IMG/VR virus record: IMGVR_UViG_3300030339_000003 | Coordinates: 62,001 to 126,000 of that record | Strand: one strand, 5' to 3' | DNA length: 64,000 nt | Part shown: one piece after another, positions 1-64,000 of the stretch | Position numbering within the stretch: position 1 is the stretch's first letter | How the letters are laid out: each line of letters begins with the position of its first letter | Position numbers and translations under genes: made by a program | Notes under the pieces: model-generated | Seen by the model: only the letters and a program-made list of their open reading frames with translations | Databases searched by the model: none | Told to the model about the DNA's origin: nothing

Positions 1-1422
1 CACATGATAGTTATAATACGCTTCGCGTAATTGAGCAAACGCATCGTCCACGTTACGCATGTTTTCTTCATCTTTGTCACGGTTGAAGAAAGCTTTAGCA
101 TCTAATACAGAAACCTTTTCAGTACCTTCCTCGATAATTTCATCTTCTAACAAAGGAATCAGTTTAGTAGGATCAGATAAGATCATTTCTTTATCCACAT
201 CTTTAAAACGAATTGAACGAGACGTCCAACCAGCAAATGAAGATTCATTATCAAAGTCATATTGCACTAAGCGCACACAACCACTGAATAATGTTTCTTC
301 TGAACGTTGACTTGGATTTCTTTTTAATACATGTTTAATATATTTCCAGTTGGATTCATCAATGGTAAACCAATTAGACAAACACGTTTTACGGAAATAA
401 CCTTTGATATTAAACATCTGAACATTATCTGGTTTAATATTTTCCAGATCTTCACGGTAACTACCATTAGGACCATAATACGTTTTAGCATACCCATCAT
501 TAACAGGTGGCGCCGCATTATAATCAATAGGCTGATGACGTGATGATTGCGCCATACGTAAAGGAATTTCATACAGCTCTTGGTCACCACGGTATTGTGA
601 CTCAGGACTGTCGATTACTTGAGGCATACCAAATGCTACCAGTTCTGGGAACACTTGAGCACCATTGAGTGAACTTTCTCCTTTATTAGTAAAGTCCATA
701 CGATCGTACGGAGATTGCTCGTCAAACACAGCCCAGATTGCAGAAGCAATTTCTTTCTTCTGTTGGAACTTAGACAACAGTTGAATGATATCTGGGGTTT
801 GGTTATATAAATAATGCTTGGCCTTACTAAAGCCATGCAACCAGGCAATAATTTCAATATTTAAAATATTGACGACTGCTATGTCTAATGCATTAAACAT
901 CTCATTAGGATTGACCGTCATGTTGCCATTCGTTTGGCCTTTCTTTATAATCTCCATCATTAAACGACTGAACCAAAAAGAAGCGTTAGTCATAATGTTG
1001 TTTGAAAAGTCAATGCGCTTTAAAATGAATTGCGCAAATTCTTGTTTGGCTTGAGAGTTCTCATTACCCATACGCCCGTAGTTATTTAAGATCTGATAAA
1101 AACGGGAATGGAAGCGACCTATACGTGATATCTTAGCTTCTTCTAAGAAAGCAATACCATAACGCGCTGCGTGATCGCGATAATAGTTGGTAGTCTCTTT
1201 TGAATTAGCACCACGAGCTTCTTCCAATTGCTGAAGAGTTACGTCTTCATACATATTGTTATATTGTGGATCGTACTCGATAGTTTGCTGCGCCGTGCGA
1301 CGCAGCTCACCACGTAGAGCATTGGTGTAACTATTTTGTTGGGCCATTCCTTGACCCGGTTCGGCACCCGCTCCCGCATTTGGCTGACCAACTGTTGCGG
1401 TGTATTTATTAGGAGCTAACAT
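1..1422 (-). CDS. Conserved hypothetical jumbo-phage protein downstream of nvRNAP beta-N (3' end runs off the window)
   Basis: Not in the ORF track because it has no stop in the window. Read by hand: AGGA RBS, ATG at 1422, MLAPNKYTATVGQPNAGAG... open in frame to base 1 (...AYYNYHV). Confidence 0.75.
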   Translation of the reverse strand, partial: MLAPNKYTATVGQPNAGAGAEPGQGMAQQNSYTNALRGELRRTAQQTIEYDPQYNNMYEDVTLQQLEEARGANSKETTNYYRDHAARYGIAFLEEAKISRIGRFHSRFYQILNNYGRMGNENSQAKQEFAQFILKRIDFSNNIMTNASFWFSRLMMEIIKKGQTNGNMTVNPNEMFNALDIAVVNILNIEIIAWLHGFSKAKHYLYNQTPDIIQLLSKFQQKKEIASAIWAVFDEQSPYDRMDFTNKGESSLNGAQVFPELVAFGMPQVIDSPESQYRGDQELYEIPLRMAQSSRHQPIDYNAAPPVNDGYAKTYYGPNGSYREDLENIKPDNVQMFNIKGYFRKTCLSNWFTIDESNWKYIKHVLKRNPSQRSEETLFSGCVRLVQYDFDNESSFAGWTSRSIRFKDVDKEMILSDPTKLIPLLEDEIIEEGTEKVSVLDAKAFFNRDKDEENMRNVDDAFAQLREAYYNYHV

Positions 1423-1428
1423 TATTAA

Positions 1429-3123
1429 TTATTCCTGTGAATCGATGGTTCTTATTTCCCTGAACTTTAATCGCTTCTCCATTGACTCAAGTAACTCAAG
1501 TCTTTCCGGCCGCACCCCTGTCAAATTACCGCTGACGGTGTACACACATGGGGCCAGATAACCACTAGCATTCGGGTAAGGTTTGGTTACACGCTGATAG
1601 CTATTGATAAAGGCTTGTGTTGCGTTGGTCAAATTGGCTGTGTCATGAACATCGAAATCCCCAGACGACTGCTTCCTTTTACCCGTGAATACTTTATGCT
1701 GAGGCATGCAACCCAGCATATATTCCGAAAAAGGATTATCTGTTGGTGTGGGTTCCAATATCATATTCGATATACGCGCGTTATCGATTGACCGCAGCTT
1801 AAAGCTATTATTAGTCAAGAACTGTTTAAGTTTGTGGTAACTTAATTCGGAATTATTTTTGATATAATGTTTAAATTGGTTTGCTAATGTGATCATACAG
1901 TCGAACGTGAATTCCAACGAAGCAAGCTCTTTATGCAACATTGAACTACGATCGGTAGTTTGAACAATTTCAGAACGGTTGGCAATGATGTAGTTGAATA
2001 GTTCAAATATATCTTTGACATAAACCGACTGAGACGCAAAGTTTTTGATTGAATCCTCGTCTAAGTAATCGTTGTTGATGGAATCAAAATGTTCCAGCAT
2101 TAAACGCATGATGTATTCGTTGGTATCACCAGGACGAACACTGCAACGTCCGATTAATAATTTCCAATAGTCAGGGTTATCGATCTGGTCTAGATCAAAG
2201 TAGGATGGCATACAGCTTGCTACGAACAATAAGCCCGCACAATACTGCAAACCGATACTACTGAGTTCTTTACGACGCACATCTTTATTACGTATCGCGA
2301 TAGCAATATCCAGCGAAACGAATTCACCCAAGAATTTGTTATTTGAAGCACCACTCAATGTAAAGATTTCCCAACGATCTTCGGGTTTACATTGACTGAC
2401 CAAAACATCCACAGAACCAATTTCGTAATCACATTCGCCATAACGACTGATCGCTTGATCGAAGCCAATGTTACCAAACAAATACCAGGCCAATAAAGGA
2501 TAAGGTGTTTTCTTGCTAGTAACGTCACGGGTACTTGATGCAGAATAGAAACGGTTAGCGGCTAAGTTAATGTTAAAAGTAGAATGCGGTAGATTTGGAA
2601 CTTCCGTATGGACTTTATCGAAACGGAAGAACTCTGCACCAATTTTAGTTTTCAGTGACAATACTTTAAAGAAGATAGACTTCTCTTTCGTCACAGACAA
2701 ACCACGTTCTGCTAATACGATCTGGAGTGAGTACATTGAGTCACGCAAGAACATATCACCATAACGATCACAAAAAGATAGCATTGTGTAAATCGGTGGT
2801 AACGGCATTTTTTCACCGGTAGTGGGATTAATCCAGCTGAAGTTAATCGTTACTGGATAATACGACTCACGATGTGTTTCATAAACCTTAGGTTGCTTGT
2901 TCTTTAAGTACTGAATAAACTCCTTTGGTTTAACACGTTTGATCCCATCGAACACAACGCCTTTATCTTCGACGCTGCCAAAGATCATACGGTAAATATT
3001 GTTTAACCAGCGATGACCACCCTCAAATTGCTTGAGATGAAACCCTTCAGTGATTGCCTTATTAAAACGAGGCATTGTTTCATCTACACGCTTTACTAAT
3101 CTAGGGTCCATCATAACTCCCAC
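1429..3123 (-). CDS. Non-virion RNA polymerase beta subunit, N-terminal part (phiKZ gp123-like)
   Basis: 564 aa; N-terminus MDPRLVKRVDETMPRFN resembles this family; position two genes downstream of the MCP; early-promoter motif upstream of the operon. Confidence 0.75.
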   Translation of the reverse strand: MGVMMDPRLVKRVDETMPRFNKAITEGFHLKQFEGGHRWLNNIYRMIFGSVEDKGVVFDGIKRVKPKEFIQYLKNKQPKVYETHRESYYPVTINFSWINPTTGEKMPLPPIYTMLSFCDRYGDMFLRDSMYSLQIVLAERGLSVTKEKSIFFKVLSLKTKIGAEFFRFDKVHTEVPNLPHSTFNINLAANRFYSASSTRDVTSKKTPYPLLAWYLFGNIGFDQAISRYGECDYEIGSVDVLVSQCKPEDRWEIFTLSGASNNKFLGEFVSLDIAIAIRNKDVRRKELSSIGLQYCAGLLFVASCMPSYFDLDQIDNPDYWKLLIGRCSVRPGDTNEYIMRLMLEHFDSINNDYLDEDSIKNFASQSVYVKDIFELFNYIIANRSEIVQTTDRSSMLHKELASLEFTFDCMITLANQFKHYIKNNSELSYHKLKQFLTNNSFKLRSIDNARISNMILEPTPTDNPFSEYMLGCMPQHKVFTGKRKQSSGDFDVHDTANLTNATQAFINSYQRVTKPYPNASGYLAPCVYTVSGNLTGVRPERLELLESMEKRLKFREIRTIDSQE

Positions 3124-3134
3124 AAGTCAATTAT

Positions 3135-4148
3135 TTAACACATCAACTTGTAAACCGTTAGACCTAACCCTAGCACAGCTGAGATGTTCTTCACCGTAGA
3201 ACCGAAACCATCGTGTTGACTTTTTAGTTTCAACATATTGAATTCACTCTTTTGCGTCGCTTCCTTTATTGTGTAACTTTCCTTTAACCTTCCAATGCTA
3301 GAAGCGTGGTTAGCTAACTTAATTTCAAGTTGAGCAATTTTACCGATTTGTCGTATCGCATCATCTGCATATACTTGGATCGATTTCTTATTTTCTACTG
3401 CCTGCTTTTCTAGTTTGATTATTTTCTCTGTATTGCCTCCTTGTAGTTCTGCTTCTCTTTTTGTGGTAAATATACCATACTCTTCCAGTAATTTTTCATT
3501 AATATCATTAAACCCAAAGTATTTCTTTAAATAAACATTTCCATCAATATTTGAAACTATGTACAAGCCGGGTACGGCATTTAGTGTACGCTGACTTTCT
3601 AACTTAATTGCCCTGCCTAATAAATTAACCCAAAGTGATCCATAACGGTTATCAGGATCCACCAGTTGAATGGAGGTCGTCAAACTATTATCTTTTAACT
3701 CTGTGTCTTCTAACTTATCAAGTGCAGCTTGTGGTGTGTTACGCGCGTGTTTATTTGATCGGTTCTCTGATGCAAATAAAGTTATGCCTAACATTTCTGA
3801 ATGTATTACGTCGTTCTCTACTGTATGCTTTGCTGTTAACTTAATAGTCGTTGCAAAAGCACGATTACCAGAATAGGTGCCCAACATTCTTTTCTTTTCT
3901 TCTTCTAACCACACGATCATGTTTTGGATGATTTCTTTATCCAAAGGAGTCAACGCATCGTCAATGTTTAAACGCAACATCGCAATGTCTACATTTAATA
4001 ATTTTACTTCAATGTTTTGTTCTTTATATACTGACGGCTTTTCAGGACGTGCTACTTCGTAAGACAAGCCACCTTTTACTTTAACCCAGATAGAACTATC
4101 TGAAGTGTTATCAATACGATAACTCAACTTAAACCCATTTGTTGACAT
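3135..4148 (-). CDS. Conserved hypothetical protein (phiKZ gp122-like by synteny), coiled-coil and hydrophobic C-terminus
   Basis: 337-aa ORF with AGGA RBS between the MCP and the nvRNAP subunit. Confidence 0.6.
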   Translation of the reverse strand: MSTNGFKLSYRIDNTSDSSIWVKVKGGLSYEVARPEKPSVYKEQNIEVKLLNVDIAMLRLNIDDALTPLDKEIIQNMIVWLEEEKKRMLGTYSGNRAFATTIKLTAKHTVENDVIHSEMLGITLFASENRSNKHARNTPQAALDKLEDTELKDNSLTTSIQLVDPDNRYGSLWVNLLGRAIKLESQRTLNAVPGLYIVSNIDGNVYLKKYFGFNDINEKLLEEYGIFTTKREAELQGGNTEKIIKLEKQAVENKKSIQVYADDAIRQIGKIAQLEIKLANHASSIGRLKESYTIKEATQKSEFNMLKLKSQHDGFGSTVKNISAVLGLGLTVYKLMC

Positions 4149-4205
4149 TACATTTTATCCTAATTTTTTTGGCCAAAAAAATCAACTATGTTCAGTGTTA
4201 CCAAT

Positions 4206-4224
4206 AGATAATATAGGCTTCAAA
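4206..4224 (-). promoter_or_regulatory. Putative early (virion RNAP) promoter TTTGAAGCCTATATTATCT
   Basis: 19-mer identical to 55903-55921; resembles the phiKZ early consensus TATATTAC. Confidence 0.65.
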
Positions 4225-4250
4225 TATAAACGGCTAAATATAAATAAGGT

Positions 4251-4286
4251 TAATACTCCTACTCCCTTGCGGGAGTAGGAGTATTA
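4251..4286 (-). terminator. Hairpin terminator after the MCP
   Basis: 16-bp perfect stem TAATACTCCTACTCCC / GGGAGTAGGAGTATTA; GCAA loop on the minus strand. Confidence 0.85.
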
Positions 4287-4367
4287 TATTTAAGACGACT
4301 GTCTTTTATTACAGCAAGTATTCGGTATCACTTAGACTACCATAGTACGTTGCCGGAATACGAAGAG

Positions 4368-6617
4368 TTAAGGCGCCGTCACGTCTTTGGTAAAAACCGG
4401 TTTCACTTCGGTGTTAACCAGTTCTACTTTGCTTACCGCGTCAGGATCAACAGCGCCAGCAGTAGTAGCAACAGACTGACCAGGAGCGGTACGAATGTTA
4501 ACGCCACCCAGTTTGCTGAAGACACCATTGTCGTCCAGGAAGTCAACAGCGTCGAGGATGTCGAGACGACCCATCAGCACGTTGAGGTTCCATTGACGGT
4601 AGCAAGGCATGGTCATCATGACGCCGTAGTCTACGGTACCACGAGTTACGTTGCCGTGCAGAACGATGTTTTCTTTAGCGATGTTAACGCCAACACCGGC
4701 CAGTGGGTTGATACGATCTTCGGTAGAGTCATTGGTAGGGATAATGAAGATCTTACCAATCATCAGGTCGAAGTTAGTTGGAACGATTTCGAAGTTCTGC
4801 ATGGCAGAAATACGGGAATCGCCAACACGCATCAGGAAGCGCGCCAGGTTCTGGTGAGCAATGACGGTCCATTTGGTTTTCTCAACGCCAGAGTACTCGT
4901 TGATAGCCGCGATGTTCGATTTGAATTCCAGAGCTGCTGCAATATCCTGGATTTCATAAAGAACCAGCGCACAAATGTTTTCGAACACGTCAACGTTGTC
5001 CGGAGAGCTGATATGATCTTGGATACGCAGGGAGCGCAGTACTGCAGCTGGGCGGCAGAACATACGACCTGGCAGATCATTACCACCGGTGTTGTTATCA
5101 ACAACAGGCTGGCCATCGATGCTACGCAGATAATCGAAGTGATTAAACGCTTCATCGAATGCTTTACGGGAACAGCGAGTCTGAATGGTCACACCCATAT
5201 AGGAGATCGCATCATCCAGAGATTCTTTGTTCACGTCTTCTGCACGCACAGGGTATTTGACGGAAACAGGAGTCTGACGGTTAGTGGTCAGTTCTTTGTT
5301 TGCATCATACACTTCCAGGCGGTAACCGAAGTTGCCGTTGTTGGCGTTGGTCAGGTTCATTTCAGGTGTTGCACCGTTAACGGTAGAACCCTGCAGTTTG
5401 CGCATCAGAACTTTCTCTGCATCGGTGCCGTTCACGTGAGTGATACGAGCGCCATCAACCAGACGGGTCAGTGATTCGATAACCACTTTACCGGTAGTCA
5501 GAGACAGGGCAGTTGTTTGACGGTTATAACGACCAGTCATACGGATGTGCAGGTTAGGCTCGTAACCAGCAGTATAGAACGCCTGGAACAGAGCTTTAGC
5601 AGAAGCGCCTTCATCATCAACGATCTGAGATGCGGCAACATGACGCAGAGAAATATCAACGTCACGGTCGTTCGAGTTCTGACCGATAGACGTTGGCGCC
5701 ATATTGGTGTTGGTCATTGAGCTAGTGTCAATGAAGAACTGGATTTTAGTACCGTCGAGAGTACCTTCAACGCCGACTTCGGTGATGCGGATAGATGCTG
5801 ATTCGATATCATCAGTATCAGTCCAACCACGTTGGCCAGGAGCTTGGCAAAGACCGAGCAGTGAAGGAATAGACGCAGGAACCGCCAGCATTTGGGTCAG
5901 GTGGTCTTGACGGCCATATGCGTCGCCGGAAGCGTAAGCAGCAGGAGTAGCAGCTTTGATAGTAGGATCCAGGAACAGATCGTAGTTATCATCAGCTTCT
6001 TCTTCTGGGAATACCGGGTAGATGCGCAGCAGATCGTCTTTGAACAGATCGCCAGTACGCAGCACACCGAAGATCGGAGTCAGTTCAGTCATTGATTCCC
6101 ATGCGTTTGCGCCGTTGACATAAGAGCCAACACCCGCAGCACGGACGTTCATGCGAACACCTTCGTCTTCGTATTTGATCTGGATAGTTTTGTACAGCTG
6201 CTCAGCAGCGGCAGTTTGCAGACGGGTCTGAGTGTTCAGAACGATGTTAACTGCTTTGGTAGTAGCTGAGCTACCTTCAAAGTTGTTCATCGTAAAGCCT
6301 TCAAGACCTTCGCGTTTTGCCATAGACTTTACGTCAGCGTCGGTAATAACGTTTTCAACAGCTTTTGCGTAGTCAGTACGACCCATAGAGGCAGCGACCG
6401 CGGAGAAGTTTGAAGCGTTAACGTTTTGTTTCAGACCGCGACCAAAAGCAGAGACACCGGATTCAGCATTGCTAAAACCATTCAGTTGCTGTTCAGCGGC
6501 GCCAAAAGATTCCATACCGGATAAGGAGGAGAACTTTTTGTTATCAATCAGATCCAGTGTTTCTTTAACCAGGTTACCGGAAAGGCGAACGCTGGCGCGA
6601 ACATCTTTTAAAGTCAT
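4368..6617 (-). CDS. Major capsid protein precursor (phiKZ gp120-like)
   Basis: 749 aa; strong highly-expressed codon bias; N-terminal prohead-protease sites SGMES and EGLEG; own late promoter and terminator; synteny with the DnaB-like helicase. Confidence 0.9.
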   Translation of the reverse strand: MTLKDVRASVRLSGNLVKETLDLIDNKKFSSLSGMESFGAAEQQLNGFSNAESGVSAFGRGLKQNVNASNFSAVAASMGRTDYAKAVENVITDADVKSMAKREGLEGFTMNNFEGSSATTKAVNIVLNTQTRLQTAAAEQLYKTIQIKYEDEGVRMNVRAAGVGSYVNGANAWESMTELTPIFGVLRTGDLFKDDLLRIYPVFPEEEADDNYDLFLDPTIKAATPAAYASGDAYGRQDHLTQMLAVPASIPSLLGLCQAPGQRGWTDTDDIESASIRITEVGVEGTLDGTKIQFFIDTSSMTNTNMAPTSIGQNSNDRDVDISLRHVAASQIVDDEGASAKALFQAFYTAGYEPNLHIRMTGRYNRQTTALSLTTGKVVIESLTRLVDGARITHVNGTDAEKVLMRKLQGSTVNGATPEMNLTNANNGNFGYRLEVYDANKELTTNRQTPVSVKYPVRAEDVNKESLDDAISYMGVTIQTRCSRKAFDEAFNHFDYLRSIDGQPVVDNNTGGNDLPGRMFCRPAAVLRSLRIQDHISSPDNVDVFENICALVLYEIQDIAAALEFKSNIAAINEYSGVEKTKWTVIAHQNLARFLMRVGDSRISAMQNFEIVPTNFDLMIGKIFIIPTNDSTEDRINPLAGVGVNIAKENIVLHGNVTRGTVDYGVMMTMPCYRQWNLNVLMGRLDILDAVDFLDDNGVFSKLGGVNIRTAPGQSVATTAGAVDPDAVSKVELVNTEVKPVFTKDVTAP

Positions 6618-6685
6618 GTGCTAATCCTTAATTAAGCGAATTTTTTAGTACTCGATATAAATAAACAAATATTTGTTTGCTCAAC

Positions 6686-6694
6686 GCATAAAAT
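6686..6694 (-). promoter_or_regulatory. Putative late promoter ATTTTATGC upstream of the MCP
   Basis: The same ATTTTATG(C/T) recurs at 13783, 17098, 22905 and 33110 upstream of structural operons; the phiKZ late consensus is TATG. Confidence 0.6.
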
Positions 6695-6709
6695 ACTACT
6701 TAGATGGTT

Positions 6710-7267
6710 TCAGTAACCTTGTTCTAGCGCATAGAATGCGTTGCTCAAAGTGAATTCATCTGGACCTACATTTACTATAGGATTAAAGTGAACGTCCTGA
6801 TAACCATATACACGGAATAAAACATCAGTGATTGCTAATGAAAGTTTGTCCCCTTCCAATAAAGTCCAGCCGGGATAGTCGATTTCCTTACTGCCTTTGT
6901 TAGCAATCATAACTACAATCCCGGAATTACCGTTATGGTAGAAATATGAGTTATGTTGATCTAACAATTCAATAAAATATTGTGTAATGTCTGCGCCGTT
7001 CTCAACACGAGCTTTAAGTGGCTTGTGTTCTGGCAAATCACTGCCTTCAAAATAATCGCGATGCTCTTGTTTACCCAAGAGATTCGCCATCACTCGTTGA
7101 AGTAAAATGAAACTGGCTGCCTCATCAAATGATAAATTTTTATGAAGTGCTGTGACGTTATCCAGCTCTGAATATCCTATACCTACTTTTTTAATAAGAT
7201 CATTTAGGTCTTCAGTGACGAGCAAAAAATCGATCTTAGTATTTTTGTTCTTTAAAATAAATTTCAT
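6710..7267 (-). CDS. Virion/capsid-associated protein (phiKZ gp119-like by synteny)
   Basis: ORF between the MCP and the helicase; ATG start at 7267 (MKFILK) preferred over the track's TTG at 7297. Confidence 0.55.
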   Translation of the reverse strand: MKFILKNKNTKIDFLLVTEDLNDLIKKVGIGYSELDNVTALHKNLSFDEAASFILLQRVMANLLGKQEHRDYFEGSDLPEHKPLKARVENGADITQYFIELLDQHNSYFYHNGNSGIVVMIANKGSKEIDYPGWTLLEGDKLSLAITDVLFRVYGYQDVHFNPIVNVGPDEFTLSNAFYALEQGY

Positions 7268-7288
7268 ATCTACCACCGGAGTTAAGAA

Positions 7289-8839
7289 ATGGGACATCTG
7301 TTAATGTTGGTAAAAGTATTAACGTGCTTTTATCATGCCAAGACTTTAAAAGACAAACTGCTAATGAACGAATTGGCTGATTTGTTAAAGACCATCAAAA
7401 CGCCGACAACAGATGTATTTGTTCAAGACCGTAAAGTAGATGCCGAAATTCGTTCTACTATAGATTGGGTCATAGAACAACCAGATGATGAAGCAATCAT
7501 AAAATCAATGCTTTTGCAACGTGTTTATAGCTTTGTAAACAACGCACCGGAACTTAAAGAACTCATTAGTGCAGGATTTGAAGATTATCCGACTAGTGAA
7601 CGTACTCGTCAAATTATTTATAAACATATCGAAGAAATTCGTAAAGAACAAGAAAATACAAAGATCAATACAGCTTTAAAGAAAAAGTTTAAAGATTTTC
7701 ACTTTAAAGAATTGCATACCTTGGGTAAAACTGAATGGCTTGACTTGATGGAAGCTATTCAAAATAAAGTTAACCATAACTACAATGAAGAAAAACAAAC
7801 AGAAATTGTTGAATCGGTAAACAGTGAAGATAAAAACGTATTCTTAGAAATTGTACAACGAGCACAGAACGAAAGTAATGGCAGTGGTATTATCAAGTTA
7901 GGCATTCAAGGCATGAACCGTGGGTTAGGTCCAGACCAAGGTCAACGTCGTGGTAAGACTTACTTATGGAACGCATTGACTAACCGTGGTAAGTCTTTAA
8001 TGATGGGTCATGCAATTGCAAGTTGTGGTTTGTATAACAAAGCTCAACCTATGTTGCGTAACAAAGCTAAGATACCTACAATCGTCCTGGACTCTGCGGA
8101 AGATGGCATTGAACTTATCCTAACCCGTATGTACAAACTTATCAGTGTGGCTAAGACAGGCACTGTAGTGCCGTTTGAAGAAGTCACTGCTGAAATTGTT
8201 CACAAAACTATTACCGAAGCCTTTATTGAAAATGGTTGGTATTTTGTATTCAACCAAATTGAACCTAACAAAGATAACTTTAATAACTTCTGTTCACGTC
8301 TCCGTCGTTTAGAAATGAAAGGTCACGAAATCATTTACTACGTTTATGATTATCTGGCTATGATGGAACTCGATGGCATTATCGGTGACTCCAAGTCTGA
8401 CCGGTTACAGATGTTATTACGTAAAGCTCGTGCCTTTACTTCTGCTCGTGGTATTTGTTTCAATACACCTCATCAACTTAACCCTGACGCTAAACGATTA
8501 TTACGAGAATCAGATGATGACTCGGAAATATACTTCGCACAGATGGTTGCCGGTAAGTCAATGACCGAAGGGTCTACTAAATTGACGAACGAAGTTGATG
8601 CTGAAATAACTATACATGTTGCCAAAACAACAACCGGTAGTTATTTCACTTACGCCATAGGTAAGATTCGTGGTGAAGCGGGGGAAATAGAATACAGCTT
8701 TGGTATTTATGATCTAGACCCTGTGTTAGGGTTAGTGCATGATATCAATGAGAAGAAACCTAAATGTCGTCGTAAGATAAGTCAACGCTTTAATGAGAAC
8801 GGTGATACCGTAGATGATTGGGATGCCTTAGCGGCATAA
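7289..8839 (+). CDS. dnaB: DnaB-like replicative helicase (phiKZ gp118-like)
   Basis: Walker A ALTNRGKS, LDSAED, Walker-B-like VYDYL, and PHQLN equivalent to DnaB SQLNR. Confidence 0.85.
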   Translation: MGHLLMLVKVLTCFYHAKTLKDKLLMNELADLLKTIKTPTTDVFVQDRKVDAEIRSTIDWVIEQPDDEAIIKSMLLQRVYSFVNNAPELKELISAGFEDYPTSERTRQIIYKHIEEIRKEQENTKINTALKKKFKDFHFKELHTLGKTEWLDLMEAIQNKVNHNYNEEKQTEIVESVNSEDKNVFLEIVQRAQNESNGSGIIKLGIQGMNRGLGPDQGQRRGKTYLWNALTNRGKSLMMGHAIASCGLYNKAQPMLRNKAKIPTIVLDSAEDGIELILTRMYKLISVAKTGTVVPFEEVTAEIVHKTITEAFIENGWYFVFNQIEPNKDNFNNFCSRLRRLEMKGHEIIYYVYDYLAMMELDGIIGDSKSDRLQMLLRKARAFTSARGICFNTPHQLNPDAKRLLRESDDDSEIYFAQMVAGKSMTEGSTKLTNEVDAEITIHVAKTTTGSYFTYAIGKIRGEAGEIEYSFGIYDLDPVLGLVHDINEKKPKCRRKISQRFNENGDTVDDWDALAA

Positions 8840-8850
8840 AAGCAAACATA

Positions 8851-8882
8851 TAACTACTACTCCCGCAAGGGAGTAGTAGTTA
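8851..8882. terminator. Bidirectional hairpin between convergent genes
   Basis: TAACTACTACTCCC-GCAA-GGGAGTAGTAGTTA; identical 32-mer at 41678-41709. Confidence 0.85.
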
Positions 8883-8885
8883 GTA

Positions 8886-10235
8886 TTATGCTGCTGTTGA
8901 AGTGACTTCATTTTCAAAAATAAAGAATACTAACAAATCGGTCATTTCACGAAACACAGGTTGTGGGTCACCTGGAGTATTCATCATTAAACGCGATCTT
9001 GCTCCTATCACCACTCCTTCACGTTCTACCAAGTTTTCATTGTTAGTCGTGTAGTAGTATTTACAAGGCATACCGGGAACAATCAAAGCAGAGTTAGAAG
9101 AATCCCAAGGAATCCTTAATATCTCACCGTCGTATAATGCGTTAGCACTTAAACCTTTCCAAACGTTGGACGTAGGTTCTGCTTCAAAGACAGAGATTTC
9201 TTCACCTGATGTACGCTGTGAAGTTTTGTACTCTGTAAGTGTGTCGGTACGCGTAGTAACTGCTGCACCTTTTTCGTAATAGTTACCTGCTTTAGAGATA
9301 ACTGCATCAGGATTAATGATGCGCTTACCAACCCCTTTGTTTTGTTTGGTAATATCGCTACGGCTGTCATGGTTAGCTTGTCCTGTTGACAAAATGATAG
9401 TGTGGGTGCCATTGATGTAATACGTGGTTTCTACGGCTGGTACAGCGTCTTCTGGAAGACGATAGATATCCAACACACGTTTAGCGGTATCATAGCGACC
9501 CATTTTAAATAACGGGTAAACATAGAACATACCCTTCCGATAATAACACCCCAGCCCTTTAGAGTACATTCCGTATTTAGTATCGTTTTGTAAATACCCA
9601 GGCAAATCCATTAAACGTAACCCGTCTTTCATTTCAATATGTTTAAAGACTTTTGGGTTATCTATTGGAGTGACCATATCTACGCCACGAAACGCATCAG
9701 GGCCTGTTAATGTAAGTTCCTGACCTTTCTCTATCAGTTCATTCATTAACACCGTGTCGAGCGTTCCCATGAGGGCTACGTCACCTACCATTTCATTTCT
9801 CAGAGCAGCAAAACCTAATTCTTGTAATTGGAATGTTACCCCAACCATGTTTAGGTTATCCATGTTCTTTAAATTACTAAGTTGAGTGTTGTTACCTTCT
9901 TTTTCTGGGTCACTACCGATTAACGGAATGGCGCGATACAAACGTGATGTTTGTTTAATCCCTTGTCTAAAAATTAATTCAATTTTTAAATCATCACAAT
10001 AAGGGACCACATCTTTTAAATATACCCCGGGCTGTACTTGCACTAACAAACGAAAGTCATCTGAACGTGCAGTAGCAAACATTGCATCGCAACTAAATGC
10101 AGTCGGGAAATATAAAGGGATGTGTTGTGTTGGGGTAATAACCGAAGCAGTGAGCTTGTAGTAGTCTACAGTGCCTGCTACGGATATCGCCTTAGCTTGT
10201 TTTAATAAGTTAAGTAGCGGTCTTGATATTTCCAT
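8886..10235 (-). CDS. Virion structural protein, possibly baseplate hub (phiKZ gp101-like)
   Basis: 449 aa in the late structural operon; C-terminal LRIPWD...LIVPGMP pattern is reminiscent of hub proteins (weak). Confidence 0.5.
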   Translation of the reverse strand: MEISRPLLNLLKQAKAISVAGTVDYYKLTASVITPTQHIPLYFPTAFSCDAMFATARSDDFRLLVQVQPGVYLKDVVPYCDDLKIELIFRQGIKQTSRLYRAIPLIGSDPEKEGNNTQLSNLKNMDNLNMVGVTFQLQELGFAALRNEMVGDVALMGTLDTVLMNELIEKGQELTLTGPDAFRGVDMVTPIDNPKVFKHIEMKDGLRLMDLPGYLQNDTKYGMYSKGLGCYYRKGMFYVYPLFKMGRYDTAKRVLDIYRLPEDAVPAVETTYYINGTHTIILSTGQANHDSRSDITKQNKGVGKRIINPDAVISKAGNYYEKGAAVTTRTDTLTEYKTSQRTSGEEISVFEAEPTSNVWKGLSANALYDGEILRIPWDSSNSALIVPGMPCKYYYTTNNENLVEREGVVIGARSRLMMNTPGDPQPVFREMTDLLVFFIFENEVTSTAA

Positions 10236-10236
10236 T

Positions 10237-10962
10237 TTATCCCCAAACGCCGTATTGTTCCTGAGCTTTGTTTAATGCCGTAATGGAATCACGAGCTTTA
10301 AACTCAGGAACGTTAACATAGTTACTTGGAGGTGTTGGGTCACCGAAGGTCGGAATGTGCCGTGAATTCAACAGATCATAATAAGACGTGAATTCTGGAA
10401 CCGGGGAACGACTAGCTCCACCGCGCACACCAGGCATGGCCATGATACTTAACATATCGGCCAACCCATTGATTTCAAGATCTTTAGTTTTCTTACCAAG
10501 TGCACGTTGTTCGCTGTTAATGGCATACAGTTTTAATTTGCGGTAATCGTTATAAAGATAAGCACTCACCGATTCTAATCCTTTAATCTCCGCCATTGGA
10601 AGATTACTGTAACCCGAGTGTGTAATCATTAGCTCGTACCACAGTGAATTGTATTCTTGAATCGTTTCGTAGATTTCTACAACGTTTTTCTGAGCTTTGT
10701 TAATAGTAACCGGAGAAGAGTCATTAACACGCTCCATAAGGTCTATCAGCGCTGCAACAGTAATACGACGTTCAATAGGGCGTTCGTAAAACTCGTGGTC
10801 AGGAACCGTGTTTTCATGCATCTTAAATTCACGGTCACGGATTTCATCGGTTGACATTGTGTGAGTAGGCAATATCCACACCGGATATAAACGTTTAGTT
10901 AATATCACCCACAAAACCGATAAACGTTGGCGTATCGCCTTGTGTCTTTCAGGTGTTATCAT
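10237..10962 (-). CDS. Conserved hypothetical protein (phiKZ gp100-like by synteny)
   Basis: 241-aa ORF, translationally coupled within the operon. Confidence 0.55.
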   Translation of the reverse strand: MITPERHKAIRQRLSVLWVILTKRLYPVWILPTHTMSTDEIRDREFKMHENTVPDHEFYERPIERRITVAALIDLMERVNDSSPVTINKAQKNVVEIYETIQEYNSLWYELMITHSGYSNLPMAEIKGLESVSAYLYNDYRKLKLYAINSEQRALGKKTKDLEINGLADMLSIMAMPGVRGGASRSPVPEFTSYYDLLNSRHIPTFGDPTPPSNYVNVPEFKARDSITALNKAQEQYGVWG

Positions 10963-12236
10963 ATCAGTTTACCCATGCGTTTAGATTTGTGTATCATGGC
11001 AATTAAAATTACACCGTAATACAGTTGTTCACGAGGAGTAAGATCCCAATACCCTTCTAACGTATCATTAATCTTTCTCAAGTCAATGATGTTATTTTTG
11101 AATACATTAACAACTAATGATTCAAAAGGTGTTTGTGGATGACCTTGGTAGAATTCGGGAGTAAACAAATAATCAATTGGTTTAGCCGGGATTGGATTGT
11201 CATCACGAATGTTATCATTCCAACTTACCCAACTGGACATATCACGGAAGTTTTCAGGATCCGTTACAACTACACCGTCAAAGTTAGAAGAACGAATGTT
11301 ACCGTGTAAACGCGTGGAATAAAAAATACGCGTATCCAAAATAGCCGCTTGATTGTTACAACGTCTTAAAAGATTCCAGTCGTTGCGAAATAAGACGTCC
11401 CAGATGTTGTAGGTGCCGTGCTGTGCTCCTTTGTTGCCACCGTATTCAAGTGACTGCAACTGAACGCGTGGATACGTTCCTAGGGCTTCTGAACCGACAA
11501 CTGTAGAGAATACCTTAACTAAGTAAGGGTCGTAATAATGTTTATTCCCGATGGTATAGGATAATGTACGCTCGTCTTCCCAATAGAAAGCTTCATACAT
11601 GTAATGCACTAAAGTCGGATACCAGCTATTGAGTTTTTGTTTATAATCAAATTCACCCTGGGTAATGATAGGGTTGCCACCGTTAATGTGTTGGTCGCGG
11701 GTATAAACTAATTCCTCAATAACAAAGCTATCCAGTTCATCAGCAATGGCTTTACTGACAATACCTTCAAGCACATAGTCAATGGTATAAACTTTGTTGG
11801 CTGTCATTTCACCGAATTTAACTTCAGTTACTGTAAACAAGCCAGCGTAGCCATCACCGATATCAGAAATAAACGCATCACCTTTACCCGGGACTAAACC
11901 AAAGTTAGTTAATGCGCTACCTGTTTTACCTGACGTCGCATTAGCAACATTAAAATCAAAAGACAGATCGGATTCTTTTAAGATAACTTTGCGGATACGA
12001 GTGTATTGTTGATAAACGCCACTACCGGGTTGATATGCGTGAGCTTCAGTTCCGCTTTTAGTAACATTACGATAGTACTCGACTAATCGCGGATGGCCAG
12101 GAACCATTGAAAGGATACTGTTTTCGTTCTGATAAACAGAATCTACAATTGGGTGGTGATATTGTTCAGAATAAATCTTTGGTGCTTCCGGTGCCGGTAA
12201 GTTGGAGTCGCCTACCGGAGTGATATTTAAAGCCAT
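10959..12236 (-). CDS. Virion structural protein, putative neck/head-closure protein (phiKZ gp99-like)
   Basis: 425 aa; PGKGDAFISDIGDGYAGLFTVTEV resembles the T4 gp14-type neck pattern (P.xGD....LFxV). Confidence 0.5.
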   Translation of the reverse strand: MALNITPVGDSNLPAPEAPKIYSEQYHHPIVDSVYQNENSILSMVPGHPRLVEYYRNVTKSGTEAHAYQPGSGVYQQYTRIRKVILKESDLSFDFNVANATSGKTGSALTNFGLVPGKGDAFISDIGDGYAGLFTVTEVKFGEMTANKVYTIDYVLEGIVSKAIADELDSFVIEELVYTRDQHINGGNPIITQGEFDYKQKLNSWYPTLVHYMYEAFYWEDERTLSYTIGNKHYYDPYLVKVFSTVVGSEALGTYPRVQLQSLEYGGNKGAQHGTYNIWDVLFRNDWNLLRRCNNQAAILDTRIFYSTRLHGNIRSSNFDGVVVTDPENFRDMSSWVSWNDNIRDDNPIPAKPIDYLFTPEFYQGHPQTPFESLVVNVFKNNIIDLRKINDTLEGYWDLTPREQLYYGVILIAMIHKSKRMGKLI

Positions 12237-12237
12237 G

Positions 12238-13761
12238 TTAATATCCTTTTGGCATTTGAGTTATGTTACCTGCGCATAATCCCAAATACATTTCATAGTT
12301 GTTCCAATGACGTGGAGCATCTACAGGCAAGTTATAAGGCGCATCAGTTTCCCAATCGTCTGGCAGTTTATCCCAAGGGAACCAAGGATAGATGCCTGGG
12401 ATGATTCCTTTATCCCCTGGGTGATCACGTAAGTCATCCCAAATGCTTGGGTCATAGTTGTCAACATCATAATCGATATTGATTAACAGATGATGCATAC
12501 GGCTAGTGGTTGCTGTACGCGTAATGTAAACATTACCTAATTCATCTAAACGTAATTGGGAAGGTAGCACTTGTAAATCAGCGGCATACACTTCAAACAT
12601 AAACGGAGTGAAGTGATGGGTGAATGCAAATGCTCTACGACGGATGATATAATTTTTAGTCGTTTCATTCCAGGTAAAACGAGGAATGTCAAAAATATTG
12701 CACAACAGTTGTTCACCCGGTACGTCATCCACAGACAACTGAACTTTAATAACAGGAGACAAGTTATTGAAGTTTGGTGACTCCCAAGAATCGTGAGCAG
12801 GTAATGACAAATGGAATGGCGCTTGGGTGCTACGATCGTTGTCTGTAAAGGCCGCCCCTGCAACGTATTCAGGGTTAGCACTAGTCGCGTATGGATTAGA
12901 CGTGTCATAGCGCTCACCTTTGTTAGGGATCCATTTATCGTCAATTTGATCTTGGTGAACGGATAACGGATAATCAATATTCCAACCGGTGAATTCGTTA
13001 TGGAAGAAAGTATATGAGAACCCTACTTCGTATTGACCAAAGATTTCTGCTTTTTGTGGTAAACGAATTTCAGGATCTTCGAATTCAACAACAACATCAC
13101 GAACCATGATTGGGAAAGCTAATGTTTTGTAGTTGCCCGCTAAGTTACTAATGATGGTAAATGGATGTTCTTGCATTTCCGTCAAGTAATCCATAAACCC
13201 GTCCGTACGAAGTTTATTCTTAACTAACAGATCGTGAATATTTTTGATTAGCTCAACAATGCCATCGTTTACTGGTAAGTGTGCAGTTGGACTAAAAGTA
13301 AACATGGTTAAGTCACGTGAACGAATGTTATTAATTCTGTTAACGAACTCTTGTGCTTTTTGACGACTGGTAAAATGGGTGATGACTTCAACAACCACTT
13401 GCCGTCCTTCAAATACTGGTGACATGCCTAGTTTAGTTAAAGCGTCTAACCAAAAGTAAGCTTCCGTACGTGAACGACCTTGGTTGTGATAACCCGCATT
13501 AAAAGGAGATGGGTTAACTGTAGCGTCCACATATACTTTATTACGGAAAGTGCCATTCGTATAGAGGGAGTCGGCTGGGTTAGAACCAAAGTCCGCACCT
13601 ACTAATTTGGTAATCTCTGATTCACCACGAAAATAGATGTTCATGCTGTTTTGCAAATCAAAGTGTTTCAATACTAAACGAATCGAGTCATAAATGGTGG
13701 GCTGGGTAAAAGACCGGTAGATCTCCATGGCGTCGACAAACGTGCTGATCATTGCGCTCAT
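12238..13761 (-). CDS. Virion structural protein, putative neck/tail-junction protein (phiKZ gp98-like)
   Basis: 507 aa, first gene after the late promoter motif at 13783-13791. Confidence 0.5.
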   Translation of the reverse strand: MSAMISTFVDAMEIYRSFTQPTIYDSIRLVLKHFDLQNSMNIYFRGESEITKLVGADFGSNPADSLYTNGTFRNKVYVDATVNPSPFNAGYHNQGRSRTEAYFWLDALTKLGMSPVFEGRQVVVEVITHFTSRQKAQEFVNRINNIRSRDLTMFTFSPTAHLPVNDGIVELIKNIHDLLVKNKLRTDGFMDYLTEMQEHPFTIISNLAGNYKTLAFPIMVRDVVVEFEDPEIRLPQKAEIFGQYEVGFSYTFFHNEFTGWNIDYPLSVHQDQIDDKWIPNKGERYDTSNPYATSANPEYVAGAAFTDNDRSTQAPFHLSLPAHDSWESPNFNNLSPVIKVQLSVDDVPGEQLLCNIFDIPRFTWNETTKNYIIRRRAFAFTHHFTPFMFEVYAADLQVLPSQLRLDELGNVYITRTATTSRMHHLLINIDYDVDNYDPSIWDDLRDHPGDKGIIPGIYPWFPWDKLPDDWETDAPYNLPVDAPRHWNNYEMYLGLCAGNITQMPKGY

Positions 13762-13782
13762 ATTGGGTTCCTGTAAAAGTTA

Positions 13783-13791
13783 ACATAAAAT
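13783..13791 (-). promoter_or_regulatory. Putative late promoter ATTTTATGT
   Basis: Motif copy 22 bp upstream of the start at 13761. Confidence 0.55.
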
Positions 13792-13795
13792 TTAC

Positions 13796-13826
13796 TATTA
13801 CTAGCGGGGTAACCCCGCTAGTAATA
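13796..13826 (-). terminator. Hairpin terminator
   Basis: 14-bp stem TATTACTAGCGGGG / CCCCGCTAGTAATA. Confidence 0.8.
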
Positions 13827-13835
13827 TATTTATTA

Positions 13836-14588
13836 TTATTCGGTAAGCAATACAGGAAAGCCAGCGCTATCAGTATTTTTGATAGACAACGTAAATAAAC
13901 GTCCTGCTTGAGTTTTAACAACAAACATTGAACAAGAATCAAATTGCTCAATTCCCATTACTTGACCTGCCGCAATATCGTCAATGACGCCAGGTAATAT
14001 GGCTGGGTTATCTTTACACGCTATTGTTAAGGCATTAATATATTTGGATGATAATTTATTGCCGGTGAAAACTTTACTTGTCGGATGAACCATGATGAGG
14101 CTTAGTGCAGCAGCACAGATATCTTCTTTAAAAGAAGGCACAAGGCTTTTGTTACTTGCACTAGATTTCACATGACTTGCCGCAACAACCTTAATATTAC
14201 ATTTACCAAAATATAACAGAGATTTATCTGATACATTTAACGTCAATGTTTTAAAAGGTTGGTTCATCGCATTCAGGTCCACGGTAGTAGTGTCGTTATC
14301 GTAATCCGTATTGCGTATTAAACCTAAACCGGTAGCCTTGCTAAAAGCTTCCCAGACGTCGTTTAACGTGCACAGATCATTAACTGCCACCGTAGGAGGT
14401 TCAATGCCAAATAACCCTTCCAGGTTTGTCTTGTTAAGAATAACAGACGCTTGGACACCATTGAGTGAATAAACAATCTTAGCCGTATTGCGATCGATTG
14501 CATCTACGTATAAAAGTTTACTTCCTTCTGGTAATGACTGAACGAGTAAAGCTTGGTTAGCGATACTAATGTTTTCTAAAGGGGTCAT
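13836..14588 (-). CDS. Beta-rich putative virion protein, paralogous module to 17106-17585
   Basis: 250 aa; motif TGLGLIRNTDYD...LTLNVSDKSLLYFGKCNI; ATGA overlap with the upstream head gene. Confidence 0.55.
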   Translation of the reverse strand: MTPLENISIANQALLVQSLPEGSKLLYVDAIDRNTAKIVYSLNGVQASVILNKTNLEGLFGIEPPTVAVNDLCTLNDVWEAFSKATGLGLIRNTDYDNDTTTVDLNAMNQPFKTLTLNVSDKSLLYFGKCNIKVVAASHVKSSASNKSLVPSFKEDICAAALSLIMVHPTSKVFTGNKLSSKYINALTIACKDNPAILPGVIDDIAAGQVMGIEQFDSCSMFVVKTQAGRLFTLSIKNTDSAGFPVLLTE

Positions 14589-15994
14589 TTGGTTTCCTCT
14601 TTCTTAGGCGCAACAAAAATGCCAGGAGTGATACCTTTGATCGCTTTACTGATTGCATTGATTTCTTTACGTTGGTTAGCAAGCTTGGTCTTCAGTTCAT
14701 TAAAACGATCTTTAAGTTCTTTAGACTTTTCACTAATAGCCGCTTTTTTCACCTGGATAGCATCTTTGTCTTCATCATCAGGACTGCCGGACGTAGTACT
14801 ACTTTCCAGTGCTTTTAAATCAGAATCAATTTGATCAAATTCTTTTTGTAATTCAGTTGATGCATTAAAGCTGGTGGTAAACACTATCATCAGCTTGTCA
14901 ATAACGTTAGAAGCATCAGACACTGTATTCAAACCTGACACTGCAGTAACTGCCGCATCATTACCGGTGTTCTGAGCTAAACGAGTGACACTTGCTTTAA
15001 CGTTGTCAGGAATAGCCGCATCCTTTTCACTTACTGCATTCAATGCTTTCTTATTGGCATCTGCTGCAGTTTTAGTGGCATCAGCAATTTCTTGCAATGA
15101 CTTATCAAAATAGTTTTCTTTCATCGCAACTAAACCATCACGAATCATTTGATAAGCTTTCTGCATACCTGTTTTAACTTTATCCCATACCGCACCTTCT
15201 TGTCCTGCTAAACGATCAAGATTCAAACCGTTACACATTAAGATGCCTGAAAGATAACGTTGGTCATAGGACTGCTGAGCGTAAGGAGTGTACTGTTCCG
15301 CATTAATGAATTGTTCTAATCCACCAATCATTGTACTGTAATGGTCGAGTGTATTAAACGATTCAGTACCTTGGATTTCACCCACAGCAAAGACTTCAGG
15401 ATCAATAGTTGTTTCTTCACCCAGGTCTGTAGGTCTTTCTTCTACGTTCTGACCAAAGTGTTCACCTACGCCTTTAGCTGAACCATACTTAGCCACCATG
15501 AACGTACACAATGCTTGACACAATACACCAATACGATCTAAACGATCAACGATATCGTTTAATTGATCCAGGTCATGTGTTTCATTATCTACACATTCCA
15601 TGTAGCCTGTCTTAAGCGTACAAATGGATTCTTTCAGATGAGCTAATCCCGCAGGTACATCGTATTCAGTACTGGCATTACCTAACGAACATACCGCTGA
15701 TGCAATTACCATAGGACTGTATGGTTTGTTATCAGTAAGGAAGTTATCAATGTAATTACTTAATGCCTGGTTAGTATGTGTTAAACAGTCAATGTAATCT
15801 AGCCAATAGTCGCATGCTATCATTACTGCTGTATTGATTTGTTTCTTAATATCTTTAACTTCACCAAATGTAACGTATGGAGCTATGCTTTCTCTAATAT
15901 CTTTAAACTCATCTGAAGTAAAGATAGTCTCCCTTTCATCCTTATTCAGTACCAGTAAAGTATTGAGTAGCTTCAACAAACTAATATCTATCAT
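14585..15994 (-). CDS. phiKZ-like internal head protein (gp93-gp97 family)
   Basis: Acidic propeptide, sites GTES and GQEG, then amphipathic helix AVWDKVKTGMQKAYQMIRDG. Confidence 0.75.
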   Translation of the reverse strand: MIDISLLKLLNTLLVLNKDERETIFTSDEFKDIRESIAPYVTFGEVKDIKKQINTAVMIACDYWLDYIDCLTHTNQALSNYIDNFLTDNKPYSPMVIASAVCSLGNASTEYDVPAGLAHLKESICTLKTGYMECVDNETHDLDQLNDIVDRLDRIGVLCQALCTFMVAKYGSAKGVGEHFGQNVEERPTDLGEETTIDPEVFAVGEIQGTESFNTLDHYSTMIGGLEQFINAEQYTPYAQQSYDQRYLSGILMCNGLNLDRLAGQEGAVWDKVKTGMQKAYQMIRDGLVAMKENYFDKSLQEIADATKTAADANKKALNAVSEKDAAIPDNVKASVTRLAQNTGNDAAVTAVSGLNTVSDASNVIDKLMIVFTTSFNASTELQKEFDQIDSDLKALESSTTSGSPDDEDKDAIQVKKAAISEKSKELKDRFNELKTKLANQRKEINAISKAIKGITPGIFVAPKKEETK

Positions 15995-16060
15995 TCCTTC
16001 CTCCCCCTTTCAGGTTTAGCGACATTATATCAAAACCCTAGTGAGAAAATAATTATACCT

Positions 16061-16084
16061 TGTTGTGGGGTTTCCCCCACAACA
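16061..16084 (-). terminator. Hairpin terminator
   Basis: 10-bp stem TGTTGTGGGG / CCCCACAACA; GAAA loop on the minus strand. Confidence 0.8.
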
Positions 16085-16178
16085 GGCATTAGGCTTTATA
16101 AGTGATAACCGCTAGGATAACCATTCGTACTATACGGCATTTCACGCACAATACGTTCAGCGCCTACGGTAAAGTCAC

Positions 16179-17060
16179 TTAAGCCTCCTTTTTTCTGAAA
16201 GACTTAATGGTCAGTTTATCAACCATTGATTTGATCAGAGAACGGAAAGTTGTTTTCATGTTCTGAATGATTGAATAAGACTTCATCGTTTCTTTCAAAG
16301 AAGCCAGGCGTTCTCTTACTTCATCGCTGACTGTTTCACTACCGGACTTAATTTTATCTTCGATCTTTTTGATCATTTCGCTGGTTTTGTTAGCGGCCGC
16401 TTTGATGTCAGCAGTAATGATACCGCGGAACTTAACAAAGTAAGCAGCCCACAATTGAGCGCGAATAGAAACAGCTAATGCAATTCCCAGACCTTGTTTA
16501 CGGGCTGTGGCTTGTACGCTTTCCATAACAGCACCCAGCTTTTCGATAGCCGCTTCCAGTTTTTCTTGGAGGTGCATATCGTCAGCCATGATTTTTGCTT
16601 TCACAATACCGGCTTTAGCTTTTTGTACAGCAGACTGACCCAGGGCTTTAGCTTTATCGGCAGCACTAACGATGGCTTCTTTAACAGAAGAAGACATTTC
16701 GGCACCGCTATCAGCTTTTTCCAGCTCAGCAGTTTCAGCTTTGATTTCAGCATCTTCTTTGGTATCTTTTTCTTCTGAGTCTTTGCCAAAGAAGAAACCC
16801 CAAATGCCCGTAAAGATATTACGGATATACTGAATACTTTTACTGAAACCAGTTTTGACAGTTGACCATACAGACTCATTGCCGTGTACTGCATTACCTG
16901 GCAACATACCTGAACCAACCATCGCACCAGCCAGATAACGAACGCAATATGATTCGTTACCGTCCAATGCATCCATTGATCCCTGGATAGACATGGACTC
17001 GTGGGTCTGGTCTAAGTCTTCAGGCAACAGTGGTTCGTCTAAAACAATATCATCTTCCAT
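16179..17060 (-). CDS. phiKZ-like internal head protein
   Basis: Two GNES sites followed by VWSTVKTGFSKSIQYIRNIFTGIWGFFFG; own late promoter motif at 17098-17106. Confidence 0.75.
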   Translation of the reverse strand: MEDDIVLDEPLLPEDLDQTHESMSIQGSMDALDGNESYCVRYLAGAMVGSGMLPGNAVHGNESVWSTVKTGFSKSIQYIRNIFTGIWGFFFGKDSEEKDTKEDAEIKAETAELEKADSGAEMSSSVKEAIVSAADKAKALGQSAVQKAKAGIVKAKIMADDMHLQEKLEAAIEKLGAVMESVQATARKQGLGIALAVSIRAQLWAAYFVKFRGIITADIKAAANKTSEMIKKIEDKIKSGSETVSDEVRERLASLKETMKSYSIIQNMKTTFRSLIKSMVDKLTIKSFRKKEA

Positions 17061-17093
17061 TATAAATCCTTAAAGGGGGTTAATTTGTGTGGT

Positions 17094-17107
17094 GTAAGCA
17101 TAAAATC
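17094..17107 (-). promoter_or_regulatory. Putative late promoter GATTTTATGCTTAC
   Basis: 14-mer identical to 22901-22914. Confidence 0.6.
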
Positions 17108-17585
17108 AGAATACGGCTGTTAACGTACCTGTAAACCAAACAGAGCGTGTAATAGCTACTGATAATGTACGATCGACAATAGAAAGATCAACATCATCGA
17201 TAGAAAGAGACACCAAACCGGTTAACCAGATTAAGAGATTAAACAGACGTGTAGGTTCATCAGAAGACGTTGGGATTACATTAACTAATCCGTTCACTGA
17301 GCCGTTTGTAAAGGTCGTAGAGACATCAAAACGTTTATCCAGTAAACTGACCACTGGTTGGGTAAAATCATTACCTGCGTAATCTGAGAGATCTACAGGG
17401 TGAAACGTAAGCGCGCTCAAATCTACTTTGTCAATTTTAACCAAGTTAGACTTGTTAGTACGGTCGTAAGCAATAAAACGTTTATCGTCCAGGCCAACCA
17501 TAACAGGTGATGTTAATGGATTGCCTGTTTTAACGCTGTTTACTGCCTTTAAGATGGTTCCAATGTCAATACGGTTTATATTCAT
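17106..17585 (-). CDS. Beta-rich putative virion protein, paralogous module to 13836-14588
   Basis: 159 aa; TGLVSLSIDDVD...LSVAITRSVWFTGTL; ATGA overlap with the upstream head gene. Confidence 0.55.
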   Translation of the reverse strand: MNINRIDIGTILKAVNSVKTGNPLTSPVMVGLDDKRFIAYDRTNKSNLVKIDKVDLSALTFHPVDLSDYAGNDFTQPVVSLLDKRFDVSTTFTNGSVNGLVNVIPTSSDEPTRLFNLLIWLTGLVSLSIDDVDLSIVDRTLSVAITRSVWFTGTLTAVF

Positions 17586-18688
17586 TTAAATGCCTTTTTC
17601 ATGATGTCATGTGCTGCAGTGTCTGCACGCTGTAATGCACTTAACCCATTCTTAACAAATGAAATATAACTTACCAATGAACCTACGGCAGCAGTCATCG
17701 TGTAAGCTTCCGCTGTTGACATCCCTTCCAGATCGTTATCAGTTTTCAGTTTAATCCCAAACAACGCAGATTCTTGTTTAGAAATATCAGCAATCGCCAT
17801 TAACATGTCGGCGGTCTTAGCGAGTTTCTTCGCCAGATCGTCGTAGCGCGCCTTACTTACTTTAAACTTAGCGTCTTTAACCTCAGTAGGTTTAATCGGC
17901 ACTACGCTGAACTGGAGCACTTTACGCTTAGGTTCCGTCTGAATATCAAACCACGTAGAACCCACCAGCTTAGCATAACTGAAACGTTTCTTTTCAGCAG
18001 CTGTACCTTCGGCTACGGTTGTACCTAGATCACGAGCAATGGTGTTACCAAAGTTAACAACATCAATTAACTTAACTGATTTGTCTTGTACTTTAGCAAA
18101 CAATGATTTAGCTTCTGGGAATGAATCTTTAATAGACTTCATTTTACCTAAAACAAAATCAAGTTCTTTGGTTAACCAATCCAGGTTTTCAGGATAGGAC
18201 TTAAGCTTGTGACTATCTAAAATTAATTTAGCATTACCTGGGTAAGCAAGTTCTTTATCGAACTCAATTTCCCCTGCTTTAATCTTAGCTTCCAAACGAC
18301 CTAAGTCAGTTTTAGATTTCTTACCAAAGCCAAAGAATACTTCGCCCAGCCATTTGAAGAAGTTACCGATCATAGAGAAGAAACGTTTAATCAATGTCCA
18401 CAGCGTACTAAACAAGCCTTCGCTGCCATCGATTATAGATTGACCCTTAGGTAACAGGTGTTGGCTAAACTTTAAGTACAATGATTCAGTACCCGTCAGT
18501 TCGTCTTTATCTTTCTTAGACAATTCGTCATGCTTAACTTTAATAGTTTGCTTGCCATCATCTAAGAAATCATCAACACTTTTCTTATCCATTTCATAAA
18601 GCTGTTCAATAGTCGGGGTAGTAACGTAGCGACCATTGATATCCTCGGACTTTACATTATGATCAAAATCTTTAAATAAAGTAGTCAT
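17582..18688 (-). CDS. phiKZ-like internal head protein
   Basis: GTES and GSEG sites, then LFSTLWTLIKRFFSMIGNFFKWLGEVFFG. Confidence 0.75.
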   Translation of the reverse strand: MTTLFKDFDHNVKSEDINGRYVTTPTIEQLYEMDKKSVDDFLDDGKQTIKVKHDELSKKDKDELTGTESLYLKFSQHLLPKGQSIIDGSEGLFSTLWTLIKRFFSMIGNFFKWLGEVFFGFGKKSKTDLGRLEAKIKAGEIEFDKELAYPGNAKLILDSHKLKSYPENLDWLTKELDFVLGKMKSIKDSFPEAKSLFAKVQDKSVKLIDVVNFGNTIARDLGTTVAEGTAAEKKRFSYAKLVGSTWFDIQTEPKRKVLQFSVVPIKPTEVKDAKFKVSKARYDDLAKKLAKTADMLMAIADISKQESALFGIKLKTDNDLEGMSTAEAYTMTAAVGSLVSYISFVKNGLSALQRADTAAHDIMKKAFK

Positions 18689-18708
18689 AAATAAAAAAGC
18701 TCCGTTAA

Positions 18709-18736
18709 TACTAGCCTGGTTTTACCCAGGCTAGTA
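18709..18736 (-). terminator. Hairpin terminator
   Basis: 11-bp stem TACTAGCCTGG / CCAGGCTAGTA. Confidence 0.75.
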
Positions 18737-18758
18737 TAAGGTTTTAGAACGTTAACAC

Positions 18759-20006
18759 TTAAACGTGTGCAGCGATACCGTCGATCACAGCGCCACAGAT
18801 GTCAGCAGCCAGGCTGTTAACAGTTTTGGTCAGAGTTGCAGCAGAAGATGCTACAGCTTTAACCAGTGCAACTTTCTTGCCTGCATCAGCATCAGCGCCA
18901 GCGGCATTGATATAGCCAACCAGTTTGTCGCGTTTTGCAGCTGCGAATTTCTGATCAACTTTAGCAGTTTCCAGAGATTTCAGATGTTTCTCAACACCGG
19001 TCAGTGCAGTTTTCAGAGCGCCAACGTTGTTAACTTTAGGAGCCGCTTCACCTTTAGACAGGGTAGCAAACTTCTCAGTTTTAACAGCGCGCAGGCCCAG
19101 TGAACGTGCAGCTTTAGCAGCATCTTCCAGGGAATCGGTTTTGCCTTCGCTGGTGAACACCAGGCGCAGACCAGCGAATTCGCCGATGTAGTTGGATTTA
19201 TCACCTTCTTTCTTCTCTGCAGTTGCAGCGAATTCAGTGATTTTGGATTTCATGGTAGAAACCAATGCGCCGTAAGCGGTATTGAATTCACCCAGGCCGA
19301 TTTCGCCATCGAGCAGGTTAGCGTAAGCGCCAGTTGCTACTGCAGCGTCAGTCAGTGCCAGAGCTTTCTCGAACAGACCTTTTTCGCCGTAGTTGACGTA
19401 GCCGTTCCAGCTGCCGAGTTTGATTTTCTCTTTAACTTTAGCGCCTTCTTTATCCAGCGATACGCGGACGTTAGCGGCTTTCTTCTGCAGACCTTTAACT
19501 TTGTTAAACAGGCCAGTGAAGAATGCAACAACACCGTTGAAGATACGACGGATGAATTCCAGGACAGCTGCACCAGCGCCTTTCACTTTATCCATCAGAC
19601 CTTCCATACCGTCGCGAGCAACAGTTTCGGTAGTAGAAGCATCATAAAGATCTTCTGCGCCGACACGTGATGCGCCTTTAGAAGGTGCGCCGCCCAGGTG
19701 ACGAGCTGACAGTTTAGAAGCGTTGTTGTACAGGGATGCGAATGCACGGCTGTCGAAGTTACCAGATTTCAGCATGGATTCCATACCTTCAACGGCTTCA
19801 ACAACTTCTTCGCTTGCTTCTTCAATGGCGTCGATCTGGTCAGCCATTTCTTCGATCACTTCGGACTGTTCCTGAATTTCAGCAGTCGCTTCGGCAACTT
19901 CAGCGCGAATTTCTTGCATCACTTCAACAACAGCTTCAGTACCAGCAGCGCCTTCTTCGGACAGACCCAGTTCTTCAGTTCCAGCATACAGTAATGAATT
20001 AAACAT
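18759..20006 (-). CDS. Abundant internal head protein (phiKZ gp93-like)
   Basis: Acidic N-terminus with multiple S/A/G-x-E sites (GTEE, GMES, GAED, GMEG); amphipathic helix EFIRRIFNGVVAFFTG; strong codon bias. Confidence 0.85.
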   Translation of the reverse strand: MFNSLLYAGTEELGLSEEGAAGTEAVVEVMQEIRAEVAEATAEIQEQSEVIEEMADQIDAIEEASEEVVEAVEGMESMLKSGNFDSRAFASLYNNASKLSARHLGGAPSKGASRVGAEDLYDASTTETVARDGMEGLMDKVKGAGAAVLEFIRRIFNGVVAFFTGLFNKVKGLQKKAANVRVSLDKEGAKVKEKIKLGSWNGYVNYGEKGLFEKALALTDAAVATGAYANLLDGEIGLGEFNTAYGALVSTMKSKITEFAATAEKKEGDKSNYIGEFAGLRLVFTSEGKTDSLEDAAKAARSLGLRAVKTEKFATLSKGEAAPKVNNVGALKTALTGVEKHLKSLETAKVDQKFAAAKRDKLVGYINAAGADADAGKKVALVKAVASSAATLTKTVNSLAADICGAVIDGIAAHV

Positions 20007-20060
20007 TGATAACTCCTGATAAATGATTTTGTTTTTACTTAAGTAAAAAAGTTTATTTAA

Positions 20061-21044
20061 TTAAATAACTTTTGAAAAGATACCCAAGACGTCTTGAATA
20101 TACTTGTCAACGTAGTTCACTACGCGCGGAGTGAATCCACTATAAAATGTAAGTGCAATCGCATCACCCTTTAAAGTGTTTTCCGCCTCGTGTATAATTT
20201 GGTTCCCTACGTTCTGGATTTTGCTCAATCCAGTATCTGCTTCTTTAACGACGTCAGACCAGGCTTTAATGAAATCAAGATAAGTGGCATAAGATTCTTT
20301 AACTTTTTGGTGCACGCCATTTAACTTATTAATTTGATTTAAGATGTGTTGGACTTCGCTTTTAGAAACCGACAAAGTATGCGATTCACCTGCGGGTTTA
20401 TCTCCGGACATAGAATACTCGATATTACCATCAGTATCCTTGAACTTAATCACCCGGCCAGCAGGTAATACATGAGATAAAGCCCAACCGTTATTTTTAT
20501 TGGGTAGTGTTAAAGGAGGGTAAGTAATCCCTTCGAACTCTTTAACAATCGCCATAACAGCGCTGGTGTTTGACGCACTTTTGTATTTGCGAATAGTGAC
20601 CAGCTGATGACCAAGGTAGTCGTTCACCTTACCCATGTGAGCCGTCAACAGTTCTGCCGTCTTAATCAGTTCTTCCAAGTCACGATCAAAATCTGACCAT
20701 TGGCCTGTGGATGTGATTGAACCAACTAATACCGTTGAAAGAGTAAAGTCATAATGCTCTTCTTTCAACGCCCCATTAATTTTGCTGGACAACATTTTGT
20801 TATCGTCAAAAACTTTGTGCAGTTGTACACCCAGTTTTTTGATGCCGACACTAAACAGGTTAAAGGATTTTCCACCTACCCATTGTGTGACAGATAACAG
20901 ACCGGTACCCAGGTCTTTCAGGTTGTCCACAAAATCTTCATTACCAACACGTGAGTCAATAGTATTTCTAATACTAGAAGCTAACGTGGTAAGTTCTGCA
21001 TGATTATTTAAACAAACGATACGGTGTTCACGAATATCATTCAT
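20061..21044 (-). CDS. Internal head protein family member
   Basis: VGNEDFVDNLK processing-site context; lies in the head operon. Confidence 0.65.
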   Translation of the reverse strand: MNDIREHRIVCLNNHAELTTLASSIRNTIDSRVGNEDFVDNLKDLGTGLLSVTQWVGGKSFNLFSVGIKKLGVQLHKVFDDNKMLSSKINGALKEEHYDFTLSTVLVGSITSTGQWSDFDRDLEELIKTAELLTAHMGKVNDYLGHQLVTIRKYKSASNTSAVMAIVKEFEGITYPPLTLPNKNNGWALSHVLPAGRVIKFKDTDGNIEYSMSGDKPAGESHTLSVSKSEVQHILNQINKLNGVHQKVKESYATYLDFIKAWSDVVKEADTGLSKIQNVGNQIIHEAENTLKGDAIALTFYSGFTPRVVNYVDKYIQDVLGIFSKVI

Positions 21045-22359
21045 TTTTACCTTCTTTCACAAAATTAATGGTGTCGTTACACAGGCCCGCTACAGCGTTC
21101 AAGGTTAACACCAGATAACGCGTGAAATCAGAGGTGATGTTCAGCAGGTCTTGTTGGTTCTTACGTACCAGCATAGAGTACATCGCTAATACGCGTTGTT
21201 TCAGAACTGGGTCACATTCTAGTTTCAGAATATTGTCACCAATTTCTTCATAGTCGCGATCATTGATGCGATGCTTGTTTGCTTTTTGACAAACTTGTAA
21301 CCAGCTTTCCAGTAACTTAACGGAAAGTTGAGAAACGTGTTTAATGGTGTCGCTGCTCAGAGTATCGATTTCTTGTTCGATATCCAGGAAGTCTGCAGTT
21401 TCACGTTTGTTCAGACGTACACCAATATCGGTAATACGTGAATCAAACCAATCGTCAATTGCTTTGGTAGAATCAACCTTTAAAGGTGTCTTCCAACGTG
21501 TATCAACTAAATGACGATCACCCATTAGATTGACTGAACGCATAACACGCAGCCATGGAACATTGCGAGGTGAAATATCAACCTTGCATTCTTTGAAACC
21601 AGGGTTATTCAAAATAACCGAAGTTTTCATCAGCTGAGCGATAACCTGATCATCGGTCTGCAGACCTTCAAAGCCGGAGAACACTGACATAATCTGCGTC
21701 AATTCTTTTTCAGAATAGTCGTAGTAGTTAATGGTCAGCGCAGTTGTGGTTTTGTAAAGGTTCAGGATTTGGTTATACCAGTCTTCCTTTACTTCGCCAT
21801 TAACTTTCAGCAGGTTGTATAAACGAGCCGATAAATTAAAACGTTCCAGACCTTCCGGGAATTGTTTCAATTGCTTAGTTGCGGTATCGATCAAACGAAA
21901 ACGTTCAACCAAAGACTCGGCATCTTCAGTCACCAGGGTATACGCTTCCTGGAACTTAGCAGCAATGGTCTTAGTGAAAGTCTTGGTAGATTCAACAACG
22001 TTGTCTAAAAAGCCCTCACAAGCCGCTACACGAGACGCAATGAATACGCTTGGGCGCAGAGTCAAACCAAAAGCTTCAGCGCCTTCAACGCGGGTAGCAT
22101 TGAATTCAACATCAGAACCATCGGTAGTGATAACACGCAGTTCGGATAACTGACCGTCAATTTCAATGGCGTCTTCAGGAGACAGCTCGTGGGGTTGCTT
22201 GTTTAAAAGCAGATCTTTGATCGCTTCAACTTTGTTAGCAGAACCCAACACTTCGTTTGTGATCAAATTTAAATCACGGGATGACTGCGCAACTTCCAAT
22301 AACTCAGCGGACTTAACAACTGAGATAGCAGCCAGATCACTATCCAGGTCATTTGACAT
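21037..22359 (-). CDS. Internal head protein (phiKZ gp92-like by synteny)
   Basis: 440 aa; EGAEA and AACEGFLD sites. Confidence 0.65.
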   Translation of the reverse strand: MSNDLDSDLAAISVVKSAELLEVAQSSRDLNLITNEVLGSANKVEAIKDLLLNKQPHELSPEDAIEIDGQLSELRVITTDGSDVEFNATRVEGAEAFGLTLRPSVFIASRVAACEGFLDNVVESTKTFTKTIAAKFQEAYTLVTEDAESLVERFRLIDTATKQLKQFPEGLERFNLSARLYNLLKVNGEVKEDWYNQILNLYKTTTALTINYYDYSEKELTQIMSVFSGFEGLQTDDQVIAQLMKTSVILNNPGFKECKVDISPRNVPWLRVMRSVNLMGDRHLVDTRWKTPLKVDSTKAIDDWFDSRITDIGVRLNKRETADFLDIEQEIDTLSSDTIKHVSQLSVKLLESWLQVCQKANKHRINDRDYEEIGDNILKLECDPVLKQRVLAMYSMLVRKNQQDLLNITSDFTRYLVLTLNAVAGLCNDTINFVKEGKNE

Positions 22360-22864
22360 AACGGTTCTCTCCTAATACGACCAAAATTAAACGTGCCAGG
22401 AATTCAACACCAATACCACGTAACAAACGATAGTAATCAAAGTTAGTTACGCTATCTAACAAGATAGGAGACTTTTGTTCAGTACTCCGGGTAATGCTGC
22501 GTTTTTCCCATGCATTCATATTGCTGTTGTTATAAATGACGGTGGATTCGCCAATGGAAATATTAGAACCGATACTGCGAGCACTCAGCTGACCGTTTAA
22601 ATACAGTAAGATAGTGCCCACAATATTTGCACACGGACCTAATCCATTTTTATAGTTAGCCACAAGCCAACCTTTAAAATCTTCCCCAATTAATACACGC
22701 GCAGCACGCAGCACTTCTTGATACGAGCGTGAACTCGTTTTCATTTTGTAGTCTTGGGTTGACGAATTTAAGAACGTCCTGATATTGGTACTGGCAGCCG
22801 CAATATCCGCGTCTCTGACATTACCATTAACAAACCCATTTTTCACCTGCACATAAGTACCCAT
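22349..22864 (-). CDS. Small head protein (phiKZ gp91-like by synteny)
   Basis: 171 aa, first gene after the late promoter motif at 22901-22914. Confidence 0.55.
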   Translation of the reverse strand: MGTYVQVKNGFVNGNVRDADIAAASTNIRTFLNSSTQDYKMKTSSRSYQEVLRAARVLIGEDFKGWLVANYKNGLGPCANIVGTILLYLNGQLSARSIGSNISIGESTVIYNNSNMNAWEKRSITRSTEQKSPILLDSVTNFDYYRLLRGIGVEFLARLILVVLGENRYVK

Positions 22865-22900
22865 TGTGCGTTAACTCCTAAAATAGTGTTAAGGTATAAA

Positions 22901-22914
22901 GTAAGCATAAAATC
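22901..22914 (-). promoter_or_regulatory. Putative late promoter GATTTTATGCTTAC
   Basis: Identical to 17094-17107. Confidence 0.6.
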
Positions 22915-22916
22915 TC

Positions 22917-22944
22917 TTACTAGGAGGGTTTCCCCTCCCAGCAA
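22917..22944 (-). terminator. Hairpin terminator (G-U wobbles, GAAA loop on the minus strand)
   Basis: Minus strand TTGCTGGGAGGG-GAAA-CCCTCCTAGTAA. Confidence 0.7.
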
Positions 22945-22950
22945 AGGTAT

Positions 22951-23841
22951 TTATTGGTAGGATTCAACGATACCCGAAATGGTTGCAGAGTTCTTAATGA
23001 TTTTGCCGCGGTACTTTTCAATACGGTAATCTAAAGCAGCATCTTCCGACCCGTTCTTCAAATTGATCGCTTGAGATATTTTCATTGACAGGTATTCGTT
23101 GTTATCTTGTAATTCACGAATACGCCACAAATTAATATCTTTCATTAATGAATCGAACCAGTACTTAGGATTCAATGCATGCAACCCAAAGCCACGGTGC
23201 AGTTCAGGACGTTTGTCACCCAGACCTTCCAGCACAGCTGCCGACACTTCATCATCCGCAGCAAGTTCTGGGATAGATTCGATTTCTTTAATCAGAAGAG
23301 TAGAACCCTTCAATAAAGAAATACTGATGTTGGCAAACAAAGTACTTGAACCGTTTAAGAACAGCATTTCGTTCTTGGTCAAATATTTGTCAATGCGGAA
23401 ATTGGTTTCGGTCGACATGGTCAATAAACAGTCTAACAGTTTGTTAGCGTATTTGATCCAGTAATCGAGTTGTTCGATAGTGGAAAGCAGATACGTTTGT
23501 TTAACAGTCAGATCAACACCAGACCAAATGGAATCCGAATAATGGTTAATATTTTTCAGCAGTTTATCGTGCAGAGAAACAATAACTTCAGAAACGGTTG
23601 ACAGCAAAGTCAAAGGCGGAGTGTCGGCGCTGTAAGGCAATGCACGCGAAATCGCATTATTAATGGATTTCAATACTGCCCAGCTACGACCTTCAGACTC
23701 CAACGTAATGCCATTGGCTTCCAGGATGTTAATATTATCAATGATATTTTTAGCACCCACATCAACAACACTGAGCAGAGATACTACGCTTTTCTTTTCA
23801 ATGTTCTTAACGGTACGTGCATAAGCTACAACGTCGGTCAT
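22951..23841 (-). CDS. Head/inner-body protein (phiKZ gp90-like by synteny)
   Basis: 296-aa helical ORF coupled to the gp89-like gene. Confidence 0.6.
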   Translation of the reverse strand: MTDVVAYARTVKNIEKKSVVSLLSVVDVGAKNIIDNINILEANGITLESEGRSWAVLKSINNAISRALPYSADTPPLTLLSTVSEVIVSLHDKLLKNINHYSDSIWSGVDLTVKQTYLLSTIEQLDYWIKYANKLLDCLLTMSTETNFRIDKYLTKNEMLFLNGSSTLFANISISLLKGSTLLIKEIESIPELAADDEVSAAVLEGLGDKRPELHRGFGLHALNPKYWFDSLMKDINLWRIRELQDNNEYLSMKISQAINLKNGSEDAALDYRIEKYRGKIIKNSATISGIVESYQ

Positions 23842-23843
23842 AA

Positions 23844-24977
23844 TTAGCGGCCCATGAGTATGCGCGTTAAAGCTTCCAAGGTATCTGCACCTTCTGCTTT
23901 CTTCGCTTTGTTTTCGATATCTTTCATCGTGAACGTTTCAATGGAGAAATCGCCATTGTCGATGAAATGGAATACGCCATTACGTTCTTCATCACAAATA
24001 ATGATGCGGGACGCTTTAATGGCTTTAAAGATGGCTGGTAAAGAACGTTCGTTCAGGAAACGACGACCTACTTTTAATTCGATTTGTTTTGCAACATCCA
24101 TACCGATAATGAAAGTGTTAGCCATAGTGTTCAAAGAGAACACGCCAGAACGTAAAGCGGCTGCTTTGTTCAGACGTTCGCGTTTCGACATTTCGTCATA
24201 GTAGCCAGTCAGGTCATCGTTACGAATTTTGAATTTCTCTTTAACGACATCACGACCTGTAAAGAATTCAGGATAAGTGATTTCGCCAGAGTTGACCATA
24301 TCCAAACGCGCAAAGAAACCTTCTTCTACTTTTGCTGCACTGAAAATGTTTTCTAACAACTGTTGGCTAGCGGGCAAAGGGATTTCACGGAATACCAACG
24401 GAAAATCTATTTTAACACCAGTTGGTCCAATTGCGGTACTTTTAACAACCTTGCCAATGGCGAGGTTAGTGTGCTCTGTGAGTTCTGGATAAGACTGGCC
24501 ACCAATAACAATACTAGCATCACCATTACCAACAGCGGGTTGCTCGGCCGCATTAGGTGCTCCTTGTTTATTCGGCACCGGACCTGAAGTCGTTAATGCT
24601 TCACAGCCCATTAAGCCTACTAGTCCTGCACGACGCGGCTGTACTTCTCCCAGAATATCATTAATTTTGATACCATTAGCTTCTGCATTCTTAATCGCGA
24701 AGTGAGTCAAAATAGCCTGGATGTCGCGAGCCATGACAACTTGCATTAAGCCGTTCATATAAGAAGCGTGAAGGATGCTTTTATCAATTACGACGATCGG
24801 TTTGATTAACGCACGGTTTGCACTTTGAGTAATAGAACTGTCATTGAGCAAATTGTATGTATAACCCGCCTTGTCCGCAATGGAGGAAGCGCTATTAATT
24901 TCTTTATTATCTGGGAAAACCATTTTGGCTGCATCCAGCAGCAATTTTCCAATTCCTATGATGGTACCTAATGCCAT
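23844..24977 (-). CDS. Inner-body head protein (phiKZ gp89-like)
   Basis: ATG at 24977 with GAGG RBS (the track uses TTG at 25001); internal GLMGCEA processing site; size and synteny fit. Confidence 0.65.
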   Translation of the reverse strand: MALGTIIGIGKLLLDAAKMVFPDNKEINSASSIADKAGYTYNLLNDSSITQSANRALIKPIVVIDKSILHASYMNGLMQVVMARDIQAILTHFAIKNAEANGIKINDILGEVQPRRAGLVGLMGCEALTTSGPVPNKQGAPNAAEQPAVGNGDASIVIGGQSYPELTEHTNLAIGKVVKSTAIGPTGVKIDFPLVFREIPLPASQQLLENIFSAAKVEEGFFARLDMVNSGEITYPEFFTGRDVVKEKFKIRNDDLTGYYDEMSKRERLNKAAALRSGVFSLNTMANTFIIGMDVAKQIELKVGRRFLNERSLPAIFKAIKASRIIICDEERNGVFHFIDNGDFSIETFTMKDIENKAKKAEGADTLEALTRILMGR

Positions 24978-25004
24978 ACTAACCTCTTTATTTATGGTCA
25001 AATT

Positions 25005-26138
25005 ATGAGTGAAAAATTTGATATCAACAGTTTGGCGGGGTTGACAAAGACACCAGGTCTAATCGTCCCTGAACTATTAAAGAATACTTCAATCGCCGCG
25101 AGTACAAAAACACAAACTTCATCAGATATTGTTTTGTCAAGTGATGATAGAAATATTTTGCTGGACTATGCTTTTTCTGAACAAGGTGGACCGGGGTATC
25201 AATCCGCTTTGGTTAAATCGTTATCTGGTTTAAGGATGTATGGACCAGGTCACCAACAGATCCCTATAGCAGATGATGCCATAGGATTGGCATTTACTTC
25301 TCGCCCTTTGTTGAATTTATCTGATGATAACGTTCAATTGTCCCCAATATTGCAACCGTTCTATCGTTCTAGACCCAACAGTATTATGTCATATGTTCGT
25401 GGGTTATTAGACAAACAATGGGGATTGGCAAACAGCGGAACAATTAAATTCTTAGATCCTAAAACGGCTTGGCTGACACCTTTAACCAACTACCTCAAAG
25501 TCAGCAGTGGTTTCCCGGATCTCTCCCTTACGATCTCTACATCGTCTCCTGGGTTCAGACAAGAAGTGTATCGTTGGGTATCAGGTATTTTAGAACACAA
25601 CGGTTCTTATCAAATACGTCAAAGTTATTACATGTCCCAGCCTAAGTTTTTACCTTTCTTATTTGAAGCGTGGCTGAACTATATTAACGAAGTAACATTG
25701 GGTGACAATGGATTAGAACCGTATGGCGAAGCATTAAAACAAAGCTACCAAGATTACGATTGTCGTATTTACCATATTATCCTTAACCGTAATATGCGTA
25801 ATATCGAATGGATCTTCTGTAGCGCTTCATCATTACCTTCTACTTACCCGTCAGGTGCTTTCAGTACTATTGACAGAACACAGAACTCTTTACGTGGTCA
25901 AGGTCAAGACGAATTTGATATTCAATTCGACTCTATCGGTTTCCGTTATGGTAACGCATCTGTTGCTAAGATGTTTAACTCCACAACAGAATACTTTAAT
26001 CCCGATATGAAAGATGACCAGCGTGCAAATAAAATGAGAGCTTTGGAATTTAGTGAATACTACGGTTCGGGCTACAACCAAGTTTATCCTTATATTAATT
26101 TGGATAAAATGATTTTACAATATTGGGTGGCGAAATGA
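25005..26138 (+). CDS. Virion structural/baseplate protein (phiKZ gp88-like)
   Basis: 377 aa, coupled by ATGA overlap to the large wedge-like gene. Confidence 0.55.
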   Translation: MSEKFDINSLAGLTKTPGLIVPELLKNTSIAASTKTQTSSDIVLSSDDRNILLDYAFSEQGGPGYQSALVKSLSGLRMYGPGHQQIPIADDAIGLAFTSRPLLNLSDDNVQLSPILQPFYRSRPNSIMSYVRGLLDKQWGLANSGTIKFLDPKTAWLTPLTNYLKVSSGFPDLSLTISTSSPGFRQEVYRWVSGILEHNGSYQIRQSYYMSQPKFLPFLFEAWLNYINEVTLGDNGLEPYGEALKQSYQDYDCRIYHIILNRNMRNIEWIFCSASSLPSTYPSGAFSTIDRTQNSLRGQGQDEFDIQFDSIGFRYGNASVAKMFNSTTEYFNPDMKDDQRANKMRALEFSEYYGSGYNQVYPYINLDKMILQYWVAK

Positions 26139-29056
26139 CAATTCAAAACAGTGATCTCTTAGTTTTACCCGCAAACCCCATGCGTGGTTTAAACTGGTTA
26201 TTTGATCAAGTGGAGCAAACCTGGTTCGATCAAACGACTGCGATCAATAGCGGAACACATCCCGCTATCTTTTGTGCCGATCTGAGTGTCAGTACGACGT
26301 ATGCGTTTCTGAACTCATTGAGTGACGCAATCAGTCAAGTGTTTCCTGAACACGCTCGTTCAATCGGTGAACTCAGTCGCAATATGTCAACTGAACAGTA
26401 TTACGGATTATTTGGCACACCAGCTAAAGGTACTGTTAATTTAGTATTGGCTTTACCTAACTTAATTCGTTTTGCTCCGGCTGCTACAGATACCGTTAAT
26501 GGTGTTGATCTTAATTACCAGAAATTGTTAATTCCAAAAGATACCACGTTTGATGTTAACGGTTATGAGTTCGCAATCAGTAACGGTATTGAAATCCGTT
26601 ATAACGAACGTACTGGTGTAGCCGTTGTATACGACTCGACAACCAATAACCCGTTTAACGTTATCGGTACTAACGTACTGCAAAAAGAAATCCGCAGTGT
26701 TCAAGGCACCGATTACATTATCATTAACGTTCCTGTGCAGCAATTGGCTACGGGTATTAAAGATAACGTTCCTTCTACACAAGGTTCGGGTTGTTCGGGC
26801 ACTATTACCTATACCGATTTCCTTTACGGTATCCGTGCCTTTATTACGCAGAACGGTGTTAAGTCTGAATTGAACGTCGCTTATGATAAAGCGGTATTCG
26901 ATCCAGGCATTGCTACGTTAACTGTTAATTTAAACACAACACAGTTAAGTTACGATTTTGCCATCCCGGATGTTTATATTGAAAACGGCTTAGGTGTGGG
27001 TACGGTTTCTATTTATACCTATACCACTAAAGGTACGTTGTCTAAAGACTTCCAGGACGTCGATACGCGTGAGTACAGTACAATCTATCGTGACTTCCGT
27101 TATTCGGCAGGTAACCTTAATGCGTATTCCGCTCCGTTAACAACAATGGGTGGGATTGTTTGGAAATTTAACTCTGCTGTTGAAGGGGGCTCTTTACCTA
27201 CATCGTTTAGCAAAATTAAATACGGTGTGGTTACTGGGCGTCGTCAACAAAAGCAACCTATTACTTCTAATAACTTGGAAGGGAGTGTGTCTGCTGCCGG
27301 ATATTCTGCGGTTAAAGCAATTGACTATGTTACTAGTCGCTTGTATTCATTAACTAAAGAACTCCCATTACAATCAAACAAAGACTTCTACAGTGGCGTT
27401 AACTGCATTGTTGGATCTAACTTGATCAGTGGGCAGCAATTGGTTAACTCGGGCGTTGTGTTCGATAACAAACTGCGCGTGACTATTCCTTCCGGTACAA
27501 TGTTTGATGTAACCAGTGAAGTTCCTGTGCTGTTAACAAAGACCCAGGTCGACACTATCAAAGGTTGGTCGTATAACCGACTCGTAAGTAACATGGCTGA
27601 TTTGACTTATTCTTATTTGCCGTATCATTACGTGTTCGATATGACGAACAACCAGGCTTCTATCCGTACGTACTACATGGATAACCCTTCAATGGGGGTA
27701 CAGAGCTTCCAAGAAGAAAATATTAACTTGGGTATTGCTGTATCGGTCGATAGCTCTACGATCACGTATGAGAACAATGGTTACACTATCCGTATCCAAA
27801 CATTATCAGACGATTCGTTCAAAACGTTGCTGCAAGAAAACATCGGTGTTCAGATGTCTATTGCTAATGCGAGTTCAACTACGTGGGCAAGTGTTAAAGG
27901 TGAATTAGAATACAAGACGGTTGACGGTGAATACGTTTATAAATTCCGTCTGGAAACTAATTTTGATTTGGATAACTCAGATCAATTACATTTAACCAAC
28001 TTTAGTCAATACGGTGCAATCCAACCAGACACTATTATTAACTTAACGCAAGATTTCATCTTTGTGTTCTTGCAGAAAACAACAGCATGGAACACGGTGA
28101 TTGAAGCCGACAGTTATATTGACCATAATCTGTTCCCTACGCCTTATAACGCGATTATTCAAACAATCATTACTGCTAACATCGGTAAACGTTTGAACTA
28201 CGTGTATAACCGTTTACGTCCATTAATCGGTGAAGGCCAATACCAGGTTTACTTGCACGATATTCCTTCTGTGTATGCAGAAGACATCTACAAGCGTGTT
28301 AATGGTGAATTGGTGTTTGATGATAATAACCTAGCCGTTCTGTTACACAAGAAAGGTGAAGTTATTTATGATGATGCCGGGTTAATGCAATTGGAACATC
28401 GTGCCGGGGATTACGTTAAAGACATGAACGGTAATTTTGTTGAACTGTCCGCACGTAACCTAAGTTATCATTGGGACTTTGTTGGGTTTGATGCGGTATA
28501 TGCATTGTCTCTTGATCAGTATGACATTTCTTTTGCTCAGAACATCAAAGACTATATTGCTAATGCCATCAGTGGCGATTTGGCATTGTTCTCTGACAGT
28601 GTTATTGACCAGACCAAATTGGTATTCCAACCACGTAACAAATTGGGTTACCGTAACGTTGTTATAAACAACAATGCGGAAATCACAATGAAACAAGATC
28701 TGTCATTTGAAGTGACGTATTACTTGACCAAAGCCGGTTACAATAATACCAACTTAAAAACATCATTGAAAACTAACACGCCTAAACTGATTAACAATTA
28801 TTTATTACCGAATAACACTATCGGGGTAAGTAGTTTGGTGAAAGCATTGTTAAGTGACGTTACTGATGATGTTGTGGATGTTAAGATCAATGCGTTTAGT
28901 GGTAATGCTGCAATTGATGTCATTAGTAGTTTGAACGCACTGAGTGGATTTAGTATTCGTAAGAAACTGACCTTAGGTGATGACAAACGACCAAGCATTG
29001 AAGAAGCGTGTAGTGTTGATTTCCTTCAACATGCTCCTGAAACAATTGGCTTATAA
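26135..29056 (+). CDS. Baseplate wedge protein, T4 gp6/baseplate-J-like (phiKZ gp87-like)
   Basis: About 973 aa; FPEHARS...GTPAKGTVNL, LIPKDTTF and VEGGSLPTSF match the baseplate-J/gp6 layout; start at the ATGA overlap at 26135. Confidence 0.6.
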   Translation: MTIQNSDLLVLPANPMRGLNWLFDQVEQTWFDQTTAINSGTHPAIFCADLSVSTTYAFLNSLSDAISQVFPEHARSIGELSRNMSTEQYYGLFGTPAKGTVNLVLALPNLIRFAPAATDTVNGVDLNYQKLLIPKDTTFDVNGYEFAISNGIEIRYNERTGVAVVYDSTTNNPFNVIGTNVLQKEIRSVQGTDYIIINVPVQQLATGIKDNVPSTQGSGCSGTITYTDFLYGIRAFITQNGVKSELNVAYDKAVFDPGIATLTVNLNTTQLSYDFAIPDVYIENGLGVGTVSIYTYTTKGTLSKDFQDVDTREYSTIYRDFRYSAGNLNAYSAPLTTMGGIVWKFNSAVEGGSLPTSFSKIKYGVVTGRRQQKQPITSNNLEGSVSAAGYSAVKAIDYVTSRLYSLTKELPLQSNKDFYSGVNCIVGSNLISGQQLVNSGVVFDNKLRVTIPSGTMFDVTSEVPVLLTKTQVDTIKGWSYNRLVSNMADLTYSYLPYHYVFDMTNNQASIRTYYMDNPSMGVQSFQEENINLGIAVSVDSSTITYENNGYTIRIQTLSDDSFKTLLQENIGVQMSIANASSTTWASVKGELEYKTVDGEYVYKFRLETNFDLDNSDQLHLTNFSQYGAIQPDTIINLTQDFIFVFLQKTTAWNTVIEADSYIDHNLFPTPYNAIIQTIITANIGKRLNYVYNRLRPLIGEGQYQVYLHDIPSVYAEDIYKRVNGELVFDDNNLAVLLHKKGEVIYDDAGLMQLEHRAGDYVKDMNGNFVELSARNLSYHWDFVGFDAVYALSLDQYDISFAQNIKDYIANAISGDLALFSDSVIDQTKLVFQPRNKLGYRNVVINNNAEITMKQDLSFEVTYYLTKAGYNNTNLKTSLKTNTPKLINNYLLPNNTIGVSSLVKALLSDVTDDVVDVKINAFSGNAAIDVISSLNALSGFSIRKKLTLGDDKRPSIEEACSVDFLQHAPETIGL

Positions 29057-29064
29057 GAAATATA

Positions 29065-29096
29065 TACTACTCCTACCCGTGAGGGTAGGAGTAGTA
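29065..29096. terminator. Bidirectional hairpin between convergent genes
   Basis: TACTACTCCTACCC-GTGA-GGGTAGGAGTAGTA. Confidence 0.85.
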
Positions 29097-29105
29097 GTAT
29101 TATGT

Positions 29106-29795
29106 TTAGAACTTAGTTTCAAGAATTTCGTCAAACACTGAAACGATACGCGCTAACAAAATGAATTGTTTCTTAGCCGCAATCAAATCATGGTGGGAAT
29201 TGATATAACGAATTTCCTGATTAATGACGTTGTTTTCTTTGCTTTCACGCAACTGTTCTTTACCAGTACGCATGACCACTTCAGACAACCCAGTCATTGC
29301 ATCACCGCAACACCAGTTATGACCTTTACCCAGTTCCGCATAATTTTCAGGGTTAACATAGTTGACGTTAACATCGACATATGCACGGAAAGATTGCGCA
29401 AACGCACACACAACAGATTTTAAATAGCCGTAGCGAGTAGGTGGTAAACGGTCAGGGTCGTTGGTCAATGCAAACACTTTATCCGACAATTCAGTAATGG
29501 CCTGATAAAACAGATCATTCAGTGCAATGGAGAAAATGTAAGCTGGACCAAACTTGAGATTAAAGCTCATGATGCTCGAGATAACAATCCAACGCAGATC
29601 TTGATTGTCAGATGAATTATAACGTGTCATCAGTTTGTCTTTAATTTCAGTACGCAATGGGTCGTCGATACAGTGCAGCAAATCCAGAGCTTCATTAAAC
29701 GTTAACTGATGTGGGATAGTAAACCCCAGGGATTCAGTAATAACGTTTTCAAAGTTGTCCGTCATTGTTTTCAATAACTTTAACGTGTCGCTCAT
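29106..29795 (-). CDS. Hypothetical protein
   Basis: 229-aa ORF with AAGGA RBS, last gene of the operon. Confidence 0.65.
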   Translation of the reverse strand: MSDTLKLLKTMTDNFENVITESLGFTIPHQLTFNEALDLLHCIDDPLRTEIKDKLMTRYNSSDNQDLRWIVISSIMSFNLKFGPAYIFSIALNDLFYQAITELSDKVFALTNDPDRLPPTRYGYLKSVVCAFAQSFRAYVDVNVNYVNPENYAELGKGHNWCCGDAMTGLSEVVMRTGKEQLRESKENNVINQEIRYINSHHDLIAAKKQFILLARIVSVFDEILETKF

Positions 29796-29803
29796 AATTA
29801 TCC

Positions 29804-31306
29804 TTAGGCCAATTTACCGAAGCCCAAACGACTTCCTATTTTGTTTAATGCGTCTTGAGCACCCAGCACATTAACTTCAATAAGTTCGTGTGTTGTAGTG
29901 CTTATTTTTTCCATCACGGTTTGTGCATCTGCTTCTTGCATGAATACCATTTTGGTAGGAAGACCACTAGCCGATAACGGAACATTAAAGTTAGGATTAG
30001 TTGCTTTAGCTTTTAGCATCAATTCCTTAATAACTTTAACATCATTGGCCAAACCAGCAAACATGAAACGCAATGCATTATCATACCAGCCAGTCAAATC
30101 TTTTAAGGTATTACGCGCATTCTTAACGATAGTTAAAGTCATGTTGGCAAAGTTAGTGAATTGGCTCACAACGTTTGTCATTTGCTGATAAGTAACCAGA
30201 TAATCATTATTACCAGTAGCTTGTGTAATAGCGCGTACTTTGGCTAATTCACTTGCATCAGTTAAATCGTAAAGTTCTTTTAAGAACCCTTTGATTTCGT
30301 TCTGTTCACCAGTCTTCATATCACGGGTCGCAGAGAAACCAATCAACTGATTGATCTTATCCACAAATGCACTGTCAGCCAATACCTGCGCAGTCTTAAT
30401 GGAAGCAGTCAATTGTTCATTGATAGTGACAAAGTTGTTTTGCAGGGTTTCTTCAGTTACTTTGATGCCAGAAGATTTATCCAGCATTTCTTTTAATGCA
30501 CCAACAATTTCTGGAATGTTAAAAGCTTTAATAACTTCCAGCATGTCAGTCTGCAGGCCAGCCAGATCGCCGTCTAAATAATTTGCACGACTGTTGTTAC
30601 GCAAAACAGTTTGAATGTGTCTGGTGACGCGTTGTTTAGCCGTTGTGGCTGCACGTGAAGAACGCCCAATGCTGTGCAGTACTTTGTCAGCCAAAGGAAT
30701 AACTTCAGTCAGACTACCCAAGGCTTCTTTTTCATTAACCAATTTAGAGGTTAAGAATTTCAGCTGAGGGATACGGCGTTGGTTGGTAGGCAGATCTTCC
30801 AGGTAATGGTTGATATCCAACAAATGCGCCGGGAAACCTAATGCGGTCAGATAACCAGCCAGTTCTTCTTTTAGTTTAGGGAGTTCCGTAGCAATAACTT
30901 CTGCTTGGCGATCACTTGGTCCAAACCCAAAGATGAATTTAACTTTATCCACACACCACAACACAATTTTCTTAATGAAACGGATAACGGCAACAATGCC
31001 TTTTTCCAATCCATCCATAACCGTAGTGAAGAAACCTTCGCCACCAAACCGTGAATTATAAGAACCACCAGTTGGGTCAGCTTTGTTACTTGGCATCGGG
31101 ACGTTATAAAAGTCAGCCAATGCTTTAGTAACGATGCCGGTCTTAACGTAGTGCTCAACACCAGCAACCATTGATTTTACTTTATTTTGTTTGTCGTAAT
31201 GAATAACTTCGGTCAGATCAATTGTCTGATTTTCAGCATCATCAAAGGAGATGTTATCAATGTTGTCATCGCCGTTAATGCTGTCGACGGTAACCGTATT
31301 ATTCAT
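29804..31306 (-). CDS. Head protein (phiKZ gp86-like), internal-head family signature
   Basis: GVEH and GGEG sites, then FFTTVMDGLEKGIVAVIRFIKKIVLW...FIFG. Confidence 0.65.
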   Translation of the reverse strand: MNNTVTVDSINGDDNIDNISFDDAENQTIDLTEVIHYDKQNKVKSMVAGVEHYVKTGIVTKALADFYNVPMPSNKADPTGGSYNSRFGGEGFFTTVMDGLEKGIVAVIRFIKKIVLWCVDKVKFIFGFGPSDRQAEVIATELPKLKEELAGYLTALGFPAHLLDINHYLEDLPTNQRRIPQLKFLTSKLVNEKEALGSLTEVIPLADKVLHSIGRSSRAATTAKQRVTRHIQTVLRNNSRANYLDGDLAGLQTDMLEVIKAFNIPEIVGALKEMLDKSSGIKVTEETLQNNFVTINEQLTASIKTAQVLADSAFVDKINQLIGFSATRDMKTGEQNEIKGFLKELYDLTDASELAKVRAITQATGNNDYLVTYQQMTNVVSQFTNFANMTLTIVKNARNTLKDLTGWYDNALRFMFAGLANDVKVIKELMLKAKATNPNFNVPLSASGLPTKMVFMQEADAQTVMEKISTTTHELIEVNVLGAQDALNKIGSRLGFGKLA

Positions 31307-31712
31307 GGCAACCTCTCAGTTCCTGAAGTAAGTAACTTACCAGGTCTTTATATTCTTGAAGTTCACTGATGCATGGGAGCACAACAGTGCCTTCATTAGT
31401 AACCGGAGTAACTTTAACATAGTTACGACCCAATGAAGTCAGTGAAGATAAAGACAGGTTAATGAAAGACAACACGCCAGTCCAGATCAATTCATAACCG
31501 ATTGGAGACACGGAGTTCCAGCAATCCAGTTTATCACGGTATTTGTCTTTTTCTTCATTTGGGACAAAATACGTTGGGTTATAAATAAAGTGGGCACGAA
31601 CAATGGCGTCGACGTAAGCGTTATCAATCAGCTGACGGTGATATTTTGGACACGTTACTCCCAGTTCGTTCAATTTGGTTTTAACACGTACAATGTGATC
31701 TAAGTGAGACAT
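31299..31712 (-). CDS. Small head protein (phiKZ gp85-like by synteny)
   Basis: 137-aa coupled ORF. Confidence 0.5.
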   Translation of the reverse strand: MSHLDHIVRVKTKLNELGVTCPKYHRQLIDNAYVDAIVRAHFIYNPTYFVPNEEKDKYRDKLDCWNSVSPIGYELIWTGVLSFINLSLSSLTSLGRNYVKVTPVTNEGTVVLPCISELQEYKDLVSYLLQELRGCHE

Positions 31713-31721
31713 AACGAATCC

Positions 31722-33056
31722 TTAAGCTGTAAGTTCATTTAATTTAACATCTAAAATAGCCATTTCATTATTTGCAATAGCTTGTGTGAAATGTTCGAAT
31801 TCTTGTGCTTTGAAATCAGCACCTTGGATAATACGGCCAATCATGCGGTCAACAAAAGTACCTGAAATGATAGGACGGTATTTTTCACAATCACGTAGTA
31901 AGATAGCAGCACGTTCTGCAATCTCAGATTTATCTTTAGCGCTCATGTTAGGAACTTCTTTCATCTTAGCGATGAGTTGTCGGATGCCATCTTCGTAGCG
32001 ACGGAAAGGACTGTTGTACGCGCCGGAATAAGAACTTACCCCATAGATTAATAGCATCAATGGTGCAGTTACGGCAATCCAACAAATAATGCCAGTTACG
32101 CCAGCAACTAAAATCAGTTGGAAGAACATAGACCCAATAAATAAAGCAGTCATGCCACAACCCCAAAGGATTGAACTAGTGCGCGTAGAGGACATTACAG
32201 CAATACCAGCGATCAACCCGCGATCAAAGCCCATACGAATAGCGTAAACGTCTGCCAGTACTTCAGAAGACATTGTAGCCACACCTAAAGATAATGCGCG
32301 TGCGGAGTTACGACGATTGATCAAAGCATTAAAATAAATCAATGTTTCTTCTGGAGATGATTCGGCAATCGTTTCAATATCGTCTTTATTATCAACGGTG
32401 GCTTCTAACAAACCCGCCACACTACGAATAACCATAACGCGTTTTTCAGATGTTGGTTGCGCACCTAATGCGTTAAGGGCGCCGCGAATAATAAAGTTAT
32501 CGTTACTGGTAATATCCACCATGGCGCAGGCAAAGAACGCATGACCCAGTTCGTGCGCAATACAACCGGCGGTAACTTCAGGATGTTCAACTTTAAAACG
32601 TTCCAGTTTTTGCTTTTGGAATAACACATCGACCATTGTTCCCAGATAAAGTTTTAAAGGTACTTCAGCATACGCACCGTAAACTTTGCCCGTTTTATAA
32701 TCGATACTACCTTTAAAGGCTTTACCTTTATTTTTGGTGTACCAGTTAGATAAATTAGTATCAGTAACGTCAAAGTATTTATCAATGCCGGGAATGTTCA
32801 AAATATTGGCAGGTGAAAAATATCCAACGTCAATTGCAAAGTTTGGTTGCTGCATCATTTCGACTGAAATGTTATTAAAGCCAGTGTATTTTTCGATGAC
32901 TGGTAAGATCGAATCTTTAACTGTCCCTTTAAGAACACCATTAACAAGATGCGGGGTAATCGCTTCGGTTAGAGCAGAACGGAAATCATCATTTTGAAAG
33001 TTGATAAATTCTAACCCTGAGCGTTTCCCCTGTTTTAAAAAATCAATACCCAGCAT
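31722..33056 (-). CDS. Virion-block protein with M48-like zinc metalloprotease motifs and a hydrophobic segment (phiKZ gp84-like)
   Basis: CIAHELGHAF (HExxH), downstream SEVLADVYAIRMGF, hydrophobic stretch, and YNSPFRRYE. Start at 33056 (AAGGA RBS) preferred; the track's ATG at 33113 coincides with the late promoter motif. Confidence 0.6.
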   Translation of the reverse strand: MLGIDFLKQGKRSGLEFINFQNDDFRSALTEAITPHLVNGVLKGTVKDSILPVIEKYTGFNNISVEMMQQPNFAIDVGYFSPANILNIPGIDKYFDVTDTNLSNWYTKNKGKAFKGSIDYKTGKVYGAYAEVPLKLYLGTMVDVLFQKQKLERFKVEHPEVTAGCIAHELGHAFFACAMVDITSNDNFIIRGALNALGAQPTSEKRVMVIRSVAGLLEATVDNKDDIETIAESSPEETLIYFNALINRRNSARALSLGVATMSSEVLADVYAIRMGFDRGLIAGIAVMSSTRTSSILWGCGMTALFIGSMFFQLILVAGVTGIICWIAVTAPLMLLIYGVSSYSGAYNSPFRRYEDGIRQLIAKMKEVPNMSAKDKSEIAERAAILLRDCEKYRPIISGTFVDRMIGRIIQGADFKAQEFEHFTQAIANNEMAILDVKLNELTA

Positions 33057-33109
33057 ACTTCCCGTCCTTATTTTATTACTATATAGGCAATTGAATAGAT
33101 TCATTTTAA

Positions 33110-33118
33110 ACATAAAAT
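33110..33118 (-). promoter_or_regulatory. Putative late promoter ATTTTATGT
   Basis: Motif copy upstream of the gp84-86-like operon. Confidence 0.5.
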
Positions 33119-33134
33119 ATCGAGGGTCGATTAG

Positions 33135-34913
33135 ATGACCGAAATCGTTAGTTCACCGATCGTGGGACGTGTTTGTAAACATGTTCATCAAGGTTTTAGT
33201 CGTATTAATAAGTTTGATGACTTAACAGCCTTAAAAATAACTAACGTCCATGCTGATGGTTCACGTAGCGAAGAATTTAAACTCATTAAAAACTTCCAAC
33301 AGCCATTGTGGATTGTCAAGCCAGAACATCGTAAATTTAAACAGCAAAAAGATTACATCGAGCAAAAGAAATGTCGTCCATTTAAAAGTAATGCGGCTAA
33401 GATGGCTTATACCATATCTAACGTATTACATGGTCAGCCCAATCCAAAAGCTGATTTACGTATGATGATGTCATCACCGTATGTGTTCGGTATCGACCAA
33501 AGCGTACCAGTATTCTTAAAACAAAAGTATTTTGATTTGTATGAAGAATACCAACAAACCGAACGTTATACCGTGGCGGGTTATGACGTTGAAACCGATA
33601 TGGAAAAACCAGACCAGCCCGTAATGATGGCGTCTGTGACCTTTCGGGAACGTGTATACTTTGCAACGGTGCGTAGTTGGTGGGATGGTTTAACTGACGA
33701 GGAAATACTTGCAGGGTTAAAAGCGGAAGAAACAAAACGTTTTGCAGAAGAACTTAAAACGCGTAAATGTGTTATCGAATACGAAGTGGTCGATACACCG
33801 GCTGAAGTTGTTAAACGATGTATTGATAAATTCCATAGTTGGTCGCCTGACCTTGTAGCGTCATGGAATGCAACATACGATATGGAGAAAAACGAAGAAG
33901 CATTAAATGCAAATCGTTATCCTTTATCTCGTATTTATAGTGACCCCACTATACCTGACGAATATGCTTTTTATCGTTTAGATAAAGGTCGCACACACAA
34001 GATCAAAGAAAACGGTGACAAGTCCTCATTAGAACCACAAGAGAAGTTTCCTACTGTGCGTTGTATGGCTCGCTGGCAATGGTTGGACTTTATGTCTTTC
34101 TATGCTATCAAACGCGCGGCTGGCGGTAAGCTTGATAGTTATACGTTAAATGATTGTGCAAAGCGTGAAGGTGTTGAAGGTAAACTGTATACCGAAGAAG
34201 GTAGTCACTTAATTGAAGGTAAAGCTGACTGGCATCGGTACATGCAGAAACATCATAAATTCATTTATTCAATGTACAACATTAAAGATAACTGGATTAT
34301 GGAAGACTTAAATGATAAGACATTAGACTTATCTATGTCATTCCCGTTGTTAATTAAGTCATCTGAATACTTTAACTATCCAAGCCAACCACGTATCATA
34401 TCTGATGCATTGTCATTTATTGCGCGTGACAACGGTTATGTGTGGGGTTGTGTTGGTAACAACACCAAGAACGAATTCAATGACATGCTTCCTACGCTTA
34501 AGAACTGGATTGCATTGTTACAGACTGAGAAGAACGCAGACAAAGGCTATAAACTGTTCCAAGGTCTTATGGACGTTTACAGTACTGGTCGTTCTAGCGT
34601 ATCAGACGTTGACGTTGAAGGTGCTTATCCTACAGCTACATTGACTGCTAACGTAAGTAACTTTACCACGCAAATTGAAGTGTGTCGTATGCAAGGTAAA
34701 GATCCACTTAAACAACGTGAAATCAGTATTAACTATGCGAGTAGTCCAGAAGCTAACGCGATTGGATTGTGTGAAGAACTTTATCACTTCCCATCTTACG
34801 ATAATGTTCAAAACGTATTCGAAAGAATTTTGGCTGAAAACAATGTATTGACTAAGTTCAAATCATTTGTAGATAACAAAGAAGAAGTTGTGGATGTTGA
34901 AGAAGTATTTTAA
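33135..34913 (+). CDS. Split family-B DNA polymerase, 3'-5' exonuclease plus motif-A subunit (phiKZ gp82-like)
   Basis: ExoI YDVETD, ExoII WNATYD, ExoIII YNIKD, and polymerase motif A DVDVEGAYPT; no motif B or C in this ORF. Confidence 0.85.
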   Translation: MTEIVSSPIVGRVCKHVHQGFSRINKFDDLTALKITNVHADGSRSEEFKLIKNFQQPLWIVKPEHRKFKQQKDYIEQKKCRPFKSNAAKMAYTISNVLHGQPNPKADLRMMMSSPYVFGIDQSVPVFLKQKYFDLYEEYQQTERYTVAGYDVETDMEKPDQPVMMASVTFRERVYFATVRSWWDGLTDEEILAGLKAEETKRFAEELKTRKCVIEYEVVDTPAEVVKRCIDKFHSWSPDLVASWNATYDMEKNEEALNANRYPLSRIYSDPTIPDEYAFYRLDKGRTHKIKENGDKSSLEPQEKFPTVRCMARWQWLDFMSFYAIKRAAGGKLDSYTLNDCAKREGVEGKLYTEEGSHLIEGKADWHRYMQKHHKFIYSMYNIKDNWIMEDLNDKTLDLSMSFPLLIKSSEYFNYPSQPRIISDALSFIARDNGYVWGCVGNNTKNEFNDMLPTLKNWIALLQTEKNADKGYKLFQGLMDVYSTGRSSVSDVDVEGAYPTATLTANVSNFTTQIEVCRMQGKDPLKQREISINYASSPEANAIGLCEELYHFPSYDNVQNVFERILAENNVLTKFKSFVDNKEEVVDVEEVF

Positions 34914-34932
34914 ACAAAAATAAATAAGTTTA

Positions 34933-34964
34933 TATAACTCCTACCCTTGCGGGTAGGAGTTATA
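34933..34964. terminator. Bidirectional hairpin between convergent genes
   Basis: TATAACTCCTACCC-TTGC-GGGTAGGAGTTATA. Confidence 0.85.
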
Positions 34965-34974
34965 GTTATGTTTG

Positions 34975-35553
34975 TTAAATTTTGTAAGCGACTAATTTAC
35001 GCATGAAGTAGTTGAGGTTATCCGCTGATGCTTGATTAAAAGTACGGGACAACGTTTCAACATCTTTAAGCTTAGCTGCTTTAGCACGAGTAGGCCAGGA
35101 CTTCGCTAAACGTACCAGGTAAGTAATTAACAAACGATAGTTAGTTACAGATGCAGAAGGATAACCGTCTTTCTCAATGCCGTGTGTAAGGCGTAATACA
35201 GTGCCGTCATCCATAGCCGATTTACAGTTACGCAGAGTATTGATCAGATAAAGGATGCCTGTTTCAAAATCCATATAGATCTTGGTACCTAACAGGCGGC
35301 CAGTTAACTCAATAAAGTTAATCGCTTCATCACGACGTTCTTTATCAGTACGGAAACCAAGTTCACGGTTAATGTATTTGAAATGCTTGTCTACTGCTGC
35401 AGTATATAACGCTACAGTTTCGCTCATTTCAGTTACAGGGGTTTCAGGTTGAACCGTGGTAGATGCATCGTTAGTGGTTTTTGTATCAACCACAGTCGTT
35501 ACAGGCTCTGTAGTGACGGTTTCTACTACAGGTGGAGTATAGGTACTTTTCAT
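34975..35553 (-). CDS. Conserved hypothetical protein
   Basis: ATG at 35553 (MKSTYTPP) preferred; T/P/E-rich N-terminal tail followed by a helical body. Confidence 0.6.
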   Translation of the reverse strand: MKSTYTPPVVETVTTEPVTTVVDTKTTNDASTTVQPETPVTEMSETVALYTAAVDKHFKYINRELGFRTDKERRDEAINFIELTGRLLGTKIYMDFETGILYLINTLRNCKSAMDDGTVLRLTHGIEKDGYPSASVTNYRLLITYLVRLAKSWPTRAKAAKLKDVETLSRTFNQASADNLNYFMRKLVAYKI

Positions 35554-35588
35554 TATAATGACCTTTATGTAAAATGACGGAAACATAG

Positions 35589-35616
35589 AATCAGTAGGGT
35601 GTTACCCCTACTGATT
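35589..35616 (-). terminator. Hairpin terminator
   Basis: 11-bp stem AATCAGTAGGG / CCCTACTGATT. Confidence 0.75.
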
Positions 35617-35620
35617 TGAG

Positions 35621-36031
35621 TTATGTTTTCTTTGATATTTGATTAAAGGTATCGGCAGCAGCTCGTTTAGATTTCTCTAAGGCAGCAGCTTCTGTTTCTT
35701 CTTGTGCTTTACGAAGATCATAGTTGATACGATCTTCGATACCAATGGACAACCCTTCAATCAATCCTGCTACAACTTCTGTAGGTAATTTCAAGTATAA
35801 TTCCAAAGGAATAATGTCTTGAAGTTTGTTTGCAGAATAGTGACGACCGACAGACACAATAGATAAGTCGTGGTCGTACACATGTTCAGCAGGATGGTAC
35901 TCAATGGAATCATGGGCTTTTGGTTCAAATGGATTCGTGTAACCCATTTTAATACGATAAAGCATCATGTCGTAAAACATAAGTTTATCGGGGGGAATAT
36001 CTTTTATCGATTTCCCCACCAAATTACCCAT
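35621..36031 (-). CDS. Hypothetical protein
   Basis: 136-aa ORF in the operon. Confidence 0.6.
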   Translation of the reverse strand: MGNLVGKSIKDIPPDKLMFYDMMLYRIKMGYTNPFEPKAHDSIEYHPAEHVYDHDLSIVSVGRHYSANKLQDIIPLELYLKLPTEVVAGLIEGLSIGIEDRINYDLRKAQEETEAAALEKSKRAAADTFNQISKKT

Positions 36032-36054
36032 ATACTGCAGATAGACAGGATCGT

Positions 36055-37821
36055 CTATTCGAGTATCCTTGAAAGGGCTTCTTCCATTGCATTCTCTCCA
36101 ACCCTCGCTCGTCCAGTAAACGTCTGGCTGGTTAGGGTAAAAAAAGCATTGATGACGTTAATAGGTGTATAACCTAATTCTTCCATCCCTGCTGATTTAC
36201 CTGAACAGTTTTCACACGTGTAGTTGGACATGCCCACAAATGTCTTGGACATATAAGGGTAGTGGCGCACGATGGTATCAATGAGGTCAGCACCCATTTC
36301 CTGGTTTTCCAGAATGATGTCGATAAGACCTTTGTTGAACTCATCAGGCGGTGATTCGCTGCGACGAACGATGGTAACGTTTTGTTCTGGGTCGTTATCT
36401 GACATGGTGTGGTATTCAGACACGTAATGCAGATAGTCGGTACCCACCAGACCATTCAACAGTTCGTCACGACGTTCAACGAATTGCTGTTCGGTAATAC
36501 TGGTCTGTTGAATTTGGCTGATTTTTTCTTTGATGTGTTCGGCAAAGAATTCTTCTGCTTCAAACGATTCAGACAGTGTCGGTGCTTTCAACACAAACCA
36601 GCTGTTTTTCAGATGGTTATAAACCGGCTGAATGTCATGCTGATAATTAGTACCGCGTTGGAACGCAATTGATTCTTCACGGCTGTATTTACGACTGAAG
36701 TTAATCATGTTGCCATAAGCGGCAGCTTCTTCTTTCGTATCCAACCATTTGCGATTACGAACCAATACAGACGGGTCAACGACTTTTGTTCTAGTCCAGT
36801 CGCAGCTATCTTCACCTAAACACTGCAATTGGAAATTAACACCACGCGGATAAGCGTTATCCAGCAAAGCAGTAGCAATAGCTTGCATGTCAGTGATCAA
36901 AATAACGTCAGCCAATTCATCAAAATCATTGACATCTTTCATTGACGTACGAATGGTGCGATCTTTAATGAAATTCCAAATAACGCGAATAACAGCGATG
37001 TTAGATAATGCCGGAACGTTTTGCTGAACATGACGAACGTGACCAGTGACAGCTTTAGCGATATTGTTAATGAGATCAGCCAGATCAAGTTTGCCAGACT
37101 TCTTATAGCTAAGTGCAACATAAGAGTTACGCAGCAACAGATCGTACTGGTAAGCTTCGCCCGTAGAGTTTAACGAAGTACGGCGCATGAATTCAGACAA
37201 TGAAAAACGTTTATCGTCTTTAGCACGACTAGGGACTACACCATTAACATCGGCTGTAGCAATTTTGGTAGTACGTTGGTTTTGGTTGGAGATACCCTGT
37301 TCGTTAAGAATCGGGAACTGCACCATAACCGGGTCAAAGATGTTTTGAATGAACCCATACAGCGCCAAGAAGCGAGTATTGAGAACTTCCATATCAATGC
37401 CAGGATAATGTTGATCACAGTACTCAGTCCATTTGGCAACCGCTGCTTGACATTCAGAAACCGTGATATCCAATTTATCACGTTCTTTATCGCTCATGCT
37501 CAAATAACCCAAAGAAGCACGATAGAGCGTCCAGTCAGTAACTGTTTCATTCAAACGGTTATAGTTGTCTTTATTCAAACCGATGAATGTTTTAAAGAAC
37601 TCAACACCTTTACCGTTAGAATCGAAATCGCCTTTAGTGTCCGGCTTTGATGGAGTAGGGTCAGCCATCAATGTGGTTTCTGCTGTTTGAATATCAGCAA
37701 TCTTTACCAAAGGTCTTTCAGCTGCAGGCTGCACATTTGGTGGAGTGACCGGCGCAGCTGGCTGTTGTTCAGCTGAGTGATTAATATCAGTGGCGATTTG
37801 TTCCAGATCTTTATCGTTCAT
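36055..37821 (-). CDS. Conserved protein with Cys pairs, possible baseplate hub assembly factor (T4 gp26/gp51-like)
   Basis: 588 aa; QCLGEDSC and TCENC Cys clusters plus LKAPTL. Confidence 0.4.
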   Translation of the reverse strand: MNDKDLEQIATDINHSAEQQPAAPVTPPNVQPAAERPLVKIADIQTAETTLMADPTPSKPDTKGDFDSNGKGVEFFKTFIGLNKDNYNRLNETVTDWTLYRASLGYLSMSDKERDKLDITVSECQAAVAKWTEYCDQHYPGIDMEVLNTRFLALYGFIQNIFDPVMVQFPILNEQGISNQNQRTTKIATADVNGVVPSRAKDDKRFSLSEFMRRTSLNSTGEAYQYDLLLRNSYVALSYKKSGKLDLADLINNIAKAVTGHVRHVQQNVPALSNIAVIRVIWNFIKDRTIRTSMKDVNDFDELADVILITDMQAIATALLDNAYPRGVNFQLQCLGEDSCDWTRTKVVDPSVLVRNRKWLDTKEEAAAYGNMINFSRKYSREESIAFQRGTNYQHDIQPVYNHLKNSWFVLKAPTLSESFEAEEFFAEHIKEKISQIQQTSITEQQFVERRDELLNGLVGTDYLHYVSEYHTMSDNDPEQNVTIVRRSESPPDEFNKGLIDIILENQEMGADLIDTIVRHYPYMSKTFVGMSNYTCENCSGKSAGMEELGYTPINVINAFFTLTSQTFTGRARVGENAMEEALSRILE

Positions 37822-37832
37822 TACACTTTACC

Positions 37833-38534
37833 TTATTGTGCTGGCTGGTTAACTTCGATTGGCGCGTCTTCTTCAGTAGCGTCAGAGCCGTATTCATCTG
37901 CTTCTGCAGCAGTAACTTCTTCACCAGTAACAGGCAAAGGAGTTGCATATTTAGGACGGATACGAGCCATACGTTCCATGGCGTAACCAAACACGGTTTG
38001 CTGATAGGTGGCGTCAGTTGCATTGTGCTCATGCATATAACCGTCGATCAGTTTACTGTGGTCATAGATAGCGGTCATGACTTCTTTTGCTATCATGTGC
38101 AGTTCTTGTGACTTGTCGGCTAAGTCAAACAACAATTCAGGCGGAACATCAGACAGCTTACCATCTTTGGTTAAGATCATGATGATGTCGGCGTTTTCAT
38201 TAAACAACACGCTAATGCGGTCGAAGTTTACAATCGCTGATGTTTGATGATCATCAGGTGTTACTTTACCTTCGGTCACGATACGTTCAAACACTTCAAC
38301 TGCACAACCGGTAGCCGCACTTACTTGGATGGTTTCACCAATCAAAGAATGCACATCGCTGATAGATGCCTGGCGACCAGTGATTTGCTGACCACGCATC
38401 AACAAATTAGTAACGTACTTACGATCAAATTGCTGAACCGGTTTACCCACGATTACTTTAGGCGCTTTGTTTTGACGTTTAGTACGATTTTTTAAATGTT
38501 TGGCCTGTGCTTTACTTGAATTATTTTTGGACAT
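37833..38534 (-). CDS. Conserved hypothetical protein, basic N-terminus and acidic C-terminus
   Basis: ATG at 38534 (MSKNNSSK) with GAGAG RBS; the track start at 38603 overlaps the divergent gene. Confidence 0.65.
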   Translation of the reverse strand: MSKNNSSKAQAKHLKNRTKRQNKAPKVIVGKPVQQFDRKYVTNLLMRGQQITGRQASISDVHSLIGETIQVSAATGCAVEVFERIVTEGKVTPDDHQTSAIVNFDRISVLFNENADIIMILTKDGKLSDVPPELLFDLADKSQELHMIAKEVMTAIYDHSKLIDGYMHEHNATDATYQQTVFGYAMERMARIRPKYATPLPVTGEEVTAAEADEYGSDATEEDAPIEVNQPAQ

Positions 38535-38567
38535 GTTATGACTCTCTTTATAGATTAAGGTATAATA

Positions 38568-39494
38568 ATGGAAACTGTTAATGACGCTACGGCGCATAAC
38601 CACGCGGTGGTTTTGAACTACATAGGTAACCTCTGGTTAGAATTCAGTTCCCAGGTACCTAGTGAACACATAGCGTTATATGAACGTGGTATCGCTACTG
38701 TTTTATTTGCTTACCCAGATTCACTGATGCCTTCTCAAATTATTGAACTGTTGAGCGACGAAACATTGGCGCCAGAAGATCGCGGCATGGCACTGCGTTA
38801 TGTTTTACTCGACCAGTTAGTTGATATAATCAATAAGATGGGCGTTACGTTAAATAAAGATTTTGTTGAAGTTAAACACTTAACAGAATTTTTAAATATG
38901 GCTGAGTTCTTTTACGTGTGCTCAGAAATAGAAGATGCTTACAATACAATCTTACCGTTGCTGTTAGCGTCTGATAACGCACCTAAATATCGTTTAATCG
39001 GTTGTTTGGGTAAAGCCTTCTTTTTTGAAAATGAAGACCCTGATGTTTCAGAATACGAATGTCTTATTGATGACGTAGCGGAGTCAACGTTAAAAGCGTT
39101 AGCCGATGCAATTACCCAAGAAGACACTTCGGACGTCCCACCTGATTCCGTTATACTTCGCTTGAAAGCCAACCAAGCAATTTATGGCGAAACACTGGCG
39201 TATCAGTACGTTAGAAAAGGTGGGTCTTTGTGTAATGCCTTAGAAACGTATTTGAGCTATTTCCGTCAACAACTTAATGCACTGTTAAATGAAGACGGGA
39301 TTGAATACACAGTTCAATACGGTAAAGACATTATTGCTTTACATCTCATTAGTGACCTTAATGATTCTCAAATTGTCGACAAACTGTTAACGTTCTTTGA
39401 CGGTCGTGTAGACAACATTGCTGCTGTATTCCAAATTGAGAAATTAGTTAAGACATTGGTGTTGGGACAGGATTCTACTGATGAACAAGATTGA
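38568..39494 (+). CDS. Conserved protein coupled to vRNAP beta' (phiKZ gp79-like by synteny)
   Basis: 308-aa acidic ORF with AAGG RBS, overlapping the next start. Confidence 0.55.
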   Translation: METVNDATAHNHAVVLNYIGNLWLEFSSQVPSEHIALYERGIATVLFAYPDSLMPSQIIELLSDETLAPEDRGMALRYVLLDQLVDIINKMGVTLNKDFVEVKHLTEFLNMAEFFYVCSEIEDAYNTILPLLLASDNAPKYRLIGCLGKAFFFENEDPDVSEYECLIDDVAESTLKALADAITQEDTSDVPPDSVILRLKANQAIYGETLAYQYVRKGGSLCNALETYLSYFRQQLNALLNEDGIEYTVQYGKDIIALHLISDLNDSQIVDKLLTFFDGRVDNIAAVFQIEKLVKTLVLGQDSTDEQD

Positions 39495-40776
39495 TTTCTT
39501 AAAAGCATCATTTGCTAATCGCGCTTACAATAATAAGGAATACATGGTATCCCTTATTACGATTGGTTTTGATGACCCGGAAAATAAAGCAATCCTCTCA
39601 CCTCTTCCTTATTGTGTATGGATTGAAGACAACAAGTATCATTTCAACGATGAGAACAAAGTAGAACACATCTTAGAAGGTTCTGTCACTGAACCTGTCT
39701 TTATGATGGATACCTTGTTATCGTTGCCTCATGAATTCCATCCGGTATTAGATGCGGATACTGAAACAACTTTTGGTATCTTCCTCTTTAACGTGGTGTT
39801 GTTCTATGAAACTGTAGGCAAACTGATTCCTTATTTAAATAAAGAATTAACTAAGGATAATATCAAGCCTTGGATTTCTGAATTAATGTGTGATGAATTA
39901 CCAGGCATACCTATTCCAGAAGGTAAGGCGGGTATTAAGAAAGTCTTGCAGATATCGCGTAACGCTAACTATCTTGAAGGCATATTGGTTCATATCGTCA
40001 AGTGTGGTTCTCAAGACTCATTAACAATCAGTCCGGCTATTCTTAAACGTAAAGCGGAATTGATTAAAGAACACAAAGATCATTTGACCGACCCTATTGT
40101 ATTCAACAACATTGTTGAAGAACTCGTTAATATGGACATGGAAATTCAAAAGAAAGGCGCATCTAATACTTTCTATATTTCCAAAGACTATATCAGTAAC
40201 TGCCGTAAACGTATGTTCATGGTGTTTGGTATCGAGTTCAATAGCGAAACAGGCCAATGGGTTCCTTTATTAGATCCACTGACTGAAGGCTGGGATCCTA
40301 ATCTCTTAACTGATTACATCAACACCACTATCGAAGGTTCTTATAACCGCGGTAAAGCAACAGGTGAAGGTGGTGCTCGCGTTAAAGATATTCTGCGTGT
40401 TATGGGTTCGAGTCATGTGTCAGAAGAAGACTGTGGGTCTATTGTCACAGAACAAATCGATATCCGCGAATACAACCGTAGTCAATGGGTGGGTGCGTTT
40501 ATATTGTTGGCCAATAAGCCTACGTTGTTGACTAATGAACTCAGCAAGAAACTGCTAGGTAAAACAGTAGATGTACGTGTACCGCAGTTCTGCTTAACAA
40601 CTGATGGTAACTACTGTAAGATTTGTTTAGGTTCCGGGTTAGGCAAGTACTCTACTCGTTTAGCATCTGACACGGTTAAGGTACCAACCACGTTCATGTT
40701 AACGAGAATGAAAGCGAGTCACATATCAGGTAGTAGTAACGCCAAAATGAATCTTGAATATGTGTTTAGAACATAA
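39481..40776 (+). CDS. Virion RNA polymerase beta' subunit, C-terminal part (phiKZ gp80-like)
   Basis: Bridge-helix-like GKATGEGGARVKD, VSEEDCGS, and Zn site CLTTDGNYCKICLG. Confidence 0.85.
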   Translation: MNKIDFLKASFANRAYNNKEYMVSLITIGFDDPENKAILSPLPYCVWIEDNKYHFNDENKVEHILEGSVTEPVFMMDTLLSLPHEFHPVLDADTETTFGIFLFNVVLFYETVGKLIPYLNKELTKDNIKPWISELMCDELPGIPIPEGKAGIKKVLQISRNANYLEGILVHIVKCGSQDSLTISPAILKRKAELIKEHKDHLTDPIVFNNIVEELVNMDMEIQKKGASNTFYISKDYISNCRKRMFMVFGIEFNSETGQWVPLLDPLTEGWDPNLLTDYINTTIEGSYNRGKATGEGGARVKDILRVMGSSHVSEEDCGSIVTEQIDIREYNRSQWVGAFILLANKPTLLTNELSKKLLGKTVDVRVPQFCLTTDGNYCKICLGSGLGKYSTRLASDTVKVPTTFMLTRMKASHISGSSNAKMNLEYVFRT

Positions 40777-40814
40777 AAAATAAACAGCATTAATGCTTTT
40801 ATAGGAATCTTTAA

Positions 40815-41666
40815 ATGAGTGATACCGAACTTATTAGTACGGGCAGTATGGATTACGTATCAGGAACTGAATCCTACGCTATGCGTTATTTCCAAGGCGT
40901 ACTGTTCAGTAATGGCATTATTAAATTATCCGATGTAAACGGCATGGAAGGATTGTTCAGTTCCGCTGCTGCCAAAATCAAACAATTTATTAGTTGGATT
41001 TATAAACAACTTAAATCTTTATGGAATATTTTCTTCGGTCCCAGAGCAACCGTTAAAGTAACTGGAGCCGATGCAGTAAACATGTGGGATACAAAGTTTA
41101 CTCTAAAAGAAGGGGCAGCAGAAAAATTAAGCGGTCTACTTAAAGTTGAACATACTAAACTTGAATCTGCATTGGCGCGTTATTTTTCTAAACAAACCGA
41201 ATGGAAAATTAACGTACTTAAATTAGGTGAAGAAATAGGGTTTAATCATTTAAAAGTTGATAAGGATGAGTTGGCTGCCAAATATTGGGAGTCTATCAGT
41301 AAAAGAATGCAAATCAATATTGAAAATATTGAAAAGTCTTCTACCTTACGAGGTTTCGTTAATAATTTTAATGATCATATCACGCTTACGGAAAACTTGT
41401 TTAAAAACATCATGCTGCACGCTCCAGGATACATTGATGATTTTAAGAATAACGAGTTTGCCGAATCTGATAAAGTAGAACAATCTGTTTTAAACGATTC
41501 AGAACGTATTAAAACTGAAGAGCTTTATAACAAGTTCGTGGCTTTGATGATAAGTGGTAACAACTTACGATTAGCAGTCATGAAAGATCTTAACCACTCG
41601 CTTAGTATGTTGGATCAACAAATAATGGCTTTCAACAGACGCGATTACTTTGTAACAAAAAAATAA
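40815..41666 (+). CDS. Internal head protein paralogue outside the main cluster
   Basis: SGTESYAMRYFQGVLFSNG...NGMEG followed by LFSSAAAKIKQFISWIYKQLKSLWNIFFG. Confidence 0.7.
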   Translation: MSDTELISTGSMDYVSGTESYAMRYFQGVLFSNGIIKLSDVNGMEGLFSSAAAKIKQFISWIYKQLKSLWNIFFGPRATVKVTGADAVNMWDTKFTLKEGAAEKLSGLLKVEHTKLESALARYFSKQTEWKINVLKLGEEIGFNHLKVDKDELAAKYWESISKRMQINIENIEKSSTLRGFVNNFNDHITLTENLFKNIMLHAPGYIDDFKNNEFAESDKVEQSVLNDSERIKTEELYNKFVALMISGNNLRLAVMKDLNHSLSMLDQQIMAFNRRDYFVTKK

Positions 41667-41677
41667 ATAAATTATAC

Positions 41678-41709
41678 TAACTACTACTCCCGCAAGGGAG
41701 TAGTAGTTA
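41678..41709. terminator. Bidirectional hairpin, identical to 8851-8882
   Basis: TAACTACTACTCCC-GCAA-GGGAGTAGTAGTTA between convergent units. Confidence 0.85.
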
Positions 41710-41726
41710 AGTTATATGAATGCAAG

Positions 41727-41903
41727 TTATTTTTGAGATGTACGTAAATGGACATCTTCAGCTTTAATTTCTGGGCGCGCTCGTTGTTCCATTGGGATGT
41801 AACGATAACCAATAGTGCCATCTTCACGAGTATATTTTTCATGAGTACGGAACTGCTGTGTAAAAACAAACTCTTTCTTCATCGTCAATTTACTTAAAGA
41901 CAT
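41727..41903 (-). CDS. Small hypothetical protein (58 aa), below the track cut-off
   Basis: AAGGA RBS, ATG at 41903, MSLSKLTMKKEFVFTQQFRTHEKY...RTSQK*; fits the operon spacing. Confidence 0.65.
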   Translation of the reverse strand: MSLSKLTMKKEFVFTQQFRTHEKYTREDGTIGYRYIPMEQRARPEIKAEDVHLRTSQK

Positions 41904-41912
41904 TACAATTCC

Positions 41913-42287
41913 TTAGTGTTTACACGTGTAAATATAGGCGTCATTTTCTTTATCAAAAGAAACACTGAAATCTGGATGACGTTGGATAACGCGGAGAGCC
42001 ACGTGGCCTTGGAAAGGTATTACTGACGGGCTTTCGGGAATGATTAATTTTGAAACCAATTCTTTTTCAACAATAACTTGATTTAACATTACCGTACTAT
42101 GATCGACATGACGTTCACTGTGTAAAGTGAATTTAAAAGTATGATTGCGAATAGAATGATGGGTTGATTTTTCTTCCCAAGTTGCATTCTTTGCTTCTTC
42201 AACAATTAATTCAATGACACTATTAATTAAGTTGCTAAAGATTAAATGTTTGGGAGGAACTTCAAAAGCTTTCATTGGCTCTACCAT
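41913..42287 (-). CDS. Small accessory orphan (array member F)
   Basis: 124 aa, start overlaps the upstream stop. Confidence 0.65.
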   Translation of the reverse strand: MVEPMKAFEVPPKHLIFSNLINSVIELIVEEAKNATWEEKSTHHSIRNHTFKFTLHSERHVDHSTVMLNQVIVEKELVSKLIIPESPSVIPFQGHVALRVIQRHPDFSVSFDKENDAYIYTCKH

Positions 42288-42709
42288 ACCCAGTAGTATC
42301 CTTTTTCATTACATTTGATTAATGTGTTAGTTAAACCGGAACGAGAATAAGCTGCATTAAAGATAAAGTCTTTAACATAATCTTTATTACGATCAAAATG
42401 TTTAGAATTGACTTTGATTGTTTGACAACATACTTCTCGCCCAAAATGATGGTCGTATTCTTTCCACACGTAAGCAGTAATTTCAATACGAGGGCTTATA
42501 ACATAAAGATGAGTTAACACCTTTCCGTTCGTAAGTTCACCAGGCGATTGTCTATAACGTAGATAATTACTTAAAGCAATTTCATAAATCTGTTGAGTAA
42601 TTTCTATTTCGACGTTACACTTTAATATTTCATTAAAATCGGCAACAGTCAATGCCGCTGTTGCTGGGTCATAAATAGTTGTTATATCGGGTAAAATGTT
42701 TTTAGACAT
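42281..42709 (-). CDS. Small accessory orphan (array member E), paralogue of 42715-43032
   Basis: ITAYVWKE...EVCCQTI...DYVKDFI...NEKGYYWVW. Confidence 0.7.
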   Translation of the reverse strand: MSKNILPDITTIYDPATAALTVADFNEILKCNVEIEITQQIYEIALSNYLRYRQSPGELTNGKVLTHLYVISPRIEITAYVWKEYDHHFGREVCCQTIKVNSKHFDRNKDYVKDFIFNAAYSRSGLTNTLIKCNEKGYYWVW

Positions 42710-42714
42710 ATCGA

Positions 42715-43032
42715 TTACCAGGTTAAATAGATACCATTATGATCACTACGTACAGTAACCCCTTTAAACTGATTCAAACACATCATAATGAATTCGTTTA
42801 AATAGTTGATACCATCGCCTCCCTTATTAGGAGAGGCTGTGATACCGCAACACACTTCGTCTGCCGTCAATGATTTCCATACATGACACGTCAAGCCAAC
42901 ATTACCCACTTGATATGTCTCAATAACGGAATCTTTACCTTTTTTACGTTCTAATGTTGCAACGCTGGGATATTCTTTTAACATGGAATAGTAAAGCTGA
43001 ATCATTGTGGATGTAACGCTTTTGTCTCCCAT
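42715..43032 (-). CDS. Small accessory orphan (array member D), paralogue of 42281-42709
   Basis: LTCHVWKS...EVCCGIT...NYLNEFI...DHNGIYLTW; ATG at 43032 lies 1 nt after the upstream TAA. Confidence 0.7.
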   Translation of the reverse strand: MGDKSVTSTMIQLYYSMLKEYPSVATLERKKGKDSVIETYQVGNVGLTCHVWKSLTADEVCCGITASPNKGGDGINYLNEFIMMCLNQFKGVTVRSDHNGIYLTW

Positions 43033-43033
43033 G

Positions 43034-43378
43034 TTAATCCCACAACTTAATAAAGAGTTTGTTTTCAGTAATGATGGCGATTTCATAATAAGGCTTACTG
43101 ACACGCGCTAATGAACTCAACGTTGCCATATAAGTTTTGCCATCTTCTACATCATCAAACATGGCATCAATAGTCGCTATTTCATTTTCTAAATAACGTT
43201 CTTCCATACCAAAATAACATTGCGGGATAGTGTAATTGTCTACTACTACCTTACGGACATCTCGATTAAATCCGTTACCCGTAATTACAGAATCAATACG
43301 ATTTAACAAAAGCTCAAATAAGGCGTTTGATTGTTCGCCCGTAATATCTTCTGGGAAATCATACTTAACAATTTCCAT
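43034..43378 (-). CDS. Small accessory orphan (array member C)
   Basis: Start at 43378 inferred from TAATG stop/start overlap (the track starts at 43444). Confidence 0.65.
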   Translation of the reverse strand: MEIVKYDFPEDITGEQSNALFELLLNRIDSVITGNGFNRDVRKVVVDNYTIPQCYFGMEERYLENEIATIDAMFDDVEDGKTYMATLSSLARVSKPYYEIAIITENKLFIKLWD

Positions 43379-43800
43379 TACTTGCTTAGGAACGATTTCA
43401 GTAACCACTTTTTCGTTGTCAGTGTTTTTAGTTCTATTTTCCATATTGGGAAACTCGCCAGTACGTTGATAGTTGCACGATTAAGTTCTAAGAATTCTTT
43501 AATAAATGAACGCGAACCTATTTCAAATTCATTAACGAAATCTAAGTAACTGGTTGATTGATAGTTCAACATTGACGACCAAGATTCTTCACCTAAGAAT
43601 CTGTTCGCGAACTGTTGTTGTATAACCAAAGAATTCTTAGTTATGTGAGTATCCAACTGTTCAAAGAAGTAATCGTCATCAAATGTTGCTGCACATTCCC
43701 CACGCAATATACTGACCTGCAATACATCACAAGCAAAATTAGTGACATCGTCAGTATAACCTTCAGGAATGCGTAATACATCACTGTATATTTTTTCCAC
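43378..43800 (-). CDS. Small accessory orphan (array member B)
   Basis: 140 aa, coupled on both sides. Confidence 0.65.
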   Translation of the reverse strand: MEKIYSDVLRIPEGYTDDVTNFACDVLQVSILRGECAATFDDDYFFEQLDTHITKNSLVIQQQFANRFLGEESWSSMLNYQSTSYLDFVNEFEIGSRSFIKEFLELNRATINVLASFPIWKIELKTLTTKKWLLKSFLSK

Positions 43801-44206
43801 TTGACGCCTTAGTAATTTTAATTTTACCGCTGAGGGTTAATGTTACGTAAGTTCCGGTCAAGTACTTAACACGTATGTTAAAAGCTTGATCTTTATTAAG
43901 TGTTTCAAAATGGTCATTGATGTCGTGTTTTAAATGCACACGGCGAACTTCTGTCGACCAAAACAAAGGACACTGTTCTTCAATAACAAATTGAGCACGG
44001 AAGCTGACGAATTCTTCCCCAGAGAAAATAATATCAACAACGGGATCATTAGATATTCTTAACGAACCATTATAATGAGGATTAACTTTATAATATTTGA
44101 AATGATCTTTAACGATGGAATGAACGACATCGATCTTATTTAATCCAATTGTGCGATAATGATCGGCGTAATGATTACGTAATACACGTTTTGTTTTAAA
44201 CATCAT
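43781..44206 (-). CDS. Small accessory orphan (array member A), first gene of the early operon
   Basis: AAGGGG RBS then ATG ATG at 44206/44203; about 40 bp downstream of TATATTAC. Confidence 0.65.
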   Translation of the reverse strand: MMFKTKRVLRNHYADHYRTIGLNKIDVVHSIVKDHFKYYKVNPHYNGSLRISNDPVVDIIFSGEEFVSFRAQFVIEEQCPLFWSTEVRRVHLKHDINDHFETLNKDQAFNIRVKYLTGTYVTLTLSGKIKITKASSGKNIQ

Positions 44207-44245
44207 AACCCCTTTTAAAAAATAAATAGTTATCAATACTAATAA

Positions 44246-44253
44246 GTAATATA
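44246..44253 (-). promoter_or_regulatory. Early promoter TATATTAC
   Basis: Exact match to the phiKZ early consensus, between a terminator and the operon start. Confidence 0.7.
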
Positions 44254-44270
44254 GTGTTAAAATATAATAA

Positions 44271-44298
44271 CTTACTAACTGGTTGCCCAGTTAGTAAG
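44271..44298 (-). terminator. Hairpin terminator
   Basis: 12-bp stem CTTACTAACTGG / CCAGTTAGTAAG; GCAA loop on the minus strand. Confidence 0.8.
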
Positions 44299-44303
44299 GA
44301 GTG

Positions 44304-44636
44304 TTATTTTTTAGTAATGATGTAATCGCTACGGAACATGTCAGCTGGAGTTGGGTGCCATACGTCTTGATCAAGCACATTTGAAGATGTCCACATAATT
44401 AAAACATCCATAGTTCCAAAATCACTAACGGCATTTCTCTTTGTAACTTCATGTTCTTTATCAGTCCAACTCACAGATTTAATACTAATTGAACCCCTAG
44501 GGAAATCTAACAAGAAATTCAAAGCAGTACCAAAGGTTACATATTTCAATGTTCCTTTTGCTTCGAGTTCAGCAATGAGTTTCTTATCGATTTTGTCTTT
44601 TACAGTTTTTAATGAAGGTTTATAAGGACTAAGCAT
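44304..44636 (-). CDS. DUF2829/Tad2-like protein 2 (candidate immune-signal sponge)
   Basis: VTFGTALNFL...SVSW...VWHPTPADMFRSDYII; start at 44636 with GGAG RBS. Confidence 0.6.
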   Translation of the reverse strand: MLSPYKPSLKTVKDKIDKKLIAELEAKGTLKYVTFGTALNFLLDFPRGSISIKSVSWTDKEHEVTKRNAVSDFGTMDVLIMWTSSNVLDQDVWHPTPADMFRSDYIITKK

Positions 44637-44913
44637 CAGCAAGCTCCAATACCCATTCAGTGTCAAAAAGATCTGCGGTAGACGGGTGCCACGGCAGCAC
44701 TAAGCCATTAGAAAAAGTTATTACGGCCATTCGGAGTTTAAATTCTTCACTATACTGAATAGTGACGCGTGCTGTTTCATTACTCCAATGTTTGCACCAC
44801 ATACTTACTTTACCGGGCAATGCACTAACTAACATTCCCCATGCTTCACTAAATGTTTGTTTTTCTAAGAACTTTTCTTCTTCCAAATACATCATTGTTT
44901 CTAAAGCGGTCAT
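44629..44913 (-). CDS. DUF2829/Tad2-like protein 1 (candidate immune-signal sponge)
   Basis: QTFSEAWGML...GKVSMWCKHW...LPWHPSTADLFDTEWVL. Confidence 0.6.
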   Translation of the reverse strand: MTALETMMYLEEEKFLEKQTFSEAWGMLVSALPGKVSMWCKHWSNETARVTIQYSEEFKLRMAVITFSNGLVLPWHPSTADLFDTEWVLELADA

Positions 44914-45093
44914 TTAAACCTCGTCTACCGGTACATGATTCTTTAATACAATAACTAAAGCCTCTAATTCTTCCAGACTGTAGTCGCCATCAAGCGTTAC
45001 CCGTTCAAGTGTCTGTTGATCCATCCATTTACCAGATTGCTTTATAGTGGCTCTGGCTTGATCGAGTGACATTTGTTTTATTTGCCTTTGCAT
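44914..45093 (-). CDS. Small hypothetical protein (59 aa), below the track cut-off
   Basis: AAGGA RBS; MQRQIKQMSLDQARATIKQSGKW...LDGDYSLEELEALVIVLKNHVPVDEV*; stop abuts the next ATG. Confidence 0.65.
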   Translation of the reverse strand: MQRQIKQMSLDQARATIKQSGKWMDQQTLERVTLDGDYSLEELEALVIVLKNHVPVDEV

Positions 45094-45135
45094 ACATAGT
45101 CCTTATAAGAAGTGAGGCGAACCCCACCCTTATTT

Positions 45136-46683
45136 TTAATACATAAATATGCCGCTATCTACGTTCTGATAACTTAAACTACTTTCTTCAAACAGTTCTT
45201 TACGATAGTGATGATAAGACACATGTTTATCAACATCGTCACACACGGTATAACCAAAGATTAAGTCAACACCGTTATGTAATGGGTTTTTGTTTTCACG
45301 AACACGACCACGCATCTGATAGTTACGTTGGACGGATTTAACGTTATGGAAACTGATACACGTAATTAACCCAGGAATGTCTTTACCTGTACCACAACTG
45401 CCAGGTGTACTAAAGACTATTTCGTGCTTACGGTATTCATCCTTGGTATCAGCTTTACCGCCTTGTTCACCAGTAAACGATATGGCGTCCAGTTCAGGAT
45501 AACGTTTCTTAAGTTCTTCTACCATGAACTTGCAAGTTTCTACTTTAGTAAAGAAGAACAAACATTTGGATTCCGGTTTACGGCGATTAAGATAGTATTC
45601 TCTGAAACACCACAACATCAACTCGATATAGTGTGGACGTAACTTTTTGTTATCCATGATGGATGCTTCAAAAGTCGTGTCATTATAAACACCACGAGCA
45701 GTTGTTCGTATTTTGTTTTGCCTGGTATTAATACGATAATGGATTGCTTTGATGTGCATGTGTGCGGTATACACGGTATCTTTTAAACGAACGCTTTCAG
45801 GGAACAAGTACTTATAGATTTTGTTCGTGAAAGGATCTTCCGCTTTAAAGGTTGCTGTGTTACCGATTGTTTTCTTAATGTTACCAAACATCAAGGACAA
45901 ATAAACCTGATGAATGGATTCATGCACTTCATCGTAAATACGTAAGCCAGGACGGAACAACTTATAAACATCATCCAGCGTTGGATAGGTTTCATCCAAA
46001 CGTGACTTACGTACCATGACGTCAATTTTACTTAATGAAATAACTAAGATCTTGGGATTGATTACCCCAGATTTTAATTGATCCATTAATACGTCTAAAC
46101 CGCCCGCATCTGCCACATGATAATCTTTGGGTTGTAAGTCTAAGAACTTACCACACTCGACATTCCAAATAGGAAGGAAGCGAGCATTACCAATAATGAC
46201 CACACGTTCACCAGCAGCTACAGCAGCATATAAATCTAACCAACCTTTACCTACACCTGTGGCTGCATTATTTAACTTTAACGGCCCGTCGTCGGTCAGG
46301 TAAGGCATCCAGTCGTATTGCTCTGGTTTGTTAGGTTGATCGAATCCTACTTTAAACTTTAATTCAACTTTAATAGGTTCTATTAACGGTTCATCGTCAA
46401 TTAAAATATCGTTGTCACTATAACCACGTTGGGTTATGAAATTCTTTAAGTCGGGTAATAACGTTGAGGTTATACGGAGTTCTGTTTTGTCTTTATTAAA
46501 TCTTGCGAAACGATGCGTTACCCCATAAGTCTGAATCATTGGGTTAGATTCAGAAGGTATCATACCGAACTTAAATAAATGATGGTGACAAAACGGAAGA
46601 AGAATCTTTCGTGCAAATTCTTCGGCATAACCGTGTATTCTCAGGTAGCTATTAGCGACGCTTATCGTACACTTGTATCGCAC
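45136..46683 (-). CDS. SF2 helicase, UvsW-like (phiKZ gp75-like)
   Basis: Motif I AATGVGKG, motif II DEVHE, motif III NTAT, motif VI QMRGRVRE. Confidence 0.85.
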   Translation of the reverse strand: MRYKCTISVANSYLRIHGYAEEFARKILLPFCHHHLFKFGMIPSESNPMIQTYGVTHRFARFNKDKTELRITSTLLPDLKNFITQRGYSDNDILIDDEPLIEPIKVELKFKVGFDQPNKPEQYDWMPYLTDDGPLKLNNAATGVGKGWLDLYAAVAAGERVVIIGNARFLPIWNVECGKFLDLQPKDYHVADAGGLDVLMDQLKSGVINPKILVISLSKIDVMVRKSRLDETYPTLDDVYKLFRPGLRIYDEVHESIHQVYLSLMFGNIKKTIGNTATFKAEDPFTNKIYKYLFPESVRLKDTVYTAHMHIKAIHYRINTRQNKIRTTARGVYNDTTFEASIMDNKKLRPHYIELMLWCFREYYLNRRKPESKCLFFFTKVETCKFMVEELKKRYPELDAISFTGEQGGKADTKDEYRKHEIVFSTPGSCGTGKDIPGLITCISFHNVKSVQRNYQMRGRVRENKNPLHNGVDLIFGYTVCDDVDKHVSYHHYRKELFEESSLSYQNVDSGIFMY

Positions 46684-46777
46684 GGTTTTGCTCCTAATTC
46701 ATTATTTATGAATGCACCATAGTCTCATAACATCCAAAACCAGTTTATTTTTAATGATAAATACATAAATAATGATA

Positions 46778-46805
46778 AACCTCCTACCCTTGCAGGTAGG
46801 AGGTT
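46778..46805 (-). terminator. Hairpin terminator after nvRNAP beta'-C
   Basis: AACCTCCTACC / GGTAGGAGGTT with a GCAA-containing loop on the minus strand. Confidence 0.8.
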
Positions 46806-46814
46806 ACTCGTAAG

Positions 46815-48821
46815 TTAGTGGGCGGCACCAGACCAATAACAGGCTAGTGGGTTAGGTTGACGTTCTTTAATCAAGAAAGATTTAAAGTTATTTAAAATGA
46901 TTTGTTGATGATCGTAAATCATTTCAGTACCAAAGTCACGATGGTAAATGGTGTTCTGGAACGAAGTGAAATAACGAGGAGCGTCACCGTTAACCAAAGC
47001 ATAGTTTCCTTTATTAGGATTCTTCGCCATAACCGCGTGCAACAATATTTCACAATGGAGAATGTTAATACCCTTGAACTTATGGTTTAGCATTTCCCAC
47101 ATTTCTACCAGGACTTCACCAAAGCGTTCTGGAGTAACTGGAGTATCTTTCCACTGCTGGTTACGTTTAGACCAGGAGATAAATGATTCAACTTCACGGC
47201 GATAAATATCCATGTCTTCATGTGTATACGGTAAAGTAAACAATGGAGACGTTGGTGGCCACTCGGATAAATCAACAGAGATAAATTTCTTATCTACAGC
47301 TTCCCAACCATTGTCAAAGATGAACTCTAACAGATCTTTAGACATACGTGCAGCACGCGAAGGAATGGCAGTTTTGACTGAACGCTGGAAGACTGACTTG
47401 TTACCGATCATAATGTCTTCGATCAAACAACTTAATGTTGCTTCTTCGAAATACGATAACTTGTCAATTGTTACATCATCCAGACTATCCAGGGAACGAA
47501 TGTCAGTAAGTTCTTTAATTACAGCAGAACTCACAATCAATTTAGTTCCTTCGACGCACAGTTCTTTATTCAAGAATATGTCATCGCCATTCGTATTGAT
47601 TGCATCGCGGTCTTGCAAACGAACAGAGAACGGAGTCGCCACAGTATTACGCAAGATATGTTTAATAGATAACATACCCTGACCGATTGGACGACAAACG
47701 GCTGTACCGGAATAGATACCGATGTTACCGTCCATTTGCATCATCACGTTAAATGGAAACGCCGATTTTAATTGCCCAGCACACACACCACAAGGAATTG
47801 CGGGGTCATGTGATTTACAATAGGGAATCGAACGAATGTATAACGTGTCACCCACTTTAACTGATTTACTGAACGTTGGGGTGATCAGATGCTGAACACC
47901 TTCTTTGTCTACGTGATACTTGCCAAAACAAGCATGCAGGAACTCACGAGACGCGATCTTGATAGGAACCGGAAGATTACTATCACAATCTAAGAAATGA
48001 TCAAACCCACGCACTACAGCCGCATACAGATGGTTTTTACGGTGGAACCATTCGGCACCCTGCAATGCTTTACCTGAGGTAACCAATGCTTTGGAGGCAC
48101 TGTTACGTTCAGCTAAAGAATCCGCCAGGTTAACGATACCTTCCGCATAACCATTCATGATACCATTTGGGAAGATTGAGTTATTAATGTCAAATACAGC
48201 ACCACGACAAATGATGGTTTGATACGCTTGGTTATAAGACGTACCGCCTGTACGACAAAGTAATGCTAATTTTGCATTATCTAAATCGACATCCGTTGCC
48301 ATAACTTCAATGAACTCAGTTTCCCCTTCATCGATCGTAATAACTAAACGCATTACACGATCTTTGATATCTTTGATCTTTGGGTGGTCCATGATCTCGA
48401 TAACATCATCCATTGTTACTGAGATAGCATAACGTTCAGTCATTGCTGTCAACAGGTTGTTCATCTTAGCATGCCAAAGATGAATTAACATTTTGATGTT
48501 ATCGGTTTCTACTGGATCTTTCATATCGTGCATGACGATCGGCAAAAACACATTAATAGGTTTAGTTAATAATGTGTCGTTACTGACGACCAAGTTCTGG
48601 TTTGGAATCCATGCACTAATGACTTCATTAACTGAATATTTAAAGTCGTTATAAAGACGATGAATAGACAGACCTAAATGCGTCAACATTAAAGATTGTG
48701 TGTCGCTGATAACTGTCTTGCCGTGATCATCAGTAACTTCCACTGCTTTAAAGTATCCAATCCAACGCAACACCATTGATTCCGGCGTATTAGCAAATTC
48801 ACGCAAATTAACTTTAATCAT
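46815..48821 (-). CDS. Non-virion RNA polymerase beta' subunit, C-terminal part (phiKZ gp74-like)
   Basis: 668 aa; SKALVTSGKALQGAEWFHRK bridge-helix-like segment, HFLDCDS, Zn site CKSHDPAIPCGVCAG, and GQGMLSIKH. Confidence 0.85.
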   Translation of the reverse strand: MIKVNLREFANTPESMVLRWIGYFKAVEVTDDHGKTVISDTQSLMLTHLGLSIHRLYNDFKYSVNEVISAWIPNQNLVVSNDTLLTKPINVFLPIVMHDMKDPVETDNIKMLIHLWHAKMNNLLTAMTERYAISVTMDDVIEIMDHPKIKDIKDRVMRLVITIDEGETEFIEVMATDVDLDNAKLALLCRTGGTSYNQAYQTIICRGAVFDINNSIFPNGIMNGYAEGIVNLADSLAERNSASKALVTSGKALQGAEWFHRKNHLYAAVVRGFDHFLDCDSNLPVPIKIASREFLHACFGKYHVDKEGVQHLITPTFSKSVKVGDTLYIRSIPYCKSHDPAIPCGVCAGQLKSAFPFNVMMQMDGNIGIYSGTAVCRPIGQGMLSIKHILRNTVATPFSVRLQDRDAINTNGDDIFLNKELCVEGTKLIVSSAVIKELTDIRSLDSLDDVTIDKLSYFEEATLSCLIEDIMIGNKSVFQRSVKTAIPSRAARMSKDLLEFIFDNGWEAVDKKFISVDLSEWPPTSPLFTLPYTHEDMDIYRREVESFISWSKRNQQWKDTPVTPERFGEVLVEMWEMLNHKFKGINILHCEILLHAVMAKNPNKGNYALVNGDAPRYFTSFQNTIYHRDFGTEMIYDHQQIILNNFKSFLIKERQPNPLACYWSGAAH

Positions 48822-50920
48822 TATGAAGGATCTCGATCGTCTGGACGTTCATGTCGCAGTATATAACCAGAATCAGAAAGCATGTCTGCACCCATAATCA
48901 AAGCACGGTTTGTTTTGATCTCATCATCATTAACGATTACATCAATATCAAATGGATCTTCCGCAGCAATTAAACGACGCACTACGTTATTACGAACGAT
49001 CTCACTATTCGCAATAGCCAATTGTTTAATTGTTTCACGTGGACCTTTTTGAGCCACCATCCAACGTGACTCCGCTTCACCTTGGTTACGACTACCTTTG
49101 TTAATATACGCTTCCGTATATTTGTCAGCTTGACTATTAGAAGTCGGCAGACCAAAGGCGTTGGCTTTAGGGAATGCTTGTGAACTGTCATCAGTACCAA
49201 ACTTATCCAACAACAGATAATCCATTGTTGTAATTAGAATTGGATAATGAGATTCGCCTTCATGGCCGAATGAGTCACGGAACATAACCTTCTGCAGTTG
49301 ATAGTCAAACTTCTTACGCAGTTCACGAACAACGTTAACACCGTACAATTCTGAGTCAGAACGCACTTGAGCAGAAATAATATCTTTACACACGTAATCG
49401 ATATGCTCTGCTTTATCTAGGTCAGTCAAGAATTCACTTTTAACAATCTCAGCAAATTCTGGGAAACCAGAAGTATAGAAAGACATAACCAAATCCCAGG
49501 CAGCTTTATAATTACCTTGTTTCCGGAAGTCTTTCAGTTCTTGGTGGATCTGCATGTTGATAAAGTTAATCGTCGATGTATTCAGCATTGACATAATCTG
49601 ACGACGGAATGCCGGCGTGTTGTTGATAATGATATCGCAGTGTTCACCATTAGCGTAACGCGGAGCATCTTGCCAAGGAATGACTTTAACCGCAACACCT
49701 TTGTCCCCATCCAGACCCGCTAATTTAAACTTAACGCGCCCGACAACTTCTTCTTTCAGCAAGATCTTAACTTTCCAATCTTTCTGACGAATGCCTTTGA
49801 ACGAATAAGACAATTGGTTTAACGTATTGTTACGACGGCTGAAACAACCGTAAGCATTACGAATAAAGCGATCGAGTTCATAAGACATTTCTGGTTCAAT
49901 ACCACCGTTCTTGGTGATCTGACGTTCCCACCAGTTAATGATATCCAGATAGAAATTGTTCTGAACATTTTCATGTTCTTTCAGTGCATCGGTGTGTTGT
50001 TGACGAATTTGATCAGTAGAACGATTGTGGCTACGATCTTTCAGCTTTTCGCCTTCAACTTTAACATCCATCAAAATAGATGATGGTGGTGCACGGAATA
50101 GCTTGTCAAATGCATAGTCAGGTTGCATCAAACCTTTCTTGGTTAAAGACACCAAAGGATTGGACGCTGTACGACGCCGGAAGCCCATAACAATACCATC
50201 ACTACGGATACGTTCACCAGGTTGTGCAAACGGCTGAGGATCGTCTATGGTTCCATATAAGTTCAATGGGATCCATTCTGATTCATTCCACTCAAACCCA
50301 CGATCGTGTTTGAACATGCACATCATCTTTTCACGTGCATAACGGTCGGTGATGACAATACCATCTTCTTCGGTAGCATGAGATGACATCGCGCAAACAA
50401 TCGTACGAGTAGAGAACATCCACTCACCAGACGGACTGATACGCGGGGTCTTGGCAAATACTTCACCTTTAGAAAACGTTGCGGTAGGACTCAAACGACG
50501 AATCATATCGCGGTCATAAACGTATTCAAACCCGACGTAAGTATTTTGTGCGTTGAAACGTGGTAACACTAATAAATCCAGATAGTTCTTATCTTCGTTT
50601 TTGAATGCTACAAAGATTTCTTTCCAGCCATCTGACAATATGCCATCGCCTTTGCTAGACTTTACGTTGAATACTTCTTCAACGGTCATGTCAGAAGGAC
50701 ACACTACAGAACGAGCAACATCACCATATTGCTTTTCAAAACCACTTGTCAACATACGAGTGGACGAACCGTTAGTGACAACGGATTTACCGACCATGTT
50801 ACCTTCCATATATAAACGTGAAGCCGAGTCCATATATGGGAAGACGTTTAAATTCGTATTTACCCCAACAGTGTCTGGATAACACTGGTTTATTTTAATT
50901 TTGCCTGTAAGTTTCTTCAT
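48821..50920 (-). CDS. Non-virion RNA polymerase beta subunit, C-terminal part (phiKZ gp71-73-like, uninterrupted)
   Basis: 699 aa; EEDGIVI, KFKLAGLDGDKGVAVKV (catalytic K/GDKG region), and SRNQGEAE. Confidence 0.88.
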   Translation of the reverse strand: MKKLTGKIKINQCYPDTVGVNTNLNVFPYMDSASRLYMEGNMVGKSVVTNGSSTRMLTSGFEKQYGDVARSVVCPSDMTVEEVFNVKSSKGDGILSDGWKEIFVAFKNEDKNYLDLLVLPRFNAQNTYVGFEYVYDRDMIRRLSPTATFSKGEVFAKTPRISPSGEWMFSTRTIVCAMSSHATEEDGIVITDRYAREKMMCMFKHDRGFEWNESEWIPLNLYGTIDDPQPFAQPGERIRSDGIVMGFRRRTASNPLVSLTKKGLMQPDYAFDKLFRAPPSSILMDVKVEGEKLKDRSHNRSTDQIRQQHTDALKEHENVQNNFYLDIINWWERQITKNGGIEPEMSYELDRFIRNAYGCFSRRNNTLNQLSYSFKGIRQKDWKVKILLKEEVVGRVKFKLAGLDGDKGVAVKVIPWQDAPRYANGEHCDIIINNTPAFRRQIMSMLNTSTINFINMQIHQELKDFRKQGNYKAAWDLVMSFYTSGFPEFAEIVKSEFLTDLDKAEHIDYVCKDIISAQVRSDSELYGVNVVRELRKKFDYQLQKVMFRDSFGHEGESHYPILITTMDYLLLDKFGTDDSSQAFPKANAFGLPTSNSQADKYTEAYINKGSRNQGEAESRWMVAQKGPRETIKQLAIANSEIVRNNVVRRLIAAEDPFDIDVIVNDDEIKTNRALIMGADMLSDSGYILRHERPDDRDPS

Positions 50921-50980
50921 TAGTCTACCTTTATTCGAAACATTATTTGTTAGTAATCAGCAATCCCGCCTCTTACATCT

Positions 50981-50998
50981 AAATAATATAGGTCTGAA
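50981..50998 (-). promoter_or_regulatory. Putative early promoter TTCAGACCTATATTATTT
   Basis: Variant of the 4206/55903 motif upstream of the nvRNAP beta-C/beta'-C operon. Confidence 0.55.
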
Positions 50999-51017
50999 TT
51001 TATCTTAGGGAATACTT

Positions 51018-51347
51018 ATGCCAATCGCTTCTATCAGTTCGATACAATCTAACGATGCTTATTACACGGAAGACTTTAAAACATTAGTGCGCTCCAATAA
51101 AGAAAACATTATAGCTAATTCTTTTAAAGTGCCTATCGCCATTGCCGAATTTAAGTATGCCTTTAAAACTTCACAGTACCAGTTCCTACGTACTCAAAAC
51201 GTAGACCCTAAATATTGGTGGGTGTGTTCTTATATCAATGGTTGGGATAAGCCTACTTTTGACATTCAACGTATTGACGGATGGTTAAGACCAAACGAAG
51301 ATTACATTGATAACATGTTAGCACGTAATAATACCGAACGTAGTTAA
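51018..51347 (+). CDS. Small protein with a LysM/T4 gp53-like signature, divergent inside the nvRNAP block
   Basis: YQFLRTQNVDPKYWWVCSYINGWDKP resembles the W(W/V)xIxxxNxIxxP pattern. Confidence 0.45.
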   Translation: MPIASISSIQSNDAYYTEDFKTLVRSNKENIIANSFKVPIAIAEFKYAFKTSQYQFLRTQNVDPKYWWVCSYINGWDKPTFDIQRIDGWLRPNEDYIDNMLARNNTERS

Positions 51348-51363
51348 ATAAAAAAAGATATAC

Positions 51364-51395
51364 TATTACTCCTACCCGTGAGGGTAGGAGTAATA
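51364..51395. terminator. Bidirectional hairpin between convergent genes
   Basis: TATTACTCCTACCC-GTGA-GGGTAGGAGTAATA. Confidence 0.85.
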
Positions 51396-51416
51396 TGGTT
51401 ATTTAATAATTGTTGC

Positions 51417-52841
51417 TTACCAGAAAGGCTGGATTGGCTCACCGGCTGTCAATGGAGACGGCAGTGGTTGTGACTGTTGTTGATAACCATACATCGGTTG
51501 TTGTGGTTGTTGGTAACCATAGACTGGTTGCTGCTGGCCATAGTTAACGTAACCACCCATAGGCTGCTGCATTTGTTGCATGCCACCTTGACGCTGAATG
51601 AAAGTACCCATACGAGTACAAACATAAATTGCCGGTTGGTTCATCGCATCTACAATAAAGTGCAGAACGCGCTGTTGGGTTTGGTCGACTTCTGAACGCT
51701 GGTAACGATCACCATTGGTCATCTGCGGGATAGTGAAGTCGTAATCGATACCATTGATATTACGAACATCACGCGCTTGGTTTGCAGTTGCAGCTTGAGT
51801 GTTATTACCCATATTGGTAACGTTAGCTACCATTTGTGACGGCTGAGTTGTTGTTGCACCAGAAATAGACAACAGTGATGACATACCAGAATTAATTGCC
51901 GCAGCAGATTCTTCAGGTTCGTTATACACATTGTGACTATTGTAATCGAGTTCTGGTACTTGACGATAGAACTCAGGCGCTTCTTCCATCATTTCATGCC
52001 AGCTGAGATCAATGGCAAATACAGATTGCTTATCGAAATCAGCACGGAACATGTTCTGCGCGTAGTTGATCTGTTCAGCCAGGTCTACATAGCAAGACAT
52101 GAATGCGGTGAAACGAGCAGCTACTGGAATAACAGATTCGTATTCGGCAGTACGCAGTGTTTCGTCATCGAACAAAATAACGTCAAACAAATGAATCGCA
52201 ATGCTCAAACCTTCCATTGAAATCGGAATGTTGTTCACTTCGATTTGTTTGGTAGCCGCTTCGCCTTCGTAACGTGTGCGCGCACGAACCATTGCATCAT
52301 AGAACGGATATGATGGTTTGGCTTTGTAGTACACGCGCTGGGCGTGAGCTTTAGCAGTCTTGCCGCCTTTGGTTGTTTTGATGTGAATAAAACGGTTGTC
52401 AACGTTGTCTTCGATTTCAACAGACATTTTGGCAAACAGATTAAACACTTCGTCACGCACTGAACGTTTCACTTTCTTCAGCGGATAAACCACATCGCGT
52501 ACTTTTTGGTTCCAAGATTTCTTTGGTTCCTTAGTGGCGATATCAAACAACGGAACAATCATGTCACGGAACAGCGACAGCAGACGGATAGAAACCAGGC
52601 GACGAACCAATTTAAATACTTCGGTTTCTTTAGAAAGAATGTTTTCGCACAGTGGGTGGAAATACACTTTCTTGTCACTATCTTTGTTCAGCGCTTCGGA
52701 CGTAGGCAAATACAAATCTTTGCCATCGATACGCAGAGGATAATCAGTACCCGCCAAATTTAAAGACATACGGAAGTCTTTATCAATCTTACCATTCCAG
52801 GATTTGTGGATGGCTTCGTATAAACGATTTAGTTCATTCAT
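51417..52841 (-). CDS. Conserved core protein (phiKZ gp70-like) with a Q/Y/G/P-rich low-complexity tail
   Basis: 474 aa; C-terminus GGMQQMQQPMGGYVNYGQQQPVYGYQQPQQPMYGYQQQSQP; synteny. Confidence 0.6.
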   Translation of the reverse strand: MNELNRLYEAIHKSWNGKIDKDFRMSLNLAGTDYPLRIDGKDLYLPTSEALNKDSDKKVYFHPLCENILSKETEVFKLVRRLVSIRLLSLFRDMIVPLFDIATKEPKKSWNQKVRDVVYPLKKVKRSVRDEVFNLFAKMSVEIEDNVDNRFIHIKTTKGGKTAKAHAQRVYYKAKPSYPFYDAMVRARTRYEGEAATKQIEVNNIPISMEGLSIAIHLFDVILFDDETLRTAEYESVIPVAARFTAFMSCYVDLAEQINYAQNMFRADFDKQSVFAIDLSWHEMMEEAPEFYRQVPELDYNSHNVYNEPEESAAAINSGMSSLLSISGATTTQPSQMVANVTNMGNNTQAATANQARDVRNINGIDYDFTIPQMTNGDRYQRSEVDQTQQRVLHFIVDAMNQPAIYVCTRMGTFIQRQGGMQQMQQPMGGYVNYGQQQPVYGYQQPQQPMYGYQQQSQPLPSPLTAGEPIQPFW

Positions 52842-52854
52842 TTCTTTTTATTCC

Positions 52855-54279
52855 TTAACTAACGAAAAATTCTTGCAAATTGGACACGTAGCTTTCAGCC
52901 ATTGATTTCTGGTTTTCAGAAGAAGCAATGTTGGAACTGGTACGGTTGATGGTATAACTTGGGAACACCCAATTCATTTCAGTGGATGGATCGTTGTTAT
53001 ACGTCATCGAGATAACGATTTCTGACAGGATACTACATTTGACTTTCACGCCAATCAATGTTGCAGCACCCCATTGACGCGCAGCATATTTCTGGAAGAA
53101 GCTTTGTTCCAGATAATCTTTAAAACGTTCTGCACGAGCATTGACTGCGTTATCGTTATCCAAAATAGATTGTGGAATGCCTGGTTTAAAATAGATACCG
53201 CCGTTAACATTTAAATGGTTAACTGCATTGGACGCAACAAAGTCCAACCCCATTAAGCCGCAGTCGATTAACGCATGCATAGTAATGAATGCAAGTTCGT
53301 TAGCCGTTGTTTCGTTTTGGTTAGCCGTGCCCAACTCGTTAGACATCATACGATGGTCAACAGCTGCAACCGCAGTAGCTACACGCTTGTTACCAATGAC
53401 AACATTATCGAAGCCAGAGAATACGGAACGCAATTCACCAAAGCTAAATCCAACAAAACCATTCCAAGTCGCCATGCCCAGTGCTGATGACATCATCGCT
53501 AAGAATGGATGCTCGTACACTTCCATATCAGAGATGCCATTCATAGACAATGCCATGTTTTCGCTCAACACGTTATTGCTGACTTGGTTACTTGATACGG
53601 ATGCCGCATGACGAATAACAGTTTGTGCGTGTGCAACTGGGTTCAGGTTTTGTGCTTTAGAAACAACAACACCCTGGGAATTCAGATCGCTTGAACTCGA
53701 CCCCATGTACTCACGTTCAGGAGTTGATTCTTGCATTTCTTGGAAACCAATACCGTGGTTAACGATATCAACCGGACGAATACTTTTAAGTTCCCGCGTT
53801 AAGGTTGGAGACGCTAACAGGAACTGGGAGTTTTCAGTGATTGCACGTTTGTTCAATGACAGTCCATTGATTCCCACGGCACTACTGGTTTCGCTAGTCC
53901 AACTACGCACCGGTTGAAAAATAACTTCATCTGGTACTTGGCCCAACATGACATCACCACCGCCAGTCAAATAACCCAATACTGACATTTTGGTTTCAGT
54001 CAAATTGTTTTCGATAACCGTGAGTTTCATGATACACAAACCACGACGAAGACTCCAACCGTCTTCCATATCAACTAAACCACCATGCTGCGCAGTAAGA
54101 CCACCAGCAGCCGCACCCAAACGAGCAATGGTAGAACCCTGAATGCCACCATTGTAACGTTCGTTGTATGCCTGATCAACGATAGAAGGATCCATATCGA
54201 TTCGGTTAGTACGATGGAACTGGTCGTGCAAGTTGTTACCGATTCCATAAAGAACTTGGTCTAAGCGCATCTCTGCCAT
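52855..54279 (-). CDS. picA: Probable phage-nucleus protein importer PicA/Imp1 (phiKZ gp69-like)
   Basis: Position directly after the gp68-like gene and before the gp70-like gene; assigned by synteny only. Confidence 0.55.
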   Translation of the reverse strand: MAEMRLDQVLYGIGNNLHDQFHRTNRIDMDPSIVDQAYNERYNGGIQGSTIARLGAAAGGLTAQHGGLVDMEDGWSLRRGLCIMKLTVIENNLTETKMSVLGYLTGGGDVMLGQVPDEVIFQPVRSWTSETSSAVGINGLSLNKRAITENSQFLLASPTLTRELKSIRPVDIVNHGIGFQEMQESTPEREYMGSSSSDLNSQGVVVSKAQNLNPVAHAQTVIRHAASVSSNQVSNNVLSENMALSMNGISDMEVYEHPFLAMMSSALGMATWNGFVGFSFGELRSVFSGFDNVVIGNKRVATAVAAVDHRMMSNELGTANQNETTANELAFITMHALIDCGLMGLDFVASNAVNHLNVNGGIYFKPGIPQSILDNDNAVNARAERFKDYLEQSFFQKYAARQWGAATLIGVKVKCSILSEIVISMTYNNDPSTEMNWVFPSYTINRTSSNIASSENQKSMAESYVSNLQEFFVS

Positions 54280-54303
54280 TTTGTTTTGCCCTTTTGCTTT
54301 GTA

Positions 54304-55866
54304 TTATTGGTTAATTTCTTGAACTAAACGAATCAGTTCATTTTTGATTTCTACTTCGATATCGATCGGGAACAGTTGTCCTTTTTTCACTTCACGATAG
54401 ATATCCGGTTCGTCGAGTACGCCATATTCCAGATTACTTATCCAGTTATGGGATTCGAGTTCTTCCAACAACTCTTTAACGAACAACACTGCTTCGTTAA
54501 ATGAACCTCCTTCATTGTTTTTCGCCTGCACGTCACACAACTCAGAAAGTATTACTCGATCTTCAGATGTTAATTGTAAGAACGAGTTACCCGATGTTTG
54601 ATCTTTAGTACGATCAATTTGGGCACAACACAACGCTGGCAAATAAGTATAACCGCGTTCTGTTAACAGCACCTGTGCTAACGCAATAGCTGGAGTCAGC
54701 TGATTATAGTCACAGTAATCGTATAAACGTTCGGGCACTTCATATGCAAAAGCTAATTGCATAATGGTGATCATTGGCTTGGTTAATTGGAAATCCCAAA
54801 CCTGAGGAAAACGATCGTAAACGTTATTTACCAATTCCTCATTTTTAATACCCAAACCAACACATTGATGTTTGAAACGATCTTTATAGCGCAGCTGGCC
54901 TTTTTCATCACGCAAACCAAAGCTAAAGTATTCCGCTGTTTGTGTAATCACAACCATTGGAGTTTCTTCTGTGATTTGGTGTTCATCCAGGTACGATGTA
55001 TTATCTTCATCATCACCGAATGATTTCTTTTCACGATAACCACCCACATTGTTTTCGTACTGCTTAACCTCTGACGAAATGTGGTTGATGATTGATTTAC
55101 CTGCCGGATCTGTTTCCGGAATGATTGCTACCGATAAACGATTAAACAAGATACGATACAAAATCATAATCATTGTGTATTCGCTGTTATCGATATCAAT
55201 GTTAGCGGTGTGGTTAGATGGTTTCTGGAAGCTATGGTTTACATAACCTACCAAACGTTTCCAGCCATACGTTTCAGTAATCATTGCGATCTTGTGAATT
55301 GACTTGCCACAAATCAATTCCGCATAGTTAGAGCCAGTCATTGGTGTTAAACGTGCCAACAGACCATAGAACACTGGGAACAACATGCGAGATAAGAAAG
55401 TCATTTTGACTAACTCAATATAGTCATTAACCAGGAACGTTGTTTCTTCTGGATAATAACCATGGTCTTTTGTTTTCTTAAGATCTTTTGGTATGACCAT
55501 GAACTTGGTGGAATACGCAAAGAAATTAAACAAATTGTTTGGTTTGATGATTTCGAGAATAGAATAAAGCAATGGCTCGATCAAAGACATTTCTTTTTCA
55601 TAGTTGATGAAATCATTATTTTCAATGATATCAGCAGCTGTCTGATAAAGATGGAACAACTGAGTATGTTGTTTTTCGTCCAACGCCATGTTCAAATATT
55701 CATTCAAAGGATGGAACAGATTGACTTCTTCATCTGTTTCTTCTTTCTTTGGGTTGTTTAACTTAAGTGTTCCTTCACCGATGAACTCCACTACATCATC
55801 ACCATTCCTAACAATGATTTTGTTGAAATTCTTTTTGGAATTACGCTTAATGGATATGTTAATCAC
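54304..55866 (-). CDS. Non-virion RNAP promoter-specificity (sigma-like) subunit (phiKZ gp68-like)
   Basis: GTG start at 55866 with AAGGAA RBS gives 520 aa; the track's TTG at 55920 lies inside the promoter; synteny. Confidence 0.7.
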   Translation of the reverse strand: MINISIKRNSKKNFNKIIVRNGDDVVEFIGEGTLKLNNPKKEETDEEVNLFHPLNEYLNMALDEKQHTQLFHLYQTAADIIENNDFINYEKEMSLIEPLLYSILEIIKPNNLFNFFAYSTKFMVIPKDLKKTKDHGYYPEETTFLVNDYIELVKMTFLSRMLFPVFYGLLARLTPMTGSNYAELICGKSIHKIAMITETYGWKRLVGYVNHSFQKPSNHTANIDIDNSEYTMIMILYRILFNRLSVAIIPETDPAGKSIINHISSEVKQYENNVGGYREKKSFGDDEDNTSYLDEHQITEETPMVVITQTAEYFSFGLRDEKGQLRYKDRFKHQCVGLGIKNEELVNNVYDRFPQVWDFQLTKPMITIMQLAFAYEVPERLYDYCDYNQLTPAIALAQVLLTERGYTYLPALCCAQIDRTKDQTSGNSFLQLTSEDRVILSELCDVQAKNNEGGSFNEAVLFVKELLEELESHNWISNLEYGVLDEPDIYREVKKGQLFPIDIEVEIKNELIRLVQEINQ

Positions 55867-55902
55867 ATTAGTTCCTTTAATTATAGTGGGAATTATACAC
55901 TC

Positions 55903-55921
55903 AGATAATATAGGCTTCAAA
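55903..55921 (-). promoter_or_regulatory. Putative early promoter TTTGAAGCCTATATTATCT
   Basis: Identical to 4206-4224. Confidence 0.65.
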
Positions 55922-55929
55922 ATTAATAG

Positions 55930-55953
55930 CTAGGTAGGGTTTCCCCTACCTAG
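55930..55953 (-). terminator. Hairpin terminator
   Basis: 10-bp stem CTAGGTAGGG / CCCTACCTAG; GAAA loop on the minus strand. Confidence 0.8.
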
Positions 55954-55971
55954 TTGTATTAGGGTTATTGT

Positions 55972-56709
55972 TTACCAATCGATTTCGTCGAATGCTTCTT
56001 CAACTGGTTTGCTTGCGCCATTACCAGCATTTGCTGCGCCGCCGTTATTACGTGGCTGCCATTGTTGACCACCACCTGCGCCGCCTTGACCACCAGCACC
56101 ACCAGCATTAGTTACACGCGGTGTCCATGCAGCACGTTCCATATCGTTAAGCAGTGATTCGTGGAAGTTACACCAGGTGCGGGCAGAAGCACGAGAAGGC
56201 AGACCGGCGTCATCTTTGATTTCACCAGTAACTGTTTTGATTTTCCAGGATGCGCAGTTCTTCAGACGGAACAGAACTTTAAAGCGGAAGTCAGCTTTAA
56301 CGTATTCCAGCGATACACGACCATCGGGTTCACGACTAACAATCAGGTTACACATGTTGATTGGATCGTCGGTCAGTTTGTTACCTGTCGCGGTACGCAT
56401 CCAGCCACGTTGGTTAATTGGAATATTAACTGATGCGAATGAACATTTTTCATCGGATGCCTGACGAACTGCTTCGAACAATGTACCGCGTTCGTTATAG
56501 TCCAGTTCCACTTCACGCGTGGTTTTCTTTTGATCACTCCACACGTTATCATAAACGCGCAGAACAATACGGCCATTTGCTTTCTGTTCGAAACGCAGGG
56601 CACCGTTGTGTTTTGCACCTTGTACGGGTTGTTCGGTTTCTGGGTGCGGTTGCATGTAATCGTTTAAGATTGTTTTAGCGCGCGGTGTACCCTTTTGATA
56701 TTCAGCCAT
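55972..56709 (-). CDS. chmC: Probable nucleus-associated nucleic-acid-binding protein ChmC-like (phiKZ gp67-like)
   Basis: 245 aa; basic beta-rich core, G/N/Q-rich disordered tail, acidic-aromatic end EEAFDEIDW; strong codon bias; immediately upstream of the gp68-like gene. Confidence 0.55.
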   Translation of the reverse strand: MAEYQKGTPRAKTILNDYMQPHPETEQPVQGAKHNGALRFEQKANGRIVLRVYDNVWSDQKKTTREVELDYNERGTLFEAVRQASDEKCSFASVNIPINQRGWMRTATGNKLTDDPINMCNLIVSREPDGRVSLEYVKADFRFKVLFRLKNCASWKIKTVTGEIKDDAGLPSRASARTWCNFHESLLNDMERAAWTPRVTNAGGAGGQGGAGGGQQWQPRNNGGAANAGNGASKPVEEAFDEIDW

Positions 56710-56783
56710 TTCGATGTTGCTCCGTAATTTGAGATTTTTTAAATTTGAGTTAGATTAGTCTACAATATAAAGGTAACGCAGTT

Positions 56784-57572
56784 TTAAAATAACATTTTTA
56801 ATCCTGCTTTCTCGATACTTTGTGGTAATCGATTAATATCTGATCTGACTTTACTAAAAGAAGTTCCGGACGTCCAATTACTGGATTGGGCTAAATCTTC
56901 TACAAGTCGTTTTAATCCAATTTTGGAATTATAAAAGTTGGTAGCTTTGTCACCAAACACTTGAATGGTGAGCTTATTAAATGGCATGTAGAAAAGGTCT
57001 TTGCCTCCGGTTAATTTGGTGAACCATTGGGTGTATGGTTTTGCAGTGCCCGTGTAAGACTCCAATAAACGCAACCGTGTGGTTGATGGAGTTAAAGTCA
57101 GGTCTACTACATGATGCGTAATGATCAACCCCTTGCCTTGGAATACAGGTAATGTAGAATCATTACGTGTTACTTGTTTAGGAAAGTCTTTATAGAAACG
57201 ATCACAGATTTTAGTAATCAATTCGTATTTGGCTTTCCCTTTAGCCGACATAGTTTCTAAAGTAACCAACTCGGCTTTATTGAATAAACTTTTTAATGAT
57301 TTGTACGAAGGATAATAAACAGTAAATGCAATAGCCTTTGGACCAGTTGATTCTGCTAACCACTTAGCGATTTCAGTAAGGTCGGTTTTAGCCGCTACAT
57401 ATATTTCGTCTACTGTTGGGTCATCATCCTTAGCATATGCTTCAATGGTATTACGCACTAAAGTCCGCAGGTTAATTAAAAAAGTTCCTACACCTTTCAG
57501 TTCACCAAATGCATCTTTTTCAAATGCTAATGATGTTCCAACGGACATGTTGTAAGCACCTAATGCCCTCAT
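56784..57572 (-). CDS. Conserved core hypothetical protein coupled to the SbcD-like gene
   Basis: 262 aa; ATGA overlap with the upstream gene. Confidence 0.6.
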   Translation of the reverse strand: MRALGAYNMSVGTSLAFEKDAFGELKGVGTFLINLRTLVRNTIEAYAKDDDPTVDEIYVAAKTDLTEIAKWLAESTGPKAIAFTVYYPSYKSLKSLFNKAELVTLETMSAKGKAKYELITKICDRFYKDFPKQVTRNDSTLPVFQGKGLIITHHVVDLTLTPSTTRLRLLESYTGTAKPYTQWFTKLTGGKDLFYMPFNKLTIQVFGDKATNFYNSKIGLKRLVEDLAQSSNWTSGTSFSKVRSDINRLPQSIEKAGLKMLF

Positions 57573-58690
57573 AAGAATTCCTTTATTAACTCGTGGATTT
57601 CATCAGCGGTAATATCCGTACCTTTAATGTCGGGTTCAATGACAGGCATAACTAACTCAAAGATATTTTCTTTGGTTACAGAAACGCCCTCATATTCATC
57701 CATGGTAAACAGCTCATCGTCAACAATAGCTTCATCATTTTCAGAGTCTTCTGCAAAACCAAAGTCGGGATATTCTTTTTCAAGAGCATTGACAATTGGA
57801 TTGACAACTGAACGATGGCCGCCTTGTAAACGGAATTGAGATGCTTTAGGAAACTTTTTACTTTGCAACAATGCCTTTACTTTATTAATTACGTGTTCTG
57901 GAAGATCTCCAATTTGAACTTTAATTGTAATATAAGGCAGAGCATTCTTGTTCACCCAAAATGTGGGTTTGAAATATTCTTTCTTTAAATCTAAATCAAT
58001 TATCCACGCACCTTTATCATGTTCTTCACCGTGACGACAACGATCAAAAGAACCGTTACTGTAGATCTTGTTACCGTTGTGTGAAGGTACGTGGATGTGC
58101 CCTGAAAAGATCCCATACTTAACAATGGATTCCCAACGGGTTTCCATGTGCGCGTGACGTCTTCCTTTTTCAGGCAATTGGTAATAAAATCCGCCATGTA
58201 GAGCAATAAGATCTACTTGACTTAATCCGGCAGCAGACAATGTATTTAAAGCAAGTTCCCATATTTCGTCTGGTGTTTTAGACGCCATATTATCGGGAAC
58301 ATACATGACTGTTAATCCATCTAGATCGTCAAATGTTTCGATGGATATTTTATCAAAATGTTTGACGTCCATGTCTTCTTCTACGGTTAACATGATGTGT
58401 TGGATTTGATCCCAATCATGTAACGTAGTTCCTTCTACAAAACGTACCTTTCCTTTTGGATTAGCTTTCTTATACCGTTGGAAAAGGTCTTTGAAGTAAT
58501 TTAACGTATACTTAAATTCTTCATCTTCTTTTTCTACACGACGATCAAATACATCCCCGGTGAAAAACAATATATCAATGGTACTTAAATCGACGTCAGT
58601 ATATAGAAAGGTTGACAAGTTTCGTAAGACGTGTGCAGTGGGAGTGCGTCTATGAGAAGTGTGATGGTCTGAACTTGATATTAGACGCAT
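57569..58690 (-). CDS. sbcD: SbcD/Mre11-like metallophosphoesterase nuclease
   Basis: SSDHH, TGDVFD, GTTLHD, LHG and GHIH calcineurin-like motifs. Confidence 0.85.
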   Translation of the reverse strand: MRLISSSDHHTSHRRTPTAHVLRNLSTFLYTDVDLSTIDILFFTGDVFDRRVEKEDEEFKYTLNYFKDLFQRYKKANPKGKVRFVEGTTLHDWDQIQHIMLTVEEDMDVKHFDKISIETFDDLDGLTVMYVPDNMASKTPDEIWELALNTLSAAGLSQVDLIALHGGFYYQLPEKGRRHAHMETRWESIVKYGIFSGHIHVPSHNGNKIYSNGSFDRCRHGEEHDKGAWIIDLDLKKEYFKPTFWVNKNALPYITIKVQIGDLPEHVINKVKALLQSKKFPKASQFRLQGGHRSVVNPIVNALEKEYPDFGFAEDSENDEAIVDDELFTMDEYEGVSVTKENIFELVMPVIEPDIKGTDITADEIHELIKEFL

Positions 58691-58704
58691 TCCGTTTTAT
58701 CCTT

Positions 58705-59529
58705 TTAACACGTCGGTTGGTCTTCGTCGGTTTCTCTATTATTGTCATTGTCGTTAATATTTACTGTTTCTTTTGCAGAAGCAGTTAACGTTTTGTCATT
58801 CAACAGATGTTCCGGAATAGTGTACCAGGCACCACAAATCAGTTTAACCAATTTGTAATCTTCCAGGGACGCCACACCGTCACGTTCTTCGGTTTCAAAA
58901 ACCTTTTTAACAAAATCCAAAGTTTCCATATCGGCTTTACCTTCAAACACAACATCACGCACGTAGAAAGCTTTGCGTAATGCTTCAGGATAGACATTGT
59001 GTTTGTGGTAGAAATCAATAGGAATCAGATCATGCATAGGAATGCGTGCTTTTTCAGGATCCAGGAACGTGCTGGCTTTATCAACAATATCTTTGCCATC
59101 AAGTTGAGGGATTTGACCTTCCATGATTTCACGGGCAGAGTTAGCCATAGCCGCAGACGTTTGGCGCATGATGTCGCGTTCAATCGGTGTCATCTGATAA
59201 CCGGAAATAGGTTTGATGACGAGCAAGATCTTTTTAGGATCATTGTCATCGATAACCAATACAGACATTGTGTGTTGGTTACTGATTTTACCCCATTCAA
59301 TGAAGTTGAAATAATTGACGCCGGTAGTGTCGTTGACCGCAAAAGGCAACAACCACTTTTCAACGAATTCTGATTCGGTCATTTCAGTGTACGCGTTAAG
59401 CGGAACACCTTCGGTCGTCAGATATTGTTCGCCGTTAATTGGAGTCACGCCAACTGAATCAGCAAACTTAAAATCTTCCATCATTTTGGCATAGTTGCTT
59501 GCTGACATACCATTTAATTCAGGACTCAT
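58705..59529 (-). CDS. Conserved hypothetical protein
   Basis: 274-aa acidic ORF with ATGA coupling. Confidence 0.65.
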   Translation of the reverse strand: MSPELNGMSASNYAKMMEDFKFADSVGVTPINGEQYLTTEGVPLNAYTEMTESEFVEKWLLPFAVNDTTGVNYFNFIEWGKISNQHTMSVLVIDDNDPKKILLVIKPISGYQMTPIERDIMRQTSAAMANSAREIMEGQIPQLDGKDIVDKASTFLDPEKARIPMHDLIPIDFYHKHNVYPEALRKAFYVRDVVFEGKADMETLDFVKKVFETEERDGVASLEDYKLVKLICGAWYTIPEHLLNDKTLTASAKETVNINDNDNNRETDEDQPTC

Positions 59530-59930
59530 GTACCACTCCTATGTTTTTCTAACAGTTGGAAATTATTAGGGTTAACTTCGACAATCTTTGATAAAGAATA
59601 GGGAATGTTATTATCAGTTACAGTAACATTGACCGCCAAGTTATATAAAGATTGCGTGTTATCAACCTGAATAAATTGACAATCCACGTTAACAACTGGA
59701 AATTGTTCCTGCATATATAATTTCAGGAATTCTTTAACGGCTGCTTGTAATTCGTTTTGCTTTTCGCCATAACGTTTCCATAATGCATAGAAACTAGGGA
59801 TGTTGCCAATCGATTTGGATTGAGATTCTTTTGCCACAAACCAATAATAGAAATGTAATTCCATTCCTTTATTTATCGATTTGGTTTCCCACCCGATACC
59901 TGATGACATAGTTGCAATGCAGTGAGTCAT
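59526..59930 (-). CDS. Conserved small hypothetical protein
   Basis: 134 aa with AAGGA RBS; first gene of the SbcD operon. Confidence 0.6.
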   Translation of the reverse strand: MTHCIATMSSGIGWETKSINKGMELHFYYWFVAKESQSKSIGNIPSFYALWKRYGEKQNELQAAVKEFLKLYMQEQFPVVNVDCQFIQVDNTQSLYNLAVNVTVTDNNIPYSLSKIVEVNPNNFQLLEKHRSGT

Positions 59931-59991
59931 TTTGTTTCCTTTAAATTATTGTACCATCATAGATTTGAAACAAAAAAATAAAAAGAATTAA

Positions 59992-60013
59992 GTGAGGAGC
60001 CGAAGCTCCTCAC
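59992..60013 (-). terminator. Hairpin terminator with a cUUCGg loop
   Basis: Minus strand GTGAGGAGC-TTCG-GCTCCTCAC followed by a T-rich tract. Confidence 0.85.
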
Positions 60014-60016
60014 ATT

Positions 60017-60439
60017 TTACAACACTTTAACAATGCCTTTGATATAGCCATCGTTCATAAGGGCGTTTAACTGGTGCGCATAAATTACAGCGCCGACAGA
60101 ACCCGTGTTCAAATACACTTGACCGTCTTCAACAGTTACTGGGTTTAAACATGTTGGATAAGAGCGGTGAACTGGACAAACGTGTAAGATACCACGATGT
60201 TGAAACAATGCAAACAACTGATAAGGATTCGGACCAGCTGTTTCATGTTTGTTGTGTCCGTCTTTATATAATGCATGAGCTGCTAATGCATCAAGGACTT
60301 GCTCGGTAGATTCGCTGAACTCAGTATAAGGAGAAACTCGAATGTCAAGTTTACCCGCATACTTTTCATCCAGGTCTTTGTGGTTTACAACAGGACCGGT
60401 GGATTTAACTTCTTGATTGAATACGAATGGATTTTGCAT
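60017..60439 (-). CDS. Accessory hypothetical protein
   Basis: 140 aa with GGGG RBS. Confidence 0.65.
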   Translation of the reverse strand: MQNPFVFNQEVKSTGPVVNHKDLDEKYAGKLDIRVSPYTEFSESTEQVLDALAAHALYKDGHNKHETAGPNPYQLFALFQHRGILHVCPVHRSYPTCLNPVTVEDGQVYLNTGSVGAVIYAHQLNALMNDGYIKGIVKVL

Positions 60440-60478
60440 TTTTGTTACCCCAAATAGTTTAATAAGTTAAAAGAACAA

Positions 60479-60916
60479 TTACATCCAGTTATTCATTTCG
60501 GATGTTTTCTTGCTTGCATTGATACCGACTTGAGTCAGACCATAACCCAGATCAATGCCAATAACCAGACCCAGTGCTTTGCCCAGGCCATTGTCTTGCA
60601 TACCAAAGCATTCGGTGATCCACTTGGTAGCCAAATAAGAAGCACCCACGCCAGCAGCAGCACCTAACAATGCAGAACCGCTAACATTGTCAGAACCACC
60701 GATAGTGATACCAGCAGTCACAGTAGCCGCGATTGCAGCAACAACATCAGCTTTCAACCAGTTGTCTTCTTTACCTGTGAAGGTTTCAGTTACTGGTTCT
60801 GGTTGTTTTGGAACAGCGCTGAATGCAGCTTGGCCAGGAGCAGTTTTACCGTCAGCAGAACCGCACAGAGTAGCCATATTGATAACGTCAACAGAAGAAG
60901 CCAATTTGTTTTCCAT
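60479..60916 (-). CDS. Accessory glycine-zipper membrane protein
   Basis: Hydrophobic segments VVAAIAATVTAGITIGG, ALLGAAAGVGASYLA and GKALGLVIGIDLGYG (G-x3-G-x3-G-x3-G). Confidence 0.65.
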   Translation of the reverse strand: MENKLASSVDVINMATLCGSADGKTAPGQAAFSAVPKQPEPVTETFTGKEDNWLKADVVAAIAATVTAGITIGGSDNVSGSALLGAAAGVGASYLATKWITECFGMQDNGLGKALGLVIGIDLGYGLTQVGINASKKTSEMNNWM

Positions 60917-60974
60917 GATAAATCCTTAATTAAGTGGGAGGTTAATAAACATTATTGTTTATTTATCTACCCAA

Positions 60975-60982
60975 GTAATATA
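60975..60982 (-). promoter_or_regulatory. Early promoter TATATTAC
   Basis: Exact consensus in the context TTCAAGTCTATATTACTT, about 60 bp upstream of 60916. Confidence 0.7.
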
Positions 60983-61022
60983 GACTTGAAATCAACTGTA
61001 ATCTAAAAAAATAAACATAGTC

Positions 61023-61054
61023 TAACTATCTTCCCCGTGAGGGGAAGATAGTTA
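61023..61054 (-). terminator. Hairpin terminator
   Basis: 14-bp stem TAACTATCTTCCCC / GGGGAAGATAGTTA. Confidence 0.8.
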
Positions 61055-61057
61055 TTA

Positions 61058-61516
61058 TTAATAGTAAGCGACTTCAACGTATTCAGGAACCAGGCGAGCG
61101 TAGGCTAATTCTTCAGTGCCATAAACAAAAACATTGGTAACCAGTAAGTTGGAAGGGATTTTGTTATCGTCTAAAGTCAAAGCTAATTCAACTTTAATAT
61201 CCAACGTAGGAACACCCAAGTCAGCCAACAACTTATCCATGTAAGTGTTTACATTATAAGTGCTGCGAATTTGTGTAGCAAAGCTCTTTAAAGTGGAAGC
61301 ACTACCGGTATCATTTAAACGTTGAGCAAAAGCCTTGTTCAGACCAGTCACTGTAAAACGGTAAGCGGTATCAAGATCCACAAAATAGATATTGCGGATT
61401 GATTCAATTGTAGAAACCCTTACATTAGACAATGAACTAAAATCAATTTCATTGTTGACAACAGGCAAAGTAGCGAGTCGTAAGGGCGCGGAATTTAAGA
61501 TATCAGCGGCGGGCAT
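61058..61516 (-). CDS. Accessory hypothetical protein
   Basis: 152 aa with TAAGGA RBS; monocistronic between two hairpins. Confidence 0.65.
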   Translation of the reverse strand: MPAADILNSAPLRLATLPVVNNEIDFSSLSNVRVSTIESIRNIYFVDLDTAYRFTVTGLNKAFAQRLNDTGSASTLKSFATQIRSTYNVNTYMDKLLADLGVPTLDIKVELALTLDDNKIPSNLLVTNVFVYGTEELAYARLVPEYVEVAYY

Positions 61517-61580
61517 GGCAAATCCTTATTAATTGGGAACTCATACGATTCTCATATAAAATAAAAAATACAGTAAATAA

Positions 61581-61600
61581 CCCCTTACCGAAGTAAGGGG
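61581..61600 (-). terminator. Hairpin terminator with a cUUCGg loop
   Basis: Minus strand CCCCTTAC-TTCG-GTAAGGGG followed by a T-rich tract. Confidence 0.8.
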
Positions 61601-61606
61601 CATTGT

Positions 61607-62365
61607 TTAAATGGCGATATAGAAAGATTGATTGAAACGGTAGAATTTCGGATTGGCGTTGGTTTTGATTTCTTTACACGCGTTAGGGTACATGCGAATC
61701 AGATCATGAGTCAGCAACGTTGGGTTCGAGTCTAACAGTTTCATCAGAGTTCGGGCTTTAAGCGATAACGTCGGAGGGAGCGTAATCGTTTTCAATTTAA
61801 CAACGGAGTCATCGGCATTGCCACGATCTTCAAAATCAAGCTTAACAGCAACAGGCTGAATACCTTCTTCAGTTTTTACTGATTTAGCAATTTCGTTAAT
61901 GTTTTTGGCAAAAACGATTGTGTTGGTTAACGACGTGCTTTTATCATGATACGCCAAAATAGGGTCAATCAATGTTTCTTTGATTGTTTTCAGATACACG
62001 ATTGTGTTTGGTGTATAACCTGCCAAAGACATTTCACACAAAGATTCATCAAGTATGGCATTAGCATACGGATAATGCTTTAACAAACGATCAGTATTAA
62101 CATCGCCTAACACGCTCGCAAACCATGCTACTGCAAGAGGATTAGCAACCACGCTGAAACGTTCATCGAATTCACTTTGAGCGACGACTACTTCTTTTTT
62201 CTCAAGGCGGTCATGAATAACACGAACCAGCCAAGCAATGTTTTCTTTATGGTTATGCATAGAAAGTTCTTTGAGTGGTTTAAACCATTCGATGTTAACC
62301 AGTTTGTCCATGTCTAATGTGGAAGAAGCATATGGTTCTAATTTAAACATTGTTCTTTTACCCAT
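61607..62365 (-). CDS. Accessory hypothetical protein
   Basis: 252-aa ORF between two hairpins. Confidence 0.65.
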   Translation of the reverse strand: MGKRTMFKLEPYASSTLDMDKLVNIEWFKPLKELSMHNHKENIAWLVRVIHDRLEKKEVVVAQSEFDERFSVVANPLAVAWFASVLGDVNTDRLLKHYPYANAILDESLCEMSLAGYTPNTIVYLKTIKETLIDPILAYHDKSTSLTNTIVFAKNINEIAKSVKTEEGIQPVAVKLDFEDRGNADDSVVKLKTITLPPTLSLKARTLMKLLDSNPTLLTHDLIRMYPNACKEIKTNANPKFYRFNQSFYIAI

Positions 62366-62371
62366 GAAGTA

Positions 62372-62399
62372 AATATTTCCGCCTTTCGACGGAAATATT
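62372..62399 (-). terminator. Hairpin terminator
   Basis: AATATTTCCG / CGGAAATATT; GAAA loop on the minus strand. Confidence 0.7.
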
Positions 62400-62405
62400 A
62401 ATTAG

Positions 62406-63062
62406 TTAAAATTCTTTATCTTCAGTTTTGTAATCGCGTCTGTATTCGCCAGTTGGGCTGGTGATGTCCAGATATTGATTTGCCAGATGATCATTGACAG
62501 CTGCCCAAGTCTTGTGCACGTTAACACGTTCACGGAAACTCAGACGACCACCAATTGAATCATGGAAGTGCGTATGAAGCCAGCGATCTTTTTCATCACG
62601 TTCTTCTTTACGCGCTACACCATCATTAGCTTGACGGAAGAAATAGTTCTCACGCCCTATGCCATGGTTGTGCGGGCTAAGATCGCCACCATAACCTTCA
62701 ATGATTTCATCATCATACAACTTACGAACATTTGGGTTCGCCATGATATATTCGCGCATCAAACCTTCGGCATTTTGCAAACCAGAGATTGTACCCAAAT
62801 AACCTACTTCGAAACGACCCACGTATTCGCCCTGACTATCACCTAACAGACGCGCAGAATATTCCCATAACCGAGAACTTACAAATTGTGTAAATTCCTG
62901 ATTAAGTTGCGTAGCTTTTTCAGCGATCCATCCAGTTAAACCAGAAGGAACATGTTCATTTTGATTTCCAACATATTGCTGATAAGCTCCAATACTTTGT
63001 TCTGTTTGGGAACCTGCTGCGGCGAAAGCGAATATATCACTACTGTTTAGCGACATCTTCAT
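62406..63062 (-). CDS. Conserved core protein downstream of nvRNAP beta'-N (phiKZ gp59/Imp3-like by synteny)
   Basis: AGGAG RBS before ATG at 63062, overlapping the RNAP gene end; identity by position only. Confidence 0.45.
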   Translation of the reverse strand: MKMSLNSSDIFAFAAAGSQTEQSIGAYQQYVGNQNEHVPSGLTGWIAEKATQLNQEFTQFVSSRLWEYSARLLGDSQGEYVGRFEVGYLGTISGLQNAEGLMREYIMANPNVRKLYDDEIIEGYGGDLSPHNHGIGRENYFFRQANDGVARKEERDEKDRWLHTHFHDSIGGRLSFRERVNVHKTWAAVNDHLANQYLDITSPTGEYRRDYKTEDKEF

Positions 63063-64000
63063 CCAACTCCTTTTTGATTGCATTCATAAACATGTTCAAG
63101 TTCATTAAATGCGTGGACGGTAGACCTGCTAGATTACTTACTTTGAATGGGATGTTCTTATCCAAAGTTTGATGATGCCCAAAGGAACCATATGCTTTTG
63201 CTTTTGATTCATTATCTAAATGAATACGGATAGGCATTTGGTCACCATCGAAGTCAGCATTATAAGACGCACAAGCCAATATGCTAATCTTCAACGACTC
63301 ATCATCTAAACTACGGTTTACACTTACCCAGAAAGACTTAATGCTCAAATATTCGTTTGATGGGTTTCGATGTGATTCCCCTAAGATCTTTCTTTCTTTT
63401 TCCATGCGGGCTAAGAAGTCATCAATGATCGGATCTACCGTATACATTGACACGTTCAAATGACGCATAGCTTTTAATGGTGTAAACCCGCGACGATACA
63501 ACATACTTGTCAAATGCACAGACAGCATCGAAACGGCTAACTTCCACGGGATAACAATTTCATTTGGATCTACCAGGCCAGTGATTGACGTAATAACACG
63601 ACGACCAGTTACCGGTAAGTTACCCGAACAAATATGTTTACGACTGATAGCTTTTTTATGGAAGATGCTGCGCTTATTCAGTTTCTTCACATACATATCA
63701 GTCAACTCGATTAACTTACGACCTACAAGGCTTTGGTTAGAAGCAAGTTCACGAGGAGTCAACGGACTGAATTCAGTAGACTTCTTACAACCAGCAATGG
63801 TGTAATAAATCTGTTTGGTTTCGAGCTGACCTTCTACACCCCAAGTACCGCGTTCATTCGTTTCCAAGATGGTCGAATAACGACTCGGCACTTTGATGTA
63901 ATGACAAAAAGCTTTATCTTTAAATTTGGTCCAAAATTCCCAAGCGTCAGCTGCTAGTTCTTTTAATCCTGTAAACTTAGAACCTGGGCCCATGATCAAA
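63040..64000 (-). CDS. Non-virion RNA polymerase beta' subunit, N-terminal catalytic part (phiKZ gp55-like); 5' end probably beyond the window
   Basis: Catalytic motif ASYNADFDGDQM; also GRRVITS and LGESHRNPS. Confidence 0.9.
   Translation of the reverse strand, partial: LIMGPGSKFTGLKELAADAWEFWTKFKDKAFCHYIKVPSRYSTILETNERGTWGVEGQLETKQIYYTIAGCKKSTEFSPLTPRELASNQSLVGRKLIELTDMYVKKLNKRSIFHKKAISRKHICSGNLPVTGRRVITSITGLVDPNEIVIPWKLAVSMLSVHLTSMLYRRGFTPLKAMRHLNVSMYTVDPIIDDFLARMEKERKILGESHRNPSNEYLSIKSFWVSVNRSLDDESLKISILACASYNADFDGDQMPIRIHLDNESKAKAYGSFGHHQTLDKNIPFKVSNLAGLPSTHLMNLNMFMNAIKKELDEDVAKQ

What the first reader, a model, noticed from the sequence alone, without database searches (positions are those of the whole stretch)
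13836..18688. Repeated two-gene unit: internal head paralogue coupled to a beta-rich module
Twice, a head-family gene ends with an ATGA overlap into a small non-family gene: 18688-17582 into 17585-17106, and 15994-14585 into 14588-13836. The two partner proteins share a motif, roughly (N/D)L..L...TGL.(S)L...D.D...L(T/S)(L/V).(V/I)...S(L/V)(L/W)(Y/F).G..., so they look paralogous. The head gene between them (17060-16179) ends in a perfect SD (AAGGAGG) with a GTG that hits a stop after four codons, possibly a decayed third partner. This suggests a duplicated cargo-plus-partner cassette (chaperone, adaptor or surface module).
Basis: partly seen in the sequence, partly recalled or inferred. Interest (0 to 1): 0.6.

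Follow-up and report, generated by a model that had tools for sequence, protein, structure and literature searches.

The report
Two divergent DUF7941 genes among head genes
In this phiKZ-like giant phage, the two small "partner" genes that follow internal-head-protein genes are distant copies of one module (DUF7941), which is known from related phages as a baseplate-anchored filament protein; the gene order is old and conserved, but nothing shows that they bind the head proteins.

Summary
Both ATGA overlaps, all coordinates and the AAGGAGG/GTG mini-ORF are as described.

The window comes from a 231-kb phiKZ-like jumbo phage. The upstream genes (P0001, P0003, P0004) are remote paralogues of PF12699 internal head proteins.

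The two partners are related, but only remotely. BLASTP finds nothing and profile comparison is weak. The AlphaFold models of P0002 (whole) and P0005 (residues 1-136) have the same order of secondary-structure elements. Both have the same top solved-structure hit, a chain of the phiKZ outer peripheral baseplate. The P0005 family matches canonical Goslar DUF7941 proteins (hhalign probability 96%). P0005 is a full module (N-domain, linker, C-domain); P0002 is N-domain only.

The gene order is kept in about 40 loci, including EL, RisingSun, OBP and PS1. In one clade both partners erode while the head genes stay. This argues against an obligate chaperone pair.

The "decayed third partner" is not supported. 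That site is an invariant A_AAA_AAG heptamer followed by a conserved 30-codon -1 frame, so it is a candidate programmed frameshift.

Verdict: new, divergent members of a known family; their function is inferred by analogy.

The parts
18759..20006 (-). P0006, the main internal head protein (PF12699 phiKZ_IP). It is context and the reference member of the head family.
   Evidence: Pfam PF12699 at E 7.6e-33, 114.7 bits. phrog_5750 'internal head protein' at E 1.9e-75.
17582..18688 (-). P0001 ('X'), a remote PF12699-family paralogue. It carries a G-S-E-G motif like the other paralogues.
   Evidence: It has no Pfam hit. The ortholog profile against the IHP ortholog profile gives hhalign probability 96.8%, E 2.9e-10.
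17106..17585 (-). P0002 ('S1'), 159 aa. It is a DUF7941-like N-terminal module only, with a disordered internal loop at residues 88-102. Its start overlaps the stop of P0001 (ATGA).
   Evidence: The model has pLDDT 76. Its top hit among 48,161 PDB chains is 9xqd_0 (Z 5.3, 118 aa). In BFVD it hits S2 orthologs and DUF7941 proteins. hhalign against DUF7941 gives P 3.5e-4 over 86 columns. Its nearest ESM Atlas clusters are all DUF7941.
16179..17060 (-). P0003 ('H3'), 293 aa. It is a head-family paralogue closest to the C-terminal half of P0004. It is present only in the window's own subclade.
   Evidence: hhalign of Hpre against H3w gives probability 97.7%, E 1.7e-12. It is absent from EL-type loci.
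16188..16194 (-). A_AAA_AAG heptamer in the 0 frame (AGA AAA AAG), three codons before the P0003 stop. It is a candidate -1 slippery site.
   Evidence: It is invariant in all six loci that have an H3 gene. Only 2 in-frame copies occur in the genome's 72,601 codons.
16096..16188 (-). A -1-frame extension of 30 codons plus TAA, which would follow the slippery site.
   Evidence: It is exactly 30 codons in all six loci. Between the window and L003, the last 20 codons differ by 8 synonymous and 4 non-synonymous changes, counted by me from the alignment. L003 has no in-frame start codon before the conserved part.
16055..16089 (-). GC-rich hairpin followed by a U-rich stretch, right after the extension's stop. 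It is probably a terminator or processing site between P0003 and P0004.
   Evidence: Fold energy -26.6 kcal/mol, z -4.4. The stem is conserved with changes on both sides in relatives.
14585..15994 (-). P0004 ('H4'), 469 aa, a head-family paralogue with invariant G-x-E motifs.
   Evidence: phrog_27616 at E 1.4e-44. hhalign of IHP against Hpre gives probability 93.7%. G264 and E266 are invariant in 29 orthologs.
13836..14588 (-). P0005 ('S2'), 250 aa. It is a full DUF7941-like module: N-domain 1-136, linker about 144-149, C-domain 153-237. Its start overlaps the stop of P0004 (ATGA).
   Evidence: The model has pLDDT 91. Foldseek against PDB gives 9xqd_0 at E 7.3e-7 as the only hit at E 0.001 or better; VIA-align gives Z 7.2 over 121 aa. 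hhalign against Goslar DUF7941 paralogues gives probability 96%, E about 1e-9. Pfam DUF7941 is sub-threshold at 15.1 bits. In the ESM Atlas, 25 of the 30 nearest clusters are DUF7941.
13796..13826 (-). 14-bp GC-rich hairpin between P0005 and the tail-terminator gene.
   Evidence: z -4.3.
12238..13761 (-). P0007, a homologue of the Goslar gp51 tail terminator. It is context and the anchor used for synteny.
   Evidence: tblastn hits Goslar gp51. The Goslar cryo-EM paper names gp51 as the tail terminator.
10959..12236 (-). Homologue of the Goslar gp50 stopper, a head-tail joining protein (context).
   Evidence: The L003 ortholog carries PF24214/PF24215. Its position matches Goslar gp50.

Best explanation
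P0002 and P0005 are two divergent members of the DUF7941 module family, which is specific to phiKZ-like jumbo phages. P0005 has the full layout (N-terminal globular domain, short flexible linker, C-terminal globular domain). P0002 is an N-domain-only form with an inserted loop.

They are remote paralogues of each other. They sit at fixed places in a conserved late block: PF12699 head paralogues, S1, more head paralogues, S2, tail terminator, stopper.

By analogy with Goslar gp22/gp23 and phiKZ gp126/gp127, they most likely are virion-associated subunits that join head to tail. In that model the linker and C-domain of one protomer dock on the N-domain of the next, and the chain is anchored on the outside of the particle (peripheral baseplate in phiKZ). 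P0002 would act as an N-domain-only end or anchor piece for P0005.

Shown here: the fold, the homology, the gene order, and the joint erosion of both genes in one clade.

Inferred only: virion location, oligomerisation, and any S1-S2 contact.

The stop/start overlaps with the upstream head genes reflect co-expression in a tightly packed operon. They are not a demonstrated protein partnership.
For: Fold:
- The order of secondary-structure elements is the same in P0002 (H8-18, E27-31, E36-41, E48-52, H56-60 ... H110-122, E132-137, E140-145, E151-158) and in P0005 residues 1-136 (H9-17, E24-30, E35-42, E45-52, H56-60 ... H75-86, E102-104, E113-118, E129-136).
- Both models have the same best solved-structure match, 9xqd chain 0 of the phiKZ outer peripheral baseplate.
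- The Goslar preprint says only the gp127 N-domain, a DUF7941 protein, is modelled in that region.
- The P0002 model hits S2 orthologs of RisingSun, PS1 and EL in BFVD. The two hit lists share many jumbo-phage virion proteins.

Sequence:
- S2 profile against Goslar DUF7941 paralogues: probability 96%, E about 1e-9.
- S1 against DUF7941: P 3.5e-4 over 86 columns.
- S1 against S2: P 1.4e-3.
- Controls: 0.16-0.86.
- 12 of 31 S2 orthologs give sub-threshold Pfam DUF7941 hits, best 4.9e-5.
- The ESM Atlas neighbours of both proteins are DUF7941 clusters.

Layout: P0005 has N-domain, low-confidence linker and C-domain, as described for Goslar gp22.

Gene order: it is conserved in about 40 loci, and every junction lies between -26 and +12 nt.

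Erosion: in one clade of the terminator tree both S1 and S2 are shortened or lost in different ways, while X and H4 remain.
Against: - Neither protein reaches Pfam's DUF7941 cut-off.
- For P0002 the sequence evidence alone is weak (hhalign probability 27-37%). Its model is of middling confidence (pLDDT 76), and Z 5.3 is within the range that unrelated folds can reach.
- No data place either protein in a virion. OBP gp114-117 are annotated only as hypothetical while their neighbours are 'virion structural'. The shallow RisingSun lysate proteome did not list gp70 or gp74, though it also missed the tail terminator.
- Canonical DUF7941 genes in Goslar lie among tail and baseplate genes, not inside the PF12699 block.
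- Oligomerisation was not tested.
Confidence: 0.6

Rival explanations
1. Each small protein is a dedicated partner (chaperone, adaptor or co-packaged subunit) of the head-family protein encoded just upstream. The pair arose by duplication of a two-gene cassette.
For: The X-S1 and H-S2 adjacency and tight junctions are kept across very divergent phages. Both partners share one fold. Goslar offers a precedent for neighbouring, co-injected proteins predicted to bind each other (gp60/gp61).
Against: X and H4 genes persist where S1 and S2 are lost or cut down. About half of all same-strand junctions in this genome are equally tight. S2 is much closer to canonical DUF7941 than to S1, and X is not the closest paralogue of H4, so a unit duplication is not visible. 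RisingSun has extra head paralogues without partners.
Confidence: 0.2
2. S1 and S2 are non-virion assembly factors that merely reuse the DUF7941 fold. They would act transiently during head or neck assembly.
For: OBP gp114-117 are not annotated as virion proteins although their neighbours are. The genes sit between head-content genes and neck genes.
Against: Record annotations are an unreliable guide. EL's tail-terminator homologue is also annotated as 'hypothetical'. Every DUF7941 protein studied so far is virion-associated.
Confidence: 0.15
3. The resemblance between P0002 and P0005 is chance or convergence on a common small alpha/beta arrangement. On this view they are not homologous.
For: BLASTP finds nothing. 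HMM searches do not link them at significant E-values. The Z-scores are middling.
Against: Out of 48,161 chains, both models pick the same top chain, and the match covers the whole domain in each. The element order agrees over the whole domain, and the sequence segments are colinear. The P0002 model retrieves S2 orthologs. The Atlas neighbours agree.
Confidence: 0.05

Closest known systems
Goslar gp22 / gp23 (DUF7941, PF25613), bioRxiv 10.64898/2026.04.21.720040
   Same: P0005 has the gp22 layout (N-domain, flexible linker, C-domain). P0002 lacks the C-domain, as gp23 does. The N-domains are homologous by profile comparison (S2) and by fold (both). The family is restricted to phiKZ-like jumbo phages.
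   Different: Both proteins fall below Pfam's cut-off. They are encoded inside the PF12699 head-protein block rather than among tail genes. They are not adjacent to each other. Filament formation, copy number and virion location are unknown here. This genome and EL, Joad, OBP and PS1 have no canonical DUF7941 gene by the Pfam model.
phiKZ gp126 / gp127 (PDB 9XQD outer peripheral baseplate, Nat Commun 2026, PMC13250141)
   Same: It is the best solved-structure match of both models over the whole N-domain. It is a two-protein set, predicted in the Goslar preprint to form a head-to-tail heterodimer.
   Different: That chain 0 is gp127 is my inference from the two papers; it is not read from the PDB entry. 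Sequence identity is 13-18%. phiKZ gp126 and gp127 are neighbouring genes near tail genes.
phiKZ-type internal head proteins (PF12699; phiKZ gp92-97, Goslar gp53-58)
   Same: P0006 and P0008 pass the Pfam model. P0001, P0003 and P0004 join the family by profile-profile comparison. All share a G-x-E motif region, and the block lies upstream of the tail terminator as in Goslar.
   Different: The Goslar block has no DUF7941-like genes interleaved. Goslar gp52, at the position of S2, is unrelated.
dnaX-type -1 frameshift site A_AAA_AAG; T7 gene 10A/10B C-terminal extension by -1 frameshift (my own knowledge, not checked here)
   Same: The heptamer is identical and in frame, close to the end of a head-protein gene. 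A short conserved -1 extension follows.
   Different: No conserved stimulatory hairpin or upstream SD-like element was found. No product has been observed.

Membership tests
DUF7941 (PF25613) | Score above Pfam's gathering cut-off (27 bits) | tested here: not met
   P0005 scores 15.1 bits, E 0.017. P0002 has no hit. 12 of 31 S2 orthologs hit below the cut-off; 0 of 29 S1 orthologs hit at all.
DUF7941 (PF25613) | Homology of the N-terminal globular domain to canonical members | tested here: met
   For S2, hhalign against eight Goslar paralogues gives probability 96%, E 1-2e-9, over 84-89 columns. For S1 the result is only suggestive: P 3.5e-4, probability 27-37%, over 86 columns.
DUF7941 (PF25613) | Fold of the N-domain as in the solved phiKZ peripheral-baseplate chain | tested here: met
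   9xqd_0 is the top hit for both. S2: Z 7.2, rmsd 4.2, 121 aa, Foldseek E 7.3e-7. S1: Z 5.3, rmsd 4.4, 118 aa.
DUF7941 (PF25613) | Layout of N-domain, disordered linker and C-terminal globular domain (gp22 type), or N-domain without C-domain (gp23 type) | tested here: met
   P0005 model: domain 1-136, low pLDDT at 144-149, domain 153-237. P0002 is a single domain. The Atlas structure match covers P0005 residues 5-232 on an 870-aa DUF7941 tail protein.
DUF7941 (PF25613) | Head-to-tail oligomers or filaments | not tested
No homo-oligomer or S1-S2 prediction was run.
DUF7941 (PF25613) | Virion association at the peripheral baseplate | not testable with these tools
   No proteome or map of this phage is at hand. 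The OBP and EL record annotations and the RisingSun lysate MS are uninformative.
PF12699 phiKZ internal head proteins (for the upstream genes) | Pfam model above cut-off | tested here: not met
   P0001, P0003 and P0004 have no PF12699 hit. P0006 scores 114.7 bits and P0008 scores 27.7 bits against a cut-off of 27.
PF12699 phiKZ internal head proteins (for the upstream genes) | Profile-level homology to bona fide members in the same block | tested here: met
   IHP-X 96.8%, IHP-Hpre 93.7%, X-H3 96.2%, Hpre-H3 97.7%, P8-X 96.0%.
Programmed -1 ribosomal frameshift (for the P0003 3' end) | In-frame X_XXY_YYZ slippery heptamer, conserved | tested here: met
   A_AAA_AAG is invariant in six loci. It is one of only 2 in-frame copies in the genome.
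Programmed -1 ribosomal frameshift (for the P0003 3' end) | Conserved -1 ORF with coding-type substitution pattern | tested here: met
   The extension is 30 codons in all six loci. The pattern is 8 synonymous to 4 non-synonymous changes between the window and L003, counted by me from the alignment, and there is no upstream start codon in L003.
Programmed -1 ribosomal frameshift (for the P0003 3' end) | Stimulatory RNA element near the site | tested here: inconclusive
   The consensus fold is weak at -6.6 kcal/mol. The SD-like AAGGAGG is present only in the window.
Programmed -1 ribosomal frameshift (for the P0003 3' end) | Frameshifted protein observed | not testable with these tools
   This needs mass spectrometry, ribosome profiling or a reporter assay.

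The most novel reading that the evidence does not exclude
In the EL/RisingSun/OBP branch of phiKZ-like phages, the DUF7941 module has been taken into the head-content programme. On this reading S1 and S2 are made in fixed ratio with their upstream PF12699-type proteins and travel with them, either packaged or ejected, as a cargo-adaptor pair. A third paralogue (P0003) gets its own C-terminal tag by a programmed -1 frameshift instead of a partner gene.
Probability: 0.12. Interest if true: 0.7.

Novelty: new member of a known kind. Interest (0 to 1): 0.42.

Why it matters
DUF7941 was described only in 2026, as a chimallivirus-specific filament module thought to aid host finding.

This analysis extends the family to a large branch (EL, RisingSun, OBP, PS1 and the window's phage) where the Pfam model finds no member. 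In that branch the only detectable relatives are a minimal pair in a fixed place between head-content and neck genes. That gives a small, tractable two-protein system for testing how the module oligomerises and where it is anchored.

The joint erosion of both genes in one clade marks them as an accessory function, not a core one.

The candidate -1 frameshift at the end of an internal-head paralogue would be a new case of recoding in jumbo-phage head proteins. It can be tested with one peptide.

Tried and rejected
- BLASTP of P0002 against P0005: nothing.
- megablast of the region and tblastn of P0002 against the phage collection: no match, since close kin are withheld.
- Word search: it found only 3-4 close relatives of each partner, so families were built from syntenic loci instead.
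- HMM searches of the whole 231-kb genome with the S1, S2 and Goslar-DUF7941 profiles: no further paralogue. S2 is the only hit of the DUF7941 profile, E 1.1e-4.
- Profile searches of solved-structure sequences: nothing relevant.
- Goslar gp52, at the position of S2: unrelated.
- S1 profile in the records that lack S1: no copy elsewhere, but three of the four records are fragments.
- Complex prediction of P0004 with P0005: score 0.00, verdict 'no answer'. This counts neither for nor against binding.
- Conserved RNA structure downstream of the heptamer: none convincing.
- The -1 extension peptide has no look-alike elsewhere in the genome or loci.
- RisingSun lysate proteome: too shallow to say anything about gp70 or gp74.
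- The tree is the quick search, not the finished careful one.
- Not used: the large representative search, read-laying, and any alternative genetic code.


Full report
**What is there**

The window is part of a 231,366-bp phage genome with terminal repeats. Its nearest named relatives by the tail-terminator gene are Erwinia phages Joad and RisingSun and the Pseudomonas EL group.

All genes of the finding lie on the - strand at the stated coordinates. Both ATGA stop/start overlaps are real.

Such overlaps are common in this genome. 12 of 193 same-strand neighbour pairs have ATGA, and 93 of 193 lie within 12 nt of each other. The overlap alone carries little weight.

**The upstream genes**

P0006 (18759-20006) is a clear PF12699 internal head protein, and P0008 just passes the model. 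P0001, P0003 and P0004 have no Pfam hit.

I built ortholog profiles by gene position from about 40 loci. These link the three genes to the family:

| Comparison | hhalign probability |
|---|---|
| IHP vs X | 96.8% |
| IHP vs gene before S2 | 93.7% |
| X vs H3 | 96.2% |
| H4 vs H3 | 97.7% |

The similarity centres on a shared G-x-E-(G/S/D) motif region visible in the translations. In the H4 orthologs G264 and E266 are invariant. From my own knowledge, this resembles the S/A/G-X-E sites cut by the phiKZ prohead protease. Cleavage was not tested here.

So 'head-family gene' is right. P0003 is closest to the C-terminal half of P0004, and it exists only in the window's own subclade.

**The two partners**

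BLASTP finds no similarity between P0002 and P0005. I collected syntenic loci with the conserved neighbour P0007 and built families of 34 S1 and 36 S2 sequences.

hhalign gives two colinear weak segments, P about 0.0015 and 0.03. Eight of nine unrelated families give 0.16-0.86; one S2 control gave 0.0055.

AlphaFold models from these alignments gave pLDDT 76 for P0002 and 91 for P0005. They have the same order of elements: helix, three strands, short helix, variable insert, helix, three strands. This spans all of P0002 and residues 1-136 of P0005. P0005 continues with a low-confidence linker (144-149) and a second domain (153-237).

Structure searches agree:
- Of 48,161 solved chains, both models have the same best match, 9xqd chain 0 from the phiKZ outer peripheral baseplate. 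For P0005: Z 7.2, 121 residues. For P0002: Z 5.3, 118 residues.
- Foldseek gives this chain as the only PDB hit of P0005 at E 0.001 or better, E 7.3e-7.
- In BFVD the P0002 model retrieves the S2 orthologs of RisingSun, PS1 and EL. The two hit lists share many jumbo-phage virion proteins.

**Which family**

[quoted passage not shown] Gp23 lacks the C-domain.

According to that preprint:
- The module is predicted to assemble head to tail, and purified gp22 forms filaments.
- Several members carry carbohydrate-binding or hydrolase domains.
- In the phiKZ atlas only the gp127 N-domain is modelled in the outer peripheral baseplate.

P0005 gives a sub-threshold Pfam DUF7941 hit, as do 12 of 31 orthologs.

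I extracted eight canonical Goslar paralogues:
- The S2 profile matches them at probability 96%, E about 1e-9.
- The S1 profile matches the same region at P 3.5e-4 over 86 columns.
- The ESM Atlas independently puts both proteins next to DUF7941 clusters.

I conclude that P0005 is a divergent full DUF7941 module, and that P0002 is very probably an N-domain-only relative. This genome, EL, Joad, OBP and PS1 have no canonical DUF7941 gene by the Pfam model. Their only weak hits are the S2 orthologs.

**Conservation**

The gene order is P440, P8, IHP, X, S1, (S3 in the OBP/PS1 branch), (extra head paralogues), H, S2, tail terminator, stopper. It holds in all loci examined, including EL (gp64-gp68), OBP (gp113-118), RisingSun/Joad (gp69-75), PS1 and Kc263. 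Every X-S1 and H-S2 junction lies between -26 and +12 nt.

Goslar has the same frame (PF12699 block, terminator gp51, stopper gp50) but no DUF7941-like gene inside it.

In one well-supported clade of a quick terminator tree, both partners erode:
- S1 is absent and S2 is N-domain only (L025/26).
- S1 is 117 aa and S2 is N-domain only (L031/32).
- S1 is absent and S2 is a 93-aa C-domain remnant (L022/23).
- Both are gone (L019).

In all of these, X and H4 stay full length. This links S1 with S2, and it argues against an obligate role for the neighbouring head proteins. These contigs are partly fragments, so relocation cannot be excluded.

**Mechanism**

Shown: fold, homology, layout, order, co-erosion.

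Inferred by analogy: S2 protomers join head to tail through linker and C-domain onto the next N-domain. S1, lacking a C-domain, could only accept and so would serve as an end or anchor. The assembly would be virion-associated. Its site (baseplate periphery as in phiKZ, or elsewhere) is unknown.

**The third claim**

The AAGGAGG/GTG site is not a decayed partner. The heptamer A_AAA_AAG (window 16194-16188, 0 frame AGA AAA AAG) is invariant in all six loci with an H3 gene. It is followed in each by a -1 frame of exactly 30 codons.

The -1 peptide is conserved between the window and L003, with 8 synonymous and 4 non-synonymous changes in its last 20 codons (my count from the alignment). L003 has no start codon upstream of the conserved part. 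Only two in-frame copies of the heptamer exist in the genome.

The SD-like string is not conserved, and no conserved stimulatory fold was found. A stable hairpin (16089-16055) follows the extension's stop. A similar one (13826-13796) follows P0005, so P0004 and P0005 lie between two hairpins.

This is a candidate programmed -1 frameshift and needs experimental proof.

**Verdict**

The partners are new, divergent members of a recently described family.

Noticed in passing
window 16096-16194 (- strand); L003 11390-11490; L013/L014/L037/L039 at the H3 3' ends: Candidate programmed -1 ribosomal frameshift. An invariant in-frame A_AAA_AAG lies 2-3 codons before the stop of the H3 head paralogue. 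It is followed by a conserved 30-codon -1 ORF with mostly synonymous changes.
   Followed up: partly
window 16055-16089 and 13796-13826 (- strand): Two stable GC-rich hairpins of the form ...GGGG-loop-CCCC... (z about -4.4 and -4.3) bracket the P0004-P0005 pair. The first is conserved in relatives with changes on both stem sides. They are likely terminators or processing sites.
   Followed up: partly
window 13836-22359: P0001, P0003, P0004, P0006, P0008: All five head-family paralogues share a G-x-E-(G/S/D)-hydrophobic motif, where their similarity is centred. G264 and E266 are invariant in 29 H4 orthologs. It resembles prohead-protease cleavage sites of phiKZ-like phages (my own knowledge).
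   Followed up: no
alignment A5 (H4 orthologs), columns before the G-x-E motif: Most EL-type H4 orthologs carry a Cys-rich stretch (consensus G-x-E-C-x5-C-x-C-G-C-x-L-D-H) that the window's P0004 lacks. It may be a metal-binding insert.
   Followed up: no
L001 5515-6060, L002 5558-6166, L008 7439-8050, L009 7598-8173, L012 6604-7188: The OBP/PS1/Kc263 branch has an extra small gene (S3, 181-203 aa) overlapping the S1 stop. It is unrelated to S1, S2 or DUF7941 by profile comparison.
   Followed up: partly
L019 versus L022/L023: Near-identical phages (terminator proteins almost the same) differ by presence or absence of the 93-aa S2 remnant, which points to a recent deletion of about 280 nt.
   Followed up: partly
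whole genome G000; records of EL, Joad, OBP, PS1: No canonical DUF7941 gene passes the Pfam model in this branch of phiKZ-like phages, whereas Goslar has ten matches, nine above the cut-off. The 'fibre cloud' family may be reduced to the S1/S2 pair here, or it may have diverged beyond the model.
   Followed up: partly

Follow-up and report, generated by a model that had tools for sequence, protein, structure and literature searches.

A slippery heptamer near the end of a head-module gene probably gives a phiKZ-related phage protein a second, extended form

We found that a gene in the head block of an uncultured phage related to phiKZ probably yields two proteins, the second of which would carry a 30-residue C-terminal extension produced by a programmed −1 ribosomal slip. 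The gene occupies 17060-16179 on the minus strand of the whole stretch of 64,000 nucleotides analysed here (the window), which corresponds to positions 62001-126000 of a 231,366-bp contig (G000). In the mechanism that we propose, most ribosomes would terminate at the TAA at 16181-16179 and release a 293-aa helical protein. A minority would slip back by one base with Lys tRNAs on the heptamer A_AAA_AAG, read GGA GGC TTA onward, and stop at the TAA at 16098-16096. The product of these shifted ribosomes would be a 321-aa isoform with a Gly/Tyr-rich tail of 30 residues, built around the conserved core ERI..E..YST.G.

Results

The slip site and its genome

The exact 293-aa protein occurs on the 231,366-bp contig, which derives from a JGI peat metagenome, as well as on six shorter independent contigs. 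No match was returned when the region was compared by blastn with 50,697 phage records, and distant relatives were found at the protein level only, in EL, RisingSun/Joad, and Miami. The gene order matches the head blocks of RisingSun, Joad, and EL (IP, ~370, ~160, the gene at 17060-16179, ~470, ~250, and ~500 aa), and the source is an uncultured chimallivirus-like phage, i.e., one related to phiKZ, EL, and RisingSun. Its genome encodes only two tRNAs, tRNA-Leu(TAA) and tRNA-Asn(GTT). Near-identical DNA was also present in biofilm, food, and freshwater metagenomes. When runs X4-X12 were compared with window positions 15950-17100, relatives with ~95-99% identity appeared in biofilm and food samples, one of them (run X7) at ~470x word depth, and a 2025 run that is labelled as a single organism also contains a close relative of the peat phage. 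A host or an isolate might be reached through these runs.

The gene ends in TCT TTC AGA AAA AAG GAG GCT TAA (stop at 16181-16179), encoding the C-terminus SFRKKEA, and the heptamer A_AAA_AAG lies at 16194-16188 on the minus strand in the X_XXY_YYZ phase, two codons 5' of the zero-frame stop. Re-reading in the −1 frame from G16188 gives GGLSDFTVGAERIVREMPYSTNGYPSGYHL, that is, 30 sense codons, and then the TAA at 16098-16096, such that the extension with its stop spans 16096..16188 (minus strand). The predicted trans-frame product joins residues 1-291 to these 30 residues for a total of 321 aa, and it would release the tryptic peptides GGLSDFTVGAER and EMPYSTNGYPSGYHL. The coordinates, the phase of the heptamer, and the translation that the sequence-only reading had given for this gene were exact when we re-read the minus strand. 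The text around the slip site was identical in eight independent assemblies (L005-L011, L022), and the heptamer was unchanged in contigs from four other sequencing runs. Hence, two of the features that define programmed −1 sites were found: a slippery heptamer in phase, both in the window (A_AAA_AAG) and as in-phase motifs in relatives, and a −1 reading frame that overlaps the end of the zero frame and continues past its stop, for 30 codons here and 30-34 in orthologues. Right after the zero-frame stop, a four-codon mini-ORF (GTG ACT TTA CCG TAG) sits 5 nt 3' of the sequence AAGGAGG (16166-16182, minus strand); it is not conserved elsewhere among the lineages and probably has no significance.

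Diverged orthologues keep the tail in the −1 frame

Syntenic orthologues from several lineages were gathered from IMG/VR, JGI metagenomes, and a collection of 5.8 billion proteins. A homologous −1-frame tail was present in five diverged lineages, namely the window, L012, the L001/L013/L014/L025 group, L015, and L016. It measures 30-34 residues, follows the consensus ..(E/S)RI.VE.NYST.GGYRR.., and stops 7-17 nt 5' of a hairpin that the lineages have in common. The two frames overlap for only 4-10 codons, and in each of the five lineages a slip motif falls inside that overlap. The motif is A_AAA_AAG in the window, in L012 (68% identity), and in the L001/L013/L014/L025 group (~53% identity), where the preceding codon has changed from AGA (Arg) to GCA (Ala), yet A_AAA_AAG is still in phase. 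In L015 (51% identity) it is G_AAA_AAG, which still permits an A-site slip on A_AAG together with G·U re-pairing in the P site. In L016 (51% identity) the Lys codons now read AAG AAG AAA, and an in-phase T_TTT_TTC is found three codons upstream, still within the open −1 interval. Accordingly, conservation among orthologues, which had been put forward as a check on the slip, turned out in its favor, with a slip motif retained at 50-68% identity alongside a homologous −1 frame that stays open, and the trans-frame sequence bearing the marks of protein-level selection.

These marks were apparent at the codon level. Between the window and L012, the tail frame showed pS of 0.71 and pN of 0.17 (Nei-Gojobori), and the same columns read in the other two frames gave pN/pS of 2.2 and 0.78 along with 4-7 stops. 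A conserved tail Ser is encoded by AGT or AGC in most lineages and by TCA in L015, and a conserved Arg by CGT or AGA depending on the lineage. The coding-like character that had been noticed in the −1 codons was thus substantiated by both the substitution rates and these residue-preserving codon switches, and the tail is, judging from such comparisons, under purifying selection as a protein. A G-A-E processing motif that had been pointed out in the extension did not hold up, as an (S/A/G)-x-E occurs at tail position 9, 14, or 15, or is absent, depending on the lineage. The last 6-7 residues of the tail are basic in three lineages and not in the window. Six-frame translation of the whole genome contained no second copy of the tail peptide.

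Relatives with the tail in frame or without it

A HMMER scan of 1.84 billion representative proteins retrieved a distant syntenic orthologue, P0013 (310 aa, contig L038), in which the tail is part of a single frame that ends QLTRSSF-PDNATSLGVTTERVETRPAYSTDNPNAIQLP before its stop codon. The local order on that contig is a gene like the 159-aa one, P0013, the hairpin, and a gene like the 469-aa one. P0013 aligns with the trans-frame products at an SF anchor and at the ER(I/V)....YST core. Upon shuffling its last 31 residues, 1 of 5000 shuffles reached the observed score (z 6.2; p 2e-4). This evidence consists of one short contig with a very long branch in the protein tree, and a homologue search with P0013 as the query matched only P0013 itself. 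Together with the orthologues that keep the tail out of frame, P0013 lends support to the core of the sequence-only reading, a −1 slip on A_AAA_AAG that adds 30 residues.

Other relatives carried no tail. The syntenic orthologue on L039 (288 aa, E 5e-69) ends ACT AAG AAA GAA GCT TAA; it has neither a heptamer nor a homologous −1 frame, and its hairpin begins 18 nt past the stop. The syntenic RisingSun gp71 likewise showed no tail and no perfect heptamer, and the same was true of a paralogue pair on L017, a contig that ends before synteny can be judged. In all of these tail-less cases, the hairpin or the next gene directly follows the stop. The L017 pair, from a more distant relative, consists of two tandem paralogues (307 and 302 aa, at 552-2409) with a hairpin directly after the second. 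In EL, the gene is absent from the syntenic head block. Two tblastn matches that had been considered as orthologues, H1 and H9, were discarded as non-syntenic paralogues. Across the relatives compared, the tail is thus, on the alignments, in frame, behind a slip site, or absent, and slip sites accompany the out-of-frame tails. The protein tree does not resolve the deep branches, and that of P0013 is very long, so that we claim no order between the in-frame and the frameshifted state.

Motif counts and alternative origins of the extended frame

We asked how often such an arrangement arises in this genome, using 235 crude ORF-based gene calls that cover ~215 kb of the 231-kb genome. In-phase A_AAA_AAG occurred only twice among these calls. 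The other instance lies mid-gene in a 183-aa ORF (...HHEIKKFDQ...; genome 21073-21624, minus strand, outside the window), and a slip there would open a −1 ORF of just one codon before termination. Taking six heptamer motifs together (A_AAA_AAA/C/G, T_TTA_AAG, G_GGA_AAG, and C_CCA_AAG), 38 in-phase cases were listed in the genome, and the 30-codon −1 ORF in the window was the longest behind any of them. The combination of a heptamer and a 30-codon −1 ORF exceeds chance, with the qualification that the phase of the heptamer is inherited from a conserved Lys-Lys pair and the evidence is therefore only partly independent.

Homopolymer runs are scarce in this genome. In-phase A6 runs numbered 2 against 14.9 expected, and the A6 of the window was nevertheless kept. 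Compared with codon-shuffled controls, A6 and T6 runs were 3-30-fold scarcer over the whole genome, and this was so in each of the three reading phases (z −3 to −8). Lys-Lys pairs were encoded as AAG AAA in 159 cases, AAA AAG in 58, AAA AAA in 32, and AAG AAG in 15. We had considered a frame-specific avoidance of A before AAA AAG (2/58 pairs; binomial 7e-6) and dropped it, as the codon-shuffled control revealed depletion in every phase. The depletion suggests strong selection against polymerase slippage in the phage. Since it affects all three phases, it is no proof of ribosomal slipperiness in the host and fits slippage by a polymerase equally well.

This brings up a different route to the same product, in which a phage or host RNA polymerase adds one A within the A6 run (or one U within the T6 run of L016). 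By sequence logic, an A6-to-A7 insertion gives an identical 321-aa protein, and a depletion of A6 and T6 in every phase is what would be expected if homopolymers cause trouble at the nucleic-acid level. Moreover, phiKZ-like phages have unusual RNA polymerases of their own. The runs are short, however: A6 in the window, L012, and the L001 group, T6 in L016, and A5 in L015, whereas known transcriptional slippage sites usually have runs of ~7-9 or more (Atkins 2016 review, PMC5009743). L015, with only the A5 of its G_AAA_AAG and no start codon, still keeps the conserved tail, and the replacement run in L016 is again in the ribosomal phase. No contig had an indel at the run, although contigs hide minor variants. 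We consider transcriptional slippage unlikely on this balance.

Alternatively, the tail could be a small gene of its own, an ORF of ~25-30 codons that is translated independently, e.g., by termination-reinitiation at a TAATG. In the L001/L013/L014/L025 group, an ATG indeed overlaps the stop in this manner and opens a 28-aa ORF, and in L016 an internal ATG is the tenth tail codon when counting starts at the T_TTT_TTC slip (column 7 in the codon alignment). Separate initiation is therefore possible in those two lineages. The position of the start varies, though, and in the window and L012 none precedes the conserved ERI motif: along the tail frame, a canonical start is first encountered as a GTG at codon 14 in the window and as an ATG at codon 17 in L012, where the GTG of the window is replaced by the synonymous GTA. 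L015 has no ATG, GTG, or TTG anywhere in the tail frame, and P0013 carries the tail as the C-terminus of a large protein. The AAGGAGG that precedes the region in the window, and from which a small gene behind a Shine-Dalgarno (SD) sequence had been offered as the alternative to a slip, encodes Gly-Gly there and is absent from the other lineages, so that this alternative lost its footing. We regard an independently translated gene as quite improbable. Three of the five lineages (the window, L012, and L015) cannot start the tail independently, and a change of frame within the overlap of 4-10 codons is thus required.

Least probable is that the tail is an untranslated remnant, a former in-frame C-terminus that an old frameshift mutation severed from the protein and that survives only as 3' UTR, which would accord with the in-frame version in P0013 and with the tail-less orthologues, which show that some lineages can dispense with the tail, but which is very unlikely given that synonymous changes are saturated while residues are kept, that the tail frame is free of stops in five lineages while the other two frames are full of them, and that switches between Ser or Arg codon families preserve the residue only under protein-level selection.

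A helical protein of the head block

The zero-frame product (293 aa, 16179..17060, minus strand) is an all-helical protein, as judged from the ORF list, the orthologue alignment A1, and an AlphaFold model (pLDDT 75) with eight helices and an N-terminus that is disordered as far as about residue 31. The only matches in a fold search with this model were uncharacterised proteins from Miami, RisingSun, Joad, and Aeromonas phage PS1, and a profile search of PDB sequences and a Foldseek search of the PDB gave only generic helical bundles. The protein has a conserved N-terminal module, ..VW..VK.GF.KS..Y....F.GIW.FFFGK, which begins at G60-N61-E62 (16875..16883, minus strand). This tripeptide is a candidate for the S/A/G-x-E motif that the prohead proteases of phiKZ and SPN3US recognize (PMC5694885), and G60, E62, V64, and W65 are invariant in alignment A1. 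The G-x-E module recurs in the 469-aa neighbor, in a 415-aa PF12699 protein, and in RisingSun gp71. It is reasonable to infer from this motif that the 293-aa protein is a head protein processed at E62, a predicted cleavage, and in our scheme it would be packaged and trimmed after G-N-E62.

The 415-aa neighbor matches PF12699, the phiKZ-type internal head protein, with 114.7 bits, and its nearest named relatives are in the Erwinia phages RisingSun and Joad and in Pseudomonas phage EL (39-45% identity). The 293-aa protein itself gave no PF12699 match even at E<=1, and for this reason the name "internal head protein" is a label that we infer. That earlier assignment is backed by the head neighborhood and by the shared G-x-E module, and the lack of a PF12699 match speaks against it. 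The surrounding genes form an array at 12238-20006 (minus strand) that encodes proteins of 415, 368, 293, and 469 aa. In pairwise comparisons, the 415-, 293-, and 469-aa proteins share an N-terminal G-x-E (GME, GNE, and GQE, respectively) followed by VK.G..K....IR..F, and the 368-aa protein has, by eye, a look-alike GSE stretch. The array thus has the look of a paralogue family whose members have a protease site or targeting segment in common.

RNA elements around the slip site

A stimulatory element is common at programmed −1 sites, if not obligatory, and none was found here. Downstream of the heptamer we saw no conserved structure, the MFE z-scores were unremarkable, and the only covarying helix was the distal hairpin; upstream, no SD-like stimulator was present. 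An Rfam search of the region gave no match. As no stimulator is conserved, the slip is probably inefficient.

The distal hairpin lies right after the stop of the extension, at 16056..16088 (minus strand). It has a GNRA cap and a core stem of 10 bp with a GAAA loop (16084-16061), which can be extended to 16088-16056, and RNAalifold found 14 pairs across 7 lineages, several of them with compensatory changes. The hairpin is at the same place in L001, L012-L016, L038, and L039, and a conserved GGTAT directly 3' of the core forms the 3' side of the extended stem. A T-run begins ~10-25 nt past the stem, and the terminator scan does not call the hairpin. The −1 and zero-frame stops had been placed about 10 and 95 nt from a terminator. 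These distances proved right, at 11 and 94 nt from the hairpin. As a canonical intrinsic terminator, however, the hairpin does not qualify, since such a terminator has a U-run immediately after its hairpin and here the T-run starts ~10 nt past the stem, with no call by the scan. The hairpin is probably a transcript 3'-end or terminator element, perhaps one that signals 3'-end formation or processing to the RNA polymerase of the phage itself.

Discussion

The data are best described by a change of frame near the end of the head gene that we take to be ribosomal. A_AAA_AAG and U_UUU_UUC are among the efficient −1 motifs in bacteria, with A_AAG as the best tetramer, and bare heptamers in E. coli reporters shift at well under 1% (PMC4066793). 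A_AAA_AAG had been called the most efficient −1 site in enterobacteria; its place among the efficient bacterial motifs stands, and for a phage from a peat metagenome the enterobacterial comparison is only an analogy. Given that no stimulator is conserved, the extended isoform would be a minor one, perhaps of the order of one to a few percent. Our guess is that the tail would anchor or target a substoichiometric fraction of the protein inside the capsid; it might tether the protein to the capsid shell or to DNA, or be a peptide that the protease releases.

If real, this would be a hidden isoform among the poorly understood internal or ejected head proteins of giant phages. Annotation pipelines miss the extended product, and every gene call on these contigs ends at 293 aa. 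The relatives would further provide a natural series for the origin, movement, and loss of a frameshift site, from in frame through A_AAA_AAG, G_AAA_AAG, and T_TTT_TTC to absent. Frameshifting, recoding, and slippery sites go unmentioned in a 2026 review of jumbo-phage biology. At somewhat less than an even chance, we tentatively suggest that a conserved recoding site is described here for the first time in nucleus-forming, phiKZ-like jumbo phages, with a short tail of a packaged head protein that was ancestral and then, according to lineage, was placed in frame, came to depend on a slip, or was deleted. Should that be true, frameshifting would act as an evolvable dial for the number of tail-bearing copies per capsid. 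No principle changes, as −1 extension of the C-terminus of phage structural proteins has been known since T7 gene 10.

The closest known systems are gene 10 of T7 and T3 (10A/10B), Lactobacillus phage A2, and Listeria phages A118 and A500, in which a −1 frameshift near the 3' end of a head gene yields a minor extended isoform (PMC5009743). The arrangement in the window is alike in that a minor, C-terminally extended isoform is predicted beside a major product. It differs in the protein concerned: in the other phages a major capsid protein is extended, by ~50 residues or more and often with an Ig-like domain, whereas here a helical protein, probably an internal head protein of a phiKZ-like phage, would receive a tail of 30 residues. 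T7 gene 10 furthermore uses G_GUU_UUC with a distant 3' element, and we saw no stimulator here.

The G/GT site of phage lambda resembles ours in having a simple X_XXA_AAG-type heptamer near the end of the upstream frame and a fixed low ratio of products. We know of no strong stimulator at G/GT. Its ratio of short to extended product is ~30:1 (PMC5009743). In contrast to the present gene, the lambda products are tail chaperones and do not occur in virions, the −1 frame of lambda makes up a complete second gene (T), and the genome position and protein families are unrelated. The heptamer of E. coli dnaX (tau/gamma) is identical to that of the window, A_AAA_AAG. The shift of ~50% at dnaX is accompanied by an SD-like element on the upstream side and a stem-loop on the downstream side, and neither stimulator was found here; the dnaX shift truncates the protein, whereas the shift proposed here lengthens it.

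With respect to the protein itself, the nearest comparison is with the inner-head (PF12699) paralogues of phiKZ and SPN3US. The 293-aa protein differs from them in having no PF12699 match. It resembles them in that a PF12699 gene stands three genes ahead of its own in a syntenic head block, and in an N-terminal module, common to both, that opens with a G-x-E of the prohead-protease type.

What the first reader, a model, noticed from the sequence alone, without database searches (positions are those of the whole stretch)
31722..33056. Apparently intact M48-like membrane zinc protease within the head-protein block
HELGH, a downstream E-x-x-A-D helix (SEVLADVYAIRMGF), a long hydrophobic segment and a Y-N-S-P-x-x-R element follow the order of the HtpX/Ste24 (M48) motifs. 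The gene heads a late operon with capsid-interior proteins. phiKZ-type heads are matured by a serine protease encoded elsewhere, so this would be a second protease, possibly ejected and acting at the host inner membrane or the early infection vesicle.
Basis: partly seen in the sequence, partly recalled or inferred. Interest (0 to 1): 0.6.

Follow-up and report, generated by a model that had tools for sequence, protein, structure and literature searches.

The report
Head-packaged M48-like zinc protease gene
This intact jumbo-phage gene encodes a zinc protease related to the HtpX/Ste24/BepA (M48) family; its relatives are packed inside the phage head. The family was already flagged in print as an uncharacterised "zincin-like metallopeptidase", so the gene is a new member of a known, untested family, and what it cuts is unknown.

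Summary
**Observation: confirmed.** Window 31722-33056 (-) is an intact 444-aa gene with a good ribosome-binding site. It contains HELGH, E-V-L-A-D 97 residues later, a 47-residue hydrophobic hairpin, then YNSPFRR. All 82 compared homologues (16-98% identity), including phiKZ gp84, EL gp52 and SPN3US gp45, keep HExGH, ExxAD and the hydrophobic stretch.

**Family assignment: M48-like, not a Pfam member.**
- An AlphaFold model of residues 20-295 (pLDDT 85) was compared with 48,161 PDB chains. The top matches are Ste24p, ZMPSTE24, BepA and the minigluzincins.
- Pfam Peptidase_M48 gives no hit for the window protein. The SPN3US orthologue scores 17.7 bits against a 20.3-bit cut-off.

**Location: head-packaged in relatives.** SPN3US gp45 is a head protein that loses a 20-residue propeptide. 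That cut aligns with the invariant G-L-E16 here.

**Second protease: supported.** A separate gp175-like prohead protease lies elsewhere in the genome.

**Prior art.** Iyer et al. 2021 named this family (AMR59696.1, identical to SPN3US gp45) a conserved, uncharacterised zincin-like metallopeptidase of phiKZ-like phages.

**Untested.** Ejection and action at the host membrane remain an inference. No tool here could test it.

The parts
31722..33056 (-). Coding sequence of the M48-like zinc metallopeptidase (444 aa plus stop; P0001). It is the orthologue of phiKZ gp84, EL gp52, RisingSun gp57 and SPN3US gp45.
   Evidence: ORF and translation. PHROG 2767, E 7e-74. Found in 125 phage records. Profile hits to phiKZ (E 2.8e-17) and SPN3US (E 1.1e-31). 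Single copy in its own genome.
33065..33069 (-). Ribosome-binding site AAGGA, 8 nt upstream of the ATG at 33056.
   Evidence: Read from the sequence. The in-frame ATG at 33113 has no such site and is not conserved.
33009..33056 (-). Residues 1-16: a short N-terminal propeptide ending in G-L-E16. It is the predicted prohead-protease cut site and capsid-targeting peptide.
   Evidence: E16 is invariant and G14 nearly so. E16 aligns with E20 of SPN3US gp45. SPN3US gp45's 20-residue propeptide is removed in the head: PMC5694885. The motif S/A/G-x-E is cited in PMC10449902. Residues 1-17 have pLDDT below 50.
32172..32999 (-). Residues 20-295: the soluble catalytic domain. It holds a backing helix, a small beta-sheet, the active-site helix, a helical insert, and the start of the glutamate helix.
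   Evidence: AlphaFold model m8c52a5d9ce1c, pLDDT 85.3, pTM 0.83. In an unbiased structure search the top matches are Ste24p (Z 8.3), ZMPSTE24 (7.9), BepA (7.2, rmsd 2.5 A over 103 residues), proabylysin (6.5), selecase (6.1) and projannalysin (6.0).
32541..32555 (-). HELGH (H168, E169, H172): two predicted zinc ligands and the general-base glutamate.
   Evidence: Invariant in all 82 sequences. Aligned to the HExxH of ZMPSTE24 and HtpX.
32250..32264 (-). EVLAD (E265, A268, D269): the predicted third zinc ligand, at the start of the glutamate helix.
   Evidence: Invariant. Aligned to the E-F-Q-A-D of ZMPSTE24. The same ExxAD motif is present in all four E. coli M48 paralogues.
32031..32171 (-). 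Residues 296-342: a hydrophobic helical hairpin, predicted to insert in a membrane.
   Evidence: Kyte-Doolittle 19-residue mean reaches 2.3. Modelled as helices H264-318 and H320-342. A hydrophobic stretch of 29-80 residues is present in all 82 homologues.
31998..32018 (-). YNSPFRR (Y347, R352, R353): the candidate counterpart of the M48 third motif H-P-x4-R, with Tyr in place of His.
   Evidence: Y347 and R353 are invariant. The family pattern is Y-[ND]-x3-R-R. All four E. coli M48 paralogues carry H-P-x4-R 43-54 residues after ExxAD, with the same first-to-last spacing. The equivalence is inferred and was not checked by superposition.
31725..32030 (-). Residues 343-444: the C-terminal helical domain, with invariant or near-invariant E421 and H422 (H422 = 31791-31793).
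   Evidence: Helices H350-367, H373-393, H401-411 and H415-443. H422 is invariant among 37 sequences. It is not kept in phiKZ gp84 or SPN3US gp45.
31299..31712 (-). Second gene of the unit: a 137-aa virion structural protein (like phiKZ gp85 / SPN3US gp46).
   Evidence: phrog_14520 'virion structural protein', E 4e-27. Same position in EL, RisingSun, phiKZ and SPN3US. A 9-nt gap separates it from the protease gene.
29804..31306 (-). Third gene: a 500-aa virion protein in the position of phiKZ gp86 and SPN3US gp47 (an ejection-protein candidate).
   Evidence: phrog_14541, E 8.6e-63. Overlaps the previous gene by 8 nt. G-L-E101 is followed by a hydrophobic/amphipathic stretch. This parallels SPN3US gp47, which is cut at ALE-111 ahead of a predicted membrane helix: PMC5694885. 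The match to SPN3US gp47 rests on gene position only; no direct sequence comparison was made.
29106..29795 (-). Fourth gene: a 229-aa protein of unknown function.
   Evidence: ORF. No PHROG or Pfam family. A gene of similar size holds this position in EL and RisingSun.
29065..29096 (.). Two-way hairpin terminator (14-bp stem, 7 G-C pairs) that closes the four-gene unit. It also ends the convergent 977-aa gene.

Best explanation
**What it is.** The gene encodes a zinc metallopeptidase of the gluzincin type. Its catalytic core is built like the M48 family (HtpX, Ste24, BepA) and the minigluzincins.
- Inferred: H168, H172 and E265 hold the zinc, and E169 acts as the general base.

**How it reaches the virion.**
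- Shown for the SPN3US orthologue, inferred here: the protein is made with a 16-residue leader. The separate serine prohead protease removes the leader after G-L-E16 inside the prohead. The mature enzyme then travels as a low-copy protein inside the head.

**Other parts.**
- Shown at sequence and model level: after the glutamate helix comes a conserved hydrophobic hairpin, followed by a helical C-terminal domain.
- Inferred: that domain returns a Tyr/Arg motif towards the active site.

**Where it most likely acts.** This is inference only, at roughly 0.4 probability. The enzyme leaves the head with the DNA and the other ejection proteins. Its hairpin inserts into the host inner membrane or the early infection vesicle. 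There it cuts host or phage membrane-associated proteins.

**Confidence by step.**
- Enzyme identity: about 0.85.
- Head packaging: about 0.8.
- The overall figure given for this explanation is for the enzyme identity and head packaging together.
For: **Sequence conservation**
- The catalytic motifs are invariant across 82 sequences down to 16% identity. This includes the general-base Glu, which metal binding alone does not require.

**Structure**
- The search of 48,161 chains did not rely on sequence. M48 proteins and minigluzincins fill the top four places and six of the top ten. BlaR1 (M56) also appears.
- The other non-helical matches are also zincins.

**Sub-threshold sequence links, all pointing the same way**
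- A family profile against PDB sequences aligns both HELGH and ExxAD to ZMPSTE24 (E 0.2).
- SPN3US gp45 against Pfam Peptidase_M48: E 0.0034, 17.7 of 20.3 bits, one stretch covering both motifs. NCBIfam HtpX: E 0.045.
- The window family matches that orthologue with hhalign probability 99%, E 8e-18.
- Related viral clusters in the ESM Atlas have 15-45% of members carrying PF01435.
- BFVD lists distant look-alikes named 'Peptidase M48 domain-containing protein' and 'Zincin protease [Bacillus phage AR9]'.

**Head location**
- phiKZ gp84 is annotated 'structural head protein'.
- SPN3US gp45 is a processed head protein (PMC5694885).
- Several orthologues are named virion structural proteins.

**Membrane action**
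- The hydrophobic hairpin is conserved.
- The gene shares an operon with the gene in the position of SPN3US gp47. That protein is an essential head protein with a predicted membrane helix and is taken to be ejected.
- From established knowledge: characterised M48 enzymes act on membrane or envelope proteins.

**Fitness**
- phiKZ orf84 has no filtered transposon insertions, while orf85-86 can be deleted (PMC12676376).
Against: - No Pfam, NCBIfam or PDB sequence hit reaches threshold for the window protein.
- Foldseek against the PDB gives no hit with E below 0.001.
- The best structural Z scores (7.2-8.3) are in the range the tool calls 'middling'. The Ste24 alignments have rmsd of 8 A.
- hhalign against a thin four-sequence E. 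coli M48 profile is weak: probability 31%, with only HExxH aligned.
- Zinc-site geometry could not be measured, because model coordinates are not exposed.
- The His of the M48 third motif is a Tyr here.
- Nothing shows ejection. gp84 is not among the eight validated injected phiKZ proteins, and it was not among the proteins reported as assayed.
- The hairpin is shorter and less hydrophobic in phiKZ gp84 and SPN3US gp45.
- A hydrophobic hairpin could instead anchor the protein inside the head.
Confidence: 0.7

Rival explanations
1. The enzyme works inside the prohead or head as a second maturation protease. It would trim head or inner-body proteins alongside the serine prohead protease and would never act in the host. 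This is the suggestion of Iyer et al. 2021.
For: - The suggestion is published for this family (PMC7824862).
- The protein is a head component in relatives.
- Proteolysis of head proteins in these phages is extensive (PMC12676376; PMC10449902).
Against: - Mapped head-protein cuts in phiKZ follow the motif S/A/G-x-E, which the paper ties to gp175-driven proteolysis.
- SPN3US prohead-protease mutants lack the normal head-protein cleavages (PMC7411985). No second specificity is needed to explain the data.
- This rival gives no role to the conserved hydrophobic hairpin.
- It cannot be excluded. The enzyme might need the serine protease to activate it.
Confidence: 0.3
2. The protein is a structural head component that keeps a zinc site for stability only and no longer cuts anything.
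For: - No activity has been shown for any member.
- The M48 third-motif His is replaced by Tyr.
- Sequence models of M48 are not reached.
Against: - The general-base Glu of HExxH is invariant in 82 sequences at 16-98% identity. So are the Ala and Asp of ExxAD. Metal binding alone would not constrain these residues.
- From established knowledge: Tyr serves as the transition-state-stabilising residue in other gluzincins such as thermolysin.
Confidence: 0.08
3. The motifs are a chance resemblance and the protein is not a zincin at all.
For: HExxH alone is a short motif that arises by chance in about 1% of proteins of this size. That figure is my own rough estimate from amino-acid frequencies.
Against: - Three ordered motifs are conserved family-wide.
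- A structure search that does not use sequence returns M48 proteins and minigluzincins first.
- The ESM Atlas and BFVD neighbours are peptidases.
Confidence: 0.02

Closest known systems
SPN3US gp45 = SEGD1 gp047 (AMR59696.1), phiKZ gp84, EL gp52, RisingSun gp57. This is the 'conserved, uncharacterized zincin-like metallopeptidase' of group 1 jumbo phages (Iyer et al. 2021, PMC7824862); PHROG 2767.
   Same: - Orthologous. hhalign probability 99%, E 8e-18 to AMR59696.1, which is 100% identical to SPN3US gp45.
- Same length, motifs, hydrophobic stretch and N-terminal [SAG]-x-E.
- Same gene neighbourhood.
   Different: - Only 16-40% identical to the named phages.
- The hairpin here is longer and more hydrophobic than in phiKZ gp84 or SPN3US gp45.
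- H422 is not kept in those two.
- In phiKZ an extra gene (gp83) separates it from the DNA polymerase gene, which there lies on the same strand.
M48 peptidases: E. coli BepA and HtpX, yeast Ste24p, human ZMPSTE24 (Pfam PF01435).
   Same: - Best structural matches to the catalytic domain.
- HExxH, then ExxAD, then a seven-residue motif ending in Arg, in the same order.
- Sub-threshold co-linear sequence matches.
   Different: - Below the Pfam cut-off.
- HExxH-to-Glu spacing is 94-101 residues, against 59-83 in E. coli.
- Tyr replaces the His of H-P-x4-R.
- The membrane helices do not flank or enclose the catalytic domain as in HtpX and Ste24. A single hairpin is inserted between the glutamate helix and the third motif.
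- It is packaged in a virus head.
Minigluzincins (proabylysin 4jiu, projannalysin 4jix, selecase 4qhf).
   Same: The minimal M48-like core (backing helix, small sheet, active-site helix, glutamate helix) matches at Z 6.0-6.5 over 93-102 residues.
   Different: - Those are soluble archaeal proteins of about 100 residues.
- This protein adds a 90-residue N-terminal part, a helical insert, a hairpin and a C-terminal domain.
BlaR1 / M56 sensor-proteases.
   Same: A zincin domain joined to membrane helices. Structural match Z 5.1. It also appears among the ESM Atlas neighbours.
   Different: - A weaker match than M48.
- BlaR1 is a signal transducer with a penicillin-binding sensor domain, which is absent here.
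'Zincin protease' proteins of Bacillus jumbo phage AR9, and 'Peptidase M48 domain-containing' proteins of uncultured myoviruses.
   Same: Distant fold matches among viral proteins, at Foldseek E 1e-3 to 1e-2 with probability about 1.0.
   Different: - TM-scores are only 0.32-0.44.
- Homology beyond the shared fold was not tested.

Membership tests
Peptidase M48 (Pfam PF01435 / MEROPS M48) | Score above the curated Pfam cut-off (20.3 bits). | tested here: not met
   - No hit for the window protein or anywhere in its genome.
- 2 of 37 family members reach E of about 0.1.
- The SPN3US orthologue scores 17.7 bits, E 0.0034.
Peptidase M48 (Pfam PF01435 / MEROPS M48) | HExxH on the active-site helix. 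| tested here: met
   HELGH at residues 168-172, inside helix H158-199. Invariant in 82 sequences.
Peptidase M48 (Pfam PF01435 / MEROPS M48) | Third zinc ligand Glu in an E-x-x-A-D motif on a downstream helix. | tested here: met
   - EVLAD at 265-269, at the start of helix H264-318. Invariant.
- The same motif occurs in all four E. coli M48 paralogues.
- Aligned to the ZMPSTE24 motif.
Peptidase M48 (Pfam PF01435 / MEROPS M48) | Third motif H-P-x4-R after the glutamate helix. | tested here: inconclusive
   - All four E. coli paralogues have it 43-54 residues after ExxAD.
- The phage family has Y-[ND]-x3-R-R with the same spacing, but Tyr for His, 82 residues after ExxAD and beyond the hairpin.
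- The equivalence was not checked in three dimensions.
Peptidase M48 (Pfam PF01435 / MEROPS M48) | Catalytic-core fold shared with solved M48 structures. | tested here: met
   Ste24p Z 8.3, ZMPSTE24 7.9, BepA 7.2 (rmsd 2.5 A over 103 residues) and 3c37 5.7 rank at or near the top of 48,161 chains. The Z values are moderate.
Peptidase M48 (Pfam PF01435 / MEROPS M48) | Zinc binding and peptidase activity. | not testable with these tools
   Needs the protein, or at least model coordinates, which the tools do not expose.
Integral-membrane M48 (HtpX / Ste24 type) | Membrane helices before and around the catalytic motifs. | tested here: not met
   Only one hydrophobic region, residues 296-342, after the glutamate helix. 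Residues 20-295 fold as a soluble domain.
Group 1 jumbo-phage zincin-like metallopeptidase (Iyer et al. 2021; PHROG 2767) | Sequence homology to the named exemplar AMR59696.1. | tested here: met
   - hhalign probability 99%, E 8e-18 over 411 columns.
- PHROG 2767, E 7e-74.
- The exemplar was located in SEGD1.
Group 1 jumbo-phage zincin-like metallopeptidase (Iyer et al. 2021; PHROG 2767) | Conserved position beside the DNA polymerase gene and ahead of two virion-protein genes. | tested here: met
   Same order in EL, RisingSun, SPN3US and SEGD1. In phiKZ the order holds with one extra gene.
Group 1 jumbo-phage zincin-like metallopeptidase (Iyer et al. 2021; PHROG 2767) | Presence in the head and removal of a short N-terminal propeptide. 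| not testable with these tools
   - Shown by mass spectrometry for SPN3US gp45 (PMC5694885).
- Here only the aligned, invariant G-L-E16 can be shown.
phiKZ gp175-type prohead serine protease | Homology to gp175. | tested here: not met
   The gp175 homologue of this genome lies elsewhere, at G000:C1:171802-172410 (E 2e-20). The gene studied here is a different protein.

The most novel reading that the evidence does not exclude
The enzyme is ejected with the genome. It inserts its hairpin into the inner membrane as the early infection vesicle forms. There it cleaves host or phage membrane proteins. This would make it a virion-delivered membrane protease that helps build or protect the first compartment of nucleus-forming phages.
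Probability: 0.3. Interest if true: 0.75.

Novelty: new member of a known kind. Interest (0 to 1): 0.42.

Why it matters
- **Open question it touches.** phiKZ-like jumbo phages carry dozens of head proteins of unknown function. How their early lipid vesicle forms is also unknown.
- **Why this protein is a good handle.** It is a conserved enzyme with a clear catalytic residue and a membrane hairpin, and it is packaged in the head. The phiKZ orthologue tolerated no filtered transposon insertions. That makes it one of the few head proteins for which a single point mutant (E169A) gives a clean test.
- **Limits.** For this window alone the result is ordinary. It is one more orthologue of a family already flagged as a zincin.
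- **What this work adds.**
  - The M48-type assignment.
  - The match of the cut site to the SPN3US data.
  - The odd placement of the hairpin.
  - The Tyr-for-His third motif.

Tried and rejected
**Sequence searches that gave nothing usable**
- Pfam and NCBIfam scans of the window protein: noise only.
- phmmer against PDB sequences: nothing.
- Scanning 37 family members singly against Pfam: scattered weak peptidase hits (M48 in two, Metallopep in two, M54 and Zn_peptidase_2 in one each).
- hhalign of the family against my own four-sequence E. coli M48 alignment: weak (probability 31%). The reference profile was too thin, so I give it little weight.

**Structure searches**
- Searching with the whole 444-residue model returned only helical-bundle look-alikes for residues 269-444. 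I therefore folded residues 20-295 alone.
- Foldseek of that domain against the PDB was also below threshold, with ZMPSTE24 and Ste24p at ranks 6 and 17.

**Side checks**
- Pfam Peptidase_S77 did not find the prohead protease even in phiKZ. I used the gp175 protein itself instead.
- phiKZ shell protein gp54 found nothing in this genome. It also found nothing in EL or RisingSun. That blank therefore says nothing, and I do not claim nucleus formation for this phage.

**Literature**
- Searches for gp84 / PHIKZ084 found no functional statement.
- One search term ('KZ084') matched only unrelated DOIs.
- Supplements of the early-vesicle preprint and of Iyer et al. are not held.

**Not used**
- The large profile search: no claim here rests on absence of relatives.
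- The reads tools.
- The complex predictor: I do not claim binding to the neighbouring proteins.
- Any genetic code other than table 11.

Full report
**1. What is in the sequence**

The minus strand carries an open frame at 31722..33113.
- AAGGA lies 8 nt upstream of it.
- All but a few of the homologues begin at the aligned Met.
- The ATG at 33113 has no ribosome-binding site.

Re-translation of the coordinates confirms each motif:

| Feature | Residues | Window coordinates |
|---|---|---|
| HELGH | 168-172 | 32541-32555 |
| EVLAD | 265-269 | 32250-32264 |
| Hydrophobic stretch | 296-342 | 32031-32171 |
| YNSPFRR | 347-353 | 31998-32018 |

The hydrophobic stretch has a Kyte-Doolittle 19-residue mean of up to 2.3. 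The gene is intact and present once in its genome. That genome is a 231,366-bp virus record with terminal repeats; the window is bases 62001-126000 of it.

**2. What kind of phage**

The window also encodes the following:
- a major head protein;
- an internal head protein;
- several virion structural proteins;
- a DnaB-like helicase;
- a DNA polymerase;
- RNA polymerase beta-subunit pieces.

The nearest relatives of the protein are Erwinia phage RisingSun gp57 (38% identity) and Pseudomonas phage EL gp52 (36%). In all, 125 phage records hold a match. This is a phiKZ-like jumbo phage. I could not confirm a nuclear-shell gene. phiKZ gp54 finds nothing here, but it also finds nothing in EL or RisingSun, so the test is blind.

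**3. Conservation**

The word-based protein search returned 77 homologues.
- In a 37-sequence alignment (A1), H168, E169, G171, H172, E265, A268, D269, Y347, R353 and H422 are invariant.
- A profile of A1 finds phiKZ gp84 (E 2.8e-17) and SPN3US gp45 (E 1.1e-31).
- With these added, at 16-17% identity, HExGH, ExxAD, Y347, R353 and E16 remain invariant. H422 does not.
- A script over 82 sequences found HExGH, ExxAD 94-101 residues later and a hydrophobic stretch in every one. It also found an N-terminal [SAG]-x-E in every one, though in a few sequences the first match is not the aligned site.

The invariance of E169 matters. It is the general base, not a metal ligand, so its conservation points to retained catalysis.

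**4. Fold**

The full-length AlphaFold model has pLDDT 76.9 and pTM 0.77. Fold searches with it returned only helical-bundle look-alikes for the C-terminal part. I therefore modelled residues 20-295 alone, which gave pLDDT 85.3 and pTM 0.83.

VIA-align compared that domain with 48,161 representative PDB chains without any sequence filter. Only 33 chains scored Z of 5 or more. The leading zincin matches were:

| Chain | Z | Note |
|---|---|---|
| Ste24p | 8.3 | |
| ZMPSTE24 | 7.9 | |
| BepA | 7.2 | rmsd 2.5 A over 103 residues |
| Proabylysin | 6.5 | minigluzincin |
| Selecase | 6.1 | minigluzincin |
| Projannalysin | 6.0 | minigluzincin |
| DPP III | 6.0 | zincin |
| 3c37 | 5.7 | M48 |
| BlaR1 | 5.1 | M56 |

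The non-zincin rows align only to the helical insert at residues 160-240.

These Z values are moderate, and the Ste24 alignments have rmsd of 8 A. Foldseek against the PDB stays below threshold. The fold evidence is therefore convincing only together with the motifs.

Independent neighbours agree.
- The ESM Atlas shape search returns viral clusters first. One of them has 18% of members carrying PF01435. Below them come other zinc peptidases.
- The Atlas feature search finds a viral cluster at score 0.95 with 15% PF01435 members. Its structure search finds a 'Peptidase family M48' viral cluster.
- BFVD lists 'Peptidase M48 domain-containing protein', 'Beta-barrel assembly-enhancing protease' and 'Zincin protease [Bacillus phage AR9]' below the family members.

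**5. Sequence links to M48**

The window protein has no Pfam, NCBIfam or PDB hit at threshold. The sub-threshold signals are specific.
- The A1 profile aligns both HELGH and ExxAD to ZMPSTE24 (E 0.2).
- SPN3US gp45 scores 17.7 bits against Peptidase_M48 (cut-off 20.3, E 0.0034). The single stretch covers both motifs.
- SPN3US gp45 also touches the NCBIfam HtpX model.

All four E. coli M48 paralogues carry three motifs in order: HExxH, ExxAD 59-83 residues later, and H-P-x4-R 43-54 residues after that. The phage family has the same order. Its third motif is Y-[ND]-x3-R-R, with the same seven-residue span and Tyr in place of His. It lies 82 residues after ExxAD, and the extra length is about that of the inserted hairpin. 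I treat this equivalence as an inference, because I could not superpose that part.

**6. Verdict on membership**

The protein works like an M48-type gluzincin and shares the core fold. It is not an M48 member by the curated model. It also lacks the HtpX/Ste24 membrane architecture: the catalytic domain is soluble and a single hairpin follows the glutamate helix. 'M48-like gluzincin of a phage-specific family' is the accurate label.

**7. Location in the virion**
- phiKZ gp84 is annotated as a structural head protein.
- Several orthologues are named virion structural proteins.
- For SPN3US, mass spectrometry showed that gp45 is a head protein with a 20-residue N-terminal propeptide. That length is comparable to the T4 capsid-targeting sequences (PMC5694885).

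I checked the gene numbering. The paper places the gp47 start at 44887/44899, which matches the third gene of the unit in the record. That makes gp45 the gene at 43079-44431. In the alignment, SPN3US A-S-E20 falls exactly on the invariant G-L-E16 of the window protein. It also fits the S/A/G-x-E rule of the phiKZ-type prohead protease (PMC10449902).

The window's genome encodes that protease separately, at G000:C1:171802-172410 (E 2e-20 to phiKZ gp175).

**8. Gene context**
- The gene is followed after 9 nt by a 137-aa virion protein gene.
- Next, overlapping by 8 nt, comes a 500-aa virion protein gene. After a further 8 nt comes a 229-aa gene.
- A 14-bp-stem hairpin at 29065-29096 closes the unit. 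It faces the convergent 977-aa gene.
- Upstream, 78 nt away, a DNA polymerase gene runs the other way.
- The same order holds in EL, RisingSun, SPN3US and SEGD1. It holds in phiKZ with one extra gene.

The 500-aa protein sits in the position of SPN3US gp47. That protein is an essential low-copy head protein, cut at ALE-111 ahead of a predicted membrane helix, and taken to be an ejection protein (PMC5694885; PMC7411985). The window protein has G-L-E101 followed by a hydrophobic/amphipathic stretch. I did not compare the two sequences directly, so this link rests on gene position. Expression timing was not tested.

**9. Prior art**

[quoted passage not shown] They suggested it might catalyse further cleavages during maturation.
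- I located AMR59696.1 as SEGD1 gp047.
- It is 100% identical to SPN3US gp45.
- It matches the A1 profile at 99% probability.

The zincin call for this family is therefore published. In the held literature I found none of the following for this family:
- an M48-type assignment;
- a mention of the hairpin;
- a link to the SPN3US propeptide;
- any experiment on function.

Public records still call the protein hypothetical or a virion structural protein, and PHROG 2767 is 'unknown function'.

**10. Function**

Shown, or directly supported by homology:
- a conserved gluzincin active site on an M48-like core;
- head packaging and N-terminal trimming in relatives;
- a conserved hydrophobic hairpin.

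Inferred: where the enzyme acts. I favour action after ejection at the inner membrane or the early infection vesicle, at about 0.4 probability. Three reasons:
- A membrane hairpin has no obvious use inside a membrane-free capsid.
- The operon partner is an ejection-protein candidate.
- Characterised M48 enzymes act on membrane or envelope proteins (established knowledge).

The main rival is a maturation role inside the head, at about 0.3. The mapped head-protein cuts follow the serine protease's motif. SPN3US protease mutants lack the normal head-protein cleavages. Neither point excludes the rival.

phiKZ transposon data show no filtered insertions in orf84, and only 9 unfiltered sites in 1242 bp. 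orf85-86 can be deleted (PMC12676376). This suggests gp84 matters for fitness, although polar or other effects are not excluded. gp84 was not among the proteins reported as assayed for injection.

**11. Verdict**

The gene is a new member of a family already flagged as a zincin. Interest is moderate. The case is ordinary as annotation. It does offer a well-defined, untested enzyme at a point in the life cycle of nucleus-forming phages where little is known.

Noticed in passing
window 29065-29096: A perfect 14-bp-stem hairpin (7 G-C pairs, 4-nt loop) with T-rich tails on both strands. It lies between the convergent 977-aa gene and the four-gene unit. It looks like a two-way terminator.
   Followed up: partly
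window 33057-33113; L002 7932-9377: An in-frame ATG at 33113 would add 19 residues, but it has no ribosome-binding site and is not conserved. RisingSun gp57 is annotated about 23 residues longer than the aligned start. Two metagenomic homologues (P0033, P0056) also carry such extensions. These are probably mis-called starts.
   Followed up: partly
window 29804-31306 (-): The 500-aa virion protein has G-L-E101 followed directly by a hydrophobic/amphipathic stretch (residues 104-122). This mirrors SPN3US gp47, which is cut at ALE-111 ahead of a predicted membrane helix.
   Followed up: partly
protein P0063: One homologue cluster (453 aa, 21 member sequences) is named 'SDR family oxidoreductase [Pseudomonas aeruginosa]' by NCBI and UniRef. 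It has the length of EL gp52 and the same 36% identity to the query. The name looks like an annotation error on phage DNA inside a bacterial assembly.
   Followed up: no
window 4001-6000; ORFs 4368-6617 (-) and 4350-5474 (+): The G+C peak (0.469, against about 0.40) coincides with the major head protein gene (phrog_3231, E 4e-140). The 374-aa ORF on the opposite strand lies inside that gene and is probably spurious.
   Followed up: partly
L005 (phiKZ 76000-92000): In phiKZ the DNA polymerase gene (gp82) is on the same strand as gp84. An extra virion gene (gp83) lies between them on the opposite strand. In EL, RisingSun, SPN3US and this window the polymerase gene is directly adjacent and divergent.
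   Followed up: no
phiKZ orf84-87 (PMC12676376, supplements 2 and 3): orf84, 85, 86 and 87 all have zero filtered transposon insertions. Yet the paper reports that orf85-86 tolerate deletion and attributes their lack of insertions to polar effects. If so, the signal for orf84 is not explained by polarity onto 85-86.
   Followed up: partly
window 1-64000: No tRNA or tmRNA genes were found in the window.
   Followed up: yes

What the first reader, a model, noticed from the sequence alone, without database searches (positions are those of the whole stretch)
41727..44253. Early operon of seven small orphans that looks like a diverged tandem paralogue array
One TATATTAC promoter drives seven tightly coupled ORFs of 58-142 aa ending at the 41678 hairpin. 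D and E are clear paralogues: LTCHVWKS/ITAYVWKE, EVCCGIT/EVCCQTI, NYLNEFI/DYVKDFI and DHNGIYLTW/NEKGYYWVW. A, B, C and F end in a similar predicted helix-strand-turn-strand pattern (KYLTGTYVTLTLSGKIKI; ASFPIWKIEL...KWLLKSF; VSKPYYEIAIITENKLFIKLW; QRHPDFSVSFDKENDAYIYTC). An early-expressed, duplicated and rapidly diverging family beside Tad2-like genes is what a host-takeover or counter-defence gene accordion would look like. The conserved VWK and EVCC residues may form a ligand or metal site. Homology beyond D/E is pattern-level only.
Basis: partly seen in the sequence, partly recalled or inferred. Interest (0 to 1): 0.72.

Follow-up and report, generated by a model that had tools for sequence, protein, structure and literature searches.

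The report
Conserved early small-gene cassette, jumbo phage
Seven small genes behind one early-type promoter in an uncultured phiKZ-like jumbo phage form a cassette of separate small-protein families of unknown function, most of them conserved in related phages, with only one old duplication (D and E).

Summary
The window comes from a 231-kb phiKZ-like (chimallivirus-type) jumbo phage assembled from peat metagenomes. Seven tightly packed minus-strand ORFs (A-G, 41727-44206) lie between a terminator hairpin plus a phiKZ-type early-promoter motif and a strong terminator. All seven are intact and under purifying selection in a relative.

Only D and E are demonstrable paralogues. Their duplication is old: D-type and E-type form two subfamilies, and single-copy relatives keep one or the other. 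Four metagenome runs show no copy-number variation.

A, B, C, the D/E family and G are not orphans. Each has orthologues in the same order in a clade of uncultured relatives. C, and probably B, belong to families found at the same position after the helicase gene in the cultured phages EL and RisingSun. Profile comparisons link none of the families to each other.

AlphaFold models of A and E show the same order of elements (long helix, strand meander, helix, hairpin), but this is not proof of a common fold. The VWK and EVCC residues are not conserved across the D/E family.

Function is unknown. My best guess is early host-directed or infection-establishing small proteins. This is ordinary phage dark matter: well delimited, modest interest.

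The parts
44271..44298 (-). Terminator-like hairpin that closes the upstream helicase/U/T2/T1 unit, directly before the promoter
   Evidence: 12-bp stem followed by a T-rich tail. The same hairpin-then-promoter layout occurs upstream of the A orthologue in L001, L040, L041, L042, L046 and L048.
44240..44265 (-). Early-type promoter motif (ATTTTAACAC-TATATTAC-TTATTAGTA); core at 44253-44246
   Evidence: It belongs to a genome-wide motif family: 21 of 23 cores on the minus strand, about 13 with the extended consensus. It matches the published predicted early-promoter consensus of phiKZ and 201phi2-1 (PMC7058600 Table 2). PMC7598289 states that such motifs are vRNAP early promoters. The transcription start was not measured.
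43781..44206 (-). Gene A, 141 aa, basic (pI 9.6); conserved PLFWS..RR..L...IN motif
   Evidence: Orthologues at the same position in L001, L040, L041, L042, L045, L046, L048 and L049. dN/dS 0.23. AF2 model pLDDT 85, pTM 0.79. The 5' two thirds are a local divergence hot spot.
43378..43800 (-). Gene B, 140 aa, acidic (pI 4.8); probable member of the X1 family (first small gene after the helicase gene: EL gp41, RisingSun gp46)
   Evidence: Orthologues at 34-56% identity in L040-L049. hhalign against the X1 profile gives E 6e-4 over 119 columns; hmmsearch gives only 0.085. dN/dS 0.11.
43034..43378 (-). Gene C, 114 aa (frame open to 43444, overlapping B); acidic; member of the X2 family (second small gene after the helicase gene: EL gp42, RisingSun gp47)
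   Evidence: hhalign probability 96.5%, E 8e-10. The X2 HMM hits C at 2e-8. Alignment A6. dN/dS 0.05. The overlap with B is conserved in relatives.
42715..43032 (-). Gene D, 105 aa, D-type member of the D/E family
   Evidence: Paralogue of E. D-type clade in the tree. dN/dS 0.08.
42281..42709 (-). Gene E, 142 aa, E-type member of the D/E family
   Evidence: The exhaustive profile search finds remote family members, and every member whose context was read lies in this slot. AF2 model pLDDT 78, pTM 0.71. dN/dS 0.33.
41913..42287 (-). Gene F, 124 aa; the only relative found is in L001
   Evidence: Intact in L001 at 78% identity, dN/dS 0.27. No Pfam, PHROG or NCBIfam hit. No profile link to any other family. 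The Atlas model is poor, pLDDT 0.41.
41727..41903 (-). Gene G, 58 aa, basic
   Evidence: 95% identical in L001. A 40%-identical orthologue lies directly after the E-type gene in L045. dN/dS 0.38.
41677..41710 (-). Strong terminator hairpin at the point where the operon and the 283-aa ORF on the other strand converge
   Evidence: 15-bp stem, -23.5 kcal/mol, z -6.0. The sequence is repeated elsewhere, shown by a depth spike and loose contig ends.
44304..44913 (-). Context: T1 (44304-44666) and T2 (44629-44913), tandem Tad2-like paralogues upstream of the promoter
   Evidence: T1 against T2: E 7e-7, z 11.6. Pfam PF11195 scores 17.4 and 19.8 bits, below the cut-off of 25; orthologues in L040 (32.6) and L048 (26.2) are above it.
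45136..46683 (-). Context: helicase that marks one side of the slot
   Evidence: About 42% identical to the helicases of EL, RisingSun and others. Synteny shown.
39481..40776 (+). Context: convergent RNA polymerase beta-like subunit gene that marks the other side of the slot
   Evidence: phrog_2962, E 4e-126. Conserved at this position in all relatives.

Best explanation
Shown: A-G is a self-contained transcription unit. It is bounded by a terminator hairpin, a phiKZ-type early-promoter motif and a downstream terminator. It sits in the variable slot between the nvRNAP/helicase gene block and a convergent RNAP beta-like gene of an uncultured phiKZ-like jumbo phage. It is a cassette of separate small-protein families. 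A, B, C, D/E and G each have orthologues in a fixed order (Tad2-like, A, B, C, D/E-type, ...) in a clade of metagenomic relatives; F was found only in L001. C, and probably B, continue a small-gene set that follows the helicase gene in cultured phages such as EL and RisingSun. I call its three families X1, X2 and X3, in gene order. D and E come from one ancient duplication, and other lineages lost one copy or the other.

Inferred: the virion RNA polymerase transcribes the unit in the first minutes of infection. The overlapping reading frames couple translation. The products act as individual small binding proteins, basic (A, G) or acidic (B, C), that prepare the cell for infection through host takeover or counter-defence. 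I do not think they form a dosage-driven accordion. I put the functional part at about 0.35-0.4. The anatomical and evolutionary part is far firmer.
For: - Anatomy.
- Early-promoter identity by motif. The hairpin-then-promoter layout upstream of A is conserved in 6 of 8 relatives.
- The ORFs are coding: all seven are intact in L001, with dN/dS 0.05-0.38.
- Synteny of the slot: 12 cultured phages and 22 metagenome loci.
- Orthologue families in fixed order.
- C belongs to X2. B is similar to X1.
- D/E paralogy and its age.
- No other copies in the genome and no copy-number variants.
- Family-specific charge is conserved.
Against: - No transcript data exist for this uncultured phage, so 'early' rests on a motif alone.
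- No family has a characterised homologue. Pfam, PHROGs, NCBIfam, PDB sequence and fold searches were all negative, so the function is guesswork.
- B and C are strongly conserved (dN/dS 0.05-0.11) and linked to the nvRNAP and helicase genes across distant phages. That fits a housekeeping infection role at least as well as an arms-race role.
- The B-X1 link is weak (hmmsearch E 0.085).
Confidence: 0.6

Rival explanations
1. One reading: the whole operon is one duplicated, fast-diverging family (a counter-defence or takeover gene accordion) in which A, B, C and F are diverged copies of the D/E type.
For: - D/E is a true duplication.
- The AF2 models of A and E have the same order of elements: long helix, 3-4 strand meander, helix, hairpin.
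- A and E share 6 of their top-50 weak PDB neighbours: 3k10, 6lbs, 1ug8, 8i79, 6tps, 6qvf.
- F's low-confidence Atlas model shares pseudopilin-like and 98-aa viral-cluster neighbours with E.
- Tandem duplicates are frequent in this slot in other phages.
- A has a local replacement hot spot.
Against: - No profile-profile signal between any two families, all E above 0.16. No pairwise signal beyond chance.
- Each family keeps its own charge class, and A, B, C, D/E and G keep their own orthologues in fixed order.
- C, and probably B, predate the split from EL-like phages.
- B looks largely helical by eye.
- The D/E duplication is ancient, with 26% identity and two old clades.
- No copy-number change in four runs.
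- All genes are under purifying selection.
Confidence: 0.1
2. The cassette, at least B and C (X1/X2), encodes accessory factors of the phage's own early machinery. Examples would be helpers of nvRNAP or helicase assembly, or of the move from the early infection vesicle to the phage nucleus. On this view the proteins are not host-directed.
For: - X1, X2 and X3 keep a strict position directly after the nvRNAP beta/beta' and helicase genes across EL-, RisingSun-, OBP-, pEt-SU-, Miami- and pTD1-type phages and 22 metagenome loci.
- dN/dS of B and C is low, 0.11 and 0.05.
- The X1/X2 overlap is conserved, which suggests fixed stoichiometry.
Against: - phiKZ-type phages (SL2) lack the three-gene set at this position, so it is not part of the universal core.
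- Sequences diverge so fast between clades that positional orthologues score only E 0.01-0.05 in hhalign, which is unusual for machinery parts.
- In the window phage the cassette has its own terminator and promoter, separate from the helicase unit.
Confidence: 0.25
3. Some of the seven ORFs are not genes but chance open frames in AT-rich DNA.
For: There are no database annotations. Gene callers skipped B in L001 and C in L042, L045, L046 and L048.
Against: All seven are intact at 78-95% protein identity (A 46%) with dN/dS 0.05-0.38 in L001. A, B, C, D/E and G are conserved at 20-58% identity in distant relatives. The skipped ORFs are present and homologous when read directly.
Confidence: 0.02

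Closest known systems
vRNAP-dependent early operons of phiKZ-like phages (phiKZ, 201phi2-1, OBP, EL), which carry a TATATTAC-type early promoter
   Same: The same core motif and extended upstream T-rich/TTTCAA element. The same phage type, with split RNAP beta/beta' genes and a conserved helicase. The same layout of a terminator hairpin followed by a promoter and a run of small genes of unknown function.
   Different: There are no transcript data for this phage. The proteins encoded here have no detectable counterpart in phiKZ itself; the slot in the phiKZ-type phage SL2 holds other tiny ORFs.
The small-gene set after the helicase gene in Pseudomonas phage EL (gp41, gp42, gp43) and Erwinia phage RisingSun (gp46, gp47, gp48); all are annotated as hypothetical proteins
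   Same: The same slot and orientation. C is a clear homologue of gp42/gp47. B is a probable homologue of gp41/gp46. Both are acidic, and the first two genes overlap in both cases.
   Different: The window phage adds A before this pair, the D/E pair after it, and F and G. It also gives the cassette its own promoter. No homology between F and gp43/gp48 could be shown.
Tad2 (Thoeris anti-defence 2, Pfam PF11195)
   Same: Tad2-like genes (T1, T2) lie directly upstream, and a Tad2-like gene precedes the A orthologue in the relatives whose upstream gene could be read (L040, L041, L042, L045, L048).
   Different: A-G themselves have no similarity to Tad2. T1 and T2 lie outside the promoter-to-terminator unit, and the window copies score below the Pfam cut-off.
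Type II secretion pseudopilin GspI and type IV pilin fold
   Different: The scores are below the tool's stated noise level. The sequence shows no hydrophobic N-terminal segment and no prepilin cleavage motif. This is a resemblance of shape only.
Poxvirus-type gene accordions (recent tandem amplification under selection)
   Same: Two tandem paralogues in an early, possibly host-directed locus.
   Different: The copies are 26% identical and belong to two old subfamilies. There is no copy-number polymorphism, and both copies are under purifying selection.

Membership tests
phiKZ-type early (vRNAP) promoter | AT-rich conserved roughly 10-nt motif (TATATTAC type) upstream of presumed early operons, repeated through the genome | tested here: met
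   The core plus extended consensus occurs at about 13 sites, including 44240-44265. It matches the published consensus.
phiKZ-type early (vRNAP) promoter | Transcription start about 10 nt downstream, active early and independent of host RNAP | not testable with these tools
   (kind 'any', which by the tool's own caveat is no search for RNA) listed only metagenome DNA-type runs; no RNA-specific search was made.
X2 family (EL gp42 / RisingSun gp47), for C | Significant profile similarity over most of the length | tested here: met
   hhalign 96.5%, E 8e-10, 95 columns. HMM E 2e-8.
X2 family (EL gp42 / RisingSun gp47), for C | Second small gene after the helicase gene, overlapping the first | tested here: met
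   Synteny. In the window clade the Tad2-like gene(s) (plus U in the window and L040) and A are interposed first.
X1 family (EL gp41 / RisingSun gp46), for B | Significant profile similarity | tested here: inconclusive
   hhalign E 6e-4 over 119 collinear columns, probability 29%. hmmsearch E 0.085.
X3 family (EL gp43 / RisingSun gp48), for F | Profile similarity | tested here: not met
   No hit. An early 26-column match at E 0.04 did not hold up with richer profiles.
   Only D/E are related. All other pairs have E above 0.16.
   A and E have the same order of elements and share weak neighbours.
Gene accordion | Recent near-identical copies and copy-number polymorphism | tested here: not met
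   26% identity, two old clades, no joints in four runs, no extra copies in the genome.
Tad2-like (PF11195), for A-G | Match to the Pfam model | tested here: not met
   No hit at E up to 1.
Tad2-like (PF11195), for the neighbours T1 and T2 | Score at or above the gathering cut-off of 25 bits | tested here: inconclusive
   The window copies score 17.4 and 19.8 bits. Orthologues in L040 (32.6) and L048 (26.2) pass.
Cys-based metal or ligand site in D/E | Family-wide conservation of the CC pair and of VWK | tested here: not met
   The only invariant residues are G137 and Y139. The CC pair is replaced by CF, GC or AL, and VWK by ISL, VFT, IWV and others.
Type IV pilin / pseudopilin, for E | Hydrophobic N-terminal helix with a prepilin leader, and fold similarity above noise | tested here: not met

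The most novel reading that the evidence does not exclude
The conserved order Tad2-like, A, B, C, D/E-type, with overlapping frames and its own early promoter, marks a multi-protein early module shared by a whole branch of chimalliviruses. B and C would be the ancient X1/X2 core, also present in EL, RisingSun, OBP and others. The parts would work together, for example as a counter-defence or takeover complex assembled in the cytoplasm before the phage nucleus forms. A's replaceable N-terminal part would be the host-specific adaptor.
Probability: 0.15. Interest if true: 0.6.

Novelty: new member of a known kind. Interest (0 to 1): 0.3.

Why it matters
Nucleus-forming jumbo phages express many small early proteins of unknown role in the minutes before their protective compartment exists. 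This locus defines at least five such families with clear boundaries, orthologue sets and conserved order: A, B/X1, C/X2, D/E and G. Two of them now have usable structure models. It also links an uncultured clade to tractable cultured phages (EL, RisingSun), where the B/C homologues can be tested. In addition, it shows that a pattern-level 'paralogue array' call from raw sequence was mostly an effect of small alpha+beta proteins ending in a hairpin.

Tried and rejected
- Megablast and tblastn of the operon and of E against 50,697 phage records found no match. A scan of viral contigs with E found none, and with the RNAP subunit found only Vibrio phage USC-1.
- Pfam, PHROGs and NCBIfam gave nothing significant for A-G. 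Rfam found nothing in 40000-46000.
- A weak tblastn hit of D elsewhere in the genome (C1:217196-217435, E 0.016) was not recovered by the family HMM, so I treat it as chance.
- An apparent X1-X2 link in single-linkage clustering came from a fused or over-long ORF in L039 and was rejected.
- Complex prediction of B with C gave no verdict (score 0.00). It counts neither for nor against binding.
- Foldseek and VIA searches of models E and A against PDB, BFVD, AFDB clusters and the Atlas returned only sub-threshold matches.
- PDB sequence-profile searches for four families found nothing.
- Atlas look-ups added little. A and F have only poor models there, and B has a feature-based lead to DUF2764 at 0.88, below the tool's trust level.
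- A home-made hydrophobic-periodicity secondary-structure predictor agreed with the AF2 models at only 43-52% and was discarded.
- The search for RNA evidence listed only DNA-type metagenome runs. It was run with kind 'any', which the tool says is no search for RNA.
Full report
**Source and setting.** The window is bases 62001-126000 of a single 231,366-bp contig. The helicase at 45136-46683(-) is about 42% identical to those of Pseudomonas phage EL, Erwinia phages RisingSun and Joad, and other jumbo phages. Neighbouring genes match the split RNA polymerase beta/beta' families of phiKZ-like phages: phrog_2962, phrog_3015 and phrog_3295, with E values from 1e-126 to 1e-194. Public runs holding this DNA are peat, biofilm, food and freshwater metagenomes. 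The source is therefore an uncultured chimallivirus-type jumbo phage.

**Checking the observation.**
- Seven co-oriented ORFs lie on the minus strand: A 43781-44206, B 43378-43800 (GTG start), C 43034-43378 (frame open up to 43444), D 42715-43032, E 42281-42709, F 41913-42287 and G 41727-41903.
- TATATTAC sits at 44253-44246.
- TATATTAC occurs 23 times in the genome, 21 of them on the minus strand. About 13 copies share an extended consensus, roughly TTTCARRYCTATATTACTTAGGTG, and the copy upstream of A is one of them.
- This consensus equals the predicted early-promoter consensus tabulated for phiKZ, 201phi2-1, OBP and EL (PMC7058600).
- A review states that such motifs, wherever tested, are the early promoters read by the virion RNA polymerase (PMC7598289).
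- A 12-bp hairpin (44271-44298) precedes the promoter. A 15-bp hairpin (41677-41710; -23.5 kcal/mol, z -6.0) follows G.
- The transcription-unit anatomy is therefore real. 'Early' is inferred from the motif, not measured.

**Are the ORFs genes?** Relative L001 (JGI metagenome, about 86% nucleotide identity) carries all seven ORFs intact.

| Gene | dN/dS, window vs L001 |
|---|---|
| A | 0.23 |
| B | 0.11 |
| C | 0.05 |
| D | 0.08 |
| E | 0.33 |
| F | 0.27 |
| G | 0.38 |
| flanking core genes | 0.02-0.07 |

All seven are coding and under purifying selection, though less constrained than the core genes.

**Paralogy.**
- All-against-all BLASTP and a Smith-Waterman shuffle test single out D/E (E 2e-5 to 3e-4, z 7.7) and the upstream pair T1/T2 (z 11.6). 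No other pair exceeds chance.
- The D/E alignment covers the whole of D.
- An exhaustive profile search with D plus E found remote members of 100-135 aa, and a second word-based search added more.
- Across the family only G137 and Y139 are invariant. The EVCC and VWK residues vary, and one member has no cysteine there. The proposed metal or ligand site is therefore not supported.
- A maximum-likelihood tree splits the family into an E-type and a D-type clade with 91/91 support. The window phage, L001, L002 and L040 carry both types. L041 and L045 keep only the E-type. L042, L046, L048 and L049 keep only the D-type (contexts).
- The duplication is therefore old and was followed by differential loss.
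- The genome holds no further copy of any of the six families.
- Contigs from four runs show no joints, deletions or duplications across 40700-44900. This does not look like an accordion.

**The other genes are not orphans.** The loci that carry D/E-family genes are all chimallivirus fragments with the same order: RNAP, RNAP, helicase, a Tad2-like gene, then orthologues of A, B and C, then a D/E-type gene.
- L040 has A at 53% identity, B at 56%, C at 58%, a D-type gene at 43% and an E-type gene at 31%.
- L045 has a G orthologue at 40% identity directly after its E-type gene.
- Gene callers missed C in L042, L045, L046 and L048. It is present there and overlaps both neighbours by 65-70 nt.
- The hairpin-then-promoter layout upstream of A is kept in six of eight relatives.

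**Link to cultured phages.** In EL, RisingSun, Miami, pEt-SU, pTD1, OBP, Sureiya, pAEv1810, BUCTxx100 and ZPAH34, and in most of the metagenome loci whose slot could be read, the slot between the helicase and the convergent RNAP gene holds a set of three small genes. Aeromonas phage D3 has two, and FishSpeaker's slot differs. I call the three families X1, X2 and X3, in gene order.
- The C family matches X2 at hhalign probability 96.5%, E 8e-10, and the X2 HMM hits C at 2e-8.
- The B family matches X1 at E 6e-4 over 119 collinear columns. This is plausible but not proven.
- F shows no link to X3.
- Among the A, B, C, D/E, F and G family profiles, no pair scores better than E 0.16.
- Charge is family-specific and conserved: A has pI 9.0-9.9, B 4.5-5.3, C 4.4-5.5 and G 8.9-9.7.

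These results argue against a single diverging family. They favour a cassette of distinct proteins.

**Structure.**
- AF2 model of E (18-sequence alignment, pLDDT 78, pTM 0.71): helix 22-54, strands 64-72, 75-86 and 91-101, helix 111-122, hairpin 130-141.
- AF2 model of A (14 sequences, pLDDT 85, pTM 0.79): helix 2-35, four strands between 39 and 76, helix 86-104, hairpin 109-130.
- The order of elements is the same in both, and six of the top-50 weak PDB neighbours are shared.
- F's Atlas model is poor (pLDDT 0.41) but lists pseudopilin-like neighbours too.
- I could not superpose the models directly or model B, C and F myself. A common fold for A, D/E and F therefore remains possible but unshown.

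**Interpretation.** The locus is a conserved cassette driven by an early-type promoter. It holds at least five small-protein families of unknown function and sits in a slot that tolerates insertions. Other phages hold HNH endonucleases, NUDIX genes and their own tandem duplicates there.

Its likely timing, its position next to Tad2-like genes and the local replacement hot spot in A make an early host-directed role the most likely reading. In that hot spot, 44201-43938 is only 37-53% identical to L001 while the flanks are 85-95% identical; run X3's contig aligns from G through B and then leaves the window at 43800.

The tight conservation of B and C next to the nvRNAP and helicase genes keeps an own-machinery role alive. 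Both readings are inferences, and no family has a characterised relative.

**Verdict.** It is a new member of a known kind (early small-gene operons of phiKZ-like phages) and of modest interest. Its main value is a clean set of families and cultured-phage homologues for experiments.

Noticed in passing
window 40815-41666 (+): A 283-aa ORF between the RNAP beta-like gene and the operon terminator is missing as a clean indel in relative L001, which goes straight from the RNAP gene to G. Its N-terminus weakly matches phrog_21850 (unknown function).
   Followed up: partly
window 41678-41709: The terminator hairpin is a repeated sequence. Contig depth doubles or triples there, and several contigs from runs X1-X3 end or branch at it. 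Similar GC-rich hairpins flank other TATATTAC sites of the genome.
   Followed up: partly
whole genome (G000:C1), e.g. window 13821, 57927, 60975: 21 of 23 TATATTAC cores lie on the minus strand, and about 13 share a 25-nt extended consensus. This amounts to a ready-made map of presumed early promoters of this phage.
   Followed up: partly
window 43938-44201 (5' two thirds of gene A): This is a local divergence hot spot: 37-53% nucleotide identity to L001, with a 13-codon indel, while the promoter and downstream genes are 85-95% identical. A contig from run X3 also stops aligning here. It looks like a replaced module.
   Followed up: partly
window 43378-43444; L042 7651-8070; L046 6648-7070: The C reading frame stays open about 65 nt into the end of B in every relative. 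In some relatives it also runs about 70 nt into the D/E-type gene. Between the window and L001, the overlap evolves as if only the B frame were constrained.
   Followed up: partly
window 44304-44913: T1 and T2 are overlapping tandem paralogues with weak Tad2-like matches. Relatives have one copy, or a 216-227-aa protein with the Tad2-like part at its C-terminus.
   Followed up: partly
L009 9010-10059; L006 9040-11736; L012 8679-9759; L021, L022, L027 slots: Independent tandem duplications occur in the same helicase-to-RNAP slot of other jumbo phages: Sureiya, pEt-SU, FishSpeaker, and X1a/X1b pairs in metagenome loci.
   Followed up: no
L004 9001-11283 (EL helicase) and the FishSpeaker, VP4B and phiKT1028 homologues: The helicase homologue matches in two pieces and is 700-1100 bases longer than in the window phage. 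This suggests an inserted element (intein or intron) in those phages.
   Followed up: no
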